In this document: positions 1 through 63,114 of the stretch, piece after piece
Position numbering within the stretch: position 1 is the first letter of the stretch
How the letters are laid out: every line of letters begins with the position of its first letter
From: Candidatus Aenigmatarchaeota archaeon
GTDB taxonomy: Archaea > Aenigmatarchaeota > Aenigmatarchaeia > GW2011-AR5 > JACRAC01
NCBI GenBank assembly: GCA_016187395.1
Contig: JACPJV010000009.1
Location: 1-63,114, forward strand
Direction of reading: 5' to 3'
Length of the DNA: 63,114 nt
Position numbers and translations under genes: made by a program
Notes under the pieces: generated by a model
Databases searched by the model: none
Seen by the model: only the letters and a program-made list of their open reading frames with translations
What the model was told of the DNA's origin: nothing

Positions 1-45
1 GAGATATGTTTAAGAGCATTTCACTGCAATTAATGGTGTGATAAC

Positions 46-234
46 ATGGCAGTTACTCTTGAGATAATTCATAAGGATCTGGAAGAGCTTAAAAAGGAGG
101 TCGAAAACCTCAAGAAAATGATAGTCCCGGAGGAGAGGATAACGGACGACGAAAGGGCCGAAATAAGAAAAACAATAAAAGAAATGGAACGGGGAGAAGA
201 AACAAGGCTTGAAGATGTCTTTAATGATTCATAA
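46..234 (+). CDS. small helical antitoxin-like protein paired with RelE/ParE-like toxin
   Basis: 62-aa charged coiled-coil ORF. Its TAA overlaps the ATG of the next ORF (TAATG 232-236), the usual antitoxin-toxin coupling. Confidence 0.5.
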   Translation: MAVTLEIIHKDLEELKKEVENLKKMIVPEERITDDERAEIRKTIKEMERGEETRLEDVFNDS

Positions 235-497
235 TGTTCGAAATATTTATCAGCAATCAGGCAAAGAAATTTCTCAGGGGAATCGACAGAAAAATCGCGG
301 GAGAAATGACAGATGTTCTTTCGTTTCTGAAGGCAACTCCAATTCCTGTGAAGGATTTTGATGTAAGCAAACTTTCCGGTGAAGAGGATTCTTACAGAAT
401 TCGCATAGGCAGATACCGAATACTCTATAGAATCTACTGGAAAGAAAGGAAGCTCAGAATTATCAGGATAGAAACGAGAGAGGCGGCTTATGATTAG
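234..497 (+). CDS. RelE/ParE-family toxin
   Basis: 87 aa. FISNQAKKFL near the N-terminus and YRIRIGRYRILYRI..LRIIRIETREAAY at the C-terminus resemble RelE/ParE-fold toxins. Confidence 0.7.
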   Translation: MFEIFISNQAKKFLRGIDRKIAGEMTDVLSFLKATPIPVKDFDVSKLSGEEDSYRIRIGRYRILYRIYWKERKLRIIRIETREAAYD

Positions 498-498
498 C

Positions 499-1476
499 TC
501 ACATATTCCAGATCCTATCCGGCTTCTCGGCGGTTTTCAGCTGACCGAAGATTTCTATGAAGTTTTCGGTGCTGGTGAACTGGGACAGAACATTCAATGC
601 AAAGCCGCCGTAGACTGTTTTGACTTCCTGATAGAGGCGCGACCAAGTGCCTAGCGAGAATGCATTGTCCACGATTGCAATCTTCTTCACGTTCTTCAAT
701 GCATCAGCAACCTCTGCGTCAGGGAACGGCCGCATCATGCGCAGCGACAGCAGACCTACCTTTTCGTTCTGCTTTTCTCTCAAAAAACGCACTGCAAGCT
801 TTGCGTTGCTTGTTGCTGATCCATAAGATACAAAAGCGAGCTCTGCGTCATCCAGATGATATCGTTCTACTAAATGCAGGTGCGATTTGGTCTTCTTTTT
901 CCAGTCTGCAGAAAATTCGTGCATCAAAGAATGGGCATTCTTGAGCGCTTTGTGCTGCTGTGCCAAGCCTTCAGTGTCGTGCCGCTCCAGGAGCCTGTGC
1001 CTCTTGTCAATGCTCAATTCTCCGGCAGCATTCCTCACGGTCATGTGACCCACAAGCTCTACGGATTCGAATGTCTGGCGAAGAACGTCGTCAATCACGA
1101 TGCAGGAAGGCATGAGGACTTTCCTGTCCTGTCCTACCGCATATGCGGCGATCACGCTTTCAAAAGCCTCCTGTGCGCTGGCGGGAGCTATGCATAGGGA
1201 ATAATTATGAATCCTGCGGCTCGTGCAGACAACAGGCAGGCGACGGGATGACATGTCCTGGAAGCCTGGCGGATCCTTGAGAAGGACACGCTTTCCTGAA
1301 AGGCATCTGGCAACAGCCGCGCTTACGCCAGCTTCTTTCTGAAGATCTAAAAATTCAGGTTCATATGTTTTTATCTGAGGCATAATTCCTTCCCCTGGAG
1401 AAATCCCTACCAATGCATCTGCCTGGGAAAAGAGTGCTGCACTGACAGCAGCCTGAAAGCTGTTCAAAAAATGCAT
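499..1476 (-). CDS. 2-oxoacid:ferredoxin oxidoreductase alpha-subunit-like protein (divergent)
   Basis: 325 aa. The C-terminal half (VSYGSATSNAKLAVRFLREKQNEKVGLLSLRMMRPFPDAEV..KKIAIVDN) looks like POR/KOR alpha domain II. The N-terminal half is only weakly alpha-like. It follows gamma- and delta-like genes on the same strand. Confidence 0.55.
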   Translation of the reverse strand: MHFLNSFQAAVSAALFSQADALVGISPGEGIMPQIKTYEPEFLDLQKEAGVSAAVARCLSGKRVLLKDPPGFQDMSSRRLPVVCTSRRIHNYSLCIAPASAQEAFESVIAAYAVGQDRKVLMPSCIVIDDVLRQTFESVELVGHMTVRNAAGELSIDKRHRLLERHDTEGLAQQHKALKNAHSLMHEFSADWKKKTKSHLHLVERYHLDDAELAFVSYGSATSNAKLAVRFLREKQNEKVGLLSLRMMRPFPDAEVADALKNVKKIAIVDNAFSLGTWSRLYQEVKTVYGGFALNVLSQFTSTENFIEIFGQLKTAEKPDRIWNM

Positions 1477-1484
1477 AATAACAC

Positions 1485-1835
1485 CTATTTCATCTCACGC
1501 TCCTCCTTGATTGCGCCGGAGTGGCACTCCCTGACGCAGATGAGGCAGCCATCGCATTTGCTGTAGTCTATAACAAGCTTCTTCTCACCCTGGCTTATGG
1601 CATTATGAGGGCAGAACCACACAGGTTCCTTGTCCTCGCTTTTCTCCATAGCAACAGGCCTGAACGTCCTCCAGAATTTGATCTCCGGCATTTCTGCTGG
1701 CTGGACGTTATACTTTATTTCCTTTTCTGATTTCATACCGATCACGCTTGGAATCTTCGATACAGGCTTCTTGCGAGTGCCAGCTCTCCTGCGCCTTTGC
1801 CGTGCTCTCTTTTTCCTGCCTTTTTTCATCATCAA
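1485..1835 (-). CDS. POR delta-like ferredoxin with a single intact Cys motif
   Basis: CDGCLICVRECHSGAI (CxxCxxCxxxC) near the C-terminus. The upstream cluster motif is reduced to FCPHNAI. The N-terminus has a Lys/Arg-rich extension, with an alternative ATG at 1736. Confidence 0.6.
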   Translation of the reverse strand: MMMKKGRKKRARQRRRRAGTRKKPVSKIPSVIGMKSEKEIKYNVQPAEMPEIKFWRTFRPVAMEKSEDKEPVWFCPHNAISQGEKKLVIDYSKCDGCLICVRECHSGAIKEEREMK

Positions 1836-1862
1836 ACTGCAGTAATTACAACTACCAATACC

Positions 1863-1926
1863 CGTTATCTTAATTGCTCGCCTGCAGGCTCGTTATCTTA
1901 ATTGATCGCCGCAGATCGTTAGATCA
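1863..1926. repeat. short tandem direct repeat in the porG-porD spacer
   Basis: CGTTATCTTAATTG[C/A]TCGCC occurs at 1863-1882 and 1891-1910. A partial third copy, CGTTAGATCA, lies at 1917-1926. Confidence 0.7.
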
Positions 1927-2601
1927 TCTGATTTTTGGTTTCATCTTAAAGCCTGCATCCAACTCTTGCATCTTCTCTTCTGCCGGACTAAACTCTTCTA
2001 CTACGGCCTGCTTCAGAGCCTTTAACTGAACCTTCTTGAACACGGATGACAGAAAGCCCAGCAAAAACAGGTTTGGAAAGACGCGCTTTCCCCCGAATAC
2101 GTGCTCAGAGGCATCCACAGCAAAAATGCGGATTTTTCTCTTTTTTAACTGGGGATTTCTGGGCTTTTCCGTGGTGTTTATGATAAGGGCTGATCCCTCG
2201 CGCAACGTCTTTGGATCAAGAAAAGAGGGCTCAAATATGACGGTAAAATCCGCATCTTCCGGCTCTGCAGGGCCTCTTTCAAAAAATTCCTCCCTCTCCA
2301 CCTTAACAAAGGCGCTTACGCCATCTCCGATTCCATATGCATGGTCAGGCACCCAGGCGTTTGCCCGCTGACCAGAAAGCACAGAAGCCATGCCAAACAG
2401 GCGCGCTGCTGTGCGCACGCCCTGTTCAGAATGGCCGCGGAAATGGAATAACATAGCACCACAAACCACTGAAAACGTGGCGCATATCATATGTAAAGAT
2501 AGGAATATAAAACCAGGGGTTTTGGCGGATTCTTGGGGTTCGAGGATGGCATCCTGTGGGAAATTGTCAATATATTCCCATAAATTTAAATACTTTCCCA
2601 C
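1924..2601 (-). CDS. 2-oxoacid:ferredoxin oxidoreductase gamma-subunit-like protein
   Basis: HFRGHSEQGVRTAARLFG ... FTVIFEPSFLD ... LIINT resembles POR gamma. The conserved part begins near internal ATG 2454, so the first ~49 codons are doubtful. Confidence 0.6.
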   Translation of the reverse strand: MGKYLNLWEYIDNFPQDAILEPQESAKTPGFIFLSLHMICATFSVVCGAMLFHFRGHSEQGVRTAARLFGMASVLSGQRANAWVPDHAYGIGDGVSAFVKVEREEFFERGPAEPEDADFTVIFEPSFLDPKTLREGSALIINTTEKPRNPQLKKRKIRIFAVDASEHVFGGKRVFPNLFLLGFLSSVFKKVQLKALKQAVVEEFSPAEEKMQELDAGFKMKPKIR

Positions 2602-2613
2602 ATATATATCAGC

Positions 2614-2901
2614 ATGGAAACTGCAAGGTGTGATGAGCGTGGGAGGGTCGTATTGCCCAAAGAACTGAGGGACGAGTTTGGAGAGGAGTATGTCATTGTA
2701 CGGCTTCCTGGGGAGATACTATTCAAGCCCATTCCTAAAGGCGATCCGCTAAGGGCTTTACGTGAGGAGGGAAAAAAGCTTCCGAAAGACATGTCTGTGG
2801 CGGACCTGAAAAGGCAGGCGAGAGAACTTGCGCTTGAAGAAGTCCTTGAAGAAGAGGAGGAAAGAGAAGAACTGAGAAGAAAAGCAAAGGACAGGCAGTA
2901 G
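2614..2901 (+). CDS. AbrB/SpoVT-type antitoxin (VapB-like)
   Basis: N-terminal RGRVVLPKELRDEFG swapped-hairpin motif and an acidic C-terminal tail. It lies directly upstream of a PIN gene. Confidence 0.7.
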   Translation: METARCDERGRVVLPKELRDEFGEEYVIVRLPGEILFKPIPKGDPLRALREEGKKLPKDMSVADLKRQARELALEEVLEEEEEREELRRKAKDRQ

Positions 2902-2943
2902 CTCCTCAAAAACCCGACACCTGCCTGCTATAGATAGGTAGCG

Positions 2944-3327
2944 GTGCTCACTATGCCGTATGCGGATAGCGATTTTTTCCTTGCGCTGATAAAAGAGGAA
3001 GACTGGCTTGCTGAAAGAGCGGAAAAGATTCTGGAGCAATACAAAGGTCGCATATGGACATCTCACTGGGTAATTGTTGAAATACTGATGCTTGCAAAGA
3101 AACACAACTTAGACCCTGAGAACGTAATTTTCAGGATAAGGCAGTTAGCGAGAATAGAGGGGGATTTTCTCATTCTGATAGCTGTCGCGCATCTTATGAA
3201 AGAAAGGGGCATGCGCGTCTTTGACGCGCTGCACGCGCTTTCCTGCGGTCATGACAGCATCATAAGCTCTGACCGTATTTTTGACAAGATTGGTCTCGAG
3301 AGGATAAAACTGGAGGACGGGGGTTAA
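2944..3327 (+). CDS. PIN-domain toxin (VapC-like)
   Basis: 127 aa. The N-terminal acidic DSDFF segment and FDALHAL..SSD pattern are typical of the PIN fold. The ORF track starts at GTG 2944, and an ATG lies at 2953. Confidence 0.75.
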   Translation: MLTMPYADSDFFLALIKEEDWLAERAEKILEQYKGRIWTSHWVIVEILMLAKKHNLDPENVIFRIRQLARIEGDFLILIAVAHLMKERGMRVFDALHALSCGHDSIISSDRIFDKIGLERIKLEDGG

Positions 3328-3339
3328 TTTACGAACATT

Positions 3340-3615
3340 TCATGTGTTTTTTTCCAGTCCGTATCGCCCACATAATCTATTGAGCCTTTGATTGAAGGGT
3401 TGCAGATAAGCTGGAAGATCCTCACCGTGAACAGAATATAATATTCCTAATTCTGCATCATAGACAGTTTGCATCGCAGAGGTCGAAGCAGAAGGATTTC
3501 TCCGAAGGAAATCTTCTGTCCCGTCTACTATTTGCTTTACATGGCTCATGCCCTGCCATAATGCGCGTCTGCGCCTTTCTTCCTGCATTCTTTTCCAGAA
3601 ACCCATGTCATTCAC
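3340..3615 (-). CDS. hypothetical protein (second gene of an unknown two-gene module)
   Basis: 91-aa ORF abutting the stop of the upstream ORF at 3616. The track start is GTG, with an ATG at 3606. No recognisable motif. Confidence 0.4.
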   Translation of the reverse strand: MNDMGFWKRMQEERRRRALWQGMSHVKQIVDGTEDFLRRNPSASTSAMQTVYDAELGILYSVHGEDLPAYLQPFNQRLNRLCGRYGLEKNT

Positions 3616-4161
3616 CTATTCCATACTTCCTGCGGATTCTACTAGAGCATAATCATCCCTGCATTTGGAATGAACCTCTGCCAAGCGGAAGTGAGGGACG
3701 GATTCTCTGATACCATCTCCAACTATGGAATCAACCTGTTCGGAATTGTAGCCAAGCAAATACAGCCCGGCTTCTGCTGCGTCTAGATACGCCTCCCGCA
3801 TGTCGCTAGAAAACACAGCGGGATTCCCGCCCCGACCGCGCCATTCATCAACTTCAACATCAGACGCGAAAGCCGTAGCCAGAGACCCTTTAACTGCCAC
3901 ATAAAGCTTCCCCCTGTTTTCCGGATTCAGATAAACTTGGCATCTTCCCCTTTTTACAAAAGCTGCAAAAGCCCTTACACTTGAGAACTCCAAATCTTTC
4001 GGTTCTTGAGTCTTATCACGATGGTCAACAACACAGGCCACAGGCATGCTATCACCATGCAAATATCTAACAGGCCAGCCGTATCGCCTTCCTTCAGACG
4101 CTGACGCAAAACCCCTCGCAAATTCGATCCTGTCTTTTAGTGAATTGGTTTCAACGGTCAT
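3616..4161 (-). CDS. hypothetical protein
   Basis: 181-aa ORF with no competing frame and no motif I recognise. Confidence 0.5.
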   Translation of the reverse strand: MTVETNSLKDRIEFARGFASASEGRRYGWPVRYLHGDSMPVACVVDHRDKTQEPKDLEFSSVRAFAAFVKRGRCQVYLNPENRGKLYVAVKGSLATAFASDVEVDEWRGRGGNPAVFSSDMREAYLDAAEAGLYLLGYNSEQVDSIVGDGIRESVPHFRLAEVHSKCRDDYALVESAGSME

Positions 4162-4308
4162 ACAACCAACATACCAAAATATGCCACCACAAGATATATA
4201 AAGATTTCGCCTCTGGAGAGTAGTGACAGAAATAGGCGCGTCTGCGAACCTTTAAATATTCTTTTGTTATAAATAGAAGTGAAAAAGTAATGCTTAGAAG
4301 GCGAGCGC

Positions 4309-4542
4309 ATGGACTTTACAAAGCCTATAAACCCCAGCAAGCATTTCCGCAACACGTGGATGCGCAACTGGGACTGGGATATGAACGATTTGCGTTCTGC
4401 CTTGGTGAATGCGTACAAAATCGATAAAGCGGGCGCGAACAAATACGAAGCTTATGTGCGAAAGGGAGGAAAGAGCAGGAAAATAATCTTCGCAATTATC
4501 GAAGATGAGACATTCATAATAACAGGGAGTGAAAAAACATGA
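4309..4542 (+). CDS. putative small toxin (DUF4258-like guess)
   Basis: 77 aa. SKHFRNTWMRNW...SRKIIFAIIEDETFIITG. It has a 4-nt ATGA overlap with the downstream AbrB-type gene. Confidence 0.45.
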   Translation: MDFTKPINPSKHFRNTWMRNWDWDMNDLRSALVNAYKIDKAGANKYEAYVRKGGKSRKIIFAIIEDETFIITGSEKT

Positions 4543-4886
4543 AAGAAAAAATCTGCGCGGTGTGCCAGGAAGGCAGGCTGGAGGAGGCGGACAACATAGC
4601 CTCTGAAATAGAGGGCTATATTTTCGTGGAGAAGGGGTGGCGCTGCAGCAAATGCGGAGAAGAATTCATCAAGGAAAATGAGGCACAAAGGACCATCGAG
4701 ATAGCGCGCAAACTGGGCATATGGCCCAAGCCGCTTAAACTGCACAGAAGCATCTCAAAATCAGGGCGCGGGCTTGTCTTGCGCATACCTTCTGATCTGG
4801 AAGATGACCTGAATCTAAAGCCGGGGCAAAGAGTCTCTATAAGCCGCGTGGGGCACAAGATAATAGTTGAGACGGAGGGGAAGTAA
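4539..4886 (+). CDS. zinc-ribbon plus SpoVT/AbrB-domain antitoxin-like protein
   Basis: CAVCQ...CSKCG zinc ribbon followed by GRGLVLRIPSDLEDDLNLKPGQRVSI, an AbrB-like beta motif. Confidence 0.6.
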   Translation: MKEKICAVCQEGRLEEADNIASEIEGYIFVEKGWRCSKCGEEFIKENEAQRTIEIARKLGIWPKPLKLHRSISKSGRGLVLRIPSDLEDDLNLKPGQRVSISRVGHKIIVETEGK

Positions 4887-4916
4887 GCTTAAAAGATTTG
4901 GAATTATGATAGAGCT

Positions 4917-5528
4917 ATGCACGAGCTTCCCAAGCTGCCATATTCTTATGATGCCTTAGAGCCGCACATTGATGCGCGCACGATGGAAATCCATCATACG
5001 AAGCACCACCAGACCTATGTCACAAAATTGAATGAGGCGCTTTCTAAACACAAGCAGCTTGGCGGGAAGCCTGTTGACGAATTATTGAAAAATCTGAATG
5101 CGGTGCCTGAAGACATCCGCACGGCTGTAAGGAATCATGGCGGCGGGCATTTTAATCACAGCATGTTCTGGGTGATTATGGGGCCGAAGGGCGGAGGAAG
5201 CCCCGGCGGGGCGCTGGCTGATGCGATTTCAGAAAAATTTGGCGACTTTGCAAAATTCAAGGAGCAATTTTCAAATTCTGCAGCAGGGCTATTTGGCTCG
5301 GGCTGGGCGTGGCTTGTGCTGAGGAATGGGCAATTGGCAATAGAGACTACTCCCAACCAGGACAATCCTGTTTCTTCCGGTGCCAATCCAATTATGGGCA
5401 TTGACGTGTGGGAACATGCGTACTATCTGAAATTTCAAAACAGGCGGCCTGACTACATCGCTGCGTGGTGGAATGTTGTGAACTGGCGGGAAGTAGAAGA
5501 GAATTATAAAAAGGCCCAAAAAATGTAG
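4917..5528 (+). CDS. sod: Fe/Mn superoxide dismutase
   Basis: [23 protein letters not shown] and DVWEHAYYL signatures. 203 aa. Confidence 0.95.
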
Positions 5529-5594
5529 TCATTTGCCGCCTAGAAATAGCCTCTTTCATTAATTATCGTTTACTATAGTTAACTTTAAATCCTA

Positions 5595-5819
5595 ATGTTT
5601 GAATTCATCAGGGAGGCTGTCAGGGAAAAGCTGCTCTCCACATCAGTAAAGACTCTGCCTGATGACATTGCTGAAAATGAAATAAGATGGTTTCTGCAGG
5701 AGAAGAGAAAAACAGGGCAAAATCTTGTCAGCATAATCGAAATTTCTCAAGAGCTTATGCTGCCACCCGGACAGACAGAAAGGATAATGTCCAGACTGAA
5801 GGGCGTGAAGGAGGTTTAG
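5595..5819 (+). CDS. hypothetical small protein (possible wHTH)
   Basis: 74-aa ORF with no strong motif. Confidence 0.45.
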   Translation: MFEFIREAVREKLLSTSVKTLPDDIAENEIRWFLQEKRKTGQNLVSIIEISQELMLPPGQTERIMSRLKGVKEV

Positions 5820-5820
5820 T

Positions 5821-6039
5821 ATGGCACAAATTACCCTGCCAGTCATAAAACTGGCTAACGGCGAAAGCTGGATTCCACTGCACGGTCTTAGCTCGAAAAT
5901 TGTATTCCGAGCTGAAGCAATCCGACTTGCAAAGTTTCGGGTTGCAGATCCTTCCGGGCACAGGATGGACCAGGCAGAAGCTGAAGGAAGCGCGAAATTC
6001 AGGCCGAAGACGTGGGATATATCGAAATTTCAGTTCTGA
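5821..6039 (+). CDS. hypothetical small protein, translationally coupled to 5595..5819
   Basis: GGAGGT at 5810-5815 lies 5 nt before ATG 5821, one nt after the upstream stop. Confidence 0.4.
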   Translation: MAQITLPVIKLANGESWIPLHGLSSKIVFRAEAIRLAKFRVADPSGHRMDQAEAEGSAKFRPKTWDISKFQF

Positions 6040-6165
6040 TGCCAGAAGAACTCACAAACCTTTCGCAAATCATTTTCTACAAACTTTCCGAAACAAATAT
6101 ATATCCCAAAACACATGCGAAATTCGCGGTAAGTTTAAATAAATGCGAATGCAACTAATGCAGCA

Positions 6166-6465
6166 GTGATTCCGATGGTAAACTCGTCAACGTATGCCGA
6201 TATAATCCGCAAGGATGTTTTCACGACGAAAGGCGCATACTGCGGCAAGGTTGCCGATGTGGACCTGGATATGGAAAAGTTCCGCGTGAGGTCACTGGTT
6301 GTCGATGCGGTACGCGGCTCATTCCTTTCTGATATAGTCGGAGAAAAGAGAGGAGTCATAGTACCGTTCCAGATAGTGCAGGCAATCGGGGATATTATCA
6401 TAATAAAGCACATACACCCGACAGCTGCAGAAGAGGCTAACGCAGCAGAAGCAGAAGCTGCGTGA
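6166..6465 (+). CDS. PRC-barrel domain protein
   Basis: GAYCGKVADVDLDMEKFRVRSLVVD...GVIVPFQIVQAIGDIIII resembles a PRC barrel. TTTAAATAA box at 6134-6142. Possible starts are GTG 6166 and ATG 6175. Confidence 0.6.
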   Translation: MIPMVNSSTYADIIRKDVFTTKGAYCGKVADVDLDMEKFRVRSLVVDAVRGSFLSDIVGEKRGVIVPFQIVQAIGDIIIIKHIHPTAAEEANAAEAEAA

Positions 6466-6514
6466 ACGGGAAAAATTCTAAATAATTTCTGGAAGAGGGA
6501 AAAATATCGAAGAA

Positions 6515-6758
6515 ATATAGTGAAGCAAATAAATAAACCCGATATGATCATTTGCTTCCCATACAAGGAGGAACGAAGTTCCTCCTGTACAGCAGAAGCT
6601 TCGCTTCTGCTTGTAGAGTGAACCAAGATTTTTAGTCGGCATTGGTTTCTTGGTTCACTTTATAGTGAAACCACAAATGAAACGGAACATGTATTTGTGC
6701 TTTCCCATATAGCAAACCAACTCTGGTATGCCGTTTATTTAGTTGGTTTGCTATAAAC
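6515..6758. repeat. hairpin-array repeat element (six consecutive stem-loops)
   Basis: ATATAG-hp-CATACAAG-hp(GAGGAAC/GTTCCTC)-CTGTACAG-hp(CAGAAGC/GCTTCTG)-CTTGTAG-hp-TTATAG-hp-CATATAG-hp-CTATAAAC. It fills the gap between convergent genes. Confidence 0.75.
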
Positions 6759-6777
6759 TACAATCTTTGCCCCAGGG

Positions 6778-7239
6778 TTATTGCTGATTCTGGCCATTAC
6801 CGGCTGTTTCGCAAAGTTGTTCTGCAAATCTTAGATATGCAGGGTGTGTTCTGAACGCAGTCGGCTCCCAGATTGGAAATCTTGTACCGCTGTATTCATA
6901 CGTAAGATCGAATCTTTGCACGACTTCTGTGCGGTCTTCAACAAGAACGCCGTTTTCATAACGCTGCCAATCTACGCGCTGGAATATGTAAGGATTTCCG
7001 TCGCCCTCATCGTGGATGCGAAGATAGGATTTGGGTCCATAACCCGGGTCTACGACGTAGACCTTTCCTCTTTTCAAGTCCACTATCCCCCTGATCTTCT
7101 CGCCCGGTATTTTCATGCCGTCCGATAATTCTACAGGTGCCGGCATGGCGTTCTCAAATTCTTTTTCAGGGTAAAGGCGGCCAAACAGTGCCAGACATGC
7201 GACAGCTGCACCTATTATCAATACTTTTCTTGCCTGCAT
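6778..7239 (-). CDS. secreted or membrane-anchored hypothetical protein
   Basis: 153 aa with an N-terminal hydrophobic segment (VLIIGAAVACLALF). No known motif. Confidence 0.55.
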   Translation of the reverse strand: MQARKVLIIGAAVACLALFGRLYPEKEFENAMPAPVELSDGMKIPGEKIRGIVDLKRGKVYVVDPGYGPKSYLRIHDEGDGNPYIFQRVDWQRYENGVLVEDRTEVVQRFDLTYEYSGTRFPIWEPTAFRTHPAYLRFAEQLCETAGNGQNQQ

Positions 7240-7315
7240 GGAAGAAAGGACGATGTAAAGTTTTTATTGCTACTATAAACTGATTTCTCGTTTGCCAGCT
7301 CCGCAGCCATCATCC

Positions 7316-7323
7316 TTTATAAG
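7316..7323 (+). promoter_or_regulatory. TATA-box candidate for aEF-2
   Basis: TTTATAAG about 34 nt upstream of ATG 7354, consistent with a very short leader. Confidence 0.35.
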
Positions 7324-7353
7324 TTTATTTACAAACATAAACGTTGGTATATC

Positions 7354-9525
7354 ATGGCAAAGGATAAAACAGAATTAGTGAAAGAGCTGATGGAACAGCC
7401 GGAGAAGATACGTAATATCGGAATCGCTGCGCACATCGACCATGGAAAAACCACGCTTTCAGACAGCCTGATAGCAGGCGCCGGCATGATTTCAGAGGAG
7501 CTGGCTGGAAAGCAGCTGTTCATGGACTTCACAAAGCAGGAACAGGAACGCGGAATCACTATATGGGCGGCTAATGCAAGCATGGTTCATGATTATGAAA
7601 ATGGGAATTACCTGATAAACCTCATAGACACACCGGGGCATGTGGATTTTTCCGGCGATGTCACCAGGGCAATGAGGGCAGTTGACGGAGTTATAATCCT
7701 TGTTGACGCAGTCGAGAGCGTGATGCCGCAGACAGAAACGGTAATAAGGCAGGCACTGCGCGAGCGCGTTAAGCCAGTCTTGTTTATAAACAAGGTAGAC
7801 AGGCTTATCCGCGAGCTAAAGTTCACGCCAGAGCAGATGCAGAAGCGGTTTGAAAAAATCATCTCTGACGTAAACAGGCTTATCATAAAATATGCAGAGA
7901 AAGAGTTCGCAGAAAAGTGGATAGTGAAGGTGGACGACGGTTCTGTCGCATTCGGGTCAGGCTATCGAAAATGGGCGATATCGGTTCCTGCCATGAAAAA
8001 AATGCAGATAAGCTTCAAGGACATCATAACCTATACGCAGGAAGACAGGGAAAGGGAACTGTCCAAAAAAGCGCCTGTTCACCAGATTTTGCTGAACATG
8101 GTTATCAAGCATTTGCCTAACCCGCTGGATGCGCAGAAATACAGGATTCCAAAGATATGGAAAGGCGATTTAGAATCAGGCATAGGCAAGGATATGCTTT
8201 CCATGAATTCGAAAGGGGTGCTGGCAGGCGTTGTGACCAAGGTATTGCCGGATCCGCATGCAGGAATTGTGGCTACAGCAAGGCTCTTTTCAGGCGCGAT
8301 ATCCCGCGGACAGGAGGTGCGCCTTATAGGACAACACATGACAAGGCGTATACAGCAGGTGGCGATATACAAGGGCCCGCAAAGAGAACAGATGGAAACC
8401 ATATTTGCAGGCAACATAGTGGCAATAACAGGGATACCGGAGGCATATTCAGGAGAGACTATATGCGACCCAAGCATAGAAATGCACCCTTTCGAGGCGA
8501 TAAAGCATATATTCGAGCCTGTAGTCACGAAGAGCGTAGAGCCGAAAAGCCCACAGGACTTGCAAAAGATCATAAATTTCCTGCGCCAGGTTAGCAGGGA
8601 AGACCCGATGCTGGAAATTAACATCAACGAGGAAACAGGCGAGTATCTTGTTTCTGGACTAGGCGAATTGCATATAAACGCAAAGGTAGAAAGGCCGCTT
8701 TCTGAGATGGGCATAGAAATCAAGGTGTCACCACCCATTGTCGTTTACAGGGAGACGGTGGGCGGAAGAGGCCCTGTTGCAGAGGGAGTAAGCTCAAACA
8801 GGCATAACAGGTTCTATCTAAGCGTGGAACCTCTGGAGCCTGCAGTTTTAGAGGCTATAAACGAGGGCAAGATATCAACAGAGAACGTGAAAAAGAACGT
8901 AAAGGAGGTTACAAAGCAGCTCGTAGATTACGGCATGCCGAGGGATGAGGCAAAGAATATAGTCGACATCTACAACAAAAACGTCCTCGTCGATGCAACA
9001 AAAGGAATACAGTACCTTCATGAAACGATTGAGCTTATCACAGAGGCGTTCAGGAACACGGTGAAAAAGGGTCCGCAGTCAAACGAGCCATGCGTTGGGT
9101 TGAAAGTGCTTGTAAATGACGCAAAGCTGCACGAAGATGCGATACACAGAGGACCTGCGCAGGTGCTTCCAGCTGTGAGCGACTCCATCAGGCAGAGCAT
9201 GATGAGGGCAAAGCCCCTGATACTTGAACCTATCCAGGTAATACGCATAGACGTGCCTGAGGAGATCATGGGCGCAGCTATTTCGCAGGTGCAGAACAGG
9301 AGGGGGCAGGTTATTAACATGGAAACAGACCTGGGAACTTCCATGATAACTGCAAAGATGCCTGTTTCAGAAATGTTCGGGTTTGAGGCGCAATTAAAAA
9401 GCGCAACAGGCGGAAAAGGATTCTACTCGCTGATAGACGTGAAGTTTGAAAAGCTGCCGGGAGAGCTGCAACAAAATGTCATAAGCAAAATCAGGCAGAG
9501 GAAAGGACTGGCAGAGGGGCAGTAG
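7354..9525 (+). CDS. fusA: translation elongation factor aEF-2
   Basis: AHIDHGKTTLSD G1 motif, DTPGH, NKVDR, and the diphthamide-region HEDAIHRGPAQ. 723 aa. Confidence 0.97.
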   Translation: MAKDKTELVKELMEQPEKIRNIGIAAHIDHGKTTLSDSLIAGAGMISEELAGKQLFMDFTKQEQERGITIWAANASMVHDYENGNYLINLIDTPGHVDFSGDVTRAMRAVDGVIILVDAVESVMPQTETVIRQALRERVKPVLFINKVDRLIRELKFTPEQMQKRFEKIISDVNRLIIKYAEKEFAEKWIVKVDDGSVAFGSGYRKWAISVPAMKKMQISFKDIITYTQEDRERELSKKAPVHQILLNMVIKHLPNPLDAQKYRIPKIWKGDLESGIGKDMLSMNSKGVLAGVVTKVLPDPHAGIVATARLFSGAISRGQEVRLIGQHMTRRIQQVAIYKGPQREQMETIFAGNIVAITGIPEAYSGETICDPSIEMHPFEAIKHIFEPVVTKSVEPKSPQDLQKIINFLRQVSREDPMLEININEETGEYLVSGLGELHINAKVERPLSEMGIEIKVSPPIVVYRETVGGRGPVAEGVSSNRHNRFYLSVEPLEPAVLEAINEGKISTENVKKNVKEVTKQLVDYGMPRDEAKNIVDIYNKNVLVDATKGIQYLHETIELITEAFRNTVKKGPQSNEPCVGLKVLVNDAKLHEDAIHRGPAQVLPAVSDSIRQSMMRAKPLILEPIQVIRIDVPEEIMGAAISQVQNRRGQVINMETDLGTSMITAKMPVSEMFGFEAQLKSATGGKGFYSLIDVKFEKLPGELQQNVISKIRQRKGLAEGQ
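9487..9525 (+). repeat. direct repeat copy 1 (authentic aEF-2 3' end)
   Basis: The last 12 codons plus stop (KIRQRKGLAEGQ*) recur at 10060-10098 with 34/39 identity. Confidence 0.9.
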
Positions 9526-9568
9526 AAGTGCGAAGGATAAACACCGAAGAAGTGAACCGGTGATTTTC

Positions 9569-9823
9569 ATGCCTTACGAAATTATCGTGAAAGAGCCTGC
9601 AGAAAGGAAGCTGAGAAAATTCCCGAAGGATATACAGCGCAGATTTGCAAAACGCGCGGAAAAGCTGGCGGAAAACCCGCATTCATTCGGCAAGCCTTTG
9701 AGGAATGTTCTGGCAGGCTATTGGGAAGATTACTTCGAAAGAAGATTCCGCATAATTTATACTATTGACGAAAATTCAAAAACTATTACTATAGAAGCCA
9801 TAAAGCACAAGGATGAATTCTAG
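9569..9823 (+). CDS. RelE/ParE-family toxin
   Basis: AERKLRKFPKDIQRRFAKRAEKLAENP...RFRIIYTIDENSKTITIEAIKHKDEF. GGTGA lies before ATG 9569. The track start is GTG 9560. Confidence 0.7.
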   Translation: MPYEIIVKEPAERKLRKFPKDIQRRFAKRAEKLAENPHSFGKPLRNVLAGYWEDYFERRFRIIYTIDENSKTITIEAIKHKDEF

Positions 9824-10005
9824 AGCCCGAGCTCTTTCCTCACTTCTTTCCAAGGTCTGCCCTTGGAAGTTTTGGATTCCTTGATTTGTTCCATAAGTTC
9901 CTTATCACCCAGAATTTCTATAGTTCTCTGCATACTCTCGTACTCGTCTTTGGAAATAACAACATAGCTAGTTTCATGCCTACCTTTTTCCATCAGCACA
10001 GACAT
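9820..10005 (-). CDS. Phd/YefM-family antitoxin
   Basis: VVISKDEYESMQRTIEILGDKELMEQIKES is a typical Phd/YefM core. GGTGA SD and a TTTAAAT box lie upstream on the minus strand. Confidence 0.7.
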   Translation of the reverse strand: MSVLMEKGRHETSYVVISKDEYESMQRTIEILGDKELMEQIKESKTSKGRPWKEVRKELGL

Positions 10006-10059
10006 GGCATCACCGAACTAATAAATAGGCAAACTGATTTAAATTGATTTGTATCCCGA

Positions 10060-10098
10060 AAAATCAGGCAGAGGAAGGGGCTGGCAGAAGGACAGTAA
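10060..10098 (+). repeat. direct repeat copy 2 (orphan aEF-2 3' end)
   Basis: Encodes the identical KIRQRKGLAEGQ* peptide. All 5 differences from 9487-9525 are synonymous, including TAG to TAA. Confidence 0.9.
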
Positions 10099-10174
10099 CT
10101 TTAGTATTCTTCGGCATTTAGATATCTTTGAAGGAAAGGCTTAATTTATTGCTGTTTTTGAAGAAAAGCCAACG

Positions 10175-10184
10175 TTTAAATATA
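10175..10184 (+). promoter_or_regulatory. TATA-box candidate for aEF-1alpha
   Basis: TTTAAATATA about 35 nt upstream of ATG 10219. An AGGTG SD lies 6 nt before the ATG. Confidence 0.4.
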
Positions 10185-10218
10185 TTACTATCATACGTTT
10201 GTGAGTGAAGGTGTAAAT

Positions 10219-11484
10219 ATGGCAGCAAAACCTCACATGAACCTTGTGACAATAGGGCACGTAGACCACGGCAAGTCTACACTAGTAGGCAGGCTGCTCT
10301 ACGACAGCGGCAACTTTCCTGAAACAGAATTGAGAAAACTAAAGGAGCTGGCAAAGGAACTTGGAAAGGAAACATTTGAATTTGCATTTATAATGGACCG
10401 TGCAAAGGAAGAAAGAGAGAGAGGAGTCACCATAGACGTAATGCACCAGAGATTTGACACTAAAAGATATTACTTCACGATCATAGACGCGCCCGGCCAC
10501 AGGGACTTTGTCAAGAACATGATTACCGGTGCAAGCCAGGCAGACGGCGCTATCCTGGTCGTGTCTGCAAAGGACGGTGTGCAGGAGCAGACGAAGGAGC
10601 ATATATGGCTATCAAAAATTTTCGGCATAAAGCAGCTTATTGTTGCGCTGTCCAAAATGGACGAGGTAGGATGGGAAGAGGCAAGGTACAAGGAAACCAA
10701 GGAATCTGTGACAAAGCAATTGAAGGGAGCTGGTTTTGATGTAAGCAAGATAAAATGTGTCCCTGTTTCTGCCTATGAAGGAGACAACCTCGTGAAGAAG
10801 AGCGATAACATGAAATGGTACAACGGCCCGACGCTTGTTGAGGCACTGGATGATTTCGAAGTGCCGCCACAACCGGTTGACAAGCCACTAAGACTGCCTA
10901 TTCAGGACGTCTATTCAATCACAGGCGTTGGCACGGTGCCTGTGGGCAGGGTCGAGACTGGAGTTATGAAGGTCGGAGACAAGATAATTTTCATGCCTTC
11001 AAAGGCTCTTGGCGAAGTGAAGACGATAGAGATGCATCACGAGCAGATACAGGAGGCAAGGCCCGGCGACAATGTAGGCTTTTCTGTGAGAGGAGTGGAC
11101 AAGAAGCAGATAAAGCGGGGCGATGTTGTTAGTCACGCTGACAAGCCGGCGAAGGTAGTCAAAGAATTTACAGCACAGATTCTTGTGCTAAATCACCCGA
11201 GCGTGATAAGCAAAGGCTATACGCCCGTATTCCACGCGCACACAGCGCAGGTTGCGTGCACTATAATTGATATCGTAAAGCAGATAGACCCGAAGACAGG
11301 CGCTGCCGTGAAGGAGCATCCGGATTTCATAAAAACAGGCGATGCTGCTATTGTCAAAGTAAAGCCGACAAAGCCTTTTATCATAGAAGCCCAAAAAGAA
11401 TTCCCTGAGATGGCAAAATTTGCAATCCGCGACATGGGACAGACCGTGGCGGCAGGAATATGCCTGGAGACCGTGACAGAATGA
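10219..11484 (+). CDS. tuf: translation elongation factor aEF-1alpha
   Basis: [24 protein letters not shown] and SKMD motifs. The track ORF begins at GTG 10201, but the SD supports ATG 10219. Confidence 0.97.
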
Positions 11485-11873
11485 GGAATCCTTGCAAGAA
11501 AATGAATTCTTATAATTTTCATTCTAAAATTCCTTATGCCTTCAGGACATCAATACCAGACTGTCCGCAATCTGTTGACGCCACGGCAGATGGCAAATCT
11601 GTTTTTGCGGCTGGAAAGGTCAGATGAGTTCTTAGTAGAGGGTGGCGATAATCCTCCAAGACTGCCCTGCCACGTTTATGTGAAAGGCGCAAATGTCTGC
11701 GTGGGCTATTTAGGGGACGATTCTGCTGAAATCGTTGACAGTCACAGGAGAGATACGCGTGCCCGTAGAAGAAATCTGAGAAGAATTTTCTATTCTGTCT
11801 GAACTTCTGGCAACTGAAAATCGAGGGGCTATTCTACAGCAATCTTTATTTGGAGTTTTTCAAGAGAATATGC

Positions 11874-12809
11874 ATGGCTATTGTGGAAAGCGTCCTGATA
11901 TTCATAGCGGCTTTATTCATATTGGCCAAGGCAAGCAGCTTTGCCGTGAGGCATACGGTGCGATTCTCAAAACTATCCGGCATAAACCAGCTTGCCGTGG
12001 GATTTTTACTACTCGCTATCTCTACTTCATTGCCTGAGATAACTATTACAATTTTATCAACGCTAAGAGGAGAAGGCTTGCTGGGATTAAGCACTGCCGT
12101 CGGCTCGAGCATAGGGGATATGACGCTAATACTCGGAATAGCGGCGTTCTCAGGATTTGTAACGCCAAAAAGAGACAGGTCTGAGGTCGAGTTTGCGCTG
12201 ATTACAGGGGCAGCAGTCGCATTTATAATTCTTATTCTTCGTACAGCCGGGCCGGTTTTTGGAATATTCGGACTGGTTGTATTCTTCGCTTACATGCACT
12301 TCATAGTCAAGGAAGGTATCCCAATAAAAAACAATATTTCAAAGAAGGGATTGAAGACACCTGTAATGATAAAATCTGCAATCTACGCGATAGCATCGGT
12401 TATAGTCGTAGCTATAAGCGCGAATTTTCTGGTAAACAGCGCTGTGGAAATATCCTTGGCAGCAGGCGTTAGTGAAGCTCTGCTCGGCGCAACTGTAATT
12501 GCTTTCGGATCATTTATGCCAGAACTCACCCTCACCGTCGTGGCGATGAGGCACAGGAACGTGGAGCTGGCCCTGGGAAATGCAGCAGGATCTGTGATCA
12601 CCAATGTTGCACTAGTAGGAGGAATAGCCGCCCTGGGCGCATTCACGCTTGACCTTGTGGCGTCTGTGGCAGTATCCTTCCTTATCGTCGGGTGCATGAT
12701 AGGGTATAAGATGATTGATAGAGGCAGGTTCGGGATAATGGAAGGGATATTTCTATGCAGCTTGTATTTCGCTTACCTGATAATAATGATCCTAATCAGC
12801 CAGATTTGA
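11874..12809 (+). CDS. Na+/Ca2+ exchanger (CaCA/YrbG-like) membrane protein
   Basis: Two alpha-repeat-like motifs, GSSIGDMTLILGI and GNAAGSVITNVALVGG, in a polytopic protein. ATG 11874 lies within the track ORF that starts at 11850. Confidence 0.8.
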   Translation: MAIVESVLIFIAALFILAKASSFAVRHTVRFSKLSGINQLAVGFLLLAISTSLPEITITILSTLRGEGLLGLSTAVGSSIGDMTLILGIAAFSGFVTPKRDRSEVEFALITGAAVAFIILILRTAGPVFGIFGLVVFFAYMHFIVKEGIPIKNNISKKGLKTPVMIKSAIYAIASVIVVAISANFLVNSAVEISLAAGVSEALLGATVIAFGSFMPELTLTVVAMRHRNVELALGNAAGSVITNVALVGGIAALGAFTLDLVASVAVSFLIVGCMIGYKMIDRGRFGIMEGIFLCSLYFAYLIIMILISQI

Positions 12810-12867
12810 CGTCAAACAATAAAAGTTTCCGTTCCAAATCTTTATAATAAGCAGGAGAAATCTAATT

Positions 12868-13626
12868 ATGAGATTTTTGCCGGCATTTTTACTTACAGCA
12901 GCGATTGCCTATGCGCATGGAACAGAACAGGGAGAGGCTGATGGCAGCGGCATCGTCTTGACGTCGTTCATAATACTACTTGTTCTTATCGGAATTTCAT
13001 ATACGGGTAAGGAGCACATAAAAGAAAAAGGAAAAATCATTATTTTTTCATTAATAGTACTCTTGGTTATTGCAACTACCGCGTACATAGCGGCAGGAAC
13101 TGTTTTGAAAAATATAGAAAGCGCAACAGGAGGCCCTGTGCACTGGCACGCTGATTTTGAGATATGGACTTGCGGAGAAAAGGTTGACATTGAGGACCCC
13201 ATGGGATTTGAAAACAGGGTCGGCACGCCCGTTTTCCATGAGCACGGCGATGACAGGATTCATGTTGAAGGCACGCTAAGGCAGCTGAACGAGGCGAGCC
13301 TGCACGAGTTTTTCGAAGTGATAGGAGGTGCTCTGGAGGCAGGCAGGATTGCAGTTGCAACAAACGATGGAGTGGAGGAATTTGTGAACGGACAAGCATG
13401 CAACGGTAATCCGGCAAAGGTACAGGTATTTCTCTACAAGACAGAAGGAGAAACATATGCGCAGCAGAAGCTGGAGGATTTTGAAAACTACGTGATTTCT
13501 CCATACCCGAATGTGCCTCCTGGCGATTGCATTATAATTGAATTCAGCGAGGAGAAGGAAGAGACAGACAGAATGTGCGCAAGCTACAGAATTGCAGAGC
13601 AGAATGGAGAAATAAGTGAGGGATGA
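12868..13626 (+). CDS. membrane-anchored protein with His-rich extracytoplasmic domain
   Basis: Signal/TM segments followed by HWHADFEIWTCGE and FHEHGDDRIHVEG. It sits directly upstream of a CcdA/DsbD-like gene. Confidence 0.6.
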   Translation: MRFLPAFLLTAAIAYAHGTEQGEADGSGIVLTSFIILLVLIGISYTGKEHIKEKGKIIIFSLIVLLVIATTAYIAAGTVLKNIESATGGPVHWHADFEIWTCGEKVDIEDPMGFENRVGTPVFHEHGDDRIHVEGTLRQLNEASLHEFFEVIGGALEAGRIAVATNDGVEEFVNGQACNGNPAKVQVFLYKTEGETYAQQKLEDFENYVISPYPNVPPGDCIIIEFSEEKEETDRMCASYRIAEQNGEISEG

Positions 13627-13629
13627 AAA

Positions 13630-14340
13630 ATGGCAGTAGAGGCTTTTTTGCCTTCGATAGGCGTTGTCGCAGTCACGGCACTTATAGATTCCATCAATCC
13701 GTGCGCGATAGGCGTGCTTATTCTGATGTTGTCTGTTCTGTTAGGCGCAAGGCAGAAAACGAAAAAAGTCCTGCAACTGGGATTTGCCTATATATTTGCT
13801 GTTTTTGCCGTATACCTGCTGGCAGGGCTAGGGCTGATATATTTCTTTTCTACGATTCCGCTATACCTGACGGAATATCTGTCAATAACAGTCGGAATAA
13901 TAATCATAGCGGCTGGTTTGCTTGAGATAAAGGATTTCTTCTGGTACGGGCGCGGACTCTCGCTGGCAATTCCACCATCGATGGCTAAGAAATTGCATAT
14001 CTACAGCACGAGGACGACGATAGCAGGGGTGCTCTTTTTAGGGGCATTTGTCTCTGCTGTGGAGCTGCCGTGCACAGGAGCGCCTTATCTTGCGATAATT
14101 ACTCTTCTGTCGCAGTATTTCGACGTAACTGCATTCATGCTTCTGGTGCTTTACAACATTATATTTGTCGCGCCGTTGATAATTATTCTGCTGCTTGTAG
14201 CAGGAGGCAAGAAGTTGCATGAGATCAAGAGATGGAAGCAGAAGAACAGGCCATATATGCGGCTTTTTGCAGGGCTGCTGCTCGTAGCAATGGGATGGCT
14301 GCTGATGATTATTGCAAATGGAACAATAAACTTCGGATAG
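13630..14340 (+). CDS. CcdA/DsbD-family thiol:disulfide transmembrane electron transporter
   Basis: Six-TM protein with the two conserved membrane Cys contexts, SINPCAIGVL and ELPCTGAPYL. Confidence 0.75.
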   Translation: MAVEAFLPSIGVVAVTALIDSINPCAIGVLILMLSVLLGARQKTKKVLQLGFAYIFAVFAVYLLAGLGLIYFFSTIPLYLTEYLSITVGIIIIAAGLLEIKDFFWYGRGLSLAIPPSMAKKLHIYSTRTTIAGVLFLGAFVSAVELPCTGAPYLAIITLLSQYFDVTAFMLLVLYNIIFVAPLIIILLLVAGGKKLHEIKRWKQKNRPYMRLFAGLLLVAMGWLLMIIANGTINFG

Positions 14341-14362
14341 CGAATGGATAGGGGTTGATTGG

Positions 14363-14629
14363 ATGTACGTGATAAAGCGAGGCGGGAAAAAGGAAAGGTT
14401 TGACCAGAGGAAGGTCTATGCATCGTGCTACGCTGCCTGCCTTAGCACTTCAATGAACAAAAGAGATGCGGAAAAGATCTGCGAGAAGGTGGCTGTAGAA
14501 GTAAAAAGGTGGATCAAGAAAAAGAAAGAAGCGACATCAGACCAGATTTTTAAGGAGATTGTTAAAGGAATGAAAAAGCAAGACAGGAACGCGGCATTCA
14601 TGTACGAGACGCACAGGGATGTGTCGTAA
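14363..14629 (+). CDS. stand-alone ATP-cone domain protein
   Basis: MYVIKRGGKKERFDQRKVYASCYAA matches the ATP-cone N-terminal pattern. 88 aa. Confidence 0.65.
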   Translation: MYVIKRGGKKERFDQRKVYASCYAACLSTSMNKRDAEKICEKVAVEVKRWIKKKKEATSDQIFKEIVKGMKKQDRNAAFMYETHRDVS

Positions 14630-14631
14630 AT

Positions 14632-15882
14632 TTACTTCCGGGTGAGCGCGCGTATTAAGTCTCTGTCAGATATTCCCATCGAGGCCAACTTTCTTTTTGC
14701 CTCCTCATAAACCAGTTTTCTTCTTCTCTCAAATTCTTCGTCTATCTTTACCGCCGTAGCGCGTTCAAAGACAGACAGAAGAAGGCTTTCATCAGCAGGC
14801 TCTGGATGAGGATCTGCAAGGGCTGCTTCGAACAGCTTGCAGCATCTTTCTAAAACTCCAACGGCTTCAGGATATTCACTCTTTTTAATTGGATCCGAAC
14901 TCTTGAAGGCTACGTCAAAATATCCTGAGAAGCGCTTTCTGTCGTAATCAAGCCTTCTTTCTGCCATTTCCACGGCATACGCAACCCATAGGGGCATATT
15001 GTAAAGCGCGGATGCAAAAGATCGGGCAGATTCATGGATTTTTCTTTCATCTTCTGATTCCACGGTTGACGTATGATCAACCCTGCTTATTGCGATTTTT
15101 CCACTCCCTACGTGCGCTATTACGTGGTTTTGCCCAAGAAACGAATCCGGATGCATGACCAGTCTGGAGTCAGCAAGAGCTCTGCATTCAAATGCATGCC
15201 ATTGCAAAAGCGACTCGTAAAGTCTGCAAATACATTCTTTTATTTCTCTTAGCTCTTCCGGAGATGCGTGCTGCAGGTGCCTGCGCATCAGAACTTCAAA
15301 CTCATCCTGCCTGAGGTCACTCTCAATATCCGGCAGCTGAAGCACTTCGGAGTATAAAGGCTCGTTTTGCCATGTCAGAAACGGATATTCTATTGCGCCT
15401 GCGAACCTGCATGGCGAGGCCAATCCTAATTTCGAGTAGGCTTCTCCTAAAATTTCAAATGCCCTGCGGGAATTCCGAATATTTTCACGGGTAAGAAAAT
15501 TCCACGGCCTTCCATCCCTGTATCCAGGAAACGGAACGCAGAGCAGTTTGGAATGCAAAAGCCGCTCAACTGCCTGCGCATCCGGCACAGACTCTGCAGA
15601 ATGATCAACGTCCCGTATGATATTTTTTTCTGAGGCTGAGACTGTCCGTGTTATCACTCCTTTGGGATCTGCCCCTTTGATTCTATAAACTTCGCCATTT
15701 TCTTCTGTCAAAATCCCTCTTCCGCCGGAATTGTAGCAGTTCATATCTCCGTCTTCTGATGCAAAAAGAGGGAGCCTTTCAGATAGCCACGGGGGCATTT
15801 CTCCGGTTGTAGCATGCGGAGTAGCGTAGGTTTTCACAGGGACCTCTACCCGCACACTTTCCAGTATGCTTTTGTATGCCAT
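14632..15882 (-). CDS. hypothetical protein, possibly protein-kinase/APH-like fold
   Basis: HPDSFLGQNHVI (H-x-D..N) and ISRVDHTS (DxG-like) are spaced as in kinase-like catalytic loops. ATG 15882 sits ~23 nt downstream of a TTTAATAATTA box. The track ORF extends to 15918. Confidence 0.5.
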   Translation of the reverse strand: MAYKSILESVRVEVPVKTYATPHATTGEMPPWLSERLPLFASEDGDMNCYNSGGRGILTEENGEVYRIKGADPKGVITRTVSASEKNIIRDVDHSAESVPDAQAVERLLHSKLLCVPFPGYRDGRPWNFLTRENIRNSRRAFEILGEAYSKLGLASPCRFAGAIEYPFLTWQNEPLYSEVLQLPDIESDLRQDEFEVLMRRHLQHASPEELREIKECICRLYESLLQWHAFECRALADSRLVMHPDSFLGQNHVIAHVGSGKIAISRVDHTSTVESEDERKIHESARSFASALYNMPLWVAYAVEMAERRLDYDRKRFSGYFDVAFKSSDPIKKSEYPEAVGVLERCCKLFEAALADPHPEPADESLLLSVFERATAVKIDEEFERRRKLVYEEAKRKLASMGISDRDLIRALTRK

Positions 15883-15914
15883 AGAGTAAGGCCGGAGAAT
15901 AATTATTAAAGCAT

Positions 15915-15941
15915 TCATCCAGTCAGTTCAATTTCGATATC
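15915..15941 (-). repeat. orphan copy of the uS10 gene 3' end
   Basis: On the minus strand it encodes DIEIELTG*, versus NIEIELTG* at the real rps10 end (16490-16516). 22 of the first 26 nt are identical. Confidence 0.75.
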
Positions 15942-16458
15942 AGTCCAGAGTTCTGCGAGTTCCCCAGTATTTGCGCCATTTGTCAAGCAAATAGCCGTAG
16001 AGCCTTGCCGTTCCTCCGCCCAGCAGAAGTCCTGTGGGCAAAGCCACAGCCATTTCCTTCCATGATGCGCCTGAATAGTACAATATTGCTGAATATGTAG
16101 GTATCTGAAATGACAGCATGGCAGATGTGTCCACAAAGCGCTTTTTTGCGCGGCTGCTGTCCATGTCAGCTTTCCATAATCCTGCATACCAGTGCCTGTA
16201 CACGCCGTAAAGCCTGGCAACTGTAAGGTGAAACAAAACACTCCCTACCCTTGACTTCAGGACTTCTTCCGGTTCCATGCCCGCCCAGAAGTATTCCATT
16301 GATCCCAGCAATGGCGTGTAGAACATCAAAGAGCATGAGGTATCAACGAGGTAGTTTTTAAAACCATTCCACATTCTTCGGCTTCTTCTTATTCCGTACA
16401 ATTCATCAAGCAACTCAGGGCTTTGGACAGGATTTGCGTCATCTGCTTCTTTGTTCAT
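15940..16458 (-). CDS. alaE: AlaE-like L-alanine exporter family membrane protein
   Basis: VDTSCSLMFYTP..GME.E...SR...LYGVYRHW and FQIPTYSAILYYSGASW...YGYLLDKWRK align, from memory, with E. coli AlaE (ADTFAMVVY..GMSFEQ..SR..YGMYRD; FQSPVYVAILLVVGADW..YGYFLDYCRR). Confidence 0.7.
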   Translation of the reverse strand: MNKEADDANPVQSPELLDELYGIRRSRRMWNGFKNYLVDTSCSLMFYTPLLGSMEYFWAGMEPEEVLKSRVGSVLFHLTVARLYGVYRHWYAGLWKADMDSSRAKKRFVDTSAMLSFQIPTYSAILYYSGASWKEMAVALPTGLLLGGGTARLYGYLLDKWRKYWGTRRTLD

Positions 16459-16489
16459 GACTATAGAATTCAGCAGAAAAAGCCTTAAA

Positions 16490-16819
16490 TCATCCGGTCA
16501 ATTCTATTTCAATATTAACATCACGGGGAATTCTAATTCTTGTAATGCTGTGGAGAACACGCTCATTTGCTGCTACATCCAGGATTCTTTTGTGTATGCG
16601 CATCTCCCAGTGCTCCCAGTTGCCGCCACCGCCGCCGCGGTGCATGCCGTCGCCGCACGGAGTCTTCATGACAGGTATTTTCAGCGTCTTCGTAGGCAGC
16701 GGAATAGGACCTCTAACGACTACACCTGCCTTGTCTGCCATATCCTTTATTTCTGTGCATATGGAGTCAAGCTCCTTCGGGTCCTTTCCCGCCAGCTTTA
16801 TGCGCGCTGTCTGTACCAT
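16490..16819 (-). CDS. rps10: 30S ribosomal protein uS10
   Basis: ARIKLAGKDPKELD...GPIPLPTK...WEMRIHKRILD signatures. 109 aa. Confidence 0.95.
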   Translation of the reverse strand: MVQTARIKLAGKDPKELDSICTEIKDMADKAGVVVRGPIPLPTKTLKIPVMKTPCGDGMHRGGGGGNWEHWEMRIHKRILDVAANERVLHSITRIRIPRDVNIEIELTG

Positions 16820-16883
16820 AATATCACGTGAAACTGCTTTAACTCTGTATTAAGAATAAGGTATATAAGCGTTGCAGCAGGTT

Positions 16884-17264
16884 TCATTTCTTCCATACAG
16901 AGATTTTCTTGAGGACTTTGAGAAATCTTTGCCTGTTTTCAGGGTTCGTAAGAATGACAATGAAAACCTTGTCTTTCCCGTAGAAAATATCGATTCTTGT
17001 TCCTGTTTGGTGTATGTGCTCTCTTGTTGCCCCTGTGTAACTTTCATGCCTGTCTACGAAATCTTCAACCTTCTTTTCAACTGTATCTATATCTTCACCT
17101 TCCTTGTAATCAGAATATTTCACATCAACCATACCCCCGTAGCCAAAAGCCATTTCAAAGAATGTCTTGAGCCAGGGAAAGAAATGCTTATTTTTCCTAA
17201 CGATAAGATAGTTGAATGCATCCGCATTCCCTGCTCCAAGAATAGTTGCTTTTGGTATTTTCAT
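16884..17264 (-). CDS. hypothetical protein
   Basis: ORF trimmed to internal ATG 17264 to avoid overlapping the ndk start. No motif recognised. Confidence 0.4.
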   Translation of the reverse strand: MKIPKATILGAGNADAFNYLIVRKNKHFFPWLKTFFEMAFGYGGMVDVKYSDYKEGEDIDTVEKKVEDFVDRHESYTGATREHIHQTGTRIDIFYGKDKVFIVILTNPENRQRFLKVLKKISVWKK

Positions 17265-17316
17265 AGATAAAGTAAAACCCACAACAAATATAAACCTTGC
17301 TTTACATTCAGAGGCT

Positions 17317-17826
17317 ATGAAAGAAAGGACACTTGTCATTATCAAGCCTGACGGCGTTGAGCGCAACCTGATAGGGAAGATAATAGATTATTACGAAAGG
17401 GGAGGATTGAAGATAACTGCAATGAAGATGGTCAGGGCGGACAAGGCGCTTGTAGGCAGGCATTATCCCGAGGATGACGAGTACATGACTACGCTGGGCA
17501 AGAAGAGCGAGAAGGCAGGCGAAAAAATCAAGGACTACAAGGCGATGGGGCGCAAAATAGTAGGATGGCTGCGAACGTACATAACAAGAGGACCTGTTGT
17601 TGCGATGGTGCTTGAGGGCACAAACGCAATACAGCGCGTGCGTGAAATAACAGGCTACACAGACCCCTCTGCCGCGGAAAAAGGAACGATAAGAGGCGAT
17701 CTTGGAAATGATTCTATCCTGAAGGCAAACAAGGAGCGGCGATCTGCAGAGAACCTGATTCATGCGTCAGGCAACAGGGAAGAAGCGGAAAGGGAGATAA
17801 AACTGTGGTTTCCTGAGATGGGATGA
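17317..17826 (+). CDS. ndk: nucleoside diphosphate kinase with insertions
   Basis: ERTLVIIKPDGV, GPVVAMVLEG, TIRGDLG and NLIHASGN (active-site His). Two inserted segments relative to ~150-aa NDKs. Confidence 0.9.
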   Translation: MKERTLVIIKPDGVERNLIGKIIDYYERGGLKITAMKMVRADKALVGRHYPEDDEYMTTLGKKSEKAGEKIKDYKAMGRKIVGWLRTYITRGPVVAMVLEGTNAIQRVREITGYTDPSAAEKGTIRGDLGNDSILKANKERRSAENLIHASGNREEAEREIKLWFPEMG

Positions 17827-17835
17827 AGGTAATTG

Positions 17836-17977
17836 ATGTAGTGGTCTACATGTAATCTTCGAAAGAACTCCAATTAAAACCTCTGACTTCAGTCAGAGGA
17901 TAAAATACCGAGTTCTTTCGAGATGCTTTGCTTCAAGAAACCGCAGGCTTTAGCCTGCGGTTCATATGGAAGCAAAT
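17836..17977. repeat. nested-hairpin repeat element downstream of ndk
   Basis: ATGTAG/CTACAT hairpin, then TCGAAAGAACT[..CCTCTGAC ttca GTCAGAGG ATAAAATACCG]AGTTCTTTCGA, then TTGCTTC[..CCGCAGGC ttta GCCTGCGG..]GAAGCAA. Confidence 0.6.
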
Positions 17978-18168
17978 CATTTTCGCCATAATTTCTGCCG
18001 TATATATCAATGTCAAGAGATGAGAAAGACTTCTGGCAGTTTCTAAATAAACAGCCTTTTCTTGCATATATAATACTTTCTACTGCTAATCTGTTTTAAT
18101 GAGGAAAAGTGAAACGAGCGTTCTTCAGGACGCATTGCAGAACGCTCATGCAGTTTACGGTGATTTTC

Positions 18169-19887
18169 ATGCAGAATATTCGCCAGCCTATAATCGCAGT
18201 TTTGGGACACGTGGATCACGGGAAGACCACGTTTCTTGATAGAATCAGGCAGACGACTGTGGCTGCAAAGGAGCCTGGCCAGATTACGCAGGCGATAGGC
18301 GCGAGCGTGGTGCCTAAAAATGTCATTGAGAAGCTGTGCGGAAATCTGCTGGAAAAATTCAGATTTTCTGTGGAAGTGCCTGGACTGCTTTTCATAGACA
18401 CGCCAGGGCACGAGGCATTTACATCATTGCGCAGGCGCGGCGGCGCGCTGGCGGATCTGGCCGTGCTTATTGTTGATATAATGGAAGGCGTTATGCCGCA
18501 GACAGAGGAATCCCTGCGCATCCTGAAAGAAGAAAAAACGCCATTCGTCGTGGCTGTGAATAAAATTGACAGGATAAGAGGATGGCGTTCATTGGGCGAA
18601 GAGCAGCCTGATTTTGCAAAGCAGGAATTTGAGGAAAGATTCTACAAGGTGCTTGAACAAATATCAAGATTTGGATTTGCCTGCGACAAGTATGACAGGA
18701 TTCCTGATTTCAAAAAAGCCGTGGCAGCTGTGCCTATGAGCGGAAAGACAGGAGAAGGCGTGCCTGAAATAATGGCAATGCTGGTCGGCCTTTCACAGAC
18801 TTTTCTGAAGATAACAGAAGAAGGACGCGGCTTTATTCTGGAAGTAAGAGAAACAACAGGACTGGGAAAAACAGCTGATGTGATTCTTTACGACGGTAAA
18901 ATAGAAAAAGGCAGCTGGATAGCTGTCGGAGGTCCAGACCCATTTCTAACCAAAATAAAGGCTTTGTTAGTAATCAAACCTCTGAAGGAAATGCGAGCAG
19001 AGAATCATTTTTTGCAGGTAGATGAATGCGCAGCAGCCTGCGGAGTAAAAATTGCTGCACCTGAAATTGAAAGGGCAGTAGCAGGTGCCGGGATAATCGT
19101 AGGGAAGGATAAAAAAAGCGCAGAAGAATCACTGGAAGAGCTGGAAAAGGAACGAATGCAAACAGAGGTTCACAGGGAAACAGAAGGGCTTGTGGTAAAA
19201 ACTGATACAATCGGAAGTTTAGAGGCGTTGCTTAATGTTCTCAAAGACTATCCGATAAAAGAAGCGACCATAGGAGCGGTAACAAGAGGGAATATACTTC
19301 TTGCGCAGGCGAACGAAGAAGAAAAGAACAGGGTCGTGATTGCGTTCAATGCAGATACTTCAGAAGAAATGCAGGCTCTGGCAAAGAAAAGCGGTGTTGC
19401 AATAATAAAAACTGATGTCATATATCACATCATAGACGAATACGAAGATTTTGTGAAAAGACTTGCTGAAGAACTGATGGACAAACAGGTTGCAGATGCA
19501 ACAAGGCCTGCTGAAATCCATATTCTAAAAGGATACGTGTTCAGGCAGAGCCATCCTGCTATAGTGGGCTGCGAAATAAAAGGCATTCTGAAGCCCGGTT
19601 GTTCCCTGTTAAAAGAAGGCAGAGGAATAGTAGGAACTGTAAAACAAATGCAGAAGGAGGGCAAAAATGTTGAGGATGCAAAAAGCGGGGACAAGGTGGC
19701 CGTGAGCATCGAGGGACCGACAGTCGGGAGGCAGATAGAGGAAGGAGACGTTTTATACACAGATATAAGCAGCGAGGATTACAAAAAACTGCGCGAATAT
19801 GAAGAGCTGCTTACAAAAGATGAAGCGGATATCTTAGAAATAGTTGCGGAAATGAAAAGGAAATCCGACAAGATGTATGGGTTGTGA
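18169..19887 (+). CDS. infB: translation initiation factor aIF5B (IF-2)
   Basis: RQPIIAVLGHVDHGKTTFLDRIR, DTPGHEAF and NKIDR. The start is placed at the ATG just before the G domain. The track ORF starts at 18109. Confidence 0.93.
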   Translation: MQNIRQPIIAVLGHVDHGKTTFLDRIRQTTVAAKEPGQITQAIGASVVPKNVIEKLCGNLLEKFRFSVEVPGLLFIDTPGHEAFTSLRRRGGALADLAVLIVDIMEGVMPQTEESLRILKEEKTPFVVAVNKIDRIRGWRSLGEEQPDFAKQEFEERFYKVLEQISRFGFACDKYDRIPDFKKAVAAVPMSGKTGEGVPEIMAMLVGLSQTFLKITEEGRGFILEVRETTGLGKTADVILYDGKIEKGSWIAVGGPDPFLTKIKALLVIKPLKEMRAENHFLQVDECAAACGVKIAAPEIERAVAGAGIIVGKDKKSAEESLEELEKERMQTEVHRETEGLVVKTDTIGSLEALLNVLKDYPIKEATIGAVTRGNILLAQANEEEKNRVVIAFNADTSEEMQALAKKSGVAIIKTDVIYHIIDEYEDFVKRLAEELMDKQVADATRPAEIHILKGYVFRQSHPAIVGCEIKGILKPGCSLLKEGRGIVGTVKQMQKEGKNVEDAKSGDKVAVSIEGPTVGRQIEEGDVLYTDISSEDYKKLREYEELLTKDEADILEIVAEMKRKSDKMYGL

Positions 19888-19903
19888 TACAAAAGGTGAT
19901 GAT

Positions 19904-20551
19904 ATGACGAGTGGGACGTATCCGCTTTTTGATAAATTGACAGGCGACTACGCCTTCTACAGGGAACAGAGTGACTTGATGACAAAAGTTTTTCCAGAAG
20001 GACAGCGAATATTAAGCCTCGGAGATGGGTTTGGGAATGTCTCCAGAATGCTGGCTACCAGATGCAGTGTTGTCGACGTTGATATAGATAATGAGGCATG
20101 CAGATACATAAGGAAAAAGGACGGGAAAATCGCGGTCGTAAGAGGAAATGTTCACTACCTTCCTTTTGCTGATAGTGCTTTCGACGGCGCAGTATGCCCC
20201 AGCAATTTCGGAGTTTTTCAAGAACGAAAGTTTCTCTACGAAACTGCACGAGTGCTGAGGATAGGTGCGTTGCTTTCAGTAACAGGATTTAACAGGGAAA
20301 AGATGCAAGGAGTATCGGTAAAAAACATACTTCCAGAACTAGAGCGACGAGCGCGAAGAGTTTTGTCAGAAGAGGAATTATGGATATTACCGTTGTATCT
20401 GGAGGGAGTCAGAGAAAGGTTTGAGTGTATGAATTTGGAACCGTCTATAGGTGAGGTGATGTCTTTACTGAAGTCAGCTGGATTCTCTATCCAAGACACC
20501 TCTTCTTTTCACAGAGGATATAACTGGCATGCCGTGGCCGAAAGGAAGTGA
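19904..20551 (+). CDS. class I SAM-dependent methyltransferase-like protein
   Basis: ILSLGDGFGNVSRMLA (motif I-like), VVDVDIDNEA, and LPFADSAFDGAV. Moderately degenerate. Confidence 0.6.
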   Translation: MTSGTYPLFDKLTGDYAFYREQSDLMTKVFPEGQRILSLGDGFGNVSRMLATRCSVVDVDIDNEACRYIRKKDGKIAVVRGNVHYLPFADSAFDGAVCPSNFGVFQERKFLYETARVLRIGALLSVTGFNREKMQGVSVKNILPELERRARRVLSEEELWILPLYLEGVRERFECMNLEPSIGEVMSLLKSAGFSIQDTSSFHRGYNWHAVAERK

Positions 20552-20554
20552 TAA

Positions 20555-20704
20555 TGTGAAACAAGGAAATAATACCGACATGTCCTTGTTTCACATTATA
20601 CAAGCAGAACCATTCGGGTTCTGCTGTACAGCAGGAGCTCTGCTCCTGCTTGTAGTGCACAAGGAATTATCATATCCCGATTTATTCCTTGTAGCACTAT
20701 AAAA
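20555..20704. repeat. hairpin-array repeat element, copy related to 45177-45325
   Basis: 13-bp perfect stem TGTGAAACAAGGA/TCCTTGTTTCACA, then TACAAG-CAGAACC/GGTTCTG-CTGTACAG-CAGGAGC/GCTCCTG-CTTGTAG, then stem TGCACAAGGA/TCCTTGTAGCA and CTATAAAA. It starts 4 nt after a stop codon. Confidence 0.85.
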
Positions 20705-20911
20705 TGGTCGTGGAACTCTTTCCAGCTGTGAATGACAGCGACAGAGCGGTAGGAAAGGCTACATGATAAAAAATGCAGAAAAATACACCAACTTTTTTAG
20801 AATTGTAATCAGAGAGATGACGAGCAGGAAGTTGCTATCTATTAAGAGTAAGTAAGAAATATAAAGAAGGATTAAAAACTTCAGCTTTTAAATTTTTCAG
20901 AGACGATTCTT

Positions 20912-22657
20912 TTGAGGTGTGGGCGTGTGGGGGAAAAACAACTGTACGATTTTGTGATAACAGCGGATGAGTCGTGCATGCACAACTATAACATGAGCTT
21001 TATGGCCGGCTTCCTCTCGTGCGTGCCTATCGACAGACTGCCAAAGCAGGTAAAGGAATACATTGAGAACAGATTCTTTTCTACAGTGCCGAACAACGAC
21101 GGGAAGGCTGAGCTTGCGATATTATCCTTGCGCAAGATAGAGTCGTATCTGACAGAGCTTGGATATAATGTCGTTGTTTGCCCTCCGCAGCTTGTGCAGA
21201 ATTTTGATGCAAAGGTCTGGCTGGTTTCAACGATGGATCCTTTCGGGATAGGCCCTGCTACGACAACGATGGTTGGTCTTGCAGGAGGAAAGGAACCATT
21301 CAACAAGTATTTCTTTGAAAGGCTTATAGGAAAGATAAGAGAAAGGAGCAACGCACCGATTATCGCAGGAGGGCCCGGCGTGTGGGAATTCGACCTGTTC
21401 AAGGAAGAACAGGCAAGGATGAATATAAACTGCGTGTTCACCGGTGCAGTTGAAAGTGCGCCGCGTGAATTCTGGCAGAGTATATTAGAGGGCAGGGTGC
21501 CTGAAAAATACCACAATATTCATGTGATGAGACCTGATCCCTACCCGATAATAGGGACGAGCTTCTGGGGCATGGTTGAGATAAGCAGAGGTTGCGGAAG
21601 GGGGTGCCAGTTCTGTGACATGGAATTAATGAGCGGATTCAAGTGGATTCCGAAGGAATTTATAATAAAAGAGGCAGAACTGAACGCAGAATCGCCTTAT
21701 ACTGATACAATTACCTTGCTGTCAGAAGACACACTTCGGTATGGAACAGCAGTAGGCGAATGGAAGCCAAACGGCAAGATAAATGAATTATGCAAAGAGC
21801 TTGTCAAATTCGGAAAGCCGCTTTCTTTCACGCATTGTTGCTTAGCGACAGCCCTGGCAAACCCAAGGGTTACGGAGGAATTTTCAGAGATAAGCGGGCT
21901 TAGTGAAAAGAGGATGACAGGGTTCCAGACAGGAATAGAGAGCGGATCACCGAGAATTATCGCGAGGTACATGGTCGGCAAGCTCAAGCCGTGGAAGCCT
22001 GAGGACTGGCCTGAGGTTGTTGAACAAGGAATGGCGGTCATGATAGATAATTACATAATTCCGCACTGCACTATTGTTATGGGCCTGCCCGAGGAAACGC
22101 CGGATGACACTGTCAAGACTATAGAATTAATAGACCGTCTTCAAGGATATCCTTCGCTTATACTGCCGCTATTCTTCGTGCCGCTCAGCGTGATAAAAGA
22201 CAGGCCTTTTGTTGCTGACATGCTCTCCTCTGAACAGAGAGACTTGCTAATAGCAAGCGCAAGACATACTGCGAAGTGGGCGCAAAGGCTGCCAAACTGG
22301 TCGGGCTCTTTAGGATTAAAAGACAAGATTGTCTTCACAGCAGGCGCAAGATACTGCTTCGATTTCATGGAAACTCTGAAGACAGGAGAGAAATGGGATA
22401 TGACAAAGATGCTGTCTGCAGTTATGAAGGCGTCGCTTGCAGCCACGTGGGATCATATGAGGCACAGGGGGCAGAAGCTGGAATACTGGAATAAGACGAA
22501 GAGGCAATACCCGGTAGTTGAAAGGATCTCGCAGATGCGTGCCATGCCTATGATTGCAAGCATGCAAGCAGACAGGCCGCCCGGAAGCGGGTGCGGATGC
22601 GGAATGGGCGGAACAGCGAATAACCTGATGGCGGAGAATCTATCAAAGGGATTGTAA
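20912..22657 (+). CDS. radical SAM protein with N-terminal B12-binding-like domain
   Basis: EISRGCGRGCQFCDM (CxxxCxxC) after a Rossmann-like N-domain. C-terminal PPGSGCGCGMGG tail. TTG start after a CTTTTAAATTTTT box. Confidence 0.8.
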   Translation: MRCGRVGEKQLYDFVITADESCMHNYNMSFMAGFLSCVPIDRLPKQVKEYIENRFFSTVPNNDGKAELAILSLRKIESYLTELGYNVVVCPPQLVQNFDAKVWLVSTMDPFGIGPATTTMVGLAGGKEPFNKYFFERLIGKIRERSNAPIIAGGPGVWEFDLFKEEQARMNINCVFTGAVESAPREFWQSILEGRVPEKYHNIHVMRPDPYPIIGTSFWGMVEISRGCGRGCQFCDMELMSGFKWIPKEFIIKEAELNAESPYTDTITLLSEDTLRYGTAVGEWKPNGKINELCKELVKFGKPLSFTHCCLATALANPRVTEEFSEISGLSEKRMTGFQTGIESGSPRIIARYMVGKLKPWKPEDWPEVVEQGMAVMIDNYIIPHCTIVMGLPEETPDDTVKTIELIDRLQGYPSLILPLFFVPLSVIKDRPFVADMLSSEQRDLLIASARHTAKWAQRLPNWSGSLGLKDKIVFTAGARYCFDFMETLKTGEKWDMTKMLSAVMKASLAATWDHMRHRGQKLEYWNKTKRQYPVVERISQMRAMPMIASMQADRPPGSGCGCGMGGTANNLMAENLSKGL

Positions 22658-22746
22658 ACAGAATTATTCATTCGATTCTTTCCAGGGCAAACAAATAGGC
22701 TTTTAAATCTTGCTTACCTTGAGTCAGAAAGGTGCATGCATGTTTC

Positions 22747-22795
22747 GTGGGAAGAGCGAAGCTCTTCCACGTCCAGAAGAGCCAGCAGCTCTTCT
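22747..22795. repeat. double GC-rich hairpin module upstream of rps6e
   Basis: GGAAGAGC gaa GCTCTTCC and AGAAGAGC cagca GCTCTTCT separated by 6 nt. These are the same purine-arm/pyrimidine-arm stem type as the other repeat loci. Confidence 0.55.
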
Positions 22796-22828
22796 TAGAT
22801 CATGCAGGAAAACGTGAGGTGTGTTTCG

Positions 22829-23278
22829 ATGCCTGTGTTCAGATTCGTGGTGAGCAGCGGAAGCAAAAGCTGGCAAGTGGAGAAAGAGCAGTCGGAATGC
22901 CCTGTTCTCGGAAAGAAGATCGGAGAGACTTTTAATGCAGGCTTTCTGGGGCTGGACGGTTATTCTTTGAAAATAACCGGAGGAACGGACAAGGACGGCA
23001 TTCCCCAAAACAAAAACCTTGAAATTACCGGCAAAAGGAAACTGCTGTTCACAAGAGGCTTTGGGTTCTCTGGCAAGAAAAGACCTCCTGGAAGGAAGAA
23101 GGTGAAAGCAACAATGCGCAAAGGACTCAGAAAGAGAAGAATATCAAGGGGGAACATCATTAGTGCGGACACGATGCAGATTAATTGCATAGTTCAGGAA
23201 GAAGGCCCGAAGAAGATGGAGGACATACTGCCAAAGAAGGAAAAGGCAAAGGAAGCGAACGCGACAGAGAAGAAGTAG
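22829..23278 (+). CDS. rps6e: 30S ribosomal protein eS6
   Basis: FRFVVSSGSKSWQVE...LGKKIGETF...KITGGTDKDGIPQ pattern. Lys-rich C-terminus. Confidence 0.9.
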   Translation: MPVFRFVVSSGSKSWQVEKEQSECPVLGKKIGETFNAGFLGLDGYSLKITGGTDKDGIPQNKNLEITGKRKLLFTRGFGFSGKKRPPGRKKVKATMRKGLRKRRISRGNIISADTMQINCIVQEEGPKKMEDILPKKEKAKEANATEKK

Positions 23279-23339
23279 GAAGAAAATATCCTAAAGACAG
23301 CTTTAAATAAATTTTCTATTTGTTGAATTTAGTGAGCGT

Positions 23340-23939
23340 ATGGATATAGAACAACTAGGCAATTCCACCTCTGTTATAAGATTTGACGGCTGGCATTTTG
23401 CGCCTGTTGCAAGGAAAATTAAGGAAATTTTGCGCGAACGTCCTGACGCGGCTTTGCAATACGGTGATATTGTGATGGCGAGACTTGAAGCTGAAGAGCT
23501 GGATGTTGGCGAATTCGAGATAGGCACGAGATTTGGAGAGGGCCTGGCACTTGTAAATCTAGAATCAGGAGAGAGCGTTGTTTCACCTTCTGAAGGACAG
23601 ATGGATATCAGGAGGTACAGTGCGCAATTTGCACGGAAATACAAATGGAGCGATGTAAATTTCCGCGTTCTGGTTCCCGAAAGAAAGGGCATGATATATG
23701 TTGCTCATGATATTCCTGGAAGAAGCGATAGGACGTTTGTTCAATGGGCATATCACGCTCACGGTAGAGAGGCAGAAGAGATTCTCTCGGACGCAGAGTA
23801 CGGAATGTTTCAAGTATCGGGTAAACCTGTCCTTAATCTTGCCAATCTTATAAGAGGGGAACGCGCCTTTCTTATGGGAGAAGTGCTTATTGGGGCGACC
23901 GGTATTTACAGAGAGATTCCTAGAGGAAAATCTATCTAA
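23340..23939 (+). CDS. ORFan, paralog A of the pair flanking aIF2-gamma
   Basis: Shares LDVGEFEIGT, RRYSAQFARKY, RVLVPE..G.IYV, DIPGRSD..FVQW and YREIPRG blocks with 25396..25974. Confidence 0.6.
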   Translation: MDIEQLGNSTSVIRFDGWHFAPVARKIKEILRERPDAALQYGDIVMARLEAEELDVGEFEIGTRFGEGLALVNLESGESVVSPSEGQMDIRRYSAQFARKYKWSDVNFRVLVPERKGMIYVAHDIPGRSDRTFVQWAYHAHGREAEEILSDAEYGMFQVSGKPVLNLANLIRGERAFLMGEVLIGATGIYREIPRGKSI

Positions 23940-24086
23940 CTTTGGTGAGGAGAACAAACCTGTATTACCTCTGCCTGAAGATCAGAGGTTTTAAGAGGAG
24001 GCTTCCGCAGATAAACTATCAATTCGGTATTTGTTCCTTGTTCAATATTGCAGAGCCTTAATCAGCTCGCTCCGCTCCTTATCATA

Positions 24087-24096
24087 CATTTAATAC
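24087..24096 (+). promoter_or_regulatory. TATA-box candidate for aIF2-gamma (leaderless GTG)
   Basis: CATTTAATAC is centred ~27 nt upstream of GTG 24119. Confidence 0.35.
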
Positions 24097-24118
24097 TTTA
24101 TTCCACACCTTTAGTGAG

Positions 24119-25348
24119 GTGATTATTTTCACAAAGGAAGAGAAGGGAGGGAGGACTGAAGTAAGCATAGGCGTTGTGGGTCACGTAGACCATGGAAAGA
24201 CTACGCTTGTGAAAGCATTAACAGGCAAATGGACTTCCACATACAGCGAAGAATTAAAAAGAGGGATCACAATCAGGCTAGGCTATGCTGACGCGAAATT
24301 TTATTATTGCGAGAAAGACAATTCATATTGTCCAACTCAGAAATGCAGCAAATGCTTTGGTGATGCTAAATTTGCAAGGGCAGTGTCGTTTGTGGATGCA
24401 CCCGGGCATGAGACGCTGATGGCGACGGTACTGAGCGGCGCAGCGCTAATGGACGGCGCGCTGCTGATTATATCTGCGACTGAAAAATGTCCCAGACCGC
24501 AAACGGCTGAACACTTAAAGGCGCTGGAGATTGCGGGCATAGGCAAGATCGTGATCGTGCAAAATAAAATAGATGCTGTTGATGAAAAAAGGGCAAGGGA
24601 AAGTTGCAGGGAGATAAAGGATTTTGTGAAAGGATCCATAGCTGATAATTCACCAATAATCCCTGTATCAGCATTGCACAATGCGAACATAGACATACTC
24701 ATAGAGACGATAGAAAAAGTAATCGAAACACCGGAGCGGAGCCTGAATGATGATTCTGTATTCTATGCGGCACGATCATTTGACGTGAACAAGCCCGGGA
24801 CAGACATTGAAAAGCTCAAGGGAGGCGTTATAGGAGGGGCGCTTTCCAAAGGGAGCATAGAGAAAGGGTCTGAGATAGAAATAGCCCCCGGCTTTAATGA
24901 GAATGGCGTATTCAAAAAACTAAAAACAAAAGTAGTGGGCATAGTGCAGGCGGATTTGCCTCAGGAAAAGGCATATCCAGGCGGACTGGTTGCACTGGAA
25001 ACATCTTTGGACCCGAGCCTGACAAGAGGCGATGTTCTGGCAGGAAATCTTGCAGGGCTTCCTGGAAAGCTGCCTGAATGCAAATTTGTGGTAAAATTCA
25101 AGCCAAACCTTTTTGACTATGTCATAGGCGTGGGCGGGCAGACAGTTGTAAGCCCGATAAAAACAGGCGACGCCCTTCTTGTAACACATGCGGTTGAAAA
25201 AAGCGTGGGCGCGGTCACGTCAGGCTCTGAAAAAGGCGTGGAATTAAAATTAAAGATACCGCTGTGCGTGCAGAAAGGGGATAAAATTGCACTATCAAGG
25301 CAGTCTGGCGGACGCTGGCATCTGATAGGATGGGGGGAGATAGTGTAG
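24119..25348 (+). CDS. eif2g: translation initiation factor aIF2 gamma subunit
   Basis: GVVGHVDHGKTTLVKALTG, the Cys-knuckle CEKDNSYCPTQKCSKC, DAPGHE and QNKID. Confidence 0.95.
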   Translation: MIIFTKEEKGGRTEVSIGVVGHVDHGKTTLVKALTGKWTSTYSEELKRGITIRLGYADAKFYYCEKDNSYCPTQKCSKCFGDAKFARAVSFVDAPGHETLMATVLSGAALMDGALLIISATEKCPRPQTAEHLKALEIAGIGKIVIVQNKIDAVDEKRARESCREIKDFVKGSIADNSPIIPVSALHNANIDILIETIEKVIETPERSLNDDSVFYAARSFDVNKPGTDIEKLKGGVIGGALSKGSIEKGSEIEIAPGFNENGVFKKLKTKVVGIVQADLPQEKAYPGGLVALETSLDPSLTRGDVLAGNLAGLPGKLPECKFVVKFKPNLFDYVIGVGGQTVVSPIKTGDALLVTHAVEKSVGAVTSGSEKGVELKLKIPLCVQKGDKIALSRQSGGRWHLIGWGEIV

Positions 25349-25395
25349 ATTAAAGGATTCTGCTTTTAATTAAGTTATATCATGAGCGTGAAAAC

Positions 25396-25974
25396 ATGCT
25401 ATCAAACCAAGCTAGTGTTGTGAGTCTGGATGAACTGGAGTTAAAGCCCTATATAGTAATTGGGCGAAAGCTTGTGCATGGAGCGCCTAGACTAGCCTTT
25501 GTATTAGGAAAGCTTGTTCTGGTTGGAATTAGAGGCGAAAGGCTGGATGTTGGCGAATTTGAAACAGGCACGATGGAAAGAGAGGTAGAAATAGCAAGAC
25601 GAACTCGGGGAGAAGATTATTTAATGGATGTTTCATATGGACAACCTGTTGTAAGAAGACATAGAGCACGATACGCAAGAAGGTATATGGATGGATTTGA
25701 TGATGAAACTAGGGTACTGGTTCCACAAGACGATGGTCGGATATATGTTGTGCAGAATATACCACGCAGGCCTGACCATTTCGTGCAATGGGATGATTAT
25801 TCCCATGATCCTGAAAAGGAAAGGGTTCTTGACAGTGCTGATTGCGCGATATTTCTAGCGACTAATGCTTCTATAATGCCTTTGGTCGCACTTGTAGGCA
25901 AATCTCACGCCTTGTTTTTGCATAGGGGTTCAGGTTCAGGTGGAAGTTACAGAGAGCTTAATAGGAGAAACTAA
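25396..25974 (+). CDS. ORFan, paralog B of the pair flanking aIF2-gamma
   Basis: LDVGEFETGT, RRHRARYARRY, RVLVPQDDGRIYV, NIPRRPDHFVQW and YRELNRR align with 23340..23939. Confidence 0.6.
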   Translation: MLSNQASVVSLDELELKPYIVIGRKLVHGAPRLAFVLGKLVLVGIRGERLDVGEFETGTMEREVEIARRTRGEDYLMDVSYGQPVVRRHRARYARRYMDGFDDETRVLVPQDDGRIYVVQNIPRRPDHFVQWDDYSHDPEKERVLDSADCAIFLATNASIMPLVALVGKSHALFLHRGSGSGGSYRELNRRN

Positions 25975-26023
25975 AAGGATTCACGAATACATGCAGAATT
26001 CAAAAGGAAACCAATAAGAAGAA

Positions 26024-26272
26024 TCACTTCTTCTTTGACTGCTTCTCGCGGCGTTGCCATCTTATATCCTCGTACTCGATCCAGGCGACTATAAGACCAA
26101 CGAATATCAGGAATAATCCGAACAGTCCTACGAAGACGGTCTTGAACGCGCCTATCGCACTAGAGCCTATCACGCCGGACCAGACATTTGTACCAATAAA
26201 GTCAGCGGCGTACCAGTACAATCCTGCCAGAACAACTATTATCCCGATTATCAGTTTTACTGCTGAATTCAT
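26024..26272 (-). CDS. small two-TM membrane protein
   Basis: 82 aa with two hydrophobic helices and a basic C-terminal tail. Confidence 0.55.
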   Translation of the reverse strand: MNSAVKLIIGIIVVLAGLYWYAADFIGTNVWSGVIGSSAIGAFKTVFVGLFGLFLIFVGLIVAWIEYEDIRWQRREKQSKKK

Positions 26273-26302
26273 GACACCACTCCAAGATTTTATGACTATA
26301 TG

Positions 26303-26312
26303 CTTAAATATC
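26303..26312 (+). promoter_or_regulatory. TATA-box candidate for rpl15e
   Basis: CTTAAATATC about 33 nt upstream of ATG 26341. Confidence 0.35.
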
Positions 26313-26340
26313 TTCTTTGATCAATCAATAAGGCGATTGC

Positions 26341-26844
26341 ATGAAGTCTGCTTACAGGTATATTTCAGAATCATGGCTTTCTGCAGAAAAGAAGCAGAGG
26401 CTTATAGAATGGAGAGGGCAGAAAAGCATTCAAAGGATAGCCAGGCCGACAAGGCCTGACCGTGCGCATGCGCTGGGATGGAAAGCAAAGCAGGGTTTTA
26501 CTGTTGTAAGGGTGCGCATAGGAGGGGGGTCAAGAAAGAGACCAGCGCCACAGAAAGGCAGAAAGCCCAGGAAAAAAGGGCAATTCTTTACCCCTGCAGT
26601 AAGCATGCAAAGAACGGCAGAGCAGCGGGCTGCACGAAAACACAAAAACATGGAGGTTTTGAATTCATATTATGCGGGCGAGGACGGCACGAGCAAGTTC
26701 TTTGAAGTCATGCTTATAGACAGGAGCCACCCGTCTGTAATTGCAAATAAAAATGCGCGAAGGATTGCAGAGCAGCGCGGCAGGGCATTCAGGGGCAGGA
26801 CGAGCGCAGGGCAGAAAGGGCGCAATGAGAGGAGGAAGAGGTAG
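26341..26844 (+). CDS. rpl15e: 50S ribosomal protein eL15
   Basis: RPTRPDRAHALGWKAKQGFTVVRVRI..GG.RK and FFEVMLIDRSHP are typical of L15e. Confidence 0.93.
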   Translation: MKSAYRYISESWLSAEKKQRLIEWRGQKSIQRIARPTRPDRAHALGWKAKQGFTVVRVRIGGGSRKRPAPQKGRKPRKKGQFFTPAVSMQRTAEQRAARKHKNMEVLNSYYAGEDGTSKFFEVMLIDRSHPSVIANKNARRIAEQRGRAFRGRTSAGQKGRNERRKR

Positions 26845-26902
26845 AATATTCTCATTCATTAGTGATAAATAATCTTAAATAGTTTACGATCTTACTATTT
26901 CT

Positions 26903-27364
26903 ATGTTCAGGCGATCCGAGAGGTCTGGAATTGTATTGTCAGCTGCGGTTATTTTAGCTGGAACAGCTGCTTTTGCTACCCATTATGCGAGTAAAAGACT
27001 AGGAAATGTAATTACTTCTGCGTATTCGTTACCCGCTGATGCCCGTTATTTTGATGCAAAAGCCCGTCGTCTTGAAAGGGGGGTGCAGGAACTTCAAGAA
27101 ACAAATGATTATTACACCAATTATTTACGATCACTGCGCTCAGATGAGCTGAGAAAACTGCGGGAGCAAAGTATCGAAGCGCAGAATCATAATCGCCATG
27201 TTTACGAACTCCTGCAAGAAGGGAAAGTTGAAGAAGCGCGAGAGCTTGCAGGAATATATGTCACTGAAAACCAGGATGAATTCAAAGCCAATCTGGAAGC
27301 TCTGCATACTACGGCAGCGATTAGACACATGCCTTCTGAAGCAAGGGTTGCGGAAAAAAAGTAA
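26903..27364 (+). CDS. membrane-anchored coiled-coil hypothetical protein
   Basis: N-terminal TM (IVLSAAVILAGTAAFA) followed by a helical charged region. Confidence 0.45.
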   Translation: MFRRSERSGIVLSAAVILAGTAAFATHYASKRLGNVITSAYSLPADARYFDAKARRLERGVQELQETNDYYTNYLRSLRSDELRKLREQSIEAQNHNRHVYELLQEGKVEEARELAGIYVTENQDEFKANLEALHTTAAIRHMPSEARVAEKK

Positions 27365-27393
27365 CCGTTTTTATACACGATCTCCCCAAATTC

Positions 27394-27675
27394 TTACAGG
27401 TCGTACCCCAGATATTCTTTGATCAGCTTCTTTATTTCTTGTGCTCTTTTAGGATTCAGCGACACCTGCAGGCCGTAGTGAGCGGGCTTCGTCATGATAA
27501 AGCCTTCCCTCACGAGGTCATCGGCAAGATTCTTCACGTTCTTCAGGCCATGCTTGCCCAAGGCTTCTGACCTGAATATGCGGAACATGTTTTCATACGC
27601 CGTATGGCTCTCACCCCATTTTCTTTTTCTTGCAAGGGCGAAAAGAATCTTGGCGCGGAAAACACCATTATTCAT
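27394..27675 (-). CDS. hypothetical small protein (possible wHTH)
   Basis: 93-aa ORF with no strong motif. Confidence 0.45.
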   Translation of the reverse strand: MNNGVFRAKILFALARKRKWGESHTAYENMFRIFRSEALGKHGLKNVKNLADDLVREGFIMTKPAHYGLQVSLNPKRAQEIKKLIKEYLGYDL

Positions 27676-27735
27676 AACTTTACATGGATGTAAAGTTTTA
27701 AATAGTTTGGGTGCCGTATGTTTGCAGTGATAATC

Positions 27736-28059
27736 ATGGACAAATCCATGCTGTTGGAAGTAATAGGAGACACGATAGAAAACAGATTCTTGGATTTCCT
27801 TATCGAAGGGCGCGGGCTTGACTATTCAAAAAAGGACATAGCAGAAGGATGCGGAATATCAAGGCCGACTGTTTATGCAATATTGCCAAAGATGTTGAAG
27901 GAAGGACTCGTGAAATCCACAAGAAAGATAGGGCGCGTGCAGCTTTACACACTGAATGAAAAAAGCGAGAAGGTAAAAATTATGTTAAAACTCGAAGAGA
28001 TGCTTTTGAAAAAATCATTTGAGGAAGTCGGTGCAGGGAAAATGAAGATTCCTGCTTAA
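27736..28059 (+). CDS. winged-helix transcriptional regulator
   Basis: DYSKKDIAEGCGISRPTVYAILPKMLKEGLVKSTRKIGRVQLYTLNE is an HTH plus wing pattern. Confidence 0.6.
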   Translation: MDKSMLLEVIGDTIENRFLDFLIEGRGLDYSKKDIAEGCGISRPTVYAILPKMLKEGLVKSTRKIGRVQLYTLNEKSEKVKIMLKLEEMLLKKSFEEVGAGKMKIPA

Positions 28060-28068
28060 TTTCTTTCA

Positions 28069-28104
28069 AACCTCCTGCATAACCTCCCCTTTCAGGAGCT
28101 TTCT
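28069..28104. repeat. perfect 36-bp direct repeat, distal copy
   Basis: AACCTCCTGCATAACCTCCCCTTTCAGGAGCTTTCT is identical to 28812-28847. Confidence 0.95.
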
Positions 28105-28158
28105 ATCCTGCAGAAAACCTTAAATAAGTAATCTTACTTATCTTACTTAGGTGATAGA

Positions 28159-28386
28159 ATGACGAACATGACTCTGGCAGTTCCTGAAGACCTGAAAGAG
28201 GCGATGGACAGGCACAAGGAAGTCAGGTGGAGCGAGATAGCAAGGCAGGCGATGTGGGAGCATGCACGAAAGCTAGAACTGATGGACAAGCTTCTTGCAA
28301 AGAGCAGGCTGACCGAGAAAGACGCAGAGGAATTGGGCCATAAAATAAAGCATGGAATTGCAAGGAGACACGGGCTGGTAAAATGA
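28159..28386 (+). CDS. VapB-like antitoxin
   Basis: MTLAVPEDLKEAMDRHKEVRWSEIARQA pattern. 4-nt ATGA overlap with the PIN gene. Confidence 0.6.
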   Translation: MTNMTLAVPEDLKEAMDRHKEVRWSEIARQAMWEHARKLELMDKLLAKSRLTEKDAEELGHKIKHGIARRHGLVK

Positions 28387-28805
28387 AAATCGTGGTGGAT
28401 ACGAACAGAATAATAGCAGCTTTAGTCAAAGACAGCACAACGCGGGAAATCCTGTTCGACAGAAATTTTGAGTTTGTAACACCAGACCATACTATAAAGG
28501 AAGTATACGAGCATAAAGACGAATTGAAGGTCAAAACAAATCTCAGCAATGAAGAATTTGACATCCTCATGGCATTTATTTTCGAGCGCATTGAGATTAT
28601 CCCAGAATCAGATTACAGGGATTTTATGGAAGAATGCAGGAATGATATAAGTGATCCGGATGATGTGCCGATTCTTGCTGCGGCTGTCGCCATCAAAACC
28701 GATGGCATATGGGCGCATGACCCTCATTTCAGAGAACAAAACAAGATAAAGGTATTTACGAATATAGACATGCTGAGATTCAGTGGCCGAATGAAATCAG
28801 GTTGA
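28383..28805 (+). CDS. PIN-domain toxin
   Basis: KIVVDTNRIIAAL ... DPDDVPILAAAVA ... DGIWAHDPHF, the acidic residues of the PIN fold. Confidence 0.75.
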   Translation: MKIVVDTNRIIAALVKDSTTREILFDRNFEFVTPDHTIKEVYEHKDELKVKTNLSNEEFDILMAFIFERIEIIPESDYRDFMEECRNDISDPDDVPILAAAVAIKTDGIWAHDPHFREQNKIKVFTNIDMLRFSGRMKSG

Positions 28806-29105
28806 TTACTTAACCTCCTGCATAACCTCCCCTTTCAGGAGCTTTCTCTGGAGGCCCAGGATGAGAAGCTCTGCATCATTATCGCTATAGCCCAACTTTT
28901 TCAGGATCTTTATTCCTTCCGGCAATATTTTGGCGGATACGTTCTTCGACAGCTGGGGATCAAAGGAGAAGAAAGTGGCTTCGAAAGGTATTTTTTCCTC
29001 CAGTTGCATTTCACCGCGCATGGTTATGACGTTGTTTCCATAAGGCGCGAAGCCCTTGACGTAAACGGCGAAATCAGGGACAGGCATGATATCAGCTGAA
29101 ATCAT
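28806..29105 (-). CDS. hypothetical protein whose 3' end is the cassette target
   Basis: 99-aa ORF. Its last 14 codons include repeat copy 28812-28847. Confidence 0.5.
   Translation of the reverse strand: MISADIMPVPDFAVYVKGFAPYGNNVITMRGEMQLEEKIPFEATFFSFDPQLSKNVSAKILPEGIKILKKLGYSDNDAELLILGLQRKLLKGEVMQEVK
28812..28847. repeat. perfect 36-bp direct repeat, gene-proximal copy
   Basis: Identical to 28069-28104. On the minus strand it encodes RKLLKGEVMQEV of ORF 28806..29105. Confidence 0.95.
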
Positions 29106-29137
29106 GGATTTTAAAGCGTTCTTTGCAAAGGCATTCT

Positions 29138-29884
29138 ATGACCTATTACGACCTGCACGTGCACGTGAGGGACAGCGGAGGGGAGAATTCTGCAGACGAC
29201 ATTATATCTATGGCTTCGAAGCTGGGGCTATCCGGGGTAGGCATTGTGCTGCATGCAGAACAGGGATTTGATTCGTTCGATGAATACAAGAAGAAGGGAG
29301 AAAAGGCAGGCATAGACATCGTGTCAGTAGCGCTTGCCCAGGCGAAGAATGTAAATGACATAAAGAGGCTTGTTGCAAAGACAAGAAGCAAGGCTGAGAT
29401 CGTTGCAGTATATGGAGGGGATTACGACATAAACAGGGCTGCCTGCGAAAATCCTATGGTTGACATCCTTTTCCACCCCGAGCGCGGCAGGATAGATTCA
29501 GGCATAGATCATATATGCGCCAGGGCTGCTGCGGAAAACGAAGTAGCTATAGAAATAAATTTTCACGAGCTTCTTGAGAGCTACAGGAAGAAGCGCATAC
29601 GCGTCTTTGCAAGGATGATAAGAAACGTAATGCTCTGCGGGAAGTTTGGCGCTAAAACTATAGCCACCTCAGGTTCAATCTCAAAATGGGACATGCGCTT
29701 TGGAAGGGAGCTGGCGGCTATACCGTACCTGCTTGGGGAAGAATTAGGCAAGAGCATAGAAAGCGCATCCACGATCCCAGAAGATATTGTGAAAAAGAAC
29801 AGGGAAAAGCTGGCAGGAAAGAAGTGGGAGGGCGTTGCTGTGGTAGAGGATTTAACGCAGTTTACAAAAAAGGAAGGTGAGTAA
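29138..29884 (+). CDS. rnp3: RNase P protein component 3 (Rpp30)
   Basis: MTYYDLHVHV start and a TIM-barrel/PHP-like pattern. A Pop5 gene lies downstream. Confidence 0.8.
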   Translation: MTYYDLHVHVRDSGGENSADDIISMASKLGLSGVGIVLHAEQGFDSFDEYKKKGEKAGIDIVSVALAQAKNVNDIKRLVAKTRSKAEIVAVYGGDYDINRAACENPMVDILFHPERGRIDSGIDHICARAAAENEVAIEINFHELLESYRKKRIRVFARMIRNVMLCGKFGAKTIATSGSISKWDMRFGRELAAIPYLLGEELGKSIESASTIPEDIVKKNREKLAGKKWEGVAVVEDLTQFTKKEGE

Positions 29885-29984
29885 TATGGTTGAAGAAATA
29901 AGCAGCAGAACAGAAGGAACGGATTATGTATCTGAATACAACATGTTTGCATCTGTCCCGAGAGACATGATGAAGACCGATACT

Positions 29985-30188
29985 CCACCGCCTACAATGC
30001 GAATCGAAGATTCGCATGTACAGAAGGAATCTTTGATTCCTTCTTGTAAAGGCGGTGGTTTCACAAGGTCTTCAGCACAAGGAGAAGCGAGCTTCTCCTG
30101 TGCAGGAGGAACTTCGTTCCTCCTTGCATGCCAAAGAAGTTCGGTATCTTATCCTCTGCCTAAAGGCAGAGGGTTTAGAACTTCTTTG
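29985..30188. repeat. hairpin-array repeat element between rnp3 and rnp2
   Basis: CCACCGCC-TACAA-hp-TGTACAG-hp-CTTGTA-aa-GGCGGTGG, then CACAAG-hp-CTGTGCAG-hp-CTTGCA, then nested CAAAGAAGTT[CGGTATCTTAT CCTCTGCC taaa GGCAGAGG]AACTTCTTTG. Confidence 0.7.
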
Positions 30189-30247
30189 AGCATGAACAAA
30201 ACATTCATTCTATTTTTTCCTTTAATGAAGAATCTAGGTGAATAAAA

Positions 30248-30604
30248 ATGGAACCTAAAAGACTCCCGCCAAGCCTTCGCGCAAAATCGCGATACGTCAT
30301 CTTCGAAGTGATAAGCGAAGGAAAGGTTGTTTTCGAGGATGTAACGAAGGCTATTTGGAATGCTGTCACAGAATGGCTTGGGGAGATGGGAAGCAGCGAG
30401 GCAAGGCTGTGGATAGTCAAAAATCTGTACAGCGACAGCAAACAGATAGGAGTGATAAAATGCGCTCATGACAGGGTGGAGCACATTCGCGTTTCTCTTG
30501 CGCTTGTGAAGATGACAGGAGAAACACGGGCTATAATCAGGGTTATCGGCGTGACAGGAACTATAAAGGCAGCACAGCTGAAGTATCTGGAGGCAGGGAA
30601 GTGA
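30248..30604 (+). CDS. rnp2: RNase P protein component 2 (Pop5)
   Basis: LPPSLRAKSRYVIFEV N-terminal signature. 118 aa. Confidence 0.8.
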   Translation: MEPKRLPPSLRAKSRYVIFEVISEGKVVFEDVTKAIWNAVTEWLGEMGSSEARLWIVKNLYSDSKQIGVIKCAHDRVEHIRVSLALVKMTGETRAIIRVIGVTGTIKAAQLKYLEAGK

Positions 30605-30608
30605 TAGC

Positions 30609-31124
30609 ATGAAGGGCAGATTTCCAGATAAAGCCAGAATAATTTCTTTGTTCAGAAAAGTTAGGGATATTCCTTATAGAATTCCCGTGAAGTATGGAGA
30701 AGAGGACTTCTGCTGCAGCGGCAAAAGCAAACTTTTGCATAAATTGCTGACAAAGGAGGGATGCAAGGTAAGGTACAGAGTTTGCGTGTTCAGGTGGAGC
30801 GACCTGAATATTCCGCAGGAGCTTGAAGGCATAAAGCACGACAAGGAGTGCACACACACCTTTCTGGAAATTATGATCGAAGGAAAATGGAGGGTCTTGG
30901 ATGCAACATGGGACAGTAGATTGAAAAACCTGTTTCATGTCAACGAATGGAATGATAAATCTGCTATGAAAATAGCGGTAAAGCCTATTAAGACATTCTC
31001 GCCGGAAAAGAGCGTGGATGTCATCAAAAAATATTCAGGAAGGGAAGCGATGGAAAGGGATCTGAAGGCGAATGGCAAGTTCTATAAGGCGTTCAATGAA
31101 TGGCTTGAAGAGAACAGGAGGTGA
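30609..31124 (+). CDS. transglutaminase-like cysteine protease superfamily protein
   Basis: A putative Cys-His-Asp arrangement: CSGKSKLL, HTFLEI and LDATWD. Confidence 0.6.
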   Translation: MKGRFPDKARIISLFRKVRDIPYRIPVKYGEEDFCCSGKSKLLHKLLTKEGCKVRYRVCVFRWSDLNIPQELEGIKHDKECTHTFLEIMIEGKWRVLDATWDSRLKNLFHVNEWNDKSAMKIAVKPIKTFSPEKSVDVIKKYSGREAMERDLKANGKFYKAFNEWLEENRR

Positions 31125-31128
31125 TAAG

Positions 31129-31392
31129 ATGACCCGTGAGTTGGAAAAAAGAATAAGGGCAATGGAAGAAAGGAACAGGCGCGTTGAGGCTGACAAGGCA
31201 TGGGAACTCAGCTATGCAAGAAGAGGTTTGCTGACGCTTTTCACGTATCTGGCTGTGGCGCTTTATCTATTTGCCGTCAGAATTCCAGAGCCTTGGCTTA
31301 ATGCGATAGTGCCTGCGGTTGCGTTTATGCTTTCTACCCTCACGCTGCCATTTTTCAAAAGGATGTGGATAAGACACATTTATGAGAAATGA
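31129..31392 (+). CDS. small two-TM membrane protein
   Basis: Charged N-terminal helix followed by two hydrophobic helices. ATG 31129 lies within the track ORF. Confidence 0.5.
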   Translation: MTRELEKRIRAMEERNRRVEADKAWELSYARRGLLTLFTYLAVALYLFAVRIPEPWLNAIVPAVAFMLSTLTLPFFKRMWIRHIYEK

Positions 31393-31394
31393 AA

Positions 31395-31592
31395 TTATTT
31401 TTTTCTGAAAATTTTATATAAGCCGTAAGCCAGCAGAATCCATCCAAGGATGTAGAGATGCACGGACCATTCACGCAGGTCTTCCTGCAAATGCGCTATG
31501 GTCTGGATAAAGACAAGGGAATGTCCTTCGATTGCTGAAATAAATGCAATAAGCAGGACTCCTGCGGCAAGAAAAATATGCGAGCGCTTCAT
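31395..31592 (-). CDS. small membrane protein
   Basis: 65-aa two-TM core starting at internal ATG 31592. The upstream Arg-rich part of the track ORF is doubtful. Confidence 0.4.
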   Translation of the reverse strand: MKRSHIFLAAGVLLIAFISAIEGHSLVFIQTIAHLQEDLREWSVHLYILGWILLAYGLYKIFRKK

Positions 31593-31633
31593 GATGACAG
31601 TATGGTAATCATAAAATAAAAAAGGAGTAATTC

Positions 31634-31792
31634 TCAGCATTCGCATAGGACCTCGGCTTCTCCGCAGCTCATGCACTTGGGCATGCAGTGCTCGCCTCCG
31701 CACCCATGGTCTTCCACATGCACTTTCGATTCAGAGCCGCAGATGTCGCATTTCCAGTCCTTTGTTTCTCCGCCGCATGTCTTGCAAGCCAT
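31634..31792 (-). CDS. small Cys-rich metal-binding-like protein
   Basis: MACKTCGGETKDWKCDICGSESKVHVEDHGCGGEHCMPKCMSCGEAEVLCEC has 12 Cys in 52 aa, including several CxxC pairs. Confidence 0.5.
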   Translation of the reverse strand: MACKTCGGETKDWKCDICGSESKVHVEDHGCGGEHCMPKCMSCGEAEVLCEC

Positions 31793-32043
31793 TTGCTCAC
31801 TGCGGAAATTCTGGAAATGAAGTATAAAAAGGCGCTGGGGATGGGAGATTCCGCATAGAAGTTGCGAGGCAACTTCATACACCTTTGAACCCATGCGTCC
31901 TTTCGGACACCAGCTAACTGGCATAAAATTCCAGGCTGGCGCCTTAAACCAAATTTCCCGCATCTTTTCTTTTGAAAGAAAAGAGGCTCTTGGCTACCCC
32001 AGCTTTCTATGATGAAACATTAATGAAACTTAATAAAGAAAAT

Positions 32044-32445
32044 TCACTCCAGCTTCCGGTACCTGTATTTCAACAGCAGGACACCGAGCACGAGAAATGT
32101 TGCGACGACGGGCGCAAACAGCATGCCTGCGCCTACGCCATAGCCGATGCCTACGAGAACCCAGAGCATGGCGGCAGTGGTCATGCCGTGCACGTGCACA
32201 CCGACTTTTATAATAACGCCTGCGCCAAGAAAGCCGACGCCTGTCACGATGGCGGGCAGAAGCCTTGCCAGATCCTCGCTGGCCATATCAGACATCATTA
32301 TTGCGAAAAGCGCAGTAGCCATTGAGATAAGGGCGGCATCGCGCATGCCAAAAGGCTTTCTTGACATGTCACGCTCTATACCTACGACAACACCAAGGAT
32401 TACGGCTACCACAAGCCTTACGACGATGTCAATCTCAGCGACCAT
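32044..32445 (-). CDS. mgtC: MgtC/SapB-family membrane protein
   Basis: VRLVVAVILGVVVGIERD ... GVGFLGAGVI ... GMTTAAMLWV signatures. Confidence 0.85.
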   Translation of the reverse strand: MVAEIDIVVRLVVAVILGVVVGIERDMSRKPFGMRDAALISMATALFAIMMSDMASEDLARLLPAIVTGVGFLGAGVIIKVGVHVHGMTTAAMLWVLVGIGYGVGAGMLFAPVVATFLVLGVLLLKYRYRKLE

Positions 32446-32514
32446 GATATCATGCCCATGGATGCAGAATATAAGGATTTCGCAGATTGTGAAGAGACGA
32501 AAGCGATAAATAGG

Positions 32515-33153
32515 CTAAAGGCTTCTGACAAGCTCTAATGTAACTTCATCTAGGGTTTCTACAGCCACATCAGCTTTTGACAGGTCTTGTCTACCTTTGT
32601 TTCCTATTTTAACGCCAACAACTTTCATTCCAGCCTTTTTTGCAGAAAGAATGCCCGGTGTCGCATCTTCAAGGGCTACGCATTGCTCAGGTCGTAAATC
32701 TAACGCCCACGCAGCTATAAGGTATGGTTCTGGGTGCGGTTTACTGTTTTCTGTATCGTACATTTCGCAGGTTACCTTTGCATCGAAGCAGCCTTCTACC
32801 CCAGCTCTCTGAAGAATAATATTGACTTGATGGAGTGTGCTTCCAGACACAACGCCTAATTTGTAGCGCGGTTTGAACCTTCTTACAGATTCCGCAACAC
32901 CAGGAAATACAGGAACATCGGGAAGCTCTCTTTCGTAGATTTCAAAATGATCCTGCAGGGCTTTTTCTGCTATAGCTCTTGACCTAAAAAAATCCCTGTA
33001 AAATTTCTCGTCCGTTACTCCTATAAATCTCTCCAGCTCTTCTTGAGACGGCTCTCTGCCATATTTTCCTAAAACTTCTTTAGCGACACGCATCCCCAGC
33101 GTTTCTGAATCAACCATTAATCCGTCCACATCGTAAAGTATCGCTCTTGTCAT
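32515..33153 (-). CDS. HAD-superfamily hydrolase (beta-phosphoglucomutase-like)
   Basis: AILYDVDGLMVDSE motif I, VVSGS motif II, and EDATPGILSAKKAGMKVVGV motif III/IV. Confidence 0.8.
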   Translation of the reverse strand: MTRAILYDVDGLMVDSETLGMRVAKEVLGKYGREPSQEELERFIGVTDEKFYRDFFRSRAIAEKALQDHFEIYERELPDVPVFPGVAESVRRFKPRYKLGVVSGSTLHQVNIILQRAGVEGCFDAKVTCEMYDTENSKPHPEPYLIAAWALDLRPEQCVALEDATPGILSAKKAGMKVVGVKIGNKGRQDLSKADVAVETLDEVTLELVRSL

Positions 33154-33218
33154 AAGCCGATATGGCTTTGGAAAAGCTTTTATTCTGTTTTTATGGCTTC
33201 TGCCAAACAATTGTTTCT

Positions 33219-34121
33219 ATGTCAGGCATGGTAAAGCTTGCAGAATGCGAAGAAAGAACGCAAAAAGAAAGAAGCATAGGAGAGCTTCTGCAAAACGGCA
33301 TGATAATCTTAGATAAGTGGACTGGACCTACGTCACGGGATGTGGTAGGAATCTTGAAAAAGATATTGGAATTAAAAAAGGCCGGTCATCCGGGCACGCT
33401 GGACCCTCCTGCTACGGGCGTATTGCCGGTAATGCTTGAGAACGCCACCAAGGTCATGCCTGCATTGCAAGGACTGGACAAAGAGTACGTTGCTGTCATG
33501 CACATGCACAGGGATTTTGACGAAGATGAAATAAAGAAAAAGCTGGCGGAGTTTGTCGGGGTAATAAAGCAAAAACCCCCTCTCAGGAGTGCGGTTGCGC
33601 GGGTTGTCAGAGAAAGGCGCGTTTACGAAGCAAATCTTTTGCAAAAGGAGGGGCGCAATATCTGCGTACGCATAAAATGCCAGGCAGGAACTTACATAAG
33701 ATTGATTGCGCATGATTTAGGCAAAAAGCTCGGGAGCGGCGCGCATCTGAAGGAGCTGCGAAGAACAGCGGCAGGACCTTTTACTGAACAGGACGCAGTG
33801 AAAATCCAGGATGTGCAGGATGCGTATGAGAAATACAAGAAAGGCAATATTGATGCAATCAAAAAGATCATAAGGCCTGTAGAAGATGCCGTGATGCACG
33901 TAAAGAAGGTTATAATCAAGGACAGTGCCATAACGAATGTAAAAAACGGTTCGCCGCTTTTTACGTCAGGTTTATGCAGCGTTTCATCGAATGTAAGAAA
34001 AGGAAATATGATCGCTATGATGTCTTTGGACGGCTTTCTGATCGCGCTCGGCATTGCAAAGATGGATCTCATAGAAATGAAAAAACGCGGCGTAGCCGTA
34101 AAAACGGACAGGGTTATGTGA
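33219..34121 (+). CDS. cbf5: tRNA/rRNA pseudouridine synthase Cbf5 (H/ACA RNP catalytic subunit)
   Basis: GHPGTLDPPATGVLPV catalytic-Asp motif and a C-terminal PUA-like region. Confidence 0.9.
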   Translation: MSGMVKLAECEERTQKERSIGELLQNGMIILDKWTGPTSRDVVGILKKILELKKAGHPGTLDPPATGVLPVMLENATKVMPALQGLDKEYVAVMHMHRDFDEDEIKKKLAEFVGVIKQKPPLRSAVARVVRERRVYEANLLQKEGRNICVRIKCQAGTYIRLIAHDLGKKLGSGAHLKELRRTAAGPFTEQDAVKIQDVQDAYEKYKKGNIDAIKKIIRPVEDAVMHVKKVIIKDSAITNVKNGSPLFTSGLCSVSSNVRKGNMIAMMSLDGFLIALGIAKMDLIEMKKRGVAVKTDRVM

Positions 34122-34152
34122 ACGATATAAAACCAGGAATAATGATAATGCC

Positions 34153-34689
34153 ATGAAACTGGAGATTGAGGGCGAAAGGATTGTCATAAGAGCATTAAGG
34201 AAAACCGATGCCAGAGACATTCAGAGGCATGCGAAAAGAAGGGAAATAAGCAGGTACAGCAATGTGCCGCATCCGTATACAATGAAGAAGGCCCGCGAGT
34301 TCATAAGACATTCCCATAAAGAGATGCGAAAAGGCAGTGCATATCATCTCGGCATCGCGAACAAGAGAACAGGGAAGATAATTGGCATGATAGCGCTGGG
34401 CATCGATAAAAAAAACAGGAATGCAGAAGCAGGCTACTGGCTTGCAAAGGAATACCGGGGGCGAGGGATTGCGACAGAAGCATTAAAGCTGATTCTAAGT
34501 TTCGGCTTCAGGAGGCTGAAGCTTGTAAGAATATGGGCAAGAGTCATGCATCCGAACAAAAGGTCTGCAGAGCTTCTCGAGAGATGCGGATTCAGGTACG
34601 AGGGGCGGCTGAGAAAAAACACCTTCAGAAACGGGAGGTGGATGGATGACCTGAGGTATGGCATACTGAGAGAAGATTACAAGAGTTGA
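34153..34689 (+). CDS. GNAT N-acetyltransferase (RimJ/RimL-like)
   Basis: YWLAKEYRGRGIATEALKLILSFGF acetyl-CoA binding motif. Confidence 0.85.
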   Translation: MKLEIEGERIVIRALRKTDARDIQRHAKRREISRYSNVPHPYTMKKAREFIRHSHKEMRKGSAYHLGIANKRTGKIIGMIALGIDKKNRNAEAGYWLAKEYRGRGIATEALKLILSFGFRRLKLVRIWARVMHPNKRSAELLERCGFRYEGRLRKNTFRNGRWMDDLRYGILREDYKS

Positions 34690-34704
34690 TATGCAGCTTT
34701 GCAA

Positions 34705-35316
34705 TCACGTCTTTATCCCGTAAGCAGCGCGTATGATTATTGCAAGCGGTATGCTCACAAGTATGTACCAGAGAATCCATCCCCACTCGCTCCCGACAAC
34801 CGGAACAGAAAAAGGCATTGTTGCAACAATGGCGTAGCTTTTTAGCTGCCCCTTTTCTTCAGAGAATTTCCACAGCTTATTTCCTACAGTCATGGAGCAG
34901 GGAAGATTGCATTCACTATCTCCTACACGTATTGTGCTGTCGGAAATGCCCAGTGAAAAGACATTTCCATTAAGCTTTATCTCTGTCGCATCCAAAGGTA
35001 CGCTTACGTCATTGAATTCTGATGCAAGAAACGGAAGCACCAACGCCACGATTACAAGCGACACTATCATAGGCTTCATGTTCATCCGCATCATGTCGCG
35101 CTGGGCTGTCATCATCTCTTTCATGAATTCCTTTGATTTTTCCGGGCTATCCTTAGACACTTTTCTGGCTTCTGCCGACAGGAAAGCAACGCGTTCTTTT
35201 AATGCAGAGGCTTTTTCCTGGTTTATCAGAAACCTATAGAAGACATTTATGATAAGAAGCACTACAGCTGCTATGATAGTGACAGACACGGACGGATTCA
35301 ACGCTTCGAAGACCAT
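34705..35316 (-). CDS. DUF106/EMC3-like (archaeal Oxa1-superfamily) membrane protein
   Basis: TM helix, then the coiled coil KERVAFLSAEARKVSKDSPEKSKEFMKEMMTAQRDMMRMNMKPM, then further TMs. Confidence 0.6.
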   Translation of the reverse strand: MVFEALNPSVSVTIIAAVVLLIINVFYRFLINQEKASALKERVAFLSAEARKVSKDSPEKSKEFMKEMMTAQRDMMRMNMKPMIVSLVIVALVLPFLASEFNDVSVPLDATEIKLNGNVFSLGISDSTIRVGDSECNLPCSMTVGNKLWKFSEEKGQLKSYAIVATMPFSVPVVGSEWGWILWYILVSIPLAIIIRAAYGIKT

Positions 35317-35367
35317 AGAGGTAAACTGGATAAGAAGACTTTTATAGATATTCTGCTTTGTTCATCC

Positions 35368-36072
35368 ATGACGGAATTACTTTATCTTCACGACTCTTAT
35401 ACAAAAGAGTCTGACGCAACTGTTGTAAAGGCAGAAGGCAAAAGGATAGTACTGGACAAAACATGCTTCTACCCAGGAGGAGGCGGGCAGCCAAGGGATA
35501 AAGGGCCTATTGAAAAAGAGGGAGAAAAGTTTGAAATCATTAATGCAAAGAAAGAGGGGAATGATGTCGTGCTTGAAGTTGATAAAGAAGGCCTTTCCTC
35601 AGGAGATAACGTGCACGTAACCATAGACTGGGACTATCGCTACAAGCTCATGCGCATGCATACAGCTGCGCATATCATAGACGCTGTTCTATACAAAGAA
35701 GCTAATGCATTATGCACAGGCAACCAACTTGGAGCTGAGAAAAGCCGCATAGATTTTTCTCTGGAAGTTCTGGATATGGATAAAATGAAAAAATATTTTG
35801 AAGAGGCGAATGAACTTGCCAAAAGAGGGATAGAAGTCAAAATCTATTTCATGAAGAGGGAAGAAGCATTGAAAATCCCCGGCATAGTGAAACTGGCGGC
35901 TGTGATGCCTCCTGCTGTTGAAGAGCTGCGGATAGTGGAAATACCGGGCATAGACATACAGGCTGATGGAGGGACACAGGTGAAGAATACGAAGGAAATA
36001 GGCACAATTGAACTGCTGTCTGTGGAGAACAAGGGCAAAAGCAACAGGAGGGTTTATTTTACTGTGCAATGA
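35368..36072 (+). CDS. alaX: AlaX-type alanyl-tRNA editing protein with altered zinc motif
   Basis: MHTAAHII (HxxxH) is present, but the usual CGGTH motif reads DGGTQ. Confidence 0.8.
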   Translation: MTELLYLHDSYTKESDATVVKAEGKRIVLDKTCFYPGGGGQPRDKGPIEKEGEKFEIINAKKEGNDVVLEVDKEGLSSGDNVHVTIDWDYRYKLMRMHTAAHIIDAVLYKEANALCTGNQLGAEKSRIDFSLEVLDMDKMKKYFEEANELAKRGIEVKIYFMKREEALKIPGIVKLAAVMPPAVEELRIVEIPGIDIQADGGTQVKNTKEIGTIELLSVENKGKSNRRVYFTVQ

Positions 36073-36077
36073 TTCAG

Positions 36078-36557
36078 CTATTTCTTCACCCTCACCACAA
36101 CGGTCTTTGCGAGCAGATCTCCAATCCTCTGCCTGCGATTTGTTACAGCTATTACGATAAGGCCAAGAATATATAGAAAAGGCAGGGCATCAATAAAGCG
36201 AAGAATGTTTCTGGCAAAGGCTGACAAATAGCCGCAAGGCTTCCCGTCTTCCCTGACGACAATGATACCCAAGGCCATCTTGCCGATGGTCTGGCCGCGC
36301 CAGCCCTCAAGGACGAAGCCGTAGAGGAAATTAATGATTACAACGACAAATATCGCAAAGATGAATGAAAGAAATGAAAACATCCCTCCAGTTGCCGTGC
36401 TTCCTGTTGCAAGCGTGCCGGCAGCAAAAGCGCTGAAGAAAGTCACTCCAAGTATGAACAAAGACACTATTCCAAGTATAATCCAGTCTATGACTATCGC
36501 TGCTATTCTATGCCCTATTACATCGGATTCTGTTCCCTTGATTGGTTTTGGCTGCAT
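36078..36557 (-). CDS. RDD-family membrane protein
   Basis: HRIAAIVIDWIILGIV ... GQTIGKMALGIIVV ... RQRIGDLLAKTVVV pattern. Confidence 0.65.
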   Translation of the reverse strand: MQPKPIKGTESDVIGHRIAAIVIDWIILGIVSLFILGVTFFSAFAAGTLATGSTATGGMFSFLSFIFAIFVVVIINFLYGFVLEGWRGQTIGKMALGIIVVREDGKPCGYLSAFARNILRFIDALPFLYILGLIVIAVTNRRQRIGDLLAKTVVVRVKK

Positions 36558-36609
36558 TATAGTTCTTTCACAAAAGCGTATTTAAATTCACCATGATTCA
36601 AATTCTGTC

Positions 36610-36900
36610 ATGAGGATTGTTTTTGAAATAAGCGGTGACAAGTTGTCCCAGGCAGAACAGTTGCTGAAAAAAGATGACATCGTAGGCAGGCAGAGCATTG
36701 CAATCAGAAACGCCAGCGTGCTTGGACTCGAAGGAGATATATTCATAATCATCGACGGAAATGAAGCTGCAATCAAAAGGGCTCAGGAATTACTGAAGGG
36801 CATAGCACAGAAATCGAAGAAAGAAGATCTTGTGCTGAAAAAGTATGACGAGCTTGAGGAAAAGGCTGCAGAAGGCTTCGGGGCGATATTGGGAGAATGA
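36610..36900 (+). CDS. hypothetical protein
   Basis: 96-aa ORF with clean coding appearance and no motif recognised. Confidence 0.45.
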   Translation: MRIVFEISGDKLSQAEQLLKKDDIVGRQSIAIRNASVLGLEGDIFIIIDGNEAAIKRAQELLKGIAQKSKKEDLVLKKYDELEEKAAEGFGAILGE

Positions 36901-36934
36901 TTTGCTTTAAATCCGTTTGTTCTAAACGCGTAGA

Positions 36935-37162
36935 ATGGAAGCGTACGTTTTGATAACCGTTGACCCGAACATGGACAACCAAGTATTCAAGGCTATCCAG
37001 AAACTCCCGGAGGTCAAAGAAACGCACATATTATTTGGCGACTGGGATGTTGTGGCAAAGCTGGAGATGGGAAATCCGGAGCAGCTGGGCAGTATAGTTA
37101 TAGCAAAAATCCGCTCGATAGAGGGAGTTCGCCAGACGAAGACGCTGATTGTGGCGAGATAG
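36935..37162 (+). CDS. stand-alone Lrp/AsnC-type ligand-binding (RAM) domain protein
   Basis: 75 aa. AYVLITV...V..I..LPEVKETHILFGDWDVVAKLE is a typical RAM-domain pattern. Confidence 0.6.
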   Translation: MEAYVLITVDPNMDNQVFKAIQKLPEVKETHILFGDWDVVAKLEMGNPEQLGSIVIAKIRSIEGVRQTKTLIVAR

Positions 37163-37198
37163 AATCAACCAATTTAAACGTACATTATTATTCTTAGC

Positions 37199-38419
37199 AT
37201 GGACTTCGCAGATCTGCACATACATTCGCATTATTCCCGCGCCACGAGCAAGGACATGGATTTGAGGCATTTAGCAGAAGGCGCGAAAACAAAAGGCCTT
37301 ACAATTCTTGGAACAGGGGATTTCACGCATCCGCAATGGCTGAAAGAATTAAAAATGCAATTAAAGGAGGCAGGCGAAGGCATTTATGAACATGGAGGAA
37401 TTAAATGGATCCTGCAGGCAGAGATTTCGCTGATATACACGAAAGGCGGAAAGGGCAGGAGGGTTCATCACCTTATACTTGCTCCCTCCTTTGAGGTTGT
37501 TGATCAAATAAATGCGTGGCTTGACAAGAAGGGAAGACGAGATTACGACGGCAGGCCTATTTTCGGATTCAGCAGCGAGGAGCTTGTGGAAAGCATGATG
37601 GGCATTTCAAAGGACATAATGATAATACCGGCGCATGCGTGGACTCCATGGTTCTCTATCTTCGGAAGCAAGAGCGGCTTCGATAGCGTGGAAGAATGTT
37701 TTGGTGACAAATCAAAATTTATTTTTGCATTGGAGACAGGCTTATCCAGCGACCCTTTGATGAACTGGCGCGTTTCTTCTCTGGATAACTATACGCTTGT
37801 CAGCAACAGCGATCCGCACTCGCCGTATCCCTGGCGTCTAGGAAGGGAGGCAAATGCATTCACGCTCAAGAAAACGGATTACAATCATCTTATAGAGGCG
37901 ATAAAGACGAAAAGGGGATTTGAGTTCACGATAGAGGTTCCGCCGGAATATGGAAAATACCACATTGACGGTCATCGCCTTTGCAATTTTTCCACAGAGC
38001 CCAGCAAAAGAAACGGCGACAGATGCCCGAAGTGCCAAAGGCAACTAACGATAGGCGTGCTGGCGCGGGTGGAAGAACTGGCTGACAGGCCAGATGGCTT
38101 CATTCCAAAGGAGGCAGTGCCGTTCAAATCTTTGTTGCCATTAGCGGAGCTCATAGCTGCGGCGACAGGCTATGGTGTTGCATCAAAAAAGGCGATGGAA
38201 TTATACAGCCAGCTTATTACAAGGTTCGGCAATGAATTTTCCATACTCTTGGAGGCCGGGGAAAGAGAGCTGGCGAAAACAATCCCGGAAAATCTTGCGC
38301 GGCTCATAATAAAGAACAGACAGGGCAAAATAAAAATAGAGCCCGGCTATGACGGCGTGTACGGAAAGCCTGTTCTCAACTCAGGAAAGGAGAGCACGCT
38401 TGGGGAGTTTGTGAGATGA
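37199..38419 (+). CDS. endonuclease Q-like PHP-domain nuclease
   Basis: FADLHIHSHYSRATSKDM..GLTILGTGDFTHPQW N-terminus and an internal CPKCQ zinc finger, as I recall for archaeal EndoQ. Confidence 0.7.
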   Translation: MDFADLHIHSHYSRATSKDMDLRHLAEGAKTKGLTILGTGDFTHPQWLKELKMQLKEAGEGIYEHGGIKWILQAEISLIYTKGGKGRRVHHLILAPSFEVVDQINAWLDKKGRRDYDGRPIFGFSSEELVESMMGISKDIMIIPAHAWTPWFSIFGSKSGFDSVEECFGDKSKFIFALETGLSSDPLMNWRVSSLDNYTLVSNSDPHSPYPWRLGREANAFTLKKTDYNHLIEAIKTKRGFEFTIEVPPEYGKYHIDGHRLCNFSTEPSKRNGDRCPKCQRQLTIGVLARVEELADRPDGFIPKEAVPFKSLLPLAELIAAATGYGVASKKAMELYSQLITRFGNEFSILLEAGERELAKTIPENLARLIIKNRQGKIKIEPGYDGVYGKPVLNSGKESTLGEFVR

Positions 38420-38449
38420 ACTTTAATCGTTTTCTCGGCAATCGCAAAC

Positions 38450-39031
38450 ATGGCAGTTGCTTTTTCCATTGGCAAAGAGCTTGTCGCGAGAAGGCATGAA
38501 AGGCTTCATGTGATAGGAGTCTTGGGAAGGCTTGATGTTCCGCTGGAAAGGGTCAGGGAATTGTACAAAGGTGAAATGCGAATGGACGTTCCCATAGGAA
38601 CGTCAGTTTACCCTACTGAGATTGCCCCTGTAAAGGAGGAGCCGCAGTACGGCAGGGACTTCCTCGCATGCTTTCACTTCACACCGCCTGTAGATATTAC
38701 TTTGGCACGGGCGTATGACGGTGAGTCGTCCATAGTGACATACAGCCTTGACGATTCCAGAGCAAGGCAGCTTATACGAGACATTACTCGTAACATAGGG
38801 TTTGTACCTTCACCACCAACCCCGGATTTCGTCAGGAGGGTTGAAGAGGGCTTTGAAATAGAGAGGCTGATCTACTACACTCTAGAGGCAATGGCAGGAA
38901 TGGCGAGAGCAAGCTTGGAATCTGCATTCGGTGCTGTCCACTATTCTAATTTCCTTCACAGATACTGGGGACTTTCGAAAGAGGAAGGCATTAGAAGGGC
39001 ATCAAAGAGGTTTGGAGTGACGATGCACTAG
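38450..39031 (+). CDS. hypothetical protein
   Basis: 193-aa ORF with no motif recognised. Confidence 0.5.
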   Translation: MAVAFSIGKELVARRHERLHVIGVLGRLDVPLERVRELYKGEMRMDVPIGTSVYPTEIAPVKEEPQYGRDFLACFHFTPPVDITLARAYDGESSIVTYSLDDSRARQLIRDITRNIGFVPSPPTPDFVRRVEEGFEIERLIYYTLEAMAGMARASLESAFGAVHYSNFLHRYWGLSKEEGIRRASKRFGVTMH

Positions 39032-39188
39032 TCTTTTAACGGCTTCTGCGAAATATCATTATGCCGCTACCACATGCCCTTATTGCAGCGAGGAGATAGG
39101 AACGGCGAAAGTCATGAATCTTGGATCAGACAAGATATTCTACGTATGCCACAAATGCAACAAGGTGCTTTCTGTGGGGAATGAATAA
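39021..39188 (+). other. zinc-ribbon reading frame lacking a canonical start before its first CxxC
   Basis: The frame opens after TGA 39018-39020 and encodes ..TTCPYCSEEIGTAKVMNLGSDKIFYVCHKCNKVLSVGNE*. The first ATG/GTG/TTG is ATG 39114, after the CPYC. Confidence 0.3.
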
Positions 39189-39345
39189 AGGCTCTCCGGC
39201 TTATATAAATTTCTATCCAGAATTTCTGATGCCTATACCGATAGAAGAATACGAGGGGATAAGATGGGGCTTTGTCTTCCTGAGAACGATATTCTACGCC
39301 GATCTGGAGACAGACAACGGAGAGGCGCAATTCCGGAAAATATAG
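39181..39345 (+). CDS. hypothetical small protein
   Basis: ATG 39181 overlaps the stop of the zinc-ribbon frame (ATGAATAA). 54 aa. Confidence 0.3.
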   Translation: MNKGSPAYINFYPEFLMPIPIEEYEGIRWGFVFLRTIFYADLETDNGEAQFRKI

Positions 39346-39482
39346 GAGCAGGTATCACGAATCAATGCCGGGATTCAACGAGGGCATTAAGGACGTGGTG
39401 GAGGTGAGCGTGCGATTGTTATTGGAAGATGATGAAAATAGAAAGGCTTAAAGACTTTTTGGCGTAGTTTATTACTGATTTT

Positions 39483-39857
39483 ATGAACTTGATAATTGAT
39501 AATATGGAGTTAAGGCAGCTACTGGATGATGCTGGCAGACATGTTGGCGCCAGTATGTACACCCGCTTCCCTGGAGGATTTGATAGAAAAGATGACAGCC
39601 GTATAAACTTTCATTGTTTTCAAGACGCAACTGACGGTTGCCACGAGGCTAGATTACATAGAATTTATTCCGGTGGACTTTTCGGCAAACCATGTACCAG
39701 ACCTAAACACTTTCAATATCAGGGAATCAATGAAGCTGTCGCTTTGGCTAGGCTCGTGCAGTTTCTTTATGAAAGTGTCGAAACAAGCTATCCGGCATCT
39801 GGGTTGATGGGGCGTTTGGGGTTGAAGAGGCGATTTCGAAGTCACAGGTGCATTTGA
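39483..39857 (+). CDS. hypothetical protein (possibly the 5' part of a frameshifted gene)
   Basis: 124-aa ORF. The downstream ORF frame is already open from ~39825. Confidence 0.35.
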   Translation: MNLIIDNMELRQLLDDAGRHVGASMYTRFPGGFDRKDDSRINFHCFQDATDGCHEARLHRIYSGGLFGKPCTRPKHFQYQGINEAVALARLVQFLYESVETSYPASGLMGRLGLKRRFRSHRCI

Positions 39858-39906
39858 TACTGCTGATGAGCGTGAATATAATCATGGTGGTCGTCCAGGA
39901 AATGTT

Positions 39907-40233
39907 TTGGTTGTTGATATGATTCTTCCAGATCATCTTGCTATGAAAATTTTTGGGCAGATTAAAAGAACCCCGAAATTTGCAAGGGAACTTGTTGAAA
40001 AGGTTGTAATTGAAAATTTAGGTATTTCAGACAATGATTGGAGAAGAGGCCAACCAATAAGCTATGATGCTAATCCAAATCCGATGCGCCCACCGTACGG
40101 GGCATGGGCCAGAAATAAAGGGGGATATTCAAAAATGGCAATTCAAGAGTCAGGCGCGAGAATATCATATGGAGAAGACCCATTTGGTAGAGCACTAGAG
40201 TTTAGAGAATATTCAGTAATTGATGTGAAATAA
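39907..40233 (+). CDS. hypothetical protein (possibly the 3' part of a frameshifted gene)
   Basis: The TTG-start track ORF is open upstream to about 39825 (RGDFEVTGAFDTADEREYNHGGRPGNVLVVD). Confidence 0.35.
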   Translation: MVVDMILPDHLAMKIFGQIKRTPKFARELVEKVVIENLGISDNDWRRGQPISYDANPNPMRPPYGAWARNKGGYSKMAIQESGARISYGEDPFGRALEFREYSVIDVK

Positions 40234-40291
40234 TCCTGTCATCTCTATAACCTGAATTAGTGAATCATATGATAAAAAAGCGTACTATCTT

Positions 40292-40669
40292 TTATTTCCC
40301 TTTCCTGAATTTCAGCGCAGCGGAATTTATGCAGAACCTCTTTCCTGCAGGCTTGTCGCTGAAAAGATGGCCTAAATGCCCTCCGCATCTCTTGCACAAA
40401 ACCTCTGTCCGCACCATGTCATGGCTCCGGTCTTCTTTCAGCTCTATGCTATTGCCTTCAGCCTTCCAGAAGCTGGGCCAGCCGCTGCCTGAGTCATATT
40501 TCGCCTCAGAAGAGAAAAGCTCTGCGCCGCAGCCTGTGCACATGTATGTGCCCTTGTCCTTGTTGTAAAGCAGCTTGCCTGTGAAAGGCGGCTCCGTGCC
40601 TTTTTTACGCAAGATTGAATATTGCTCTGGCGTGAGCTTTTTTTGCCACTCTTCATCGCTTATCGGCAT
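40292..40669 (-). CDS. msrB: peptide-methionine (R)-S-oxide reductase MsrB
   Basis: [27 protein letters not shown] and RFCINS motifs. Confidence 0.93.
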
Positions 40670-40753
40670 GAATTATCCTGCACATCTTTTCTTTAAAAGA
40701 GAAATAATAAATGGTGACCTGTCATACATTACGGTAGCCAATATTACATGTCA

Positions 40754-41410
40754 CTAAATGTTTTCAAAAATGAAAGACATTAATTTTCTTTCTGCTGAAT
40801 GCAAGTGTTCCTGATAAGTTTGACGCGATACGCCGAATTGCTGTGCAAGTTTGTCCATATCAGCTCTTTTTGGAGTTTCATAATACCCGTTTTCAATTGC
40901 GATGTGTAAGGCCTTTCTTTGCCTATCCGTAAGGTCTGGGAATATCTTCGGGATGTATATATCGCCCTGCTTTATTTTTGTTAATGAAACGAGCTGGATA
41001 TCGAAAACGTCAGGCGCTTTCTGCATTAAATTTAACAATTGTTTTTTACCCCAGCTTGCAAATTCCCAATACTCGTAACCGTCAGGCTTCAGTATGATGG
41101 GTTTATTCTGAAAGAGTGACCGATCGAAGAAAGGAGCATAATAGCTTTTTTGCAAGCTTTCAACGTTTAATGTAAAAAACATATTTCCTACAGGCAAAAT
41201 TGTTCTGATACTCTTTATTTTTCTTACGTCAGAGAGAAAACTTGATTTATTTTGGCTTGAGCCTTCCAAAATGTGAATTTCTGTGTAAAAGAAATTCCTT
41301 TTATTTTGGTACGCATTGACAAGGTAAACGTAATCGATAATCCCGTGTTTTACGCATAGCGGCTCGACCAGACAGTTTTCGTGCAAAACCTTCATTTTTG
41401 CTAGCCACAT
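40754..41410 (-). CDS. HTH_10 (Bat-like) transcriptional regulator
   Basis: C-terminal LTDRQRKALHIAIENGYYETPKRADMDKLAQQFGVSRQTYQEHLHSAERKL. Confidence 0.7.
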   Translation of the reverse strand: MWLAKMKVLHENCLVEPLCVKHGIIDYVYLVNAYQNKRNFFYTEIHILEGSSQNKSSFLSDVRKIKSIRTILPVGNMFFTLNVESLQKSYYAPFFDRSLFQNKPIILKPDGYEYWEFASWGKKQLLNLMQKAPDVFDIQLVSLTKIKQGDIYIPKIFPDLTDRQRKALHIAIENGYYETPKRADMDKLAQQFGVSRQTYQEHLHSAERKLMSFIFENI

Positions 41411-41491
41411 TAAGAATTTATGTTTCTCACAATTTAAATACCAGCGTGTGCTGGTATTAACTTAAACTACTATACTGTAGTAAATATATAG

Positions 41492-42967
41492 ATGAGAGTG
41501 TATCTAGTAAACGCAGCCAATGACGACACCTCCGCCACGGCCAACGATAAAACATTTCCGGCAGCTGGTGTGTTATCGCTTGCTTCGGCTGTAAAGCTGT
41601 ACAGGCCTGACGTAGAAGTTTACGCCCGGGACGGCCAAGTATACGCGTTAGAAAATATATTTGCAGATATAAAATGTTTGAAGCCCGATGTTGTCGGAAT
41701 TAGCGTTCTGGGGACGTCTTATCAGAATTCTTTGAAAATAGCAGAAGCTGCGAAGAATAGTGGGGCGACCACTGTTTTTGGTAACGACCATGCAGCTATA
41801 ATGGCTAAAAACATACTGAATTCTCGTGATGTTGTTGATTATATCTGTATTGCTGATGCAGGTGAATATCCATTTCTTGAGATTTTGGAATTTCTAGAGG
41901 GCAGAAGAAAGATAAGCGAAGTCTCAAAATTAGCATATAGAACAAATCAAGGCATAACTATGAATCATGGCCCAGAAATGCCGCTTGCTCCTAACTCAAC
42001 AATTCTTGATAGCATACCCACATTAGATAGAACATTGTATCCACAGAGTCATTGGAATGAGTATCGCGACAATTATTGGCAAAGATATGCCAAAACACAC
42101 CATGGCGAAAATGTTAAAGGTGTCGATACAATCAATAGAGCCCGTGGCTGTTCCAGATTCAAAGACGCATGCCTATTTTGTGGCATTGCGGACCTTTCAA
42201 TGAGACTTTCGAGTCCAGAAATGTTTTGGAGGGAGGTACTTACGGGAATGCAGCAAACGAATGCAAATATATTCTATGAAGCTTTTGACAGCATGAGCAG
42301 CGCACCTGGGTGGATCAGACGTCTTGTTGTTGCAAAGCCAAAAAATGCAGAAAATGCCAGATTTTTCGTATACACACAAGCTTTAGAAACAACTAGAAAT
42401 TTGGTAGAGCTATACAAAGATCTCGGAGTTTACCGCGTCAATATGGGTTATGAATCCGGTGACGACAACATGCTAAAGCGGCTGAAAGGTCCAAAAGACA
42501 GTGTGCAGCAAAACAAGAATGCATCACTAATGTACAGGGATTCGGATATTCGTATCTATGGGTCTCTTGTCTTGGGTGGACCTGGCGAGACGCATAAAAC
42601 ACTGCAAAGAAGTGTAGATTTTGCACGGTGGGCCGTTGACAACGATGTCATTGCCGCTATTGAGGCGCAGCCGCTGTTTCCAGAAATGAATGCCCGGGCC
42701 GGGAAATGGCTTATGAACCCTGATCTTGCCATAAGTGATTCTGAGAAAATGGGTTTTTCAATCAGAGATAGAAATTTGCTTTTCCAAATGCCATCAAAAT
42801 ACAGGAGCAGAGACGATCAATGGTTCGGCGACGAAATTGCAAAAGACTGGACTGAGATATTCTGCAATGTAAGCTATGACGATCTATTGAATGCAGCAAG
42901 AGAAATTAGGAGCTATGCTGCAAAGCATGGCTATGCCGAAGGCAGTGGCGTATCAAAAGAGCTATAG
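41492..42967 (+). CDS. B12-binding-domain radical SAM protein with non-canonical Cx6Cx2C motif
   Basis: N-terminal Rossmann/B12-like domain (PDVVGISVLGTSY...). Cluster motif RGCSRFKDACLFCGI. Radical-SAM-like GYESGDDNML. Confidence 0.75.
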   Translation: MRVYLVNAANDDTSATANDKTFPAAGVLSLASAVKLYRPDVEVYARDGQVYALENIFADIKCLKPDVVGISVLGTSYQNSLKIAEAAKNSGATTVFGNDHAAIMAKNILNSRDVVDYICIADAGEYPFLEILEFLEGRRKISEVSKLAYRTNQGITMNHGPEMPLAPNSTILDSIPTLDRTLYPQSHWNEYRDNYWQRYAKTHHGENVKGVDTINRARGCSRFKDACLFCGIADLSMRLSSPEMFWREVLTGMQQTNANIFYEAFDSMSSAPGWIRRLVVAKPKNAENARFFVYTQALETTRNLVELYKDLGVYRVNMGYESGDDNMLKRLKGPKDSVQQNKNASLMYRDSDIRIYGSLVLGGPGETHKTLQRSVDFARWAVDNDVIAAIEAQPLFPEMNARAGKWLMNPDLAISDSEKMGFSIRDRNLLFQMPSKYRSRDDQWFGDEIAKDWTEIFCNVSYDDLLNAAREIRSYAAKHGYAEGSGVSKEL

Positions 42968-42973
42968 CCTTCA

Positions 42974-43207
42974 TTGAGTCTATCAGGTAGGGCAAGCCAC
43001 ACTTATGCTTATTATGGTCTATCTGTTTTTGAGATGATAATATCTCAGTTTGGGATAACTGAGGAAAAAAGAAGGATTGCGGACAGCCTTATGGATAGGC
43101 TGATGGTGAGAGACAAATTCAGGGAAATAATGGAAGAAGAACTAAGGGAAATAATAAAAGAGGAAGGTGGAATCACCTTCCTTGAACATGAAGGTGACCT
43201 ACCCTAG
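42974..43207 (+). CDS. hypothetical small acidic protein
   Basis: TTG-start track ORF. An ATG-started 57-aa version (MIISQFGITEEKRR...) is possible. No motif. Confidence 0.3.
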   Translation: MSLSGRASHTYAYYGLSVFEMIISQFGITEEKRRIADSLMDRLMVRDKFREIMEEELREIIKEEGGITFLEHEGDLP

Positions 43208-43796
43208 CCTGTCTTCTGTAGGCTTCCTTCACAAGCCTCGCAAAAGTTTTCTTTTCCCGAGGGTTTTCTTTTGTGAAAAGAAAAGCCTCGCAACATTTGT
43301 CTAAGCGCTACGCCGTGCGAAGGCGCAGGAAATTGCTCTCGCAATTTCATACACCTCTGCACAACCTTCTTGCACCCATGCATCTGAGCTCGTTTCACCG
43401 GGGAACAAACGTTCCAATGCTCATTGAATTTCTCGCATTTTCCCGTATCGTTTCTGTACCTCAGTGCTGCTTTCCAGCAACTCTGCACCTTTACTGCAAA
43501 ACCGAAATTTCGCAGTGGGTGGACAGAGCTTCCTCAGAAGGAGAAACTAGTTACGGCAAACTGACGTTGCGCGAATGCAAAATGCTCGTGTTTCACACGA
43601 GCCATTCACCCGTCGTCCATTCACCTTATCCCTTCACCCTCTTCCTTAGAGGGCAAAAAGATCAACTTCATCCTCCTCCCGAAAGTTGCTGACAGGTCAC
43701 CGATAATATCTTCAAGGGAAAGGATTAAAACCTTTGCATTTTGCATGAACTGCTACTGAAAATTATAACCGCGATAAATCTGCTCTAAATAAGGTT

Positions 43797-45155
43797 TTAT
43801 CTGGCCGCAGCTTTGACCTTATTCAGGCCGTTTGACGTCAACGTATGCTTTCTGAACAGCCTTGGATGAGCCTTTTCCCTATGTTTCTTTATTTTTATAG
43901 ATGCCTCATATATGCCTACGCCTATTACTGCAACCGCGATTTCATATAAAATAAGTGCAGGCTCGAACTGCATGAACATCAAGAAGCTGCTCGCTATCCC
44001 GAGCAGGGCAAGGAGGGGGAATTTGCCTATGCTTATTGGAGACCTGAACGTGCGCTTTGCTTTCGGCATCTTGTAGCGAAGCTGTATGACTGCGGCATTT
44101 ACAAAGAGATATACGGCAAAGATGCCGACATCTGTTAATGACGCTATAGTCTTTATGCCGCCGATGAATAGAAATAAAATCGAAAAAATCATCACGGTGA
44201 AGACTGAAATGTAGGGAGTTTTTCTTTTCCCTAGCCTGCCGAATGCATTGGGCAGGGTATTGTTCGAGGAAAGTCCGTAGAGCATCCTTGAGGCGACGAT
44301 GAGTATGATCAAAACTGTGTTGCCTGTGGCGAACAGCGCTATCACAGACATCAGAAGGCTTGCTTGGGGGATGCCTGCAGAAACAACCTCTGCAAGGGGA
44401 GCAGCAGATTGCGACAAGGCATCGGCGCCTATTGCAGTAACAGAGGCCAGAGAGACAAGGATGTATAGGAGGGTGGATATCCCCAAAGCAATGACCAATG
44501 CCTTAGGTATAATCTTGCTGGCGTTCTTTGTTTCTTCTGACATGTTAACAAGCTCTTCAAAGCCCAGATAGGCAAAAAAGATGAGGGCAGTGGCTGGAAG
44601 CACTGAAGAAAGCCCGCTTGGAGAGGAGAAATAATTTGTTTCCATTTTTCCAAAAAGCATAAAGCCAATTATGATTGCAAGCAGAAGCCCTGACATTTCT
44701 ATGATTGTGGAAACAACCTCAATACGCGTCGAGCTTCTGATTCCGATATAATTCACTAATGAAACAAGGACAAGCAGCCCTGCAGCTGCGGCTAGCTGAG
44801 GAACTCCAAACAGGAAGGAAAAATAGCCGGCAAAGCCAAGGGCGACCGTGGTGGCAGAGACGACAAGCGTAAAAAGCATAATCCACTGGACGATGAATGA
44901 AAGATATTTTTTCCCAAAGGCTTTTTTTGTGTAAACATATTCAGCCGCGTCTTTCGGGAACATGCCTGCAAGTTCTGCATAGCTCAGGCCTGTGAATGTA
45001 GCTATGATGGCAGCAACAATAAAGGAAAGCCAGACAGCGTTGCCTGCGATGCCAGCTGCCTGGCCTATAAGAACGTAAATGCCGGCGCCAAGTATGATTC
45101 CTATGCCGTAAAACGTCGCGGTAAACAAGGAAAGCTCCCTTTTCAGCTTGGGCAT
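43797..45155 (-). CDS. APC-superfamily amino acid permease
   Basis: 12-TM pattern with FYGIGIILGAGIYVLIG near the N-terminus. Confidence 0.85.
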   Translation of the reverse strand: MPKLKRELSLFTATFYGIGIILGAGIYVLIGQAAGIAGNAVWLSFIVAAIIATFTGLSYAELAGMFPKDAAEYVYTKKAFGKKYLSFIVQWIMLFTLVVSATTVALGFAGYFSFLFGVPQLAAAAGLLVLVSLVNYIGIRSSTRIEVVSTIIEMSGLLLAIIIGFMLFGKMETNYFSSPSGLSSVLPATALIFFAYLGFEELVNMSEETKNASKIIPKALVIALGISTLLYILVSLASVTAIGADALSQSAAPLAEVVSAGIPQASLLMSVIALFATGNTVLIILIVASRMLYGLSSNNTLPNAFGRLGKRKTPYISVFTVMIFSILFLFIGGIKTIASLTDVGIFAVYLFVNAAVIQLRYKMPKAKRTFRSPISIGKFPLLALLGIASSFLMFMQFEPALILYEIAVAVIGVGIYEASIKIKKHREKAHPRLFRKHTLTSNGLNKVKAAAR

Positions 45156-45176
45156 ATATAGAATTATTTTCCGGTA

Positions 45177-45325
45177 TTTATAGTGCTACAAGGAATAAAT
45201 CGGGATATAATAATTCCTTGTGCACTACAAGCAGGAGCAGAGCTCCTGCTGTACAGCAGAACTCGGAGAGTTCTGCCTGTATACTGTGAAACAAGGATAT
45301 GCCGGTATTATTTCCTCGTTTCACA
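45177..45325. repeat. hairpin-array repeat element, inverted copy of 20555-20704
   Basis: The reverse complement aligns almost base for base with 20555-20704. The CAGAACC/GGTTCTG arm is replaced by CAGAACTC/GAGTTCTG. It abuts the ALDH stop codon. Confidence 0.85.
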
Positions 45326-46858
45326 TTAAGGGATATTTTTTCCATAAACAACTCTATGCCAGGGCTTTCTTGCCCTGCCCGATTGGTCTATGTAGACGTG
45401 CTTTATGTTCGTGTATTCTTCTAATGAAAAAATAGATAGGTCTTTGCCAAAGCCGCTCTGCTTGTAACCGCCATGAGGCATCTCGCTGACAAGCACGCCA
45501 TGCTCGTTGAGCCACACTGTGCCGAAGCGCAGCTGCGCAGCAAGGCGCATCGCCTGCGTGATATCACGACCCCAGACGCTTGCCGCCAGGCCGTAAATCA
45601 CGTCATTAGCCTCTTCAACAGCCTGCTCGAGATTTTCGTAAGTCAGGATAGTTAGTACAGGGCCAAATATTTCCTCCTGGCATATTTTCATACTCTGCTT
45701 TGCATTTGTGAAAATGGTCGGCATCAAGTACGCGCCCTTTTCAAAAAATTTGCCTTTCGGTCTTGTGCCACCATAGATTAATTTCGCATTTTGCTGGACG
45801 CCTGATTTGATATAGCCTTCCACTCTGTCCCTCTGGCGCATGCTCACAAGCGGACCCATATCGGTGTTGTAATTAAGCGGATCACCAATTCTGAATTTGC
45901 GAACTTCTGCAATGAGTTTTTTCACAAAGGAATCATGCTGTTTTTTATGAATAAACACGCGCGTAACAGCTGTGCAGTCCTGGCCTGTGTTCCAGAATGC
46001 TCCTGCTGCTGCGCCTTTTGCTGCTGCATCCAAATCAGCGTCGGACATGACTATCATCGGCGCCTTGCCGCCGAGCTCCAAATGCAATCTTTTCACATTC
46101 GCGCTTGACGCCTGCATTATCTTCCTCCCTGTCGATGTGTCGCCGGTCATCGCTATCATGTCTATCTTTGTGTTTTCCGCAATAGCCGCGCCCACGATAT
46201 CGCCCGGCCCTGTCACTACATTCAGCGCGCCTTTTGGCAATCCTGCCTTTTCCGCAAGCTTTGCAAACTCAAGCAGCGTGAGTGGCGTGTAGCTTGCCGG
46301 CTTGACAACCAAGGTATTACCAGCTGCAAGCGCAGGCGCCATCTGCCATGTAGCGATGTAAAGCGGATAATTCCAAGGCACTATACAACCAATAACGCCA
46401 ATAGGCTCGCGGCGGATGATGCTTGTTCCGAGTGCAGCATGGCGCCCTTTTTTGCTGTAATCTGCGTATTCGTATGTGGATTCGCCGAGAAGGACACGGG
46501 TAAGCCCTGCAAAGTAGCGCCAGTTGTCGATGATGAACGGAAAATCAGATTCCGTGGCATAGCGTATGCTTTTGCCGACATTCGTTGCCTCGAGCCGCGC
46601 AAGACGGCTAAGATTTTTCTCAATTAAGTCGGCAATCTTCCAGAGAACCGAGGCACGCTCGGCTGGGGTCACCTGTGGCCAATGACCTTTGTCAAATGCG
46701 GTGCGGGCTGCATCCGCTGCCTTGCGTACGTCTTCTTTTGTACCTTTCGGGACTTTTGCTATTATGCGGGAATTTGCAGGATTTACGACACTGTAAAATT
46801 CGCCGGATTCAGAATTGCACCACCGGCCATTTATGTACATCTTGCAGACAGAAGGCAT
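45326..46858 (-). CDS. NAD(P)-dependent aldehyde dehydrogenase
   Basis: WNYPL, LELGGKAP and FWNTGQDCTA catalytic-Cys context. 510 aa. Confidence 0.9.
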   Translation of the reverse strand: MPSVCKMYINGRWCNSESGEFYSVVNPANSRIIAKVPKGTKEDVRKAADAARTAFDKGHWPQVTPAERASVLWKIADLIEKNLSRLARLEATNVGKSIRYATESDFPFIIDNWRYFAGLTRVLLGESTYEYADYSKKGRHAALGTSIIRREPIGVIGCIVPWNYPLYIATWQMAPALAAGNTLVVKPASYTPLTLLEFAKLAEKAGLPKGALNVVTGPGDIVGAAIAENTKIDMIAMTGDTSTGRKIMQASSANVKRLHLELGGKAPMIVMSDADLDAAAKGAAAGAFWNTGQDCTAVTRVFIHKKQHDSFVKKLIAEVRKFRIGDPLNYNTDMGPLVSMRQRDRVEGYIKSGVQQNAKLIYGGTRPKGKFFEKGAYLMPTIFTNAKQSMKICQEEIFGPVLTILTYENLEQAVEEANDVIYGLAASVWGRDITQAMRLAAQLRFGTVWLNEHGVLVSEMPHGGYKQSGFGKDLSIFSLEEYTNIKHVYIDQSGRARKPWHRVVYGKNIP

Positions 46859-46917
46859 GATTTAATTGAGTTATGGACGATATATAAGTTTTATTCAGGC
46901 GTAAGAATACTTATTGC

Positions 46918-48072
46918 ATGAAACGAATTGTAGTCTTGGGCGGAACCGGCAACATAGGGCGCTGGGTTGTTAGGGACCTCTATGACAGCTGCAAGGATTG
47001 CGAGATAGTTATTGCAGCGAAAGACAGCAAGAAAGCAGGGGAATATGCGAAGAAATTCAAGAGTAGCAGAGTGAAGAGCGCAGGTGTAGATGTTACTGAT
47101 ATCAATAAAACGGCAAAACTTCTGAAGGGCGCAGATGTTTGTATTAACTGCGTAATTTACTACCTCAATTTGCACGTGATGAAAGCCTGCCTGCGGACGA
47201 AATGCCATTATCTGGATCTTGGCGGGCTTTTCCACATGACCAGAAAGCAGCTAAAGCTCCATAAACAATTCAAAAACAAAAACATTCTTGCCATACTGGG
47301 CTGCGGCAGCACGCCTGGCATCACCAATGTACTTGCAGCCTATGGGGCGAGATTTTTTGACAGTATTCATGAAATACATATAAGCTTCGCAGATGCGGAT
47401 TTCACGAAATACGACCAGCCGTTTGTGCTGCCTTACACGATGTACACGCTTTTTGACGAGTATATGATGAAGCCCCCGCTTTTTACTAAAGGCAAATTGA
47501 AGATTGTAGAGCCTAGAAGTGGCGAAACCCGGATAGAATTTCCTAAGCCTACGGGCAAGATAAAAGGATTTTACACGATTCATTCGGAACTGGCAACAAT
47601 ACCAAAATCATTCAAAGGAGTGAAGGAATGCAGTTTCCGAGTCACATTTCCTGAAGAATTTTCAAGGAAGATGGAATTCCTTATAGACGCGGGTTTTGCC
47701 TCTGACAAAGAAATTGGCATAGGTAAAAGCAAGATAAAGCCGCGAGACTTCACAGCAAAAATCATGGACAGGTGGATTCCAAAGGACGTGAAAGTCAAAG
47801 ACATAGAATGTCTGCGTGTGGAGATGAAAGGAAAGAAAAGCGGCAGGAAAAAGCAACTTATTGGTTATTGCCTCACCAAAAGCAACAAGAAATACAATAT
47901 ACCTGCCGGGACTTACGACACAGCTGTGCCGCCTTCTATCATTGCGCAGATGATTACAGGAGGCAAAATTTCAAAGAGAGGAGTGCTCCCGCCGGAAAAA
48001 TGCATAGAGCCTGGATATTTCTTGAGAGAACTTCGGAAGAGGGGGATAAGGGTTTTTGTGAGGAAGAAATGA
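46918..48072 (+). CDS. saccharopine dehydrogenase-like NAD-binding protein
   Basis: MKRIVVLGGTGNIGRWV Rossmann start and GCGSTPGITNVLA motif. Confidence 0.75.
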   Translation: MKRIVVLGGTGNIGRWVVRDLYDSCKDCEIVIAAKDSKKAGEYAKKFKSSRVKSAGVDVTDINKTAKLLKGADVCINCVIYYLNLHVMKACLRTKCHYLDLGGLFHMTRKQLKLHKQFKNKNILAILGCGSTPGITNVLAAYGARFFDSIHEIHISFADADFTKYDQPFVLPYTMYTLFDEYMMKPPLFTKGKLKIVEPRSGETRIEFPKPTGKIKGFYTIHSELATIPKSFKGVKECSFRVTFPEEFSRKMEFLIDAGFASDKEIGIGKSKIKPRDFTAKIMDRWIPKDVKVKDIECLRVEMKGKKSGRKKQLIGYCLTKSNKKYNIPAGTYDTAVPPSIIAQMITGGKISKRGVLPPEKCIEPGYFLRELRKRGIRVFVRKK

Positions 48073-48075
48073 AAT

Positions 48076-49446
48076 TTACTTCCTGAACCTCGCCGCCTTC
48101 ACGGCGCTTCTCGGTATCTTCGCTGCTTTCATCGCTTCCTCGAATGTTGCAAGGGTTTTTTGCAGGTCTTTTTTCGAGTGAGAGAAGCACGTGTACATCG
48201 GCTCTTCAAAGTCCTCTTCGATCATGATGCCGCGAAGAAGAAGCTCATATTGCAATCTTCCACAAAGGTTTACATCGCATGCACCCAAATCCCTGTAGTT
48301 CGTGATTTCTTTTTTCTTCGTAGGCACGTACATGAACATGCCAGGATAACCCTGGATTATTGCACTGATTTTGCCCTTTTCAAAAATATCTCCGAGCCCT
48401 CTCATAAGCTTGCTGCCATAATTATTGATGTGATTGAACACTTTCCTTTTCCTAAGTTCTTCTATTGTCGCTATGGATGCGGCCATGGAAACAGGGTTGC
48501 CTGCGAATGTCCCTCCGTGCACTACGTGGCCAGGGCCCTTTCCAATAATTTCCATAACGTCTCTGATTCCTGTTATGGCAGCAATAGGATAGCCGTTGCC
48601 CATGGATTTTGAAAACGTGGCAAGGTGCGGCTTTATCTTGAACTTCTCTTGTGCGCCTCCCATTGCAAGACGGAAGCCTGTCTTCACTTCATCAAAAATA
48701 AGAAGCAAATCATATTTTTCGCACAGTTCCTTCAGGTGCTTCAGATAGCCTGGCTTTGGAGGAATGGCAGCGGCGTTGCCCATTACAGGTTCAGTTATAA
48801 CGGCGGCAGTATGCCTGTGGTTCTTTTTTACAGTTTTTTCTATGCGCTCAAAGTCATTCCATCTTTCTGTTATTACAAGCTTCTTTATTGCCTCCGGGAT
48901 GCCTAGTGACTGGGGATGAGGCTTTCCAATGTTTGCGGTAAAAGGCATGTGCTGCGTGGAAAACAGAAGATAGTCGTGCGCGCCGTGATAGTGCCCCTCG
49001 AACTTTATTACTTTCTCTTTCTTCGTATAGCCTCGCGCTATCCTTAGTGCGTGCATTGTAGCTTCCGTGCCGCTGTTTGCAAAACGAGTCATTTCTGCAT
49101 TTGGAACTACGCGGCAAAGGAGTTTTGCAAGCTTTACTTCCAGTTCATTATCAAGACCGTAAACAGTTCCTTTCTCGTCTGCTTTATGAACAGCCCTGTG
49201 AACAGCAGGATAACTGTGTCCAAGAATAACAGGTCCGAAGGCAAGGCGATAATCTATATACTCATTTCCATCAACATCCCATATATGCGAGCCGAATGCC
49301 CTTTCAATAAAAATTGTACAGGCAGCGAAGCTGCAGACAAAGGGGTTTGCCCATAATCTTGCGTTCGAAGAAACGCCTGCAGGAATGTATTTCAATGCCT
49401 CTTCGTAAAGTCTTAGTGATTTAGAAAAGCCTTTGTGACTTCTCAT
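48076..49446 (-). CDS. class III PLP aminotransferase (GSA-aminomutase-like)
   Basis: LIFDEVKTGFR and TFSKSMGNGYPIAAI (PLP Lys) motifs. Confidence 0.85.
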   Translation of the reverse strand: MRSHKGFSKSLRLYEEALKYIPAGVSSNARLWANPFVCSFAACTIFIERAFGSHIWDVDGNEYIDYRLAFGPVILGHSYPAVHRAVHKADEKGTVYGLDNELEVKLAKLLCRVVPNAEMTRFANSGTEATMHALRIARGYTKKEKVIKFEGHYHGAHDYLLFSTQHMPFTANIGKPHPQSLGIPEAIKKLVITERWNDFERIEKTVKKNHRHTAAVITEPVMGNAAAIPPKPGYLKHLKELCEKYDLLLIFDEVKTGFRLAMGGAQEKFKIKPHLATFSKSMGNGYPIAAITGIRDVMEIIGKGPGHVVHGGTFAGNPVSMAASIATIEELRKRKVFNHINNYGSKLMRGLGDIFEKGKISAIIQGYPGMFMYVPTKKKEITNYRDLGACDVNLCGRLQYELLLRGIMIEEDFEEPMYTCFSHSKKDLQKTLATFEEAMKAAKIPRSAVKAARFRK

Positions 49447-49477
49447 AAGAGTAGCTGTTTTTCCCTTAATTAATAAC

Positions 49478-49624
49478 TTATTTTTTCAAATTAACAGCGT
49501 GTCTGGCTATTTCCAGGCTGCACGAAGAATGATTTTTGCACCATTCTTCGCATTTTTCTGCCCACGGCTTGTCCTGATACCTTAACCCGCATATACTGCA
49601 TGCGTACAATTTTTTGCTTTTCAT
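49478..49624 (-). CDS. unannotated 48-aa Cys-rich protein (below ORF-track cutoff)
   Basis: Reverse strand reads MKSKKLYACSICGLRYQDKPWAEKCEEWCKNHSSCSLEIARHAVNLKK*. Confidence 0.45.
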   Translation of the reverse strand: MKSKKLYACSICGLRYQDKPWAEKCEEWCKNHSSCSLEIARHAVNLKK

Positions 49625-49667
49625 TTATGTTCACCCCGTAATACGGGCTGAATCCCCAATGTGCGTT

Positions 49668-49937
49668 TCATAGGGGATAGTTTTTTCTAAGGAATTCATA
49701 GAGCTCATCGCTGCATATTAACGGAAAATCAGGCCTGCCCTCGATTTTTATGCGGCCGTCTATAATCACAGTCGGAACAACTTTCACGCCGCATTTTTCT
49801 GCTCTTTTCATGCCTTCTCTGCTGTTCATGCTGTGCTCTGTCAGTTCGCAGCCGGCGCACTTTCCAATAACAAGCTCATCCAGAAAATCCCTGCATAATT
49901 TGCAGTTGCCGGTAAAGAGCTCTATTTTGTGCGTCAT
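49668..49937 (-). CDS. thioredoxin-fold (glutaredoxin-like) protein
   Basis: IELFTGNCKLCRD (CxxC) and VVPTVIIDGRIKIEG. Trimmed to ATG 49937 to avoid overlapping the PadR gene. Confidence 0.6.
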   Translation of the reverse strand: MTHKIELFTGNCKLCRDFLDELVIGKCAGCELTEHSMNSREGMKRAEKCGVKVVPTVIIDGRIKIEGRPDFPLICSDELYEFLRKNYPL

Positions 49938-50010
49938 GATAGGAAGTGGCTTTCCAGAAATAAGAAGCTTGCAGACGGAGATAGAAAGAATCTCCGGATG
50001 GTTTCTTTCC

Positions 50011-50430
50011 TTAACTCCTTTTGCTGGATGAATTCTTATACGACTTTGCGCAATTCTTGCAGCAGAAGCTCTTGCCGCCTTTTCTAAAAATGCCGCTGTA
50101 AATTTCACAGCCGCAGTGGGCGCATTTTTTTAATTTCTGCCTTATTGCTATTTTGACAAGCTCCGAGAAATGATTAATCATTGACTTTGCAAAAGATTTT
50201 CCTTCAGTGGTAAGCACATAGATTTTTTTCCTGTCTTGAATGGAGACTTTGACAAGCTTTTTTTCCCGCATGTTCTGCAGCAAGGGATAGATCTGCCCTG
50301 CGCTGGGCTTTTTTCCGATGGCATTGCCTATCTCTCTCATGATATCATATCCATGCCGGGGTTTTTCTGACAGCAATGCCAGGATATAAAATTTTGTCAG
50401 GTTAGTCACGTACCCTTCTTCTATTTTCAT
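50011..50430 (-). CDS. PadR-family regulator fused to a TRASH-type Cys motif
   Basis: PRHGYDIMREI..GQIYPLLQNMREKKLV (PadR) plus C-terminal CAHCGCEIYSGIFRKGGKSFCCKNC. Divergent from copA. Confidence 0.75.
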   Translation of the reverse strand: MKIEEGYVTNLTKFYILALLSEKPRHGYDIMREIGNAIGKKPSAGQIYPLLQNMREKKLVKVSIQDRKKIYVLTTEGKSFAKSMINHFSELVKIAIRQKLKKCAHCGCEIYSGIFRKGGKSFCCKNCAKSYKNSSSKRS

Positions 50431-50506
50431 AATGCTATTTGAACCTGCAAGCTTAAATAACTATCTTTATAAGATATATCTGATAATAATACAGTAGGTG
50501 GTGAAA

Positions 50507-52813
50507 ATGGCCGAAGATAAAAACCATGTGGAAGAGGAGACGATAGGAATCAGGGGCATGCACTGCGCGTCCTGTGTTCTGAAAATAGAGAAGGCGCTCA
50601 AGAAGCAAAGCGGCGTAAAGGATGCGAGCGTAAACCTGCCGATGGAGACGGCTTATGTGAAATATGATACTGAAAAAACAGATTTAGAAAGGATAAAGGA
50701 GGCGGTGAGGAAGCTCGGTTACAAAGTTGAAGAAGAGCATACAATGCGCAATGATATGGACAGCCACGAAAATCATGAAGACGGCAAGCACGAGCATGAC
50801 ACTGCTGAAGGCCTGAAAAGAAAATTTTATGTTGGTGCCATTCTCAGCGCGATAATCTTCCTCGGAAGCTTTCCTGAGCTGTTTCCGTTTGCAGGTATCC
50901 TTGGCAACCCTGTTCTGCTGCTGATACTCGTCATACCAGTGCAGTTCTGGGTGGGCTGGCAGTTTTACGCGGGCGCGTGGGCTGCGGCAAGGGCAAAAAC
51001 AACAGATATGAACACCCTAATTGCCGTAGGCACTTCAGCGGCATTCTTCTACAGCGCTGCTGTTGTTCTGTTTCCGGAATTCCTTGGCTCGCAGGGAGCG
51101 CTGTACTTTGACACGGCAGCCGTGATAGTGACACTCATCATATTAGGCAGATATCTTGAGGCAATAACAAAGGGACGCGCATCAGAGGCGATAAAGAAGC
51201 TGATGGGGTTGCAGGCAAAGACAGCAATAGTAATCAGGGACGGAAAGGAAGTGGAAATTAACCTGGACGATGTAGTTGCTGGCGATATCATAATCGTGAA
51301 GCCCGGGGGGAAAATACCTGTAGACGGAATTGTCATAGGTGGCTCTTCGACGGTGGACGAGAGCATGATAACAGGCGAATCTATTCCTGTAGAAAAAAGA
51401 AAGGGTTCGCAGGCGATAGGAGCAACGATAAACAAGCACGGCCTGCTGAAAATCAGGGCGACAAAGGTCGGGAAAGAGATGATGCTGTCGCAGATAATAA
51501 AGTTGGTCGAAGGCGCGCTAGGCTCAAAGGCGCCGCTCCAGAGGCTGGCCGACAAGGTATCTTCGTATTTTGTGCCGGCTGTTATTCTTATTGCATTAGC
51601 ATCCTTTGCGGTATGGTATGCTGCGGGCGCTATGATACTTGCAGGAAGCCCGTTTCTTTCAGGATTAGCATCAGGGCCATTCCTGTTTTCCTTTGTGATA
51701 CTCATCTCAATACTCATCGTGGCATGCCCGTGCGCGCTCGGCCTTGCCACGCCTACGGCAATAATGATGGGAACAGGGCTTGGAGCGAAAAATGGAATAC
51801 TTATCAAAGGCGCGGAGCATCTGGAAATGGCGCACAAGATTGACGCAGTAATTTTTGACAAGACAGGCACTCTTACAAAAGGCGAGCCGGAAGTAACGGA
51901 TATCATCTCTGCCGGGAAGATGAAGAAAAAAGATATTCTTAGGATAGCTGCGATAGTGGAAAAGGGTTCAGAGCACGCGCTTGGCGAGGCTATAATAAAT
52001 GAGGCAAAGAAGCTGAAAATGCATATTCCTGATGCGAGGAACTTCAAGGCAATAACAGGGAAGGGCGTTTCTGCGACATACAAGGGAAAGAAAATCCTGC
52101 TAGGCAACAGGTCTCTGATGAAGGAAAACAAGATTGCTGCTGACAAATTTGAGCAGCAGCTTCAAAAACTGGAAAACGAGGGGAAAACAGCGATGCTGGT
52201 GGCTTATGGAAAAGAAGTCATAGGAATAATAGCTGTCGCAGATACGCTGAAGGAAAATTCAGCAGAAGCTGTAAAACAACTGCATAAAATGGGCAAGAAG
52301 GTTATAATGATAACAGGTGACAACGAGCGGACAGCGAAGGCGGTAGCAAAAAAGGTCGGGATAGACGATGTGCTTGCAGAGGTGTTGCCTGGCGACAAGG
52401 CATTGGAGATTAAAAAACTGCAGAAAAAAGGCCACAAAGTCGCGATGGTTGGTGATGGAATTAATGATTCGCCTGCGCTTGCGCAGGCAGACCTTGGGAT
52501 AGCAATAGGATCCGGAACTGACATAGCTTTGGAAACAGGAGGCATAGTACTGATAAAGGATGATTTGCGCGACGTTGTTACTTCCATTGACATAAGCCGC
52601 TACACGGTCAGGAAGATAAGACAGAATCTCTTTTGGGCTTTTATCTACAACATAGCTGCCATCCCGATTGCAGCTGGCGTGCTTTATCCCTTTATAGGCT
52701 TTTTGCTCAACCCTATGATTGCGGCAGGCGCGATGGCTTTTTCATCAGTATCTGTTGTAGGGAATTCGCTGCTGATGAAGAGGTACAGGACGAGGATGAA
52801 AGGAAAAAAGTAA
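50507..52813 (+). CDS. copA: copper-translocating P1B-type ATPase
   Basis: [11 protein letters not shown] domain, CPC in [19 protein letters not shown], and [10 protein letters not shown]. Confidence 0.95.
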
Positions 52814-52823
52814 AGGTGTTCAA

Positions 52824-53318
52824 ATGGAGACGCGGATTATTAACAGGATAAAGAATATTGGCATGCTGATTGCAGGTATCTCTGCCGTGGGTTTTCTAGT
52901 TCTTCTCATCCTCTCCCTGCAGATAGCAGAATCCCAGCATCTTGCATGCCCGGGCTTAACTGCAGGCTGCACCGCGCTCGGTCACTTCCCGCTTCTGGCC
53001 TTTATCGGGCTTGCTGCGCTTGCGGCGCTCATCTTCTCAGGCGGATGGATATACGTGAAGGCGGGCAGAGAGCTTGCATATTCAATGCAGACGCGTACAG
53101 GGCTTCTGGAAGCTGCGAAGAGGCTGAGGGGAGAAGAGAAGGCGCTTTATGATTTTGTTGTGCAAAATGAAGGCACGGCTTTCCAGAACGACATCGTGAA
53201 AAGCCTTAGCTATTCGAAAGTAAAGGTTTCCCGCATTCTGGACAGGCTTGAGACAAAGGGACTCATCGAGCGCAGGCGCAGGGGAATGGCGAATCTTGTC
53301 ATCCTAAAAAGCAGCTGA
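52824..53318 (+). CDS. membrane-tethered winged-helix regulator with Cys pair in the outer loop
   Basis: Two TM helices flank LACPGLTAGCTAL. C-terminal wHTH (QNDIVKSLSYSKVKVSRILDRLETKGLIERRRRG). AAGGTG SD lies 5 nt before the ATG, just after the copA stop. Confidence 0.6.
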   Translation: METRIINRIKNIGMLIAGISAVGFLVLLILSLQIAESQHLACPGLTAGCTALGHFPLLAFIGLAALAALIFSGGWIYVKAGRELAYSMQTRTGLLEAAKRLRGEEKALYDFVVQNEGTAFQNDIVKSLSYSKVKVSRILDRLETKGLIERRRRGMANLVILKSS

Positions 53319-53337
53319 AACCAGTTTCACCCTGTTC

Positions 53338-53345
53338 CGCTATAT
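53338..53345 (+). promoter_or_regulatory. TATA-box candidate for the Cys-motif operon (leaderless)
   Basis: CTATATGC is centred ~27 nt upstream of ATG 53369, and no SD precedes that ATG. Confidence 0.3.
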
Positions 53346-53368
53346 GCTGTTTCGTTCTATATTCTGGC

Positions 53369-53986
53369 ATGAGCGACAACAAGAGCATGGCAGCTATGAC
53401 ACTGGTCATAGTGGCTGTGGCAATCATGGCATTCAACCAGTATACCTTGATGTCCATAAACGGAGGCACAGCTGCAATAACAGGAAACGTCGTGGCTGAG
53501 CAGCAGAACGCAGCCACGCTGCAGGAGGCGATAGACGCGGTCATTCCGAGAGGTGTGCCTGCTGTCTACGGCGAGGAGCTCGGGGTGAGCTTTGACAAGC
53601 CGCAGGAGTCGCTGAACATACTTGCGAATCTGGACGGCGACCTTTATGACAACGGCAAGCTGCACTTCGCTGATTTGACGGCAGAGCAGCAGGAGAGCTA
53701 CAAGCAGATAGGCGCGTCGATTGCATGCGAGTATTGCTGCGGAGCAACCACGCTGATCTTCAGCAACGGCCAGCCTGCGTGCGGGTGCGCGCACTCGGCA
53801 GGCATGAGAGGGCTTGCAATGTATTTGCTCATAAACAATCCAGAAATGAGCAACGAGCAGATTTTGGATGAGCTAACAGACTGGAAGGCGCTGTTCTTCC
53901 CCAAGGAGATGGTTGCCAAATACATGCAGCAGAACGGGCTGACGCAGGGCGCGGCAGAGCTTCCGGATATGGTAGGAGGGTGCTAA
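53369..53986 (+). CDS. single-pass protein with CCG / P-x-CGC Cys cluster and C-terminal MVGGC
   Basis: N-terminal TM. CEYCCGATT...QPACGCAHSAGMRG resembles the PCYCGC-motif family. It ends in LPDMVGGC*. Confidence 0.6.
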   Translation: MSDNKSMAAMTLVIVAVAIMAFNQYTLMSINGGTAAITGNVVAEQQNAATLQEAIDAVIPRGVPAVYGEELGVSFDKPQESLNILANLDGDLYDNGKLHFADLTAEQQESYKQIGASIACEYCCGATTLIFSNGQPACGCAHSAGMRGLAMYLLINNPEMSNEQILDELTDWKALFFPKEMVAKYMQQNGLTQGAAELPDMVGGC

Positions 53987-54008
53987 GCGAATCGTGAGGT
54001 TGATTTCA

Positions 54009-54278
54009 ATGGCAAGAAAAACAGAGGATGAAGAAAATTTAGAAGATGACAGCAAAACCGGGTGGCATGCAAGCAGACAAAGAGAAAGCAGCGTAAGCAC
54101 GGTTCTGATTGTGCTGCTGGCTGTGCTGGTGCTATTCTCTGCAGCGCAGGCTGTGCAATTGGCAGAGATAAGGAGCGAAGGGTTGCCTTTGACAGGAAAC
54201 GTTGCAGCGCCGCAGCAGCAGGCGCAAGTGCCACAAAGCCTGCAGAATGATCTCCCTGAAATGCAGGGTGGTTGCTGA
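54009..54278 (+). CDS. single-pass mini-protein ending in MQGGC
   Basis: GTGAGGTGA SD lies 5 nt before ATG 54009. TM, then LTGNVAAPQQQ, ending in LPEMQGGC*. This resembles the head and tail of 53369..53986. Confidence 0.5.
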   Translation: MARKTEDEENLEDDSKTGWHASRQRESSVSTVLIVLLAVLVLFSAAQAVQLAEIRSEGLPLTGNVAAPQQQAQVPQSLQNDLPEMQGGC

Positions 54279-54336
54279 TGTGTTTTGTTTTAATTTTGTA
54301 TCATCTTCAGAGGGAAATTTGGAAAGGAGGTGTTGT

Positions 54337-54462
54337 ATGAAAAGATGCTTAGAAACGCGCGGAAAGGGTGAGAGAGAAATGAAGGTAAAGATGTGTAGCA
54401 TGGCTGGCGAATGCAGATGCGGCAATGATGACTGCTGCTCACGGAAGGGTGAAAAGGAATAA
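54337..54462 (+). CDS. 41-aa Cys-rich micropeptide
   Basis: GGAGGTG lies 4 nt before the ATG. Sequence MKRCLETRGKGEREMKVKMCSMAGECRCGNDDCCSRKGEKE*. Confidence 0.45.
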   Translation: MKRCLETRGKGEREMKVKMCSMAGECRCGNDDCCSRKGEKE

Positions 54463-54484
54463 CATACATTTACGAGGTGCTATT

Positions 54485-55045
54485 ATGATAAAAACAAAAA
54501 GAATTTTTCTGATGATCATAGGCTTTTTCACTTTAATTTCTCTTTCAATACCTGCATTTGCGCACTGCCCGCTGTGCACGGCTGCGACAGGAGCGGTTGT
54601 CGCTGGCGCGCGGGTTGCGGGAATAGACGACGCGGTCGTAGGCACGTTCATAGGCGCTTTTATTGTATCAACGGGATTTTGGACAACCAGGATAATCAAC
54701 AAAACATTCAATAAAAAATTGCTCACTGCGGCTCGTTATCATAAATTGCAAAACATTTTCAATCCCTACATGCTTTCAGCTGTGTTTGCTGTTATGACGA
54801 TAGCGAGTTTTTATGTTTCAGGATTGCTGGGCGCGATGCCTGAATACACATTTATCTTCGGGATGGAAAGGCTGCTGTTTGGGATTATCATGGGAAGCAT
54901 TTTGAGTGCGGCATCATTCAGATTCCATTCACTGGCCAGAAGCATGCATCAGAACAGGAACTACTTTCCGATGCAGGGGATTATAATGCCTTTGCTTGTT
55001 TTGGCTGCAGCTGATTTTGGACTGTATGTGGTGGGTTTGATATGA
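54485..55045 (+). CDS. polytopic membrane protein with HCPLC after the signal-like segment
   Basis: GAGGTG lies 5 nt before the ATG. FFTLISLSIPAFAHCPLCTAATGAVVAG, followed by several TM helices. Confidence 0.55.
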   Translation: MIKTKRIFLMIIGFFTLISLSIPAFAHCPLCTAATGAVVAGARVAGIDDAVVGTFIGAFIVSTGFWTTRIINKTFNKKLLTAARYHKLQNIFNPYMLSAVFAVMTIASFYVSGLLGAMPEYTFIFGMERLLFGIIMGSILSAASFRFHSLARSMHQNRNYFPMQGIIMPLLVLAAADFGLYVVGLI

Positions 55046-55476
55046 GAGGAAAAAATTCAGGAGGTGATTTATCGAAGGCGCAGGATCTTGTGATGGCCAC
55101 GGTGAATCTCATAGCGCTGGAGGAGCATCTGGCATTCACCGCACTGAAGACAGGCGAGAGGGATTTTTACGAGATTGCAAGAGGCGTGCGTAAAATCCGG
55201 ATACAATGCCTGCGTGAACTTATAGGCGAGCCAAAGGGCGAACTATGGTGCTCGTCCAAGCACACGCTTTCGGCAATGATGCGGATGTTTGAGGTAGCCA
55301 GCAAGGAGGAAGGCGAGAAGTGCAAATTTTATCTGGATTTCGCCTTTGACCTGTACAAGCTCTTTTGGCTGTTCAGGGAGGTTGCGAGGGGACAAAATGA
55401 CGAGCTTCGCTCGTCCATACGCCACCGCGGTGATGCGGATGAAATTAAAGCTGGAAAAACTGAAGTCAAAGCTTGA
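55042..55476 (+). CDS. soluble helical hypothetical protein
   Basis: ATGA overlap with the upstream gene. 144 aa, no motif recognised. Confidence 0.5.
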   Translation: MRGKNSGGDLSKAQDLVMATVNLIALEEHLAFTALKTGERDFYEIARGVRKIRIQCLRELIGEPKGELWCSSKHTLSAMMRMFEVASKEEGEKCKFYLDFAFDLYKLFWLFREVARGQNDELRSSIRHRGDADEIKAGKTEVKA

Positions 55477-55523
55477 CAAGGCTCTGAAAGATGCATTAGC
55501 CTGCTGCTTTGAGGAGTGAGAAT

Positions 55524-55913
55524 ATGAAAGGAATCTATATTGCGGTTGTCGTGTTTGCAATTGTGGTTGTAGGGGCAGTTTTGGCAATATCAGCAGCACC
55601 ATCAGAAGGCATAAGGCTTCCTTATTATGCAACAAGCCAGCCGATGACAAAGGAGGCTTATATGTTCGCTGTCGAGAATCCGGAACAGCTGAATGGAATA
55701 AATTGTTACTGCGGCTGCATGCAGCATTCGCACAGCGGTCGCATCCATAGCCGTGGTCTATTAGACTGCTTCATGAAGGAAGACGGTTCATTTGAAAAAC
55801 ATGCAAGCGAGTGCGACATGTGTCTTAATGATGCATTGGCAGTGAAGCAGATGAGCCTTGATGGAGTGCAGAAAGATGAAATAAAAGCCGCGATTGATGA
55901 TAAGTATAGGTGA
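55524..55913 (+). CDS. PCYCGC-motif family single-pass protein
   Basis: GAGGAGTGA SD. TM, then NCYCGCMQHSHSG...LLDCF...HASECDMC. Confidence 0.6.
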   Translation: MKGIYIAVVVFAIVVVGAVLAISAAPSEGIRLPYYATSQPMTKEAYMFAVENPEQLNGINCYCGCMQHSHSGRIHSRGLLDCFMKEDGSFEKHASECDMCLNDALAVKQMSLDGVQKDEIKAAIDDKYR

Positions 55914-55918
55914 ATGCA

Positions 55919-56161
55919 ATGAGCGAAAAAATAAAACCGAAGGCGCTGGCGCTGACCTTCGCCACAGCAGCCTTTATCCTTGATGTGGCGGGCTATGTGT
56001 GGCACGGACTGCTTGGACAGCCATCTTTTATGAATGATCTCTACCCGGGATTCTGGGGCGACCCTGTGCTCCTGCTCTGGGGATTGGCAGGCACGCTGGC
56101 AGGCGCTTATGTGCTCGGCTACATATTCGCCTGGGTTTACAACTGGGCGGAAAAGAGGTGA
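55919..56161 (+). CDS. small two-TM membrane protein
   Basis: AGGTGA SD lies 5 nt before the ATG. 80 aa. Confidence 0.5.
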   Translation: MSEKIKPKALALTFATAAFILDVAGYVWHGLLGQPSFMNDLYPGFWGDPVLLLWGLAGTLAGAYVLGYIFAWVYNWAEKR

Positions 56162-56165
56162 TTAG

Positions 56166-56525
56166 ATGAAGGGAAGAAAGGGCAAGAAATCCGGGGCAGC
56201 ATTAGGAATAGCGTTGACACTGGTTGCTGCAGTTTTGGTTTTGGCAGCATCTATTTCCTTTGCACACGGAAGTTCAGAAAACAGCAGTACAATGAATCAT
56301 GGAATGACAGGCGTTCAGTCTGGAAGCATGATGCAGGCGCATGCAATGATGGGCGGACATACGAGCAGCATGATGAATCATATGAGCATGGTGCAGGATC
56401 ATCATGATGGCACTGCAGAAGAAGGTATAGAAAACATGATAAAACACATGGATGAGGACGGCGACGGAGAATGCGATTTTTGCAAAATGTCCGTAGATGC
56501 ATGCAAAAGGATGATGAGCGAATGA
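56166..56525 (+). CDS. secreted Met/His-rich protein (Cu(I)-binding-like)
   Basis: Signal/TM, then MNHGMTGVQSGSMMQAHAMMGGHTSSMMNHMSMVQDHHDG and the C-terminal CDFCKMSVDAC. Confidence 0.6.
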   Translation: MKGRKGKKSGAALGIALTLVAAVLVLAASISFAHGSSENSSTMNHGMTGVQSGSMMQAHAMMGGHTSSMMNHMSMVQDHHDGTAEEGIENMIKHMDEDGDGECDFCKMSVDACKRMMSE

Positions 56526-56534
56526 ATGCACGTT

Positions 56535-56600
56535 TGTGAGCAGGAGCAAAGCTCCTGCTACACAGCAAGAGCTTCGCTCTTGCTTGTGCCGCAGCACAAG
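56535..56600. repeat. triple-hairpin repeat module inside the operon
   Basis: TGTGAGCAGGAGC aaa GCTCCTGCT(A)CACA, GCAAGAGC ttcg CTCTTGC and TTGTGC cgca GCACAA. Same stem types as the other loci. Confidence 0.55.
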
Positions 56601-56614
56601 CGTGGGGTTTGATC

Positions 56615-57115
56615 ATGATTAGCAAGAACGGTAATAGTGCAAAGAGGGCAGGAACTGCAGGAGCCACGGCAGGCGGACTTGGCTTCAGTTTTGCGACGTG
56701 CCACAGCGTATGCCAGGCATTGTTGTCCGTGTTCGCTATAGCAGGCATTACCTTGCTGGGAATGCCCCTTGCATTCCTGGAACCGTACAGCGTGCCGCTG
56801 CTGATTCTTGCTGCCATATCAATCGGGATAAGTGTGTGGATGTGCAAAAGGCATCATCTGCCCCTGCGCACGCTGCTCAAGCCTTTTGGAATAGGGCTTC
56901 TGGCTGCGTTGGTGATAGTGCTGTCAGTCTTCAGCTTCACCGTGCTAGCTACTGGCGAGATTGGCGCAAGCGCAGATGCGAATGCTGCGGCAGGCGGCGC
57001 GGGAACCAGCCAGTTTCCTGACAAGTGCGCTGTGCCGGAAGGCTACACAGAAGAGGAATGGATTCAGCACATGGGGCATCATCCTGATTTGTATGCGGAA
57101 TGCCTGGGTGGATAA
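56615..57115 (+). CDS. polytopic membrane protein with CHSVC motif
   Basis: A Gly-rich segment then FATCHSVCQALL in the first TM. C-terminal tail CAVPEGYTEEEWIQHMGHHPDLYAEC. Confidence 0.55.
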   Translation: MISKNGNSAKRAGTAGATAGGLGFSFATCHSVCQALLSVFAIAGITLLGMPLAFLEPYSVPLLILAAISIGISVWMCKRHHLPLRTLLKPFGIGLLAALVIVLSVFSFTVLATGEIGASADANAAAGGAGTSQFPDKCAVPEGYTEEEWIQHMGHHPDLYAECLGG

Positions 57116-57116
57116 G

Positions 57117-57206
57117 ATGACAAAAGATTCCATAAGATATACATGCAGCTGCGACTGCAGGATTTCAAGGAAAGAATGTTCATGCAGGAACATCGAATCT
57201 TGCTGA
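57117..57206 (+). CDS. 29-aa Cys-rich micropeptide
   Basis: GGGTGGA lies 4 nt before the ATG, which is 1 nt after the upstream stop. Sequence MTKDSIRYTCSCDCRISRKECSCRNIESC*. Confidence 0.4.
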   Translation: MTKDSIRYTCSCDCRISRKECSCRNIESC

Positions 57207-57223
57207 AGATTGGGGGTGATATC

Positions 57224-57265
57224 ATGAAGAAAAAACAAAAGAAAAAGCAGCATGGATGCTGCTAG
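57224..57265 (+). CDS. 13-aa Lys-rich micropeptide ending in GCC
   Basis: GGGGGTGA lies 4 nt before the ATG. Sequence MKKKQKKKQHGCC*. Confidence 0.3.
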   Translation: MKKKQKKKQHGCC

Positions 57266-57276
57266 GAGGTTTCAAC

Positions 57277-57750
57277 CTACACCCTGGCGTAAGTTGAACT
57301 TCTTGCCCCTTTTGCTGGAGCGCTCGCTCCTGTCAGGTCCAAAAATTTCCTGCGAAGCCTCTGAATAGCAGGATCTCTGCTGCTTGCTCTTGCGTATGGC
57401 GGGGCGCGGAAGGCAAGCGTACCATCCTCTAAGCATGGAACAATCTGCATAATTTCACCCTGCGTATCCAGCAAATATCTGCGGAAAGGCGTCTGCAAGA
57501 TCGGGCGCAGGTCTTCCCTTCCGTTCGAATGTCTAAGAAATCTGGCTAGATAAAATCCATCTGATGCGAAAGGTGTTCGCGTATATACAAATGCCACATC
57601 AACTCTTCTTCCACCCATTGAGGTGCCTTCTGCAACCACGATGTATCCAGGCTCACAATTTGGCAAATCTTCAAGAAGGTCGCCGGGAATAACAAGAGTA
57701 TTCTCGTTCACGCCATGGTTTGAAGCATGACCTACAGCTCTATCCCTCAT
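57277..57750 (-). CDS. hypothetical protein
   Basis: ATG 57750 lies ~25 nt downstream of a CTTTAAATAT box (57771-57780, minus strand). The track ORF starts at TTG 57765. Confidence 0.45.
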   Translation of the reverse strand: MRDRAVGHASNHGVNENTLVIPGDLLEDLPNCEPGYIVVAEGTSMGGRRVDVAFVYTRTPFASDGFYLARFLRHSNGREDLRPILQTPFRRYLLDTQGEIMQIVPCLEDGTLAFRAPPYARASSRDPAIQRLRRKFLDLTGASAPAKGARSSTYARV

Positions 57751-57786
57751 GTCTGAACAATGCAAGGAAAATATTTAAAGGAAAAA

Positions 57787-59214
57787 TCATACCGGTATTT
57801 TTACCGCTTTCTTCTGGGATGTTTCTTTCTTTGGTTCTCCAAAGACCTTCACGCTTTTGATATTGACGAATTCTAACAGTCCATAGCGCGAAAGCTCGCG
57901 GCCGTAGCCGCTTTTTTTAATACCACCGAAAGGCATTCGAGGATCTGATCGTGGAGTGCCATTCACAAAAACAACGCCTGCCTCTATGCGTTTCGCAAGC
58001 TTTTCACCTTTCTTCACATCTGAGGTCCAGATGCTTGCGCCAAGCCCGTAGTCTGTTTTATTAGATATGCTTACTGAGTTGCGGTCGGTTTTTGCCGGTA
58101 TTATTGCTGCGACAGGCCCGAAAACCTCCTCGTTGAAAAGACGCATGCCTCTTTTGACATTTGTGATGGCAGTTGGCTCGTAGAAGAAGCCGTTGCCTTC
58201 CATGCGCCGACCGCCTAAAAGCAATTTAGCCCCCTTGCTTAGCGCGTCAGCAACTTGCTCTTCCAGCCCCTGTCTTTGTTCTTCCCTGACAAGAGGGCCT
58301 ACCTGCGTTGCCGGATCCATAGGATCGCCAACTTTATATTTTCTCATATTTTCCGCAAAAAGCTGCTCAAATTCCTGCAGGCGATTTTCCACAACAATGA
58401 ATCTTTTAGCAGCTATGCAGCTTTGCCCTGTGTTATGAAGACGTCCTTTGGCTGCAGCTTCACACGCCTTTTGCATATCCGCGTCAGACAAAACAATGAA
58501 CGGATCGCTGCCGCCTAATTCCAGAACGCATTTTTTCAGGTATTTTCCTGCTGTTTTCGCTATGTCTATCCCTGCTTCTACGCTTCCTGTTAATGAAACG
58601 GCATTAACATACCTTGATCTTATCAGCGCATGCACGGTTGCATGATCAGTGATTATAGAGCGAAAGGTGCTTTCAGGAAATCCTGCCTCGACAAAACACT
58701 GTTCTATTGCAAGGGCACATTGAGGCACAATGTTAGAGTGGCGGAGTATAACACAATTCCCAGCTGCAAGGGCAGGCACGGCACAGCGGAATGCCTGTGA
58801 GAAGGGATAATTCCAGGGCATTATCGCAAGTATGGTTCCTAAAGGTTCGAATGCAATATAGCTTTTTGTTGCATCTGTCTGGACGATTTCAGGCTTAAGA
58901 AAATTCTCTGAATTGTCAGCGTAATATTCGCAGATAAGGACGCATTTTTCTATTTCTGACTCTGCTTCCGCAACAGGCTTTCCCATCTCTGTCGTAATCA
59001 GGCGTGCGTAGGATTGCTTATTCTTTCGCAGAACATTCGCAAGCTTTCTCAGAAAGGATGCCCTTTCCTTTACCTTAATGCGCCTCCATTTCCTGAATGC
59101 CCTCCTCACTTCCTTGGCTACCGCCTTGGCTTCTTTCACAGCTTCTGAACCGCTTATTGCCTCGAACTCGCGGTTTACCTGTTCGGTGGCAGGATTGATG
59201 GACTGGATATTCAT
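57787..59214 (-). CDS. NAD(P)-dependent (succinate-)semialdehyde dehydrogenase family
   Basis: MPWNYPF, LELGGSDPFIV and HNTGQSCIAAKR catalytic-Cys context. Confidence 0.88.
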   Translation of the reverse strand: MNIQSINPATEQVNREFEAISGSEAVKEAKAVAKEVRRAFRKWRRIKVKERASFLRKLANVLRKNKQSYARLITTEMGKPVAEAESEIEKCVLICEYYADNSENFLKPEIVQTDATKSYIAFEPLGTILAIMPWNYPFSQAFRCAVPALAAGNCVILRHSNIVPQCALAIEQCFVEAGFPESTFRSIITDHATVHALIRSRYVNAVSLTGSVEAGIDIAKTAGKYLKKCVLELGGSDPFIVLSDADMQKACEAAAKGRLHNTGQSCIAAKRFIVVENRLQEFEQLFAENMRKYKVGDPMDPATQVGPLVREEQRQGLEEQVADALSKGAKLLLGGRRMEGNGFFYEPTAITNVKRGMRLFNEEVFGPVAAIIPAKTDRNSVSISNKTDYGLGASIWTSDVKKGEKLAKRIEAGVVFVNGTPRSDPRMPFGGIKKSGYGRELSRYGLLEFVNIKSVKVFGEPKKETSQKKAVKIPV

Positions 59215-59261
59215 GCGTAGAATTTAGAATCGGAGGAATAAAAGCATTTTTCCAGCCCTTG

Positions 59262-59714
59262 CTATTTCCTGAACCCACCAAGATAGTTGAGCACAAAGAG
59301 CAGCAGCCCTATGCTCACCAGGTTCAAAAGCCAGCTGAACTGGACGAAGAACGTGAACGCGCTGACAGGCAAAAACAGCGCGCCAAGCGAGGCGCAGGCA
59401 GGGCACTGCGCGATCAGGAGGCCGATGAAATAACCAGCCCCGCTAACTCCTGTTCCTTTTGCTTTCATGTTAATCGGGCATGCCTTTGGCTGGCGCCACG
59501 TATAAACCTGATAGGAGACTGTTATCCCGAAAAGCACGGCGAAAATCACAAACAGGATTGCATTATACCACGGTATAATGGATATCCAGATGTCAAAATT
59601 CGCGATATTAAACAGTACCTGCGTGTAGATGTAGATAAATGCAAATACAACAGAAGACGCAGCTGCAAGCAGAAGATAACTGCGCATCTTCAGGACTTCG
59701 ACCAGTTTCATCAC
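59262..59714 (-). CDS. polytopic membrane protein with CPAC motif
   Basis: GTGVSGAGYFIGLLIAQCPACASLGALFLP within a four-TM protein. Confidence 0.55.
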   Translation of the reverse strand: MMKLVEVLKMRSYLLLAAASSVVFAFIYIYTQVLFNIANFDIWISIIPWYNAILFVIFAVLFGITVSYQVYTWRQPKACPINMKAKGTGVSGAGYFIGLLIAQCPACASLGALFLPVSAFTFFVQFSWLLNLVSIGLLLFVLNYLGGFRK

Positions 59715-59780
59715 GCCACCTTTCCAATGCCTGTTTTTAAATGTCAGGCTTAATTAAAACACAAGTCAAAAAATCGCAAA

Positions 59781-60410
59781 TCAATTCTGCGGCTCAAACT
59801 CCTCGCGCTCTGCATGGCCATCACCATGCCCTTCATGACCTGAGCCGCCGCATCCGTCTTCCAAATCCCAGACTTCAGCGATCTGTTCAGAATCGAAATT
59901 GTATTCAGTAATCAGGTATTTTGCCTGCCCTTCGAACGCGTACCAGCGCCAGCACTTGCAGCAGCAGGGTCCGCCTTCGTGAGACATCTGCATAGCTTCG
60001 TCATATACAGCCTGCTGCTCTGGCGTTAATTGAATAGTTTTCTGGTAATCCAGAAGCTCCTCTGCAAGGGAGCGGGGAATGTCGTATGGGTCGGGAGGGA
60101 TTTTATCTATATGCGAATATTTCTTCAGCCCTTCCACCTGCTCCGCATACCTGTGAAAATCCATGGCAGAGCAGCAGGCGCCCTGCAGCCTGTCTCCCTG
60201 AACGCGCTCAAGGATATCCGGGCCTGCGCAGAAGTTTGTGCCTGCCTTGCTGAGCAGGGCGAATTTTGCTGTGAGGGTGTCAGACGAATGAGCCTCGGTT
60301 TCTATGTGCGGCTTTGGCAGAAAAATGAAGGTGCTTGCAACAACGACTACTAAGATGACAGAAGCAATAATTACAAGTGAGCTTTTTTTAACGGCAATTT
60401 CTTCCTTCAT
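59781..60410 (-). CDS. single-pass Cys-cluster protein, paralog-like to 53369..53986
   Basis: TM, GACCSAMDFH ... GGPCCCKCWRWYAFEGQAKYLITEYNFDSEQIAEVW, and a C-terminal GCGGSGHEGHGDGH. Trimmed to ATG 60410. Confidence 0.55.
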   Translation of the reverse strand: MKEEIAVKKSSLVIIASVILVVVVASTFIFLPKPHIETEAHSSDTLTAKFALLSKAGTNFCAGPDILERVQGDRLQGACCSAMDFHRYAEQVEGLKKYSHIDKIPPDPYDIPRSLAEELLDYQKTIQLTPEQQAVYDEAMQMSHEGGPCCCKCWRWYAFEGQAKYLITEYNFDSEQIAEVWDLEDGCGGSGHEGHGDGHAEREEFEPQN

Positions 60411-60424
60411 TTTATCACCGATGT

Positions 60425-61420
60425 TTACAGAACCATCCACATGTTTCCTCCATCCGTCGTCTTAAGAACAAGTCCGGACTCGTCTACCGCATATACTACG
60501 CCTGGACTGGATGGATTTATCGCAATGCCTGCGATCGGACCCCTTCCATCGAGCTTTCTCCAGCTTGCGCCTTCGTCGGTGCTCTTGAATATGCCGTCTT
60601 TTGTCCCTGCATAGAGCGTGCGCAGATCTGCCTGCACGTTTGCCAAGGCAAATATGGTGGAATCGTCAAATTCTTCTGTTACCTTTGTCCAGCCGCAGAA
60701 GCAGCTGAAGCTGCTGTAGAGACCGCCGCTCGTTCCTGCAAGCAGCAGCCCCCAGTTATCCCAGCCCATGGATTTATCCATGGATGTCTGCACAGCTAGG
60801 TAGCCGAGAGAGCGCACGCCCGGATTCTCAGGTCCGTCATCCATGCGCTTCCATGTTTTACCGCCGTCTGTTGAGCGGAAAACCCCGTAGCCGACAGAGT
60901 ATGCAAGATGTAAATCTGGATTGCGCTGGTTTATGGTAAAGCCGTGTATATCTGTCCCGCTTATACCTGAATCCCATCTTACCCATGTATTCCCTCCATC
61001 AGTGCTTTTTATTACCCCCAGATCGTGCCCGCCCGCATAGATTATATTTTCATCCCGCGGATCTAAAACAAGGCTCATGAAGTCGCCCGCATTGACGTCT
61101 CCGCGCACGTCAACCTTTGCCCATGTAGCGCCCTCATCCATGCTCCTGTAGAGCCCGTTGTGTGAGCCCATAAGCAGCACGCGGCTTTCCGGCAGCAGCG
61201 CAAGTGCATGAACATGTCCGTAAGTACCGCTTGCCGCAGCTTCGCTGCCAGATTCAGATTGCGTCCCTGGCGCTGTAGTTTGTATGGCTGTGTTTCCAGT
61301 TATGCCTGGCTGCAGCACTGCCATCGTGCCGATCCCGGCCGCAGCCCCGACAGCCAGCGCCGCAATCGTGACAATAAGAATTAGCGAACTCTTTTTCATC
61401 GAAGTCCTTTCCTCTTCCAT
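60425..61420 (-). CDS. secreted BNR/Asp-box beta-propeller protein
   Basis: Repeated S/T-x-D-G-G-x-T-W boxes (DEGATWAKV, DGGNTWVRW, DGGKTWKRM, DEGASWRKL, DGGNMW) after an N-terminal TM. Confidence 0.7.
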   Translation of the reverse strand: MEEERTSMKKSSLILIVTIAALAVGAAAGIGTMAVLQPGITGNTAIQTTAPGTQSESGSEAAASGTYGHVHALALLPESRVLLMGSHNGLYRSMDEGATWAKVDVRGDVNAGDFMSLVLDPRDENIIYAGGHDLGVIKSTDGGNTWVRWDSGISGTDIHGFTINQRNPDLHLAYSVGYGVFRSTDGGKTWKRMDDGPENPGVRSLGYLAVQTSMDKSMGWDNWGLLLAGTSGGLYSSFSCFCGWTKVTEEFDDSTIFALANVQADLRTLYAGTKDGIFKSTDEGASWRKLDGRGPIAGIAINPSSPGVVYAVDESGLVLKTTDGGNMWMVL

Positions 61421-61452
61421 TTCATCACCAAGTATTACAACATATGTAAGGC

Positions 61453-62187
61453 TTAGAATTTAAATGCGTTAATCTTTGCCCTTGCCGAGTTGATATGCCT
61501 TTTTGTTTCCTGCACCTTTGCCGCATATCTATCCGCCAAGGCCTCCTCATTCCCGGATTCGCCGAAAGCGCGGAAGAGGGTGAACGGCGATAATTTCATA
61601 AGCAGCGAGGAGAAGCGGAGGGCTGAAGCGCGCGACTTAAGGTGATGTATTTCATGCAAGAGCACTGCTTCCAGCTCCTTTCTGCTGAGTATATCCAGAA
61701 GTCCTGCTGAAACAAAGATAGCGGAACGCGCTGTGCTGAAGGCTCTCGGAAATGCGCCGTCGAGGAGGAATATTCTTGGCTTTTTCATTCCATTTTTCTT
61801 TGCATGCCTCCCGGCAAAACTTCTCATCCACCTTGGGGCATTAATGCTATTCCGCATGTAGAAGCCCGGGATAATCACAAAGCCTGCAAGAGCGGCGAGC
61901 AGCAGGGTGCTTGGCAGCGAGTAAGCCACCAGGTGGGACACATCGGAATAGCATGCGCTGCAGCCGACGCCGCAGCCGAAATTGGTAAAGAGCATAACGG
62001 GTGTGAAAAAGAGGGAGGCAAGATGCAGGTATATCAGCCCTATCTTGCCCTTTGCAGATGGGGTGGCCTTCTTCAGCACAATGAAGCTGACTGCTGCTAT
62101 TGACAGTGCTAAAAGGGCTAACGGCACCTTCATATCAGGCGTAAAGCCCTGAAAGCAGCCGAGTATCAGGGGGGAAAAATCTGCCAT
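61453..62187 (-). CDS. BlaR1/M56-like membrane metalloprotease (sensor-less, short)
   Basis: Four TM helices, then LLHEIHHLKSR (HExxH). It sits directly downstream of a BlaI-family gene. Confidence 0.65.
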   Translation of the reverse strand: MADFSPLILGCFQGFTPDMKVPLALLALSIAAVSFIVLKKATPSAKGKIGLIYLHLASLFFTPVMLFTNFGCGVGCSACYSDVSHLVAYSLPSTLLLAALAGFVIIPGFYMRNSINAPRWMRSFAGRHAKKNGMKKPRIFLLDGAFPRAFSTARSAIFVSAGLLDILSRKELEAVLLHEIHHLKSRASALRFSSLLMKLSPFTLFRAFGESGNEEALADRYAAKVQETKRHINSARAKINAFKF

Positions 62188-62196
62188 ATTATCACG

Positions 62197-62601
62197 CTAT
62201 TCTGCTCTCTTCTTTTTCCTGGAAAACCGCCCATTGAAATAAGAAACAGCGGTATGGCCGAAGCGGTCAAGGAGCCTTTCGACAACCGCGTCCATGACTG
62301 AAAGCTCGAAATCCCTTTGTGACAAAAGGGGCGAATAAATATAATGACTTCCTCCCCTTCCCTGCGCTATCTCGCGCCCAACAAGCCTTTTCTTATGGAG
62401 CCGGTCCAGAATAACGGCTACGGATGTCAGAGCGATTTTTTTCATGCGGAGCTTTGCATGCACGTGACGCACGCGTATTCCGCCATCATAGCGCCACAAT
62501 ACCCTGATAACATCGTGTTCCAGAGGGCTCAGCGTATGGATATCACGACCTATGCGTATGCGCGGGATAGAAATCTTGGCACTGCGTTCAATCTTAGGCA
62601 T
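62197..62601 (-). CDS. BlaI/MecI/CopY-family transcriptional repressor
   Basis: LSPLEHDVIRVLW...VRHVHAKL...TSVAVILDRLHKKRLVGRE wHTH. ATG at 62601. The track ORF starts at TTG 62622. Confidence 0.75.
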   Translation of the reverse strand: MPKIERSAKISIPRIRIGRDIHTLSPLEHDVIRVLWRYDGGIRVRHVHAKLRMKKIALTSVAVILDRLHKKRLVGREIAQGRGGSHYIYSPLLSQRDFELSVMDAVVERLLDRFGHTAVSYFNGRFSRKKKRAE

Positions 62602-62618
62602 AAGTATGATACAATGAA

Positions 62619-63114
62619 TCAAACCCTTGCAAGCTGCTGCTCGATTGCCTGGCTCAGTGCAGAATAAGGCTGCGCTCCGACAACGCTCACATACCCGATG
62701 TCATCGTTGCCTATGATAAAGGTCGGAGTTCCGCTGACACCGGCAGCAGCGCCATCGCTGAAATCCAAGTCTATCTTGCCCTGATACTTGCTTGAGTCAA
62801 AGCAGCCGTCGAATTGCGCTGCATCCAGACCTAGATCAACTGCCCACTGCTTCACCGTTTCATCGCCGACGTACGGCACGGTTCCTGAACCAACCTTCTC
62901 CTGCTCTTCAAATATTTTGTCATGCATCTCCTCCCCCCTGCCCTGCTCCGCAGCGCATTCAAACGCATTCGCGTAAGGCCCGGCTCCCTCGTGGAAACTT
63001 AATGGAAAGTGCTTATAGACGAACAAAACCTTGCCGCTGTCAACATAATTTTGTAAAATTTGCTGATGAGAGGCTGTAAAGTATCTTCGGCAGAACGGGC
63101 ACTGGAAATCGCTG
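62619..63114 (-). CDS. DsbA-like thiol:disulfide oxidoreductase (5' end outside window)
   Basis: The reverse strand of 63027-63114 reads SDFQCPFCRRYF (CPFC active site) in frame with the track ORF. C-terminal GTPTFIIG is a cis-Pro loop-like motif. Confidence 0.75.
   Translation of the reverse strand, partial: SDFQCPFCRRYFTASHQQILQNYVDSGKVLFVYKHFPLSFHEGAGPYANAFECAAEQGRGEEMHDKIFEEQEKVGSGTVPYVGDETVKQWAVDLGLDAAQFDGCFDSSKYQGKIDLDFSDGAAAGVSGTPTFIIGNDDIGYVSVVGAQPYSALSQAIEQQLARV

Follow-up and report, generated by a model that had tools for sequence, protein, structure and literature searches.

A mobile family of double-hairpin mini-elements in Aenigmatarchaeota and other DPANN archaea

Contig JACPJV010000009.1 of a Candidatus Aenigmatarchaeota archaeon (63,114 nt, referred to here over its whole length as the window) carries two hairpin arrays of about 150 nt in opposite orientations. 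The sequence-only reading of this DNA had compared them to structured repeats of the REP/BIME or MITE type. The locus raises the question of what kind of element these arrays are, whether and how they move, and whether they serve the genes beside which they lie.

The two arrays, designated copies A and B, were delimited by a repeat search as arms of 152 nt each that are 93% complementary and oppositely oriented, so that the near-identical inverted copies recognized earlier are confirmed at both loci. Pairwise alignment shows that the identity sets in abruptly at TAATGTGAAAC and ends at GCACTATAAA, with unrelated flanks on either side. The copies and their parts are:

20552-20703, + strand: copy A, composite hairpin element (repeat search; core E = 1.8e-11)
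20552-20598: L1 long hairpin of copy A, TAATGTG..CACATTA
20599-20654: double-hairpin core of copy A
20655-20699: L2 long hairpin of copy A
end at 20703: terminal TAAA of copy A
45177-45328, - strand: copy B, composite hairpin element (repeat search; core E = 4.7e-10)
45226-45281, - strand: core of copy B

Most parts of this architecture had been predicted before the analysis. The first stem of copy A, TGTGAAACAAGGA, is present and, with an arm of 20 nt, reaches 19 pairs (20551-20599), the linkers TACAAG/CTGTACAG/CTTGTA indeed join two short hairpins (20599-20654), and the second long stem, ACAAGGAAT, occupies positions 20659-20692. The terminal motif GC(A/T)AC had to be abandoned, as both copies carry GCACTATAAA there. 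The + strand is predicted to fold into four hairpins (-75.9 kcal/mol, z = -11.6) and the - strand reaches -75.3 kcal/mol (z = -11.0), with none of 200 shuffled sequences folding equally well. Copies A and B differ by 11 changes in total. The stem change previously described as compensated is real: CAGAACC..GGTTCTG in copy A corresponds to CAGAACTC..GAGTTCTG in copy B, where a C-G pair is replaced by T-A and one extra C-G pair is present. Two other differences give rise to G.T wobbles (AACAAGG to AACGAGG and TACAAG to TACAGG). A further one (CACATTA to CACAGTA) disrupts a pair at the base of the first long hairpin, and all remaining ones affect loops or the stem edge next to a loop. The reported proximity to stop codons also holds: the methyltransferase TGA occupies positions 20549-20551 with copy A beginning at the next base, and the first three bases of copy B constitute the TAA stop codon (45328-45326) of the ALDH gene.

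The terminal TATAAA of copy B (45182-45177) precedes the permease ATG (45155) by 27 to 22 nt. This spacing is a plausible TATA-box position for a leaderless archaeal permease mRNA.

The earlier proposal was to be refuted if no further copies existed; five family loci besides A and B were found in the window alone. A covariance model, R2, built from 18 unique 54-nt cores, detects six strong cores in the window (starting at 6562, 20599, 29993, 30076, 45226 and 56535, with E values between 2e-14 and 2e-9) and, more weakly, another at 22744 (E = 0.004). This corresponds to about one core per 10 kb. The window cores score about equally on both strands, and all of them lie in short spacers, abutting a stop or start codon. 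The loci additional to A and B are:

6522-6755: array of six hairpins with different stems (core 6562-6615, E = 1.9e-14)
6522-6558: long hairpin of this array
6614-6662: long hairpin of this array
6667-6704: long hairpin of this array
6708-6755: long hairpin of this array
29985-30058: nested core locus (core 29993-30048, E = 1.3e-10)
30076-30128: second core in the RNase P p30 spacer (E = 2e-10)
56535-56588: solitary core without long hairpins (E = 2e-09)
22744-22799: weak degenerate double hairpin, CGTGGGAAGAGC..GCTCTTCCACG and AGAAGAGC..GCTCTTCT (E = 0.004)

The six-hairpin array fills the spacer of two convergent genes and is about 75% identical to elements of other metagenome-assembled genomes (MAGs). 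The core at 29993-30048 is enclosed by an outer 8-bp stem, CCACCGCC / GGCGGTGG, and is located between the RNase P p30 gene and a + strand ORF (30248-30604). Its neighbor at 30076-30128 has the variant linkers CACAAG/CTGTGCAG/CTTGCA, in which the end, central and end dinucleotides CA/TG/CA are compensated. Variant linkers are present also in the solitary core (TGTGAG/CTACACAG/CTTGTG, dinucleotides TG/CA/TG), which lies 10 nt past the stop codon of one ORF and 20 nt before the start of the next. The weak double hairpin at 22744-22799, which stops 3 nt short of the S6e start codon, is probably an old copy.

The distribution of the family was examined by scanning species-representative genomes with the three linkers fixed and the stems left free. 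At least 96 archaeal matches, nearly all with DPANN labels, and at least nine bacterial ones were obtained. The archaeal labels, which were not verified, are mainly Aenigmat-, Woese-, Pace- and Nanoarchaeota, unclassified "archaeon" and "uncultured Methanosarcinales". Nearly all of the archaeal matches listed have stems of 6-9 bp on both hairpins, with varied sequences, and a few have one degenerate stem; the nine bacterial matches listed have essentially no stems, as chance predicts. Within 676 kb of family loci model R2 gives 221 strand-hits, often several per locus; this represents roughly half as many loci, as each core scores on both strands. Related MAGs contain hundreds of copies. No cores were found in IMG/VR viral contigs. 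Rfam 15 gave no match in the window at the gathering threshold or at permissive thresholds, and on the element itself only chance-level matches to miRNA hairpins (E = 0.06-0.5). For EF-2 encoded in the window, the best matches are 76-81% identical and the named ones among the 120 listed are almost all from Candidatus Aenigmatarchaeota/Aenigmarchaeota archaeon, one bearing only the label "archaeon". The gene order EF-2, EF-1alpha ... NDK, aIF5B ... S6e, aIF2gamma is shared with the relatives, and the window is accordingly assigned to a DPANN archaeon. The spacers of the window and of its closest relative (L109, EF-2 81%) are too diverged to align.

The core follows the formula [TA]CAAG-S1-CTG[TA]CAG-S2-CTTG[TA], that is, an inverted pair of bulged hairpins, with a bulged A in one and a bulged T in the other. 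The pair is an obligate one, since the cores counted comprise 83 perfect pairs, 28 pairs with one degenerate half and no singletons; for lack of singletons a single-hairpin unit was rejected. Three configurations of the core are observed, namely alone (about 50 nt plus 2), between two long hairpins (the 150-nt form) and nested in the loop of a long hairpin, and the units range in size from 50 to 235 nt. The unit of about 150 nt, common to many MAGs, consists of TTATAG, a long hairpin, TA, the core, TA, a second long hairpin and CTATAA, and such units in other MAGs are 94-97% identical. Loops of the long hairpins are enriched for a ATCCGGATAT-like motif, present in 18 of 71 loops where 1.8 would be expected.

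In the seed alignment 98.9% of the cells are paired, with 75 double-sided changes and one change of the G.U type. For 114 distinct sequences, in an alignment that was fitted to the model and therefore leans towards structure, these values are 97.7%, 616 double-sided changes and about 20 G.U cells. The near-exclusive Watson-Crick covariation, together with the alike scores on both strands, points to a structure that is kept at the DNA level, as palindromes. The ends of the 26 cores that were not forced by the search pattern are TA/TA (14), TG/TG (7), CA/CA (3) or discordant (3), and in every concordant core other than TA the central dinucleotide, as read from the sequences, is the complement of the ends. 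This covariation assigns the flanking dinucleotides to the paired feet, and fits an arrangement of two bulged hairpins sharing the central dinucleotide rather than an outer closing helix.

The family is mobile and currently active in Aenigmatarchaeota and other DPANN archaea, as evidenced by the comparison of filled and empty sites. Contigs L111 and L112, from two samples, have identical EF-2 and are 99.4-99.9% identical over 18 kb. They are distinguished by a single 113-nt insertion in L112, with perfect 14-bp inverted ends, a nested core and a duplicated CA, and the corresponding empty site in L111 is GTCG-CA-GAAG. Only 9 nt separate the insertion from the downstream stop codon of RNA polymerase A'', whose C terminus it changes from ...ASQKK(stop) to ...ASQK(stop). 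Likewise, among paralogous introns in the anticodon loop of tRNA-Pro, the TA site is empty in L070 and L037 (AAGTT-TA-ATCAA) and filled as AAGTT-TA-[50-nt core]-TA-ATCAA in L008 and L107; these intron-rich tRNAs were detected by ARAGORN in intron mode and missed in default mode. In L067, one occurrence of a host repeat is intact (GCGC-TA-CCGG) and the other is interrupted by a core that has TA on either side. Finally, the long-hairpin loops GTAA-TA-TCC are empty in L004, L012 and L027, and contain a complete core at TA in L020, L076, L070 and L107. A 2-nt junction is thus found in 4 of 4 unambiguous comparisons, TA in three and CA in one (L112). In a fifth comparison, at the EF-2 end in L111, the junction is ambiguous between 2 and 4 nt and could be TG or CC. 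These sites demonstrate insertion at a dinucleotide, usually TA, which afterwards is present on both sides. Consistently, unrelated sites of the MAG CAZMXQ01 are occupied by many units of about 130 nt that are nearly identical, some of them as tandem dimers. Three further candidate pairs were discarded, L057/L098 because of a coding indel, and L013/L066 and L113/L114 because of runs of N. No empty site for copy A was found in a metagenome scan for aIF5B relatives, and a scan with the exact S2 pattern gave one contig only, an unrelated one. Two Logan contigs stop 29 nt into copy A, in the way that assemblies tend to break at repeats.

Some arms of the inserted elements resemble host sequences. 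The outer 10 nt of the L112 insert exactly repeat a host sequence 18 nt upstream and have an inverted copy at the other end, and in L111 hairpin arms mimic the displaced native C termini (PREA(stop) versus PKEA(stop), and TTREFVSR versus KPKEFVKR). Simple cut-and-paste does not predict such likenesses, which hint at a templated or homology-guided step; a permutation test of arms being copied from the flank was only weakly positive.

Surviving copies are found in spacers and tRNA introns and at the very 3' ends of genes; in rare cases they lie in frame within a gene. ORFs cover about 78% of the sequence, yet 83 of 84 scorable cores fall outside long ORFs. In-frame copies inside genes are rare, about 2 of some 110; in a cysteine-desulfurase-like ORF (L108) the element adds 18 in-frame codons, and one core of L051 lies within an ORF. 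At gene 3' ends the A/T-rich termini supply a new stop codon, as in the ALDH gene of the window, in RpoA'' of L112 and in EF-2 and NDK of L111. The terminal TATAAA may also act as a TATA box for a downstream gene, as with copy B and the permease, and co-transcribed hairpins may affect mRNA 3' ends, but both effects are only inferred. Flanking genes are in tandem (46), convergent (23) or divergent (14) orientation, against a background of 396, 144 and 117, respectively, and this near-background distribution argues against a dedicated role at 3' ends. A terminator or stabilizer function, which the sequence-only reading had suggested to test, is not upheld as the defining role, since the element also occupies divergent spacers, tRNA introns and, rarely, reading frames.

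The element carries no gene, and a transposase, for which a search had been recommended, was not found in the window or in flanking ORFs. Pfam analysis identified no transposase, integrase or HUH domain in the approximately 80 ORFs of the window. No neighbor family recurs among 885 ORFs near the arrays, as judged by BLAST clustering, or among 150 flanking ORFs searched against Pfam. In particular, Y1_Tnp is absent from the window ORFs and from recurrent families of the 150 flanking ORFs, and no DDE_3-type transposase domain was seen in the 63-kb window or in the windows of relatives, up to 22 kb. An autonomous IS with the same ends was not detected in the window or in about 0.9 Mb of loci from some 40 genomes, none of them covered as a whole genome. 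Long-range inverted repeats include none that is convincing as an autonomous element and none that encloses a transposase. Two candidates were set aside: 200-nt inverted repeats in L029 enclose a permease-like and two other ORFs, none of them transposase-like (not scanned against Pfam), and a GIY-YIG nuclease gene beside hairpin-rich tRNA-Pro loci is found only in L037 and L008 and is not generally linked to the element.

Comparison with known systems indicates an element that is MITE-like in its working and REPIN/BIME-like in its layout. Three of the four generic features of MITEs are present, the fourth being an autonomous IS with the same ends, which was not seen in the loci searched: the element is short (below about 500 bp), non-coding and multi-copy, it has TIRs, and filled and empty sites reveal a target duplication, which in this element is indistinguishable from crossover at a shared 2-nt core. 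The TIRs are the perfect 14-bp ends of the L112 insertion, TTATAG..../....CTATAA on composites and CAAG.../...CTTG on the core. MITEs known to be mobilized in trans by IS630/Tc1-mariner elements include Sulfolobus SM1 with ISC1048, the Correia elements of Neisseria and plant Stowaway. ISC1048 and MITEs in Sulfolobus are mentioned in PMC3718332, and small bacterial mobile repeats are reviewed in PMC2229807. Like the IS630/Tc1 MITEs, the archaeal element is small, gene-less and multi-copy, has TIRs and an intergenic bias, and duplicates a dinucleotide that is mostly TA; its double hairpin has 5'-CA...TG-3' ends, and it can donate promoter-like or stop sequences. Unlike them, it has a minimal unit of only about 50 nt and conserves hairpin feet and a central palindrome instead of 20-30-bp transposase-binding TIRs. 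Its stems vary freely but stay paired, its modules are nested or serial in many combinations, its duplicated dinucleotide can be CA or TG, and no related autonomous IS was found in the loci searched.

Other palindromic systems were compared as well. PATEs derived from IS200/IS605 have asymmetric ends without TIRs and insert 3' of a fixed tetranucleotide without duplication; this type was rejected, the element being symmetric, with equal strand scores, TIRs and the same dinucleotide on both sides. Integron attC sites, which are single imperfect palindromes behind each cassette ORF in co-oriented arrays with IntI close by, were also rejected, since no R''/R' boxes (RYYYAAC / GTTRRRY) were recognized by eye, the element is present in both orientations, the flanks are syntenic housekeeping genes, and the window encodes no integrase domain. 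Rickettsia palindromic elements (RPEs) are 100-150 bp long and carry a CGTC tag. These palindromic mini-elements can sit in frame in coding genes without destroying the ORF, as does the 18-codon copy in L108; in-frame copies of the archaeal element are, however, rare. RPEs are mentioned in PMC3733652. Double-hairpin elements and palindromic mini-repeats are also present in fungal and algal mitochondria (cited in PMC7218506, PMC4478555, PMC5910586). There too the mobile unit is a pair of adjacent hairpins, which enters spacers as well as other such elements, and the enzyme is unknown, but these elements are organellar and unrelated in sequence. We know of no 2-nt junction rule or linker palindrome like CTGTACAG among the mitochondrial elements. 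In agreement with the sequence-only reading, no archaeal description was found in the literature searched for the motif, nor for MITEs in the DPANN phyla concerned, and the family seems to be previously undescribed.

Taken together, the two 150-nt arrays are probably non-autonomous hairpin MITEs that are mobilized in trans and belong to a large DPANN family. Of the earlier classification, the dispersed, structured, non-coding, multi-copy and mobile character stands, and strict REP membership does not, there being no GT[AG]G tag. The mobilizing enzyme would, by inference, be encoded elsewhere in the genome and recognize the folded hairpin feet rather than a long sequence; such an enzyme would explain upper stems that are free in sequence but Watson-Crick paired, as well as the covariation of flanking and central dinucleotides. 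The 2-nt junction could result from a 2-bp staggered cut by an IS630/Tc1-like DDE transposase, or from crossover at a 2-nt core by an IS607-type serine or IS110-type recombinase. The main alternative enzyme would be a hairpin-specific HUH protein. The putative mechanisms can be ranked as staggered cut or 2-nt crossover, then HUH-Y1 in the manner of REPIN-RAYT, then template switching without an enzyme.

Certain features do not agree well with this explanation. The termini of the units vary (CAAG.., TAG.., AAAATGAATTTGAC..), which is awkward for a transposase binding TIRs in a sequence-specific manner. The junction is not always TA, being CA once and TG or CC once, unlike in strict IS630/Tc1 elements. 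No mobilizing enzyme has been identified in the window or recurrently near the arrays, and evidence of transcription or of a host function is lacking.

The closest rival in layout is the REP/BIME/REPIN system with its RAYT (TnpA_REP) transposases, described in bacteria (PMC3116915, PMC3733652, PMC6006769). According to this explanation, the doublet would be an archaeal analogue of a REPIN. A domesticated HUH-Y1 (IS200-like) nuclease, encoded by a single-copy gene, would read foot and bulge and cut and paste the doublet as single-stranded DNA at replication forks. Both kinds of element consist of short, imperfect palindromes that form inverted doublets and mosaics, reach high copy numbers in spacers, often after stop codons, mostly lack a linked gene, form several subfamilies per genome and occasionally occur inside genes. 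The obligate inverted doublet corresponds to the definition of REPINs (PMC6006769, PMC3116915), the foot, which contains an extrahelical base, is conserved below an upper stem that is free to vary, and foot pairing is kept, the flanking dinucleotide included. Persistence over a wide phylogenetic distance without a linked gene would resemble the vertically inherited REPIN-RAYT systems (10.1101/2021.07.10.451892), and IS200-type TnpA is known in archaea (PMC6006769). However, a conserved 5' GT[AG]G or CGTC tag is lacking: the hairpins have TACAAG/CTGTA and TATAG/CTATA as their feet, and GTAG occurs only incidentally, where CTTGTA precedes G. The dinucleotide duplication, identical on both sides, and the true TIRs on composites do not follow the IS200/IS605 pattern, RAYT classes have so far been reported only in bacteria (PMC6006769), and neither a RAYT nor a Y1_Tnp domain was seen in the window or flanking ORFs. 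On this balance a REPIN-RAYT origin is unlikely. We would give only a similarly small chance to a structure-reading enzyme or replication-coupled process not yet described for mobile DNA, which would read the feet, require pairing of flanking and central dinucleotides and build the outer stems partly from the target flank. If this were true, the core would be the smallest self-defined mobile unit known in cellular genomes, and the family a generator of new hairpins and gene 3' ends in streamlined DPANN genomes.

Hairpins could also be born during replication without any transposase, by microhomology-mediated template switching at stalled forks, either by fold-back or between loci, the 2-nt junctions then being microhomologies. 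Recopying of one arm from the other would be expected to produce stems that are Watson-Crick only, with coordinated changes at several sites; the option is kept open by the repeated and inverted host sequence of L112 and the mimicry of displaced gene ends in L111, and it agrees with the lack of an enzyme in the window and flanking ORFs. On the other hand, the 2-nt junction in all four unambiguous comparisons, with TA predominating, is more regular than usual microhomology, the flank-versus-arm test is no more than weakly positive overall, the linker motif conserved across phyla implies a sequence-reading factor, and many near-identical full-length copies look like the products of faithful transposition. 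Template switching alone is accordingly considered improbable. Still less credible, and disfavored as the primary nature of the family, is the view that these are RNA elements of the host, namely terminators, mRNA stabilizers or processing sites, which arose as 3'-end hairpins at their present sites. Several window copies do abut stop codons, the fold is very stable, and bacterial REP-like elements have such secondary roles (PMC3733652), but orientation is irrelevant, with both strands scoring equally, and G.U pairs are almost absent. Copies also occur in divergent spacers at the background rate, in tRNA introns and in frame in coding genes, they are polymorphic in presence between near-identical strains, and no Rfam family matches.

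In the preferred reading, a MITE-like element moved in trans, an abundant and active mini-element family is common to MAGs labeled as several DPANN phyla. DPANN archaea have very small, streamlined genomes. In them, the element rewrites the 3' ends of essential genes, such as those for EF-2, NDK and RNA polymerase A'', creating new stop codons and C termini, and it probably fragments metagenome assemblies. Model R2 provides a marker for annotating DPANN genomes. The rules of the element are unusual, comprising an obligate inverted hairpin pair, covariation restricted almost entirely to Watson-Crick pairs and three co-varying dinucleotides, and they offer a handle for finding the mobilizing enzyme, possibly a new hairpin-reading recombinase with potential as a tool.

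In Aenigmatarchaeota-type MAGs the tRNA-Pro(UGG) genes contain long introns, and a single gene seems to hold more than one of them; the intron-bearing genes are detected by ARAGORN in intron mode only, and their introns house hairpin elements. The following features were located in four loci (L numbers denote contigs of other genomes or metagenomes):

L008, c[916-1170] and c[1446-1662]: tRNA-Pro(UGG) with introns
L037, c[381-1800]: tRNA-Pro(UGG) with introns
L070, 3280-3420: tRNA-Pro(UGG) with introns
L107, around 5193: tRNA-Pro(UGG) with introns
L037, 903-1151, and L008, 1159-1395, both on the minus strand: GIY-YIG-like ORF, 83 aa (MFYVYVLKC...), named from its sequence signature

In L037 a composite hairpin element of about 165 nt lies inside a second tRNA-like gene. 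The GIY-YIG-like ORF adjoins tRNA-Pro in L037 and L008 only, and in L037 it also adjoins a separate long palindrome (GACGTGAGAG...CTCTAGCTGAC...).

A coding gene can also carry the core of the element:

L108 (Ga0315284_10016619), 6837-6892: lone core, in frame, within a cysteine-desulfurase-like ORF (6250-7485, minus strand)

This core gives the ORF 18 extra codons (NTSRSKAPAVQAESEIPP), located just upstream of SSHK, the pyridoxal-phosphate lysine motif.

Sites of the kinds used by the hairpin element also harbour a different, second double-hairpin family (CTYGAAGTTGAGC..GCTCAACTTRAG, then TCGCCRAAGRA..), as in the L008 c[1446-1662] intron and in L066 (about 6960-7030). Further repeats and hairpins are:

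L029, 3523-3730 and 6740-6946: another repeat, roughly 206 nt long, with two copies in inverted orientation separated by about 3 kb; also in L104 and L079
Window 17878-17901 and 17939-17962: a pair of small GC-rich hairpins in the NDK-aIF5B spacer, with stems of 9-10 bp and loops of 4 nt

Three ORFs, one of them permease-like, lie between the copies of this inverted pair, which stands immediately next to the hairpin-element dimer in the "Methanosarcinales"-labelled MAG CAZMXQ01. The NDK-aIF5B spacer hairpins gave no match to the covariance model of the core; comparable ones occur at window 30151-30174 and 41435-41460.

Two window loci have the appearance of inserted cassettes:

9487-9524 and 10060-10097: 38-nt repeat, first copy at the EF-2 end (spacer 9525-10200)
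9560-9823, plus strand: RelE/ParE-like small ORF
9820-10005, minus strand: Phd/YefM-like ORF
28069-28104 and 28812-28847: perfect 36-nt direct repeat, each copy a hairpin (CTCCTG..CAGGAG)

The terminal 38 nt of EF-2 recur 573 nt downstream with 89% identity, and both small ORFs, named by eye, lie between the copies. Judged from sequence, a putative toxin-antitoxin cassette seems to have been inserted at the EF-2 3' end, and the long repeat would then be a target or att duplication. The 36-nt repeat encloses the PIN_2 toxin gene (28383-28805) and its 280 nt upstream; by analogy, this gene between hairpin-forming direct repeats is reminiscent of attC-bounded cassettes and may represent a second cassette-like insertion.

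The window ORFs flanking the aIF2-gamma gene (23340-23939 and 25396-25974), neither of which has a Pfam match, share a 60-nt stretch with 75% identity (23470-23529 vs 25514-25573) and therefore may be paralogues.

Two short-read contigs carrying the methyltransferase of the window, L001 (Logan SRR12113424) and L002 (SRR12113420), both stop 29 nt into copy A, the composite element following that gene, which suggests that the hairpin element breaks up assemblies of the window organism.

Follow-up and report, generated by a model that had tools for sequence, protein, structure and literature searches.

A perfect 36-nt direct repeat brackets a predicted toxin-antitoxin gene pair in the window, by which we mean the whole 63,114-nt (63-kb) stretch of Aenigmatarchaeota DNA analysed here (Table 1). 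The repeat, AACCTCCTGCATAACCTCCCCTTTCAGGAGCTTTCT, occurs exactly twice, with 0 mismatches between the copies. No further match at up to three mismatches was found in the window, 100 dinucleotide shuffles contained none, and self-BLAST of the window found no other perfect repeat of 30 nt or more. The right copy corresponds to codons -13 to -2 of the minus-strand ORF 28806-29105, reading RKLLKGEVMQEV, and is followed by K and TAA. The left copy begins 9 nt past the TAA (28057-28059) of the convergent wHTH gene and also reads RKLLKGEVMQEV on the minus strand; the TGA that follows it in frame lies 6 nt from the wHTH stop, marking the site as a former convergent gene junction. The relic thus ends in ..EV-TGA and the working gene in ..EVK-TAA, with the new K codon and TAA outside the repeat, on the cassette side, where they abut the PIN stop codon. 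The original prediction of a perfect duplication, with one copy in the last codons of the ORF and the other just past the convergent wHTH stop, was reproduced in full, and the view that the duplicated 36 bp are the gene's original tail is supported.

Table 1. Features of the three cassettes and their target genes (positions in the window).
Feature	Position	Strand	Basis
aEF-2 working 3' end, KIRQRKGLAEGQ, stop TAG	9487-9525	+	
RelE/ParE cassette	9526-10059	.	between aEF-2 tail copies
RelE/ParE toxin	9560/9569-9823	+	ParE_toxin, E 2.1e-08
61-aa convergent partner of RelE/ParE, own TTTAAAT box	9820-10005	-	weak Phd match
aEF-2 tail relic, stop TAA	10060-10098	+	34/39 identical to working copy
rps10 tail relic, DIEIELTG and stop	15915-15941	-	
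AlaE-family single-gene cassette	15940-16458	-	PF06610, E 1.2e-20
rps10	16490-16819	-	tblastn vs S10, E 2e-27
rps10 working tail, last 9 codons and stop (NIEIELTG, stop)	16490-16519	-	
wHTH gene, stop formerly facing target-gene stop	27718-28059	+	HTH_24 / TrmB / HTH_Crp_2 matches
Original target-gene stop TGA, in frame with relic	28066-28068	-	sequence reading
Left direct repeat, displaced relic of target gene's last 12 sense codons	28069-28104	-	exact 36-nt repeat
Cassette left end: TATA-like box TTAAATAAG, AAGTAA/TTACTT palindromic operator-like repeats, GGTGAT ribosome-binding site	28105-28158	+	
75-aa antitoxin, RHH_12-type, VapB-like (predicted)	28159-28386	+	ORF; homologues
140-aa PIN_2 toxin, VapC-like (predicted)	28383-28805	+	PF10130, E 1.4e-20
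Target gene, 99-aa ORF	28806-29105	-	no Pfam match
AAG (K) and TAA, now the last codon and stop of the target gene	28806-28811	-	sequence reading
Right direct repeat, working copy inside target gene	28812-28847	-	exact repeat

The target gene probably encodes a product of 93 aa, starting at MPVPDF, and is divergent from the RNase P p30 gene (29123-29884). Its relatives form just two other 90% clusters in 5.8 billion proteins (74% and 69% identity), both of which adjoin Rpp30, and an exact look-up of the protein returned no second contig. An empty allele cannot be demonstrated here because these only homologues (69-74% identity) have different neighbours. The recent origin first proposed is plausible in view of the intact repeat, although records of this site include no empty allele. 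A 140-aa gene at the position of the PIN gene in loci L008-L011 was rejected as unrelated. The wHTH family was found again beside this cassette family in L092 (70% nt) and L066 (39% aa, E 1e-18). No older relic of the target-gene tail was found past the wHTH gene in the window.

The 707 bp between the repeat copies (28105-28811) were originally described as a promoter, an antitoxin and a PIN toxin, and the PF10130 match and RHH_12 homologues agree with this gene content. That the segment is a self-contained inserted cassette is likewise supported. Homologues of the antitoxin hold the same position in ~58 loci, start with MTNMTLAVPEDLH and carry PF26688 (RHH_12) in their records. The co-oriented PIN gene overlaps the antitoxin stop by 4 nt (ATGA) and has 180 homologues at 53-75% identity; D6, D91, D94, D113 and D129 are invariant across 25 of these PIN proteins, ours included. 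With these acidic residues and the overlapping upstream RHH gene, the pair fits a predicted type II VapBC-like toxin-antitoxin, with a conserved AAGTAA/TTACTT palindrome in its promoter. The motif TTTAAATAAGTAA..TTACTTA..TTACTTAGGTGAT is kept 5' of the antitoxin in L012, L030, L032, L034, L043, L077 and L092, and the AAGTAA/TTACTT repeats may represent an operator. In PLSDB, the only PIN homologues are those on haloarchaeal plasmids (~30% identity). The GC content of the cassettes (0.41-0.47 versus 0.462 for the window) is uninformative. Two inverted repeats, one within the 36-mer (AACCTCCTG / CAGGAGCTT, 15-nt spacer) and one of 9 nt at the cassette ends (TAAGTAATC / GATTACTTA), are not kept in other loci and were treated as chance or as an operator half-site.

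Companion cassettes at aEF-2 and rps10

The window holds three cassettes at three separate genes, and the other two have the same anatomy as that described above, as had been claimed: copies of a gene tail surround a RelE/ParE cassette at aEF-2 and an AlaE cassette at rps10. All five differences between the aEF-2 relic and the working copy are third-position and synonymous, and a stop 4 codons upstream places the relic outside any ORF. The convergent RelE two-gene module also occurs in the Aenigmarchaeota loci L133 and L141, where no flanking repeat was found. At rps10, the longest identical run between tail and relic is 6 nt. The TGA of this relic and the start codon of the 428-aa gene that follows (14632-15918) overlap as ATGA, and the relic therefore marks the original operon junction. 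At aEF-2 and rps10 alike, most of the differences between relic and working end are synonymous.

A Pfam scan of the three cassettes and of 30 window ORFs found no integrase or transposase domain, in agreement with the original description of the cassettes as integrase-less. No attC-like imperfect palindromes (~60-140 nt in integrons) and no terminal inverted repeats bound the three cassettes, within which inverted repeats are short and at chance level; cassette ends have no motif in common. The earlier statement that the cassettes do not match integrons also stands, as attC-like palindromes, intI and attI are all missing.

Gene-end repeats across DPANN archaea

We compared, for each locus of the VapBC cassette family, the 400 nt upstream of the antitoxin with the 200 nt downstream of the PIN stop and took the best match, with 660 mismatched locus pairs as null (maximum 14). 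Flanking repeats above every null value were found at 10 of 56 DPANN cassette loci, and the tRNA-Leu 3' end is common to ~5 more; about 70% of the loci carry no repeat. The repeats differ in sequence by site and copy the end of the neighbouring gene (SRP54, RtcB, SMC-like, L7Ae/L30e, acyl-CoA synthetase-like, PPDK_N or tRNA-Leu). With lengths between 14 and 195 nt, they cannot be target-site duplications of fixed size. Perfect repeats also occur in L073, L087 and L046. When every ORF tail was compared, in an unbiased scan, with the DNA downstream of it, 12 matches were obtained versus 3 in the control (score at least 16), and a scan for peptide-plus-stop tails gave 9 versus 1; the matches include non-PIN cassettes, e.g. 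in L020. A lack of further examples would have counted against the original proposal; the repeat test and the tail scans show them to be abundant in other DPANN genomes. Toxin-antitoxin modules (VapBC, RelE, AbiE-like, Fic) are over-represented among the cassettes.

The relics are not simply decaying copies of the working ends. Mismatches between relic and working copy number 10/2/20 at codon positions 1/2/3, and 23 codon changes are synonymous and 8 non-synonymous. Both the shortage of position-2 mismatches (P = 0.004) and the non-synonymous changes (P = 1e-4) speak against neutral decay of the relics in place, which was rejected; the two copies differ as functional alleles of a gene do. In L066, the elements form an array of L30e end, wHTH gene, relic 1 (three synonymous changes), VapBC and relic 2 (decayed). 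The limit of the cassette on the relic side is variable, lying 54-271 nt before the ATG. In L092, the cassette most closely related to ours interrupts a gene that has lost ~35 codons and has no duplicated segment, which looks like plain illegitimate recombination.

The tRNA-Leu locus, read on 24 contigs from JGI, ENA and NCBI, shows occupied, empty and alternative alleles. The tRNA-Leu(TAG) beside the L012 cassette was missed by ARAGORN at default settings and by Rfam at the gathering threshold; it was found by ARAGORN with introns allowed. The repeat at this target is 14 nt. The outer edges of five relics coincide with the tRNA-Leu 3' terminus within 1 nt despite a spacer of 32-80 nt, for which random placement has a probability of about 7e-6. 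We conclude from these pinned edges that the incoming DNA already bore the conserved gene end. Empty sites are found in the syntenic loci L101, L108, L125 and L098. In L097, the left flank is identical to that of the occupied L111 at 606 of 607 positions and is joined straight to the tRNA; the right flank differs and the tRNA has no intron, so that L097 is a clean empty allele for the left junction only. L118 carries an AbiE-like cassette instead, and L128 and L114 carry islands of 2.8-5 kb. Presence/absence polymorphism, originally suggested as a check, is thus seen for this cassette family where it targets tRNA-Leu. The tRNA-Leu 'relics' of L106 and L119 were left uncounted because each is probably either a second tRNA or a long partial copy.

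We considered that the 36-nt repeat might be meaningless and reflect chance, a local duplication that has nothing to do with mobility, or an error of metagenome assembly. The locus does come from a single metagenomic contig with no second assembly on record, but no match is expected by chance, the relic keeps its in-frame stop and the old junction, and the same architecture recurs in many independent assemblies and samples, the tRNA-Leu locus among them. We find this explanation scarcely credible.

Routes of insertion

The structure has the attL-cassette-attR layout that Campbell-type integration produces at the end of a gene, as known for archaeal integrase elements. The observations establish this anatomy, its presence at many different targets, alleles that are empty or hold another insert, and relics that have diverged in the manner of coding sequence; the circular intermediate and the enzyme are inferred. 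The reading that we favour, with about as much doubt as confidence, is that a small mobile toxin-antitoxin cassette entered by Campbell-type recombination at a gene end, without a cassette-encoded recombinase. The 707 bp would be a mobile promoter/operator-RHH_12-PIN_2 cassette of a family widespread in DPANN archaea that lacks a recombinase. Reciprocal recombination would have joined the 3' end of the 93-aa gene with a copy of the same end on incoming cassette DNA, most simply a presumed circle, the gene-end copy acting in effect as a portable attachment site. The product would consist of gene body, working gene end, cassette, relic gene end and old downstream DNA, in this order, and the target gene would stay intact, with the cassette side supplying one extra codon and the stop that it now uses. 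The predicted empty junction is ..CCTGCTTAATTTCTTTCA + 36-mer + CTGGAGGCC.. and the predicted circle junction ..GGTTGATTACTT + 36-mer + ATCCTGCAG..; no circular form of the cassette was found. The RelE cassette of aEF-2 and the AlaE cassette of rps10 would have arrived by the same route, with gene-end copies from diverged lineages. Newer cassettes would enter at the working gene end and displace older ones outward, giving rise to arrays. The enzyme may belong to the host's own recombination, whether homologous or by short homology, or may be a trans-acting tyrosine recombinase. We lean towards a recombination function outside the cassette with low sequence specificity.

Some findings argue against the Campbell-type reading. 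Homologies of 14-36 nt, or diverged tails as at rps10, are short for RadA-type recombination, and if cassettes carry the tail of their last site, new targets would need another, illegitimate step, yet almost every independent event has a target of its own. Neither a circle nor an empty allele of this site came to light, in a target-gene family with just three clusters on record. The deletion-type insertion of L092, the ~70% of loci without a repeat, the repeat-less RelE loci and the variable limits on the relic side also speak against it. A rival reading is duplicative insertion without prior homology, in which a linear fragment enters a staggered break or is added by template switching, and fill-in of the overhangs creates a target-site duplication of variable length. 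Only tail-preserving insertions would survive in compact genomes; at 91% coding density and with a former spacer of 6 nt, selection alone would restrict tolerated insertions to gene ends. The perfect repeats here and in L073, L087 and L046, the variable lengths (14-195 nt), the new target in nearly every event and the insertion with deletion in the L092 relative are all in line with such a process. However, the diverged relics with their synonymous, coding-type differences would additionally require later recombination between lineages, the five tRNA-Leu relic edges are pinned at the terminus despite the 32-80 nt spacer, and neither terminal inverted repeats nor a transposase were found. We regard duplicative insertion as unlikely.

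We give still less credence to the cassette being the remnant of a larger plasmid or virus with a tyrosine integrase, from which all but the addictive toxin-antitoxin module and attL/attR was deleted. Integrase elements do have such an att-like structure, a replacement stop and targets of this kind, namely tRNA 3' ends, EF-2 and the 3' ends of protein genes (PMC6563490), and toxin-antitoxin modules resist loss, which would explain their over-representation. However, the repeat is perfect and only ~8 nt to the left and 6 nt to the right of the cassette are unaccounted for, so that full trimming without any change in a 36-nt non-coding relic would be improbable, as it would be for L073 and L087. 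Moreover, the non-TA AlaE cassette has the same footprint, no PIN relatives were found on IMG/VR viral contigs, and no integrase or fragment of one was seen in the cassettes or, on inspection by eye only, in the 1.6-5 kb tRNA-Leu islands.

Relation to known mobile elements and implications

The original prediction that the cassettes match no known archaeal integrative element was overstated, as attL/attR at gene 3' ends are classical in such elements (PMC6563490). For archaeal integrated elements, att sites of 8-69 bp have been reported; these elements measure 2.6 kb or more and encode their own integrase, and in thaumarchaeal ones a replacement stop codon supplied by the insert has also been described (PMC6563490). 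As in the cassettes, the direct repeats of tyrosine-integrase elements copy the 3' end of the target gene, the gene is rebuilt, sometimes with an element-supplied stop, and sites are re-used so that arrays form. Tyrosine integrases also underlie the 'gene capture' at tRNA genes in Sulfolobus. By the criteria for such elements, the cassettes have attL/attR-type repeats over tRNA and protein gene 3' ends but no internal integrase gene. They are unusual in their size of 0.5-0.8 kb, in lacking a recombinase gene and in having a different repeat, of up to 195 nt, at nearly every site. Casposons integrate by means of Cas1 with target-site duplications of 14-15 bp, often at the 3' ends of tRNA or EF-2 genes, EF-2 being a common target (PMC6563490). 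The cassettes share the aEF-2 and tRNA 3' end targets, and the tRNA-Leu repeat is 14 nt; unlike casposons and DNA transposons, they lack terminal inverted repeats, cas1, polB and a transposase, and their repeat length (14-195 nt) is not fixed.

Similarities also exist with other systems. Integron gene cassettes often carry toxin-antitoxin modules, as in the Vibrio superintegron, and archaeal integrons have been reported. They resemble the cassettes in being small one- or two-gene units containing a promoter, with array growth at one end and toxin-antitoxin enrichment, whereas the cassettes lack an attC-like palindrome, intI and attI and use many gene ends rather than one platform. The CIMEs of streptococci are att-flanked islands without recombination genes that are mobilized by a related ICE at the 3' end of fda. 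Like the cassettes, they have attL/attR around an integrase-less unit, target a protein-gene 3' end and accumulate in tandem; unlike them, CIMEs are several kb long and descend from a recognizable ICE, with which they have the att site in common. For the cassettes, neither a helper element nor such a common att site was seen in the window or in the loci compared. The 'minimal mobile elements' of Neisseria, like the cassettes, have no mobility gene and are exchanged via homology in conserved flanking genes. The same holds for homology-facilitated illegitimate recombination in bacteria with natural transformation. A duplicated gene end is not normally left by these exchanges, whereas the relic of a cassette requires either one crossover only or a junction that lies upstream of the end of the gene. 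Our literature searches returned no account of DPANN cassettes that lack an integrase and are flanked by copies of a gene end.

Little is understood of how DPANN archaea, whose genomes are very small and compact, acquire accessory genes, and in Sulfolobales, gains and losses of toxin-antitoxin genes have been recorded without a mechanism (PMC3119797). The footprint at many gene ends in DPANN archaea points to recurring gene acquisition without a cassette integrase. It is searchable as a fossil copy of a gene tail past a compact insert, it dates and orders insertion events, and the fossil tail keeps the gene-end allele of the lineage in which the event took place. If no integrase is involved, the cassettes would represent a minimal form of site-directed gene capture, with a bearing on models for the origin of integrons and att-based elements and on annotation, since core genes such as those of aEF-2, S10, SRP54 and RtcB have relics and altered C-termini. 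More tentatively, and with more doubt than conviction, we suggest that DPANN archaea have a general route of cassette acquisition without a dedicated integrase, in which accessory units of 0.5-2 kb, mainly toxin-antitoxin pairs, with a short, portable and exchangeable copy of a conserved host gene end are inserted by host recombination at the orthologous gene end of a new genome and build arrays of cassettes with fossil tails between them. If true, this route would be a functional analogue of integrons that works without intI or attC.

Duplicated gene end in the window

The 36-mer AACCTCCTGCATAACCTCCCCTTTCAGGAGCTTTCT occurs in two exact copies in the window, with a start-to-start distance of 743 nt and an intervening segment of 707 bp (table below). 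No third copy was found in the window at up to 3 mismatches, and none occurred in 100 dinucleotide-preserving shuffles. The original prediction of a perfect 36-bp duplication of a gene 3′ end around a VapB/PIN cassette was borne out by our check of the sequence in both coordinates and description. The window is one contig, and chance or an assembly artefact is an extremely improbable explanation; we regard the finding as real. No empty allele and no circular form are on record for the window's own site.

The right copy lies within the minus-strand ORF 28806-29105 (the target gene) and encodes RKLLKGEVMQEV, then K and TAA. The gene thus ends in ..EVK-TAA at present, and its TAA immediately adjoins the PIN stop codon TGA. 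On the minus strand, the left copy (the relic) runs in frame into a TGA (28066-28068), which is followed after 6 nt by the TAA of a convergent wHTH gene. The frame of the relic and the TGA beside the wHTH stop suggest that, before the insertion, the target gene ended in ..EV-TGA at this distance from its neighbour.

Two other genes of the window, aEF-2 and rps10, also have displaced copies of their tails. The aEF-2 relic differs from the working tail at five positions, all third-position and synonymous, and the insert between the copies encodes a ParE/RelE toxin (E 2.1e-08) together with a 61-aa partner in convergent orientation. The rps10 insert is one AlaE-family gene (PF06610, E 1.2e-20). 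In the rps10 relic, the TGA shares an ATGA with the start codon of the next gene (14632-15918), indicating that this relic marks where the operon junction originally lay. The VapBC case is the freshest instance of this recurrent gene-end footprint within the window.

Three further TA-like modules were seen. In the module at the window edge, 1 nt separates the stop codons of the ParE-like toxin gene and a convergent POR-like gene, and a possible relic would fall past that edge; no relics of the two internal modules were detected. Two diverged paralogous gene pairs, which have no relation to the cassettes, account for repeat families D1, D5 and D6: one (23340-23939/25396-25974) brackets a GTPase gene (24119-25348; aIF2-gamma-like by eye), the other (53369-53986/53994-54278) is a tandem with a common ..GGC C-terminus. 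An element of ~155 nt has four copies in the window, two of them 93% identical and two diverged. Four consecutive hairpins make up its fold (MFE -76.5 kcal/mol, z = -11.8), with stems preserved by two-sided changes between copies, and it has no Rfam family. The two copies at 20552-20703 and 45177-45328 begin right after a gene stop codon; the element could be MITE-like or a 3′-UTR/terminator element.

Cassette family and its insertion sites

The window PIN protein has 180 homologues (53-75% identity), and all those with names are Woese-, Nano- or Aenigmarchaeota proteins. We retrieved 62 loci from species-representative genomes, the majority labelled as DPANN lineages. A 75-aa gene starting MTNMTLAVPEDLH precedes the PIN gene in all but one of the 59 tabulated loci, with RHH_12 as the database annotation of the homologues checked. 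The promoter/operator motif TTTAAATAAGTAA..TTACTTA..TTACTTAGGTGAT is kept across the family, and minimal cassettes extend from 12-15 nt before the TATA box to 0-10 nt past the PIN stop. The cassette forms a unit that is both discrete and widespread.

In 56 loci, we compared the 400 nt preceding the antitoxin gene with the 200 nt following the PIN stop and recorded the best repeat without gaps; 660 mismatched locus pairs served as null (mean 8.8, maximum 14). Ten loci exceeded the null maximum and ~5 further loci have the tRNA-Leu 3′ end in common; a flanking repeat is undetectable in ~70% of cassette loci. The repeats differ in sequence from site to site and measure 14-195 nt. The target gene either converges on the PIN gene or precedes the antitoxin gene in the same direction. 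Two unbiased scans, run on every ORF tail of the window and of the non-redundant set of loci then available, gave 12 downstream matches against 3 in the upstream control (nucleotide, score ≥16) and 9 matches against 1 in the control (peptide plus stop). They also recovered non-PIN inserts, such as a 149-aa gene in L020. In the literature searched, we found no description of an integrase-less gene-end footprint in these genomes.

Features of the window and of loci retrieved from other genomes or metagenomes (L-numbers)
Feature	Locus	Position	Strand	Remarks
36-mer, left and right copy	window	28069-28104; 28812-28847
TATA-like box	window			between 36-mer copies; with AAGTAA/TTACTT palindromes
Ribosome-binding site	window			between 36-mer copies; GGTGAT
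75-aa gene	window	28159-28386		between 36-mer copies
140-aa PIN_2 gene	window	28383-28805		PF10130, E 1.4e-20; ATGA overlap with 75-aa gene
aEF-2	window	7354-9525		end KIRQRKGLAEGQ-TAG
aEF-2 tail relic	window	10060-10098		39 nt; ends TAA
rps10	window	16490-16819	minus	end NIEIELTG-TGA
rps10 tail relic	window	15915-15941		reads DIEIELTG-TGA
wHTH gene	window	27718-28059
wHTH gene	L066	1438-1755
wHTH gene	L092	359-667
wHTH gene	L106
wHTH gene	L096	2542-2883
~155-nt element	window	20552-20703	+
~155-nt element	window	45177-45328	-
~155-nt element	window	6509-6663	-
~155-nt element	window	30077-30130	+
TA-like module 1	window	46-497		62-aa gene + ParE-like toxin
TA-like module 2	window	2614-3327		AbrB-like gene + PIN (PF01850)
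TA-like module 3	window	4539-4886		Zn-ribbon/MazE-like gene
Duplicated SRP54 end	L073			repeat 38 nt, perfect
Duplicated DUF4440 gene end	L043			repeat 45 nt
Duplicated 501-aa gene end	L039			repeat 94 nt
Duplicated acyl-CoA synthetase-like gene end	L036			repeat 25 nt
Duplicated RtcB end	L063			repeat at least 43 nt
Duplicated PPDK_N gene end	L046			repeat 23 nt, perfect
Duplicated HEAT-repeat gene end	L041			repeat 48 nt
Duplicated SMC-like gene end	L060			repeat decayed
Duplicated 81-aa ORF end	L085			repeat 195 nt, 99%; no family assigned

In L012 and L111, ATGCGGAGGACAGG flanks the cassette, which lies directly next to a tRNA-Leu(TAG) with an intron. Using a 31-mer from the tRNA 3′ half as query, we obtained 36 metagenomic loci. 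Their common synteny is a 75-aa lysine-rich gene, 75-85 nt, tRNA-Leu, L37e and LSm. The site is empty in L101, L108, L125 and L098 and holds the VapBC cassette in L111 and L012 (+787 nt). In L097, a left flank identical to that of L111 at 606 of 607 positions is directly joined to the tRNA. The tRNA exons are identical to those of L111/L012, whereas the right flank is unrelated and the 36-nt tRNA intron, found only in the cassette-bearing allele, is absent. This combination suggests that the tRNA is a recent recombination breakpoint. The same site contains a two-gene cassette (192 + 254 aa, AbiEi/AbiEii-like; repeat 19-23 nt) in L118, 2.8 kb with ArsR, ACR3 and a 419-aa gene in L128 and L110, and 5 kb with an ABC transporter, ChrA and Fic in L114. 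These families were assigned by eye from translations, in which no integrase was seen for any of these inserts. Solo copies of the tRNA 3′ end (13-17 nt) lie 51-83 nt from the tRNA in L102 and L104 with no gene between, and may be mini-insertions or what remains of lost cassettes.

Relics and arrays

If non-coding relics had decayed in place, ~27% of changes would be expected at codon position 2 and ~60% would be non-synonymous. Six diverged repeat pairs had 10, 2 and 20 mismatches at codon positions 1, 2 and 3, and 23 synonymous and 8 non-synonymous codon changes. Decay in place was thus rejected for position 2 (P = 0.004) and for non-synonymous changes (P = 1e-4), which indicates that relic and working tail diverged while both were coding. 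Judged from these substitution patterns, they appear to be two alleles of a gene end, from different lineages. At aEF-2 the stop codons differ as well, suggesting that the working tail is linked to the cassette after it.

At tRNA-Leu, five relics have an outer edge that corresponds to the tRNA terminus within 1 nt, despite a spacer of 32-80 nt on offer (random placement: ~7e-6). This argues that the conserved gene end was already on the incoming DNA, attP-like, and that the duplication was not made from arbitrary target DNA. Duplicative insertion at staggered breaks or via template switching is unlikely, since both the pinned outer edge and the allele-type divergence of the relics speak against it.

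Locus L066 reads L30e tail, wHTH gene, relic 1 (three synonymous changes), VapBC cassette and relic 2 (decayed). The gene-proximal relic is the younger one, suggesting that insertion occurs at the working tail and displaces older cassettes outward. The window fits this array picture, with VapBC and the perfect relic adjoining the target gene. Next after the relic is the wHTH gene, whose family is also represented in L066 and L092, and then genes of 93 and 153 aa; in relatives, these genes are missing between L15e and the target gene; no older relic of the target-gene tail was detectable beyond the wHTH gene in the window.

This small wHTH family (motif ..DFLIE.+G.D.SKK+I..) repeatedly adjoins RHH_12/PIN_2 cassettes. 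The member in L066 has gene-tail copies on both sides and may therefore itself be such a cassette, with one gene. The cassette most closely related to that of the window (L092 640-1640; 75% nt) lies between homologues of the window's divergent pair of wHTH and 93-aa (27394-27675) genes and shortens the L092 homologue of the 93-aa gene by ~35 codons, so that the two related cassettes are found in the two genomes on opposite sides of the same wHTH gene. Also in L092, a direct repeat of 31 nt (97% identical; 1603-1633 and 2972-3002) surrounds a 428-aa gene, which may be a further cassette of this kind.

Route of integration

The order gene, tail, insert, tail, old flank is the topology left by one reciprocal crossover in which a site on the chromosome recombines with its homologue on a circle, as in tyrosine-integrase elements. 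Archaeal integrase elements target the 3′ ends of tRNA and protein genes, including EF-2, and can supply the stop codon of the target gene; the smallest element surveyed has 2.6 kb and an integrase (PMC6563490). In contrast, the cassettes described here are only 0.5-0.8 kb and carry no recombinase gene, and for one cassette family the repeat differs in sequence and length at almost every site. No recombinase was found in the cassettes or 30 window ORFs using Pfam, or in the other window ORFs by eye, and the cassettes contain neither an attC-like palindrome nor terminal inverted repeats. Decay of a larger integrase element to an addictive TA module is quite improbable, as perfect relics surround fully trimmed cassettes and the AlaE case also speaks against it.

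Our best reading, to which we give about an even chance, is a Campbell-type integration, in which a portable gene-end copy would provide the crossover site and the catalyst would come from outside the cassette. We consider host recombination or an enzyme of low specificity more likely than a site-specific integrase because the relic-side junction varies (54-271 nt upstream of the ATG), insertion in L092 was accompanied by a deletion, and many targets are conserved and thus good homology anchors. A trans-acting integrase, as in CIMEs, is a less favoured possibility. We class the footprint as a variant form of att-type integration into gene ends; that it reflects a recombinase-free route, with gene tails serving as portable attachment sites, is a tentative and rather doubtful reading.

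Follow-up and report, generated by a model that had tools for sequence, protein, structure and literature searches.

A candidate cysteine-rich micropeptide gene in the copper-handling operon of a DPANN archaeon

Does the uncalled gap between two membrane-protein genes of an archaeal copper-handling operon hold a gene of its own? The question is raised by a contig of a Candidatus Aenigmatarchaeota archaeon (JACPJV010000009.1, positions 1 to 63,114 of the forward strand), and this whole stretch of 63,114 nt is the window referred to throughout. The genome (~0.98 Mb in 42 contigs, ~80% complete) is the sole representative of its genus. The operon encodes a copper-type P1B ATPase (CopA, 50498..52813), a membrane-tethered MarR/DUF7343 protein, a CEYCCG...MVGGC protein and, after the latter, an 89-aa single-pass protein ending in ...LPEMQGGC (the MQGGC gene, 54009..54278, + strand). 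A gap of 206 nt then precedes the HCPLC gene (54485..55045, + strand), whose product is a 186-aa polytopic membrane protein with a signal-like N-terminus ending in AHCPLC. After it comes a gene for a 144-aa protein (55042..55476), and a PCYCGC-domain protein and further small proteins rich in Cys, His or Met are also members of the operon; a PadR regulator with a TRASH-like tail is encoded divergently. With a copper ATPase and so many Cys-motif proteins as company, a small Cys-rich product fits the operon context.

Both flanking genes have recognizable relatives. Homologues of the MQGGC gene ending in MVGGC stand at the equivalent place in L002, L023, L024, L046, L053, L055, L057 and L058, and distant homologues of the HCPLC protein come from 'Candidatus Aenigmarchaeota archaeon'. 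A second small gene ending in ...PTMVGGC (MEGNLVLAV...MVGGC) was also observed at L050:~967-1160 (+), and likewise in L051 and L052; in L050 it sits in a 287-nt stretch left uncalled by the source's gene caller.

The gap holds the focal ORF, which runs on the + strand from ATG 54337 to TAA 54460-54462 (54337..54462) and encodes the 41-aa peptide MKRCLETRGKGEREMKVKMCSMAGECRCGNDDCCSRKGEKE. The original prediction, that an unannotated frame lies here within an operon, is borne out by the sequence and by the position between the MQGGC and HCPLC genes. Exact-protein look-ups of three operon proteins for strain variants returned a single identical Logan contig, on which a separate gene call had likewise left the 206-nt gap empty; the DNA is also present in run SRR12113424. 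The peptide contains six Cys (positions 4, 20, 26, 28, 33 and 34), five of them inside the 15 residues 20-34, exactly as had been counted. The cluster has the spacing C-x5-C-x-C-x4-CC and includes C-x-C and CC motifs; the peptide (Cys 6/41) is highly charged and has zero aromatic residues, no signal peptide and no membrane segment. AlphaFold2 on the single focal sequence gave a pLDDT of 52, a value to be expected of a metallothionein-like peptide and of a non-protein alike.

Which start codon would be used is a separate matter. In the mechanical ORF list the frame is present only as a TTG-started ORF of 86 aa (54202..54462), whose first 77 nt fall within the preceding gene (54009..54278) and which is implausible, so the contention that the list conceals the peptide inside a longer frame stands. 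An alternative in-frame start at Met15 would give an ORF of 27 aa with five Cys (54379..54462, + strand), and a GGTG at 54367-54370 stands 8 nt before its ATG 54379, inside the 5-8 nt that are normal for this genome.

The gap is organized around overlapping stop and start codons. The MQGGC gene ends in a TGA (54276-78) whose last base is shared with an ATG at 54278 (TGATG), and this ATG opens a 20-aa bridging ORF, MCFVLILYHLQREIWKGGVV (54278..54340, + strand). A GGTG at 54267-54270, inside the ...QGGC codons and 7 nt before ATG 54278, can serve as its Shine-Dalgarno (SD) motif. The TGA of the bridging ORF (54338-40) overlaps the focal ATG in turn as ATGA, and 22 nt separate the focal stop from the HCPLC start at ATG 54485, which has an SD of its own (GAGGTG, 54474..54479, + strand, spacer 5 nt). 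The gap is therefore fully tiled by ORFs at termination-reinitiation distance. Equal tiling arose in 7% of dinucleotide shuffles, and in 3% when the tiling used at most two ORFs. In most near relatives the gap is absent altogether, and in several (e.g. L058) the HCPLC gene starts at a homologous TGATG, with intergene distances of -1 to +1; the gap in the window thus looks like a later insertion or divergence 3' of the ancestral start.

A T-rich tract, TTTTGTTTTAATTTT (54283..54297, + strand), just 3' of the upstream stop, could judging by its letters be a putative archaeal oligo-T terminator and/or a TATA-like element. Further downstream, an inverted repeat allows a 21-nt, 81%-complementary long-range pairing of 54369-54389 with 54527-54547, the former a purine-rich stretch midway through the focal ORF and the latter pyrimidine-rich early HCPLC codons. 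The fold of 54320-54560 (241 nt) is marginal, with z = -1.82 and 6 of 200 shuffles folding as well, and the helix may be a candidate for translational coupling. As a separate observation on these junctions, the ...GGC stop of MVGGC-type genes overlaps the next ATG as TGCTGATG in the window (54276-54280) and in L058, L023, L002 and L026. The GGTGG within the Val/Gln-Gly-Gly codons can at the same time act as SD for the gene that follows, and the conserved GGC tail may therefore be constrained both as protein and as ribosome-binding site.

The motif in front of the focal ATG was evaluated against the start sites of the whole genome. GGAGGTG at 54326..54332 (+ strand), followed by the spacer TTGT, does lie 4 nt 5' of ATG 54337 as originally described. 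The 3' end of the genome's 16S rRNA reads GGATCACCTCT, so that GAGGTG pairs with it perfectly and the ideal SD for this genome is (A)GAGGTGATC. GGTG, AGGTG or GAGGTG accumulate before ~19% of long ORFs with a sharp spacer distribution, and GAGGTG is the strongest SD class in the genome. Genome-wide counts at spacers of 4, 5, 6, 7 and 8 nt are 8, 63, 37, 17 and 18 for GGTG and 1, 14, 8, 3 and 4 for GAGGTG. The focal spacer of 4 is at background level (1 of 35 GAGGTG genes), the genome norm being 5-8, and the recognizable small genes (ribosomal proteins, RNA-polymerase subunits) also have spacers of 5-8. Judged as an SD-led gene, with GGTG or GAGGTG 5-8 nt before the start, the focal ORF has the motif, but at 4 nt from ATG 54337. 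Two more small ORFs in the genome list combine a 4-nt spacer with several Cys, neither of them protein-like in appearance. Intergenic GAGGTG occurs 67 times genome-wide against ~66 expected by chance, and ~40% of the intergenic copies precede long genes. The description of the SD as strong calls for a qualification: while the motif belongs to the genome's best class, a spacer of 4 nt falls roughly one base short of what nearly all real genes here have. The SD argument for the focal ORF is real but modest, because the spacer is atypical and intergenic GAGGTG is at chance level.

Two features of the rRNA gene itself were seen along the way. The 3' end GGATCACCTCT is one C short of the usual CCTCC, in keeping with the GAGGTG-type SD of this genome. 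On genome contig C29 (6945-9916, L059), the archaeal SSU rRNA model, of 1478 positions, matches across 2972 nt, a span that implies a 16S gene with ~1.5 kb of insertions or introns.

Coding signals within the frame were assessed by Cys content and by hexamer usage. The focal ORF contains seven TG[TC] triplets, six of which fall in frame 0, the other two forward frames having 1 and 0. Stop-free mononucleotide shuffles contained a mean of 0.73 Cys and none of 20,000 reached six, so the in-frame Cys count is far above the expectation from composition; among mechanical ATG-ORFs of 35-50 aa, ~1% genome-wide have at least six. A hexamer coding model trained on 621 long ORFs gave the focal frame +0.107 per codon. 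None of the other five frames scores as high, and the value coincides with the average for genuine windows having at least four Cys; it is also the 7th percentile of true coding windows, is exceeded by 14% of stop-free non-coding windows and corresponds to a likelihood ratio of ~0.5. The outcome varies with the null, and for a Cys-rich 41-mer the score is uninformative. Whether the locus holds more than chance would supply can be answered partly in the affirmative: the Cys excess and the gap tiling speak for it, the SD spacing against.

The original prediction proposed conservation of the frame and of the Cys spacing in syntenic loci as a check. Neither was found in related loci or databases. 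A word-indexed search of 5.8 billion proteins gave zero matches to the focal peptide, as did Pfam, NCBIfam and the PDB. Searching 1.84 billion representative proteins with phmmer gave no homologue; its single match, P0001, is spurious, matching an Ig-like domain strand that recurs along a surface protein of 1356 aa. When 70 genomes of the order were searched in six frames, only weak matches at chance level turned up (L012-L014), of which those in L012 and L013 lie out of frame inside unrelated genes and that in L014 (E = 0.76) has a TGA within the match. The peptide is present in 0 of ~50 inspected syntenic loci. This negative is weak, since the closest HCPLC homologue found anywhere is just 54% identical on the adjacent protein. 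A metagenome scan with the HCPLC protein yielded one distant locus only. Of the two observations that the original prediction had named as counting against it, an unconserved frame in relatives and a missing ribosome footprint, the former is thus what we see, at low power with a best relative of 54%.

The position itself has a richer history than the peptide. With the HCPLC gene as the conserved anchor, the slot just before it in relatives repeatedly holds other small Cys-rich ORFs. In at least nine loci (L030, L035, L036, L038-L042 and L044, the members of alignment A2) it is occupied by a TRASH/YHS-like family of ~50 aa with the form MFGFGKPKC-x2-C-x-M-...-GKKFC-x3-CK-...-SCH/CCH, in which the C-terminal Cys-His is invariant. 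A2-type proteins are also encoded in L027 and L034. Their genes adjoin the HCPLC gene upstream or sit one gene away, and these loci, whose slot protein weakly resembles the TRASH, YHS and zf-FCS domains, belong to another family of the class. The slot protein of L039 is a 48-aa YHS protein (E = 5e-12).

Other occupants are unannotated micro-ORFs. Directly before the HCPLC gene of L040 lies an orphan of 38 aa with seven Cys, MKRKLL...CCCSGRKDKQDCACCN (L040:2080-2196, - strand). In L046, the relative with the highest-scoring HCPLC protein, a 26-aa ORF starting at TGATG and ending in ...HCHCC (MLFKKKDKAKEKEQTAESEPQHCHCC, L046:1408-1488, + strand) takes up the 92 nt that separate the MVGGC gene from the HCPLC gene. 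L073 has an 18-aa ORF, MKKEKKKQEKDQRDCCCR, with ...DCCCR, which ends 5 nt before the HCPLC gene (minus strand, stored coordinates 1266-1322). Over the operon gaps of the relatives, Cys-rich micro-ORFs occur in 31 of 124 cases in sense orientation versus 12 of 126 in antisense. A side observation concerns their composition: the micro-ORFs of L040, L046 and L073 are rich in Lys and Glu with a terminal Cys cluster, like MKKKQKKKQHGCC at 57224 of the window. The 86-nt gap before HCPLC in L047 (1415-1500), 3' of a DUF411 gene, is a different case, without an ORF; it carries repeated words of the type AACTGATT-N-AATCAGCT, resembling a putative regulator binding site.

Several direct relationships between the focal gap and these slots were considered and rejected. 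A degenerate TRASH-SCH gene is contradicted by an hhalign probability of 0.15% versus alignment A2, and homology with the L040 orphan by a shuffle p of 0.31. At the DNA level the window gap shares with the L046 gap just a 9-nt match, ACTGCTGCT (p = 0.31). In the HCPLC tree, which leaves their relation open, the window and L046 do not come out as sisters, so the two gaps need not be homologous. The slot ORFs would accordingly lend the focal gene support by analogy rather than by homology. A bolder proposal, which we consider rather unlikely, is that the slot is an evolutionary hot spot at which ultra-small archaea would repeatedly gain unrelated, fast-evolving or de novo cytoplasmic Cys-tail peptides, acting as interchangeable thiol/metal acceptors for a membrane cysteine relay. 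The TRASH-SCH proteins, the Lys/Glu-rich peptides with ...CC(C) tails and the metallothionein-like focal orphan would, equally speculatively, be its products, and the focal ORF a recently born metallopeptide gene.

Taken together, intrinsic evidence (SD, in-frame Cys, tiling) and contextual evidence (a metal operon, a recurrently filled slot) point to translation and to a thiolate metal-binding role, as far as sequence can indicate either. Our leading interpretation, held tentatively and at somewhat less than an even chance, is that the focal frame is a real, translated, lineage-specific gene for a thiolate metal-binding micropeptide within a copper/thiol operon of a DPANN (Aenigmarchaeota-like) archaeon. 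Ribosomes finishing the ...MQGGC gene would restart at the overlapping ATG 54278, read the 20-codon bridge and terminate at the TGA that overlaps ATG 54337, there to restart with the aid of the GAGGTG-type SD; alternatively, they might restart at Met15 with its normally spaced GGTG. The product would be a soluble, highly charged cytoplasmic peptide whose C-x5-C-x-C-x4-CC thiolates could bind Cu(I) or another soft metal. It might act as a metallothionein-like buffer, or, in the cytoplasm, as a hand-off partner for the HCPLC protein and CopA.

A plainer account, doubtful to us although a real contender, is that the 206 nt are a non-functional spacer, produced by insertion or divergence at the HCPLC 5' end that stranded the ancestral TGATG; chance, or the decay of an older gene for a small Cys-protein, would then account for the open frame together with its SD-like heptamer and Cys codons. 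The peptide is, after all, an orphan in every search, most near relatives are gapless with HCPLC starting at TGATG, the SD spacing is off the norm, intergenic GAGGTG is at chance (67 vs ~66, with ~40% of copies before long genes) and the hexamer score does not discriminate; a scan of ~250,000 windows will moreover turn up many chance ORFs with an SD and several Cys. Such a spacer would have to combine a number of coincidences, however: the in-frame Cys excess, the ATGA/TGATG tiling, a further in-frame ATG with an SD at normal distance, and small Cys ORFs that keep recurring in the slot of relatives. Of the ~190-aa or TRASH genes no leftover similarity was detected apart from an 8-residue match. 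That match (AGNCECGH / AGECRCGN) was all that tblastn found with five ~190-aa proteins against 54150-54520; a remnant of the ~190-aa 'CCGF...NCECGHH' gene that occupies the same position in L003-L006 and L008 was rejected as unsupported, there being no collinear pieces. A repeat or mobile element was rejected too, with no other copy of the gap in the genome and no flanking direct repeats.

The tiling can also be read as the function itself. The micro-ORFs would then be translated solely as a coupling or regulatory uORF that ferries ribosomes over the spacer and keeps HCPLC translation tied to that of the MQGGC gene, perhaps through the opening of an mRNA helix; the peptide would be functionless. 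Overlapping stop/start pairs throughout the gap, the direct TGATG coupling of the flanking genes in relatives and the pairing of 54369-54389 with 54527-54547 (241-nt fold, z = -1.82) are all consistent with this, but six in-frame Cys are left unexplained, the HCPLC gene has a well-spaced GAGGTG of its own and the helix is only marginally significant, and we regard a purely coupling function as unlikely. Far less probable still is a gap that encodes no peptide and instead a small RNA (e.g. a C/D-box sRNA) or a structured regulatory RNA. C/D-box sRNAs are recognized by a C box (RUGAUGA), a D box (CUGA), internal D' and C' boxes and guides of ~12 nt. Weak Rfam C/D-box matches at 54419-54461 are driven by the C-box-like AATGATGA, but the best of them reaches 18.3 bits against a gathering threshold of 45 bits (sR1 and others), and inspection found no CUGA D or D' box at the needed spacing. 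The gap has no other copy in the genome, its fold has z = +0.6 and nothing in it attains an Rfam gathering threshold; on the last two grounds a structured RNA or riboswitch was rejected.

An unannotated ORF elsewhere in the operon deserves mention in its own right. At 55439-55516 of the window (+ strand), overlapping the end of the 144-aa gene and preceded by a GGTG 6 nt upstream, lies a 26-aa ORF, MKLKLEKLKSKLDKALKDALACCFEE. At least 15 related loci have a separate micro-ORF of this type, a Lys-rich amphipathic helix with a CC-[FKL]-[EN] tail, after the 144-aa homologue, with examples such as MKIRLKQIIRKIIKSIEECCKNG, MKSKISETMKEVLECCFE and MKDMLKCCLEK; in L003 the micro-ORF is fused in frame to the 144-aa homologue. 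By its sequence pattern it looks like a genuinely conserved family of micro-proteins, or else like a frameshift site that has been conserved; gene callers miss it.

Should the focal gene be real, it would exemplify gene-sized novelty in a ~1-Mb DPANN genome and supply a cytoplasmic part to a copper/thiol gene cluster that is uncharacterised yet widespread among DPANN archaea. Gene callers systematically overlook Cys-tail micro-ORFs in such clusters, one family of which (55439..55516) is clearly conserved, and the metal-handling protein inventories of uncultivated archaea are consequently incomplete. If it is not real, the locus illustrates that an SD plus a Cys-rich ORF is by itself weak evidence where intergenic GAGGTG is at chance level.

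How does the candidate compare with known small Cys proteins? The CC-tail micro-ORF (55439..55516) is likewise unannotated, belongs to the same operon, has CC near its C-terminus and starts by SD or overlap coupling. That family, defined by 10-30 aa with a Lys-rich amphipathic helix and then a CC-[FKL]-[EN]-x C-terminus after the 144-aa gene, is nevertheless conserved in at least 15 loci as ...K-x-[LIVMA]-x-x-CC-[FKL]-[EN], whereas the focal peptide is unalignable with it and conserved nowhere; it stands at another position, its CC is followed by SRKGEKE, and no amphipathic helix precedes it. Free-standing archaeal TRASH/YHS proteins and the A2 family share with it the slot, the size, solubility and a Lys-rich tail ending in Cys. 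In contrast to these, the focal peptide has no C-x2-C...(F)C-x3-C treble-clef pattern and no profile similarity, and under the TRASH/YHS definitions (PF08394, PF04945; C-x2-C-x19-22-C-x3-C) it contains no C-x2-C and gave no Pfam match. The C(P)XCG zinc-finger micro-proteins of Haloferax volcanii are archaeal proteins of <70 aa with Cys pairs, many of them missed by annotation (PMC11241148), and in these respects resemble the focal peptide. The latter has only CRCG (C-x-C-G) and CC, and no C-x-x-C-G, and so falls outside their pattern.

A functional metallothionein is a small protein of high Cys content, with C-x-C, CC or C-x-x-C motifs and few aromatic residues, that binds several metals in thiolate clusters. 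The focal peptide has this composition, its metal binding being predicted only. In hmmscan against Pfam-A (E <= 0.1), neither the 41-aa peptide nor a 47-aa extended frame matched any family, including prokaryotic metallothionein of the SmtA type (Metallothio_Pro, PF02069). The mycobacterial copper metallothionein MymT, of 4.9 kDa, is encoded by a small non-annotated Cys-rich ORF that is needed for copper resistance (PMC7558416). The focal ORF differs from MymT and from SmtA/BmtA in lacking any sequence relationship to them, in being archaeal, in its 6 Cys per 41 residues and in being embedded by translational coupling. What it would share with MymT and the bacterial metallothioneins is a small, initially unannotated, Cys-rich cytoplasmic ORF with a copper link, C-x-C and CC motifs and, as for MymT-type proteins, folding expected solely upon metal binding (PMC7558416). 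By this analogy MymT is the nearest known analogue in kind, and the focal gene, if real, would be an archaeal counterpart, without sequence relatives, of the unannotated copper metallothioneins that MymT exemplifies.

Follow-up and report, generated by a model that had tools for sequence, protein, structure and literature searches.

The window, that is, the whole stretch of 63,114 nucleotides analyzed here, is contig 4 of a 0.98-Mb uncultured genome bin from a DPANN archaeon (42 contigs, 80% complete). Its plus strand carries an operon that opens with the gene for a CopA-type copper P-type ATPase (Table 1). Downstream of CopA are encoded a winged-helix protein tethered to the membrane and a pair of membrane proteins with Gly-Gly-Cys C-termini (53369–54278), followed by a PCYCGC-family protein, an 83-aa membrane protein, a His/Met-rich protein, a 168-aa membrane protein, and two very short frames, ORF A and ORF B. 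A 41-codon Cys-rich frame also lies in this operon; it belongs to no Pfam family, and its comparison with ORF A showed no significant similarity (E = 0.22). The nearest protein relatives show 78% and 61% identity. A metagenome scan with a single protein query found nothing, and a scan with an alignment query returned 80 loci, the nearest at 62% identity. The 168-aa protein is intact in closer relatives, and in many other members of the order its two modules are separate, adjacent genes. The C-terminal module, of ∼70 residues (Asp-Lys-Cys…His-His-Pro-Asp…Glu-Cys), is widespread in DPANN archaea and also occurs in CPR bacteria.

An earlier note on this DNA had described ORF A and ORF B as two micro-ORFs of 29 and 13 codons, each preceded by a correctly spaced Shine-Dalgarno (SD) sequence. 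Inspection of the sequence and re-derivation by script confirmed both lengths, the ATG codons at 57117 and 57224, and the SD spacings; in the mechanical ORF list, both frames are buried within longer TTG- or ATG-started frames. The peptide encoded by ORF B, re-derived by script, is MKKKQKKKQHGCC, in which 6 of the 13 codons specify Lys. Its ATG is preceded by GGGGGTGA at 57212–57219 and then by the four nucleotides TATC. ORF A begins 1 nt past the stop codon of the 168-aa gene and ends 17 nt before the start of ORF B. There is no run of five or more T between the 168-aa gene and ORF B, and a hairpin lies 3′ of ORF B.

Table 1. Coordinates of the features in the window and, where a locus code is given, in related loci.
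Feature	Coordinates	Strand	Description
CopA-type copper P-type ATPase	50498–52813	+	N-terminal HMA domain; first gene of the operon, anchor of the cluster
Cys-rich frame of 41 codons	54337–54462	+	
168-aa membrane protein	56609–57115	+	N-terminal Cys-His-x-x-Cys membrane module and C-terminal Cys…His-His-Pro…Cys module; stop TAA 57113–57115
GGGTGGA, possible weak ribosome site for ORF A	57106–57112	+	Within the last codons of the upstream gene; GGTG only
ORF A, 29-codon frame	57117–57206	+	Six Cys; C-x-C-x-C and C-x-C; stop TGA 57204–57206
SD-type site of ORF B, GGGGGTGAT	57212–57220	+	GGTGA 4 nt before the ORF B start
ORF B, 13-codon micro-gene	57224–57265	+	Lys-rich head, His-Gly-Cys-Cys end; stop TAG 57263–57265
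Antisense of ORF B	57226–57263	−	7-bp hairpin (57263–57246), then long T-rich run; terminator-like for convergent transcription
12-bp hairpin	57271–57298	both	Just 3′ of ORF B; foldable on either strand
TTG-started frame of 162 codons	57277–57765	−	Between ORF B and aldehyde dehydrogenase (57787–59214)
Cys-block gene, ∼43–44 codons	L054 7336–7470	+	
Cys-block gene, ∼43–44 codons	L014 1224–1358	−	
Cys-block gene, ∼43–44 codons	L062 2454–2588	−	
Cys-block gene, ∼43–44 codons	L065 1380–1514	−	
Cys-block gene, ∼43–44 codons	L078 4064–4195	−	
Cys-block gene, ∼43–44 codons	L099 12929–13057	+	
Cys-head/Lys-tail frame of 18 codons	L100 716–772	+	GGGGTGA site
Lys/Glu-rich frame of 37 codons	L078 10080–10193	+	Three Cys-Cys pairs; ribosome site
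YHS mini-frame	G025:C9:148403–148531	−	Between a family micro-gene and YHS-headed CopA

A family of Lys-rich micro-genes ending in Cys-Cys

ORF B belongs to a family of micro-genes, the first sign of which was a 17-codon frame of the same build with a strong ribosome site, ∼105 nt after a homologue of the C-terminal module (L007); in L070, too, the C-module gene has a family micro-gene ∼105 nt behind it. The family as assembled, partly with a pattern that presupposes its build and from relatives that are non-independent samples, comprises 27 instances (ORF B and 26 others) with 24 distinct peptides and lengths of 10–28 codons. Its sources that were free of the pattern were the whole-genome scan together with the homologous loci, the contigs labelled Nanoarchaeota and Woesearchaeota and contig L096, the metagenome contigs, and the CopA loci. 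The common build consists of a GGTGA-type ribosome site, an ATG, a Lys-rich head, usually a Gly, and then Cys-Cys and the stop codon. GGTGA lies 4–5 nt 5′ of the ATG in 18 of the 27 members, and 25 have an SD 4-mer; as a background value, GGTGA was found at the same position in 34 of 525 long ORFs of the source genome. On average, the peptides consist of 41% Lys/Arg, 3% hydrophobic, and 4% acidic residues. A Gly directly precedes the Cys pair in 18 of the 27 members, and the Cys count per member is 2–4 (2 in ORF B).

The codon usage across the family is varied: Cys is encoded by TGC (43) and TGT (21), Lys by AAA (82) and AAG (62), every one of the four Gly codons occurs, and so does each of the three stop codons. 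This synonymous variation indicates that the peptide, rather than the DNA, has been conserved. At locus L059, two copies in one cluster encode an identical 11-residue peptide and differ at 4 bases, all of which are silent, and the flanks of the two copies are unrelated except for the ribosome site.

The source genome was scanned on both strands (982 kb) for ATG-started frames of 8–40 codons with a Cys-Cys end and at least 40% Lys/Arg. Exactly one such frame was detected, ORF B itself, and the same script gave two more in ∼60 kb of homologous loci. In 70 genomes of the order, a degenerate DNA pattern gave ∼174 matches, about three times the ∼58 obtained in the reversed control, and many of these matches were in frame and on contigs that also carry homologues of the operon genes. 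The matches in L051, L052, L057, L066, L268, L269, and L069, which had no ATG or no ribosome site, were left out of the count. Verified members occur in at least 15 genomes of the order of the window (Aenigmatarchaeota), representing three families. Outside this order, members were found in two further genomes of the class, on contigs labelled Nanoarchaeota and Woesearchaeota, and on two metagenome contigs, and one member lies on a contig (L096) with the submitter label “uncultured Methanosarcinales archaeon.” No member was seen in the loci of CPR bacteria with a C-terminal module like that of the 168-aa protein.

The family matched no curated protein family in Pfam, for which frames of 28–40 residues were tested, and searches of Pfam and PDB with the 40-codon extended frame of ORF B and with a 28-codon family member gave no matches. 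Full-text literature searches found no publication on it. Genes of 10–20 codons escape standard annotation, and no family member was called in the protein collections searched. ORF B has all four features by which the family is recognized: the ribosome site (4–8 nt before the ATG), the length (10–28 codons) and composition (∼40% Lys/Arg), the Cys-Cys-stop end, and a place on the coding strand of a CopA/thiol-redox cluster. On this comparative evidence, we conclude that ORF B is a real, previously unannotated gene that is under selection for its peptide and linked to copper clusters. Selection has maintained the micro-gene in many ultra-small archaea, where it accompanies the genes for copper export.

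Association with copper clusters

The link with copper export was examined in a sample drawn blind to the frame, consisting of the 29 best CopA loci of the order with 1.5 kb on either side (140 kb in total). Six of the 29 loci carry a family micro-gene, with seven frames in six genera, and the reversed controls gave none. Searches with the window proteins (tblastn) showed that the clusters with a micro-gene hold CopA, a PadR-type regulator, the 83-aa membrane protein, Gly-Gly-Cys-tailed proteins, and the modules of the 168-aa protein. The Pfam families found in the neighborhood include thioredoxin-fold proteins, AhpC/TSA, a DsbD-type membrane domain (DsbD_TM), DUF411, DUF302, and CopA headed by either HMA or YHS. 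In every copper locus examined, the micro-gene is read from the coding strand of the cluster, but where it stands among the other genes varies. It lies between the 83-aa membrane protein and CopA in five loci; elsewhere it separates the two Gly-Gly-Cys-tailed genes, precedes the larger one, or comes after the His/Met-rich protein, and it is the last gene of the cluster in the window and in L070. In six loci, the stop codon of the micro-gene shares bases with the start codon that follows (TGATG or TAATG). Outside copper clusters, family-like frames were found in L067 and L068, beside a radical-SAM gene and an Ile-tRNA ligase gene. The nearest inspected relative of the gene upstream of ORF A (L155, 62% identity) has neither ORF A nor ORF B.

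These arrangements bear on the question of whether ORF B acts in cis, such that translation itself matters, through coupling or re-initiation or as a nascent peptide that senses metal or cysteine, and the released peptide has no role. The six stop/start overlaps and the five micro-genes placed upstream of CopA are consistent with such a role. In mycobacteria, runs of Cys codons in short leader ORFs act as cysteine-responsive attenuators; these polycysteine ORFs are leaderless first cistrons before cysteine-metabolism genes (10.1101/834739). They resemble ORF B in being very short, in their consecutive Cys codons, and in lying within operons, but ORF B has an SD sequence and a Lys-rich head, is the last frame before a convergent unit, and belongs to a copper cluster, and the position of the family is variable and often terminal. 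To our knowledge, moreover, leader-peptide attenuation of this kind has not been established in archaea. The downstream partner differs by locus (CopA, a Gly-Gly-Cys-tailed protein, a DUF411 protein, or a membrane protein), and in the window, L070, and L067/L068, the micro-gene has nothing after it on its own strand; a T-rich stretch lies downstream of it in L063. A partner that varies and is sometimes absent makes a cis role less likely, and the conserved peptide amid unrelated flanks in L059 fits a released product better. We therefore regard action in cis as unlikely, and favor a released peptide as the product of ORF B.

The strand opposite ORF B raises a different possibility, namely that ORF B is a chance frame and that its A-rich stretch is the antisense of a T-rich hairpin terminator serving a convergent minus-strand unit. 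The minus strand does carry a 7-bp hairpin followed by a long T-rich run, and its fold over 57105–57300 gave z = −3.1 (the plus-strand fold, at z = −1.5, was not significant). However, in most relatives the micro-gene sits between genes of the same strand, where no convergent terminator is needed, and the family keeps its start, ribosome site, frame, and Cys-Cys-stop while its codons vary synonymously. A nearby gene end to terminate is also uncertain, because the minus-strand ORF at 57277–57765 has no relative among 5.8 billion proteins. A reading of ORF B as a terminator only is thus largely refuted by its conservation between same-strand genes and by the CopA-locus sample, and we consider it highly improbable. 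The antisense terminator-like element is likely a by-product of the Lys codons of ORF B, which we take as a gene in its own right, and the 12-bp hairpin just beyond it likely ends transcripts from both directions, those of the plus-strand operon and those of the minus-strand unit.

Two observations concern the surrounding sequence. The only Rfam match in 55500–58500 was CsrC, at 17 bits against a threshold of 61; it lies at 56327–56589, outside both ORFs. For the minus-strand frame between ORF B and the aldehyde dehydrogenase gene, comparison with 5.8 billion proteins, with Pfam, and by tblastx with 1.9 Mb of related loci gave no match. This segment is an orphan gene or else ∼520 nt of non-coding DNA specific to the lineage.

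The Cys-rich frame ORF A

ORF A differs from the family in composition, with 21% Lys/Arg, a Ser-Cys end, and six scattered Cys residues, and it falls outside the Lys-rich/Cys-Cys group. Its Cys content (6 of 29 residues) and its motifs C-S-C-D-C and C-S-C are those of a metallothionein. All six TGY triplets of 57117–57206 are in frame. Of 20,000 shuffles of the 108-nt spacer that preserved its dinucleotides, one produced an ATG-started frame with ≥ 20 codons and ≥ 5 Cys. The peptide contains an internal repeat, C-S-C…R-I-S, written in differing codons (TGC AGC TGC and TGT TCA TGC; ATT TCA and ATC…TCT).

Comparative searches gave no relative of ORF A. No frame like it follows the homologous gene in any of the ∼20 inspected loci, including the nearest ones inspected (62% and 57% identity). 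When 69 genomes of the order were searched with the ORF A peptide, the lowest E value was 0.09, in unrelated contexts, and tblastx and blastn searches with 57100–57800 against 1.9 Mb of related loci gave no match. A scan of the related loci for Cys-rich small frames detected only a different, 44-codon family, and comparison of ORF A with Pfam and with PDB chains gave no match up to E = 10.

ORF A, which is not conserved, is a Cys-rich peptide of recent, lineage-specific origin or else a frame due to chance. It might be a real metallothionein-like peptide of 29 residues and 6 Cys, recently arisen in this lineage, whose translation is coupled to the upstream stop codon and which adds thiolate buffering of metal; we regard this as possible, with the balance leaning somewhat against it. 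The in-frame placement of every TGY triplet, the rarity of a comparable frame in the shuffles, and the tight fit of the frame between the upstream stop and the start of ORF B all argue for it, and the differing codons of the repeat suggest repetition at the level of the peptide rather than of the DNA. C-x-C motifs are typical of small copper metallothioneins, and ORF A has them in the same style. On the other hand, neither the 69 genomes, the tblastx search, nor the small Cys-rich frames yielded a relative, and the frame is missing after the homologous gene at every locus inspected and has no Pfam or PDB counterpart. Furthermore, its Cys codons lie in short palindromes (CTGCAG, CAGCTG), which might point to an origin by slippage, its ribosome site is weak, and the frame was chosen post hoc from a 63-kb window. 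If ORF A is translated, it may at most carry ribosomes from the upstream stop codon to within 17 nt of the ORF B start.

The earlier note had taken both micro-ORFs as real, and had named comparison of the 3′ end of the operon across relatives as one check and a lack of conservation at syntenic loci as the outcome that would count against them. ORF B came through this comparison, with its build kept in many related copper clusters and with synonymous variation, and ORF A, for which no inspected locus held a relative, did not and is left unsupported by that same standard. The cue of an SD sequence with Cys codons was therefore right for ORF B and is unsupported for its neighbor. It had further been argued that three micro-ORFs with an SD sequence and many Cys in one operon are unlikely to arise by chance. 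Because ORF B is conserved and ORF A is not, this argument is not needed for the former and is not sufficient for the latter; the improbability of the stacked Cys codons under shuffling nevertheless keeps ORF A as a candidate despite its lack of relatives.

Candidate roles of the ORF B peptide

The best explanation of these results is, in our view, that the ORF B peptide is a basic, Cys-Cys-ended handler of Cu(I) that would serve CopA and the membrane proteins of the cluster. Taken jointly with the translation of ORF B as the last cistron of the plus-strand copper/thiol operon, we hold this explanation to be about evenly poised between right and wrong. The first Met would probably be removed; the remaining peptide would be short and unstructured, its Lys-rich head strongly basic and its C-terminal Cys-Cys free. 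The product has no signal or membrane segment, from which we infer that it is cytoplasmic and free. A putative role of the basic head is to hold the peptide either to the inner face of the membrane, which is negatively charged, or to an acidic partner, and the flexible terminal dithiol, on its glycine hinge, could bind Cu(I) or another thiol-loving metal. Because two neighboring Cys are poor chelators of one Cu(I), clusters or partner ligands would be required for binding. The peptide might buffer the metal, or hand it to the exporter CopA and to the cysteine-motif membrane proteins of the cluster. Its metal binding, location, and hand-off are proposed here. If the ORF B peptide does handle Cu(I), it would be the smallest gene-encoded metal carrier described so far, and would point to a way in which organisms with genomes of ∼1 Mb replace glutathione and folded metallochaperones.

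Small cytoplasmic products with cysteine thiolates are also encoded beside copA in systems with CopZ/Atx1-type chaperones (HMA fold, M-x-C-x-x-C) and in archaea with the TRASH/YHS-type CopM, and the position directly 5′ of copA is often taken by the micro-gene. Unlike ORF B, however, those chaperones are folded proteins of ∼50–70 residues with a spaced Cys pair; ORF B encodes 13 residues with no fold, adjacent terminal Cys residues, and a Lys-rich head, and is unrelated to them in sequence. ORF B is not itself a CopZ/HMA metallochaperone: the M-x-C-x-x-C motif is absent, and its 13 residues compare with ∼65 for the HMA fold. In the source genome (80% complete), no HMA domain was found outside CopA. 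Among the 70 genomes of the order, each clear HMA match lies inside a long frame, and the only short HMA frames were one of 92 aa that is broken by a stop codon (G047), one of 50 aa beside CopA (G043), and one of 71 aa below the threshold (G033). Gamma-Glu-Cys ligase was likewise not found in the source genome, at its 80% completeness. With neither a free-standing CopZ nor a glutathione-type pathway found in the organism, the peptide could act as a miniature gene-encoded thiol carrier. The argument from an empty chaperone niche is weak, however, given the free-standing mini-proteins of the YHS domain in this order. Frames of this kind, of 47–83 codons, occur in about ten of its genomes and are possible TRASH/YHS-type chaperones; one of them stands between a micro-gene and CopA (Table 1).

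Very small metallothioneins, such as the mycobacterial MymT (PMC3841717) and the fungal copper metallothioneins of ∼25 residues, offer a second comparison. They too are short, Cys-bearing peptides that annotation is prone to miss, and they are tied to copper defense, with which they are induced. In Cys density and C-x-C motifs it is ORF A that resembles them, whereas metallothioneins wrap metal clusters with many Cys residues, ORF B has two Cys and is dominated by Lys, and ORF A shows no conservation. The C-terminal Cys-Cys of MerA and the Gly-Gly-Cys tails of the operon are similar to ORF B in form, each presenting a terminal thiol or dithiol on a flexible, glycine-rich end. The likeness to the upstream Gly-Gly-Cys-ending proteins had been pointed out earlier and is a fair resemblance: in several relatives the micro-gene directly adjoins genes for such proteins and is often translationally coupled to them, and the functional link is putative. 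Those Cys tails, however, are carried by large proteins, which in the operon are membrane-anchored and probably outward-facing, whereas ORF B would give a free peptide with no signal or membrane segment. ORF B is akin to the small thiol peptides of metal-resistance operons, with a putative function that would place the family next to CopZ/CopM chaperones and the smallest metallothioneins.

The end of the peptide also invites a comparison with lipidated proteins. In eukaryotic Rab proteins, the C-terminus is commonly a Cys-Cys pair preceded by glycines, and in K-Ras a lipidated Cys accompanies a polybasic tract. The basic head and the Gly-Gly-Cys-Cys-like end of the micro-gene product are close to both in form, and isoprenoid donors are abundant in archaea, so the peptide might be a lipidation or membrane-anchoring signal whose thiols carry an isoprenoid lipid instead of metal. 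The Rab and K-Ras signals, however, belong to GTPases whose tails prenyltransferases modify; ORF B has no GTPase attached, and neither of the protein prenyltransferase subunit families (PF00432 and PF01239) was found in the source genome (80% complete). In addition, no transferase-like gene recurs beside the micro-gene, and its steady link with copper and thiol-redox genes points to free thiols. A role in lipidation is consequently very unlikely in our estimation, and the handling of Cu(I) by free thiols is preferred.

A broader proposal is that the micro-genes of the ORF B type, together with mirror-image micro-genes that have a Cys-rich head and a Lys-rich tail, form a hidden class of ribosomally made low-molecular-weight thiols. 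Such peptides (≤ 20 residues) would be mobile Cu(I) carriers, held at the membrane by their basic tract, that feed CopA and the terminal-cysteine arm proteins of the same clusters in genome-reduced DPANN archaea without glutathione-type pathways and a free-standing CopZ. We put this forward tentatively, and consider it rather unlikely as it stands.

The related loci contain further small frames with Cys (Table 1). A separate conserved small gene has a strong ribosome site, and its product carries a dense block of Cys (Cys-Cys, Cys-Pro-x-Cys-Asp-Cys-Cys-x-Cys-x-Cys) ahead of a basic tail that resembles a helix. This gene matches no Pfam family, is absent from the source genome, and is found in copper-type clusters of Aenigmatarchaeota and on one Woesearchaeota contig. 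The Lys/Glu-rich frame with three Cys-Cys pairs lies in a copper-type locus of an uncultured archaeon. The 18-codon frame of L100 lies ∼170 nt upstream of a homologue of the C-terminal module, in a copper-type locus on a Woesearchaeota contig, and has a Cys-rich head (Cys…Cys-Cys) and a Lys-rich tail, the mirror image of the ORF B build.
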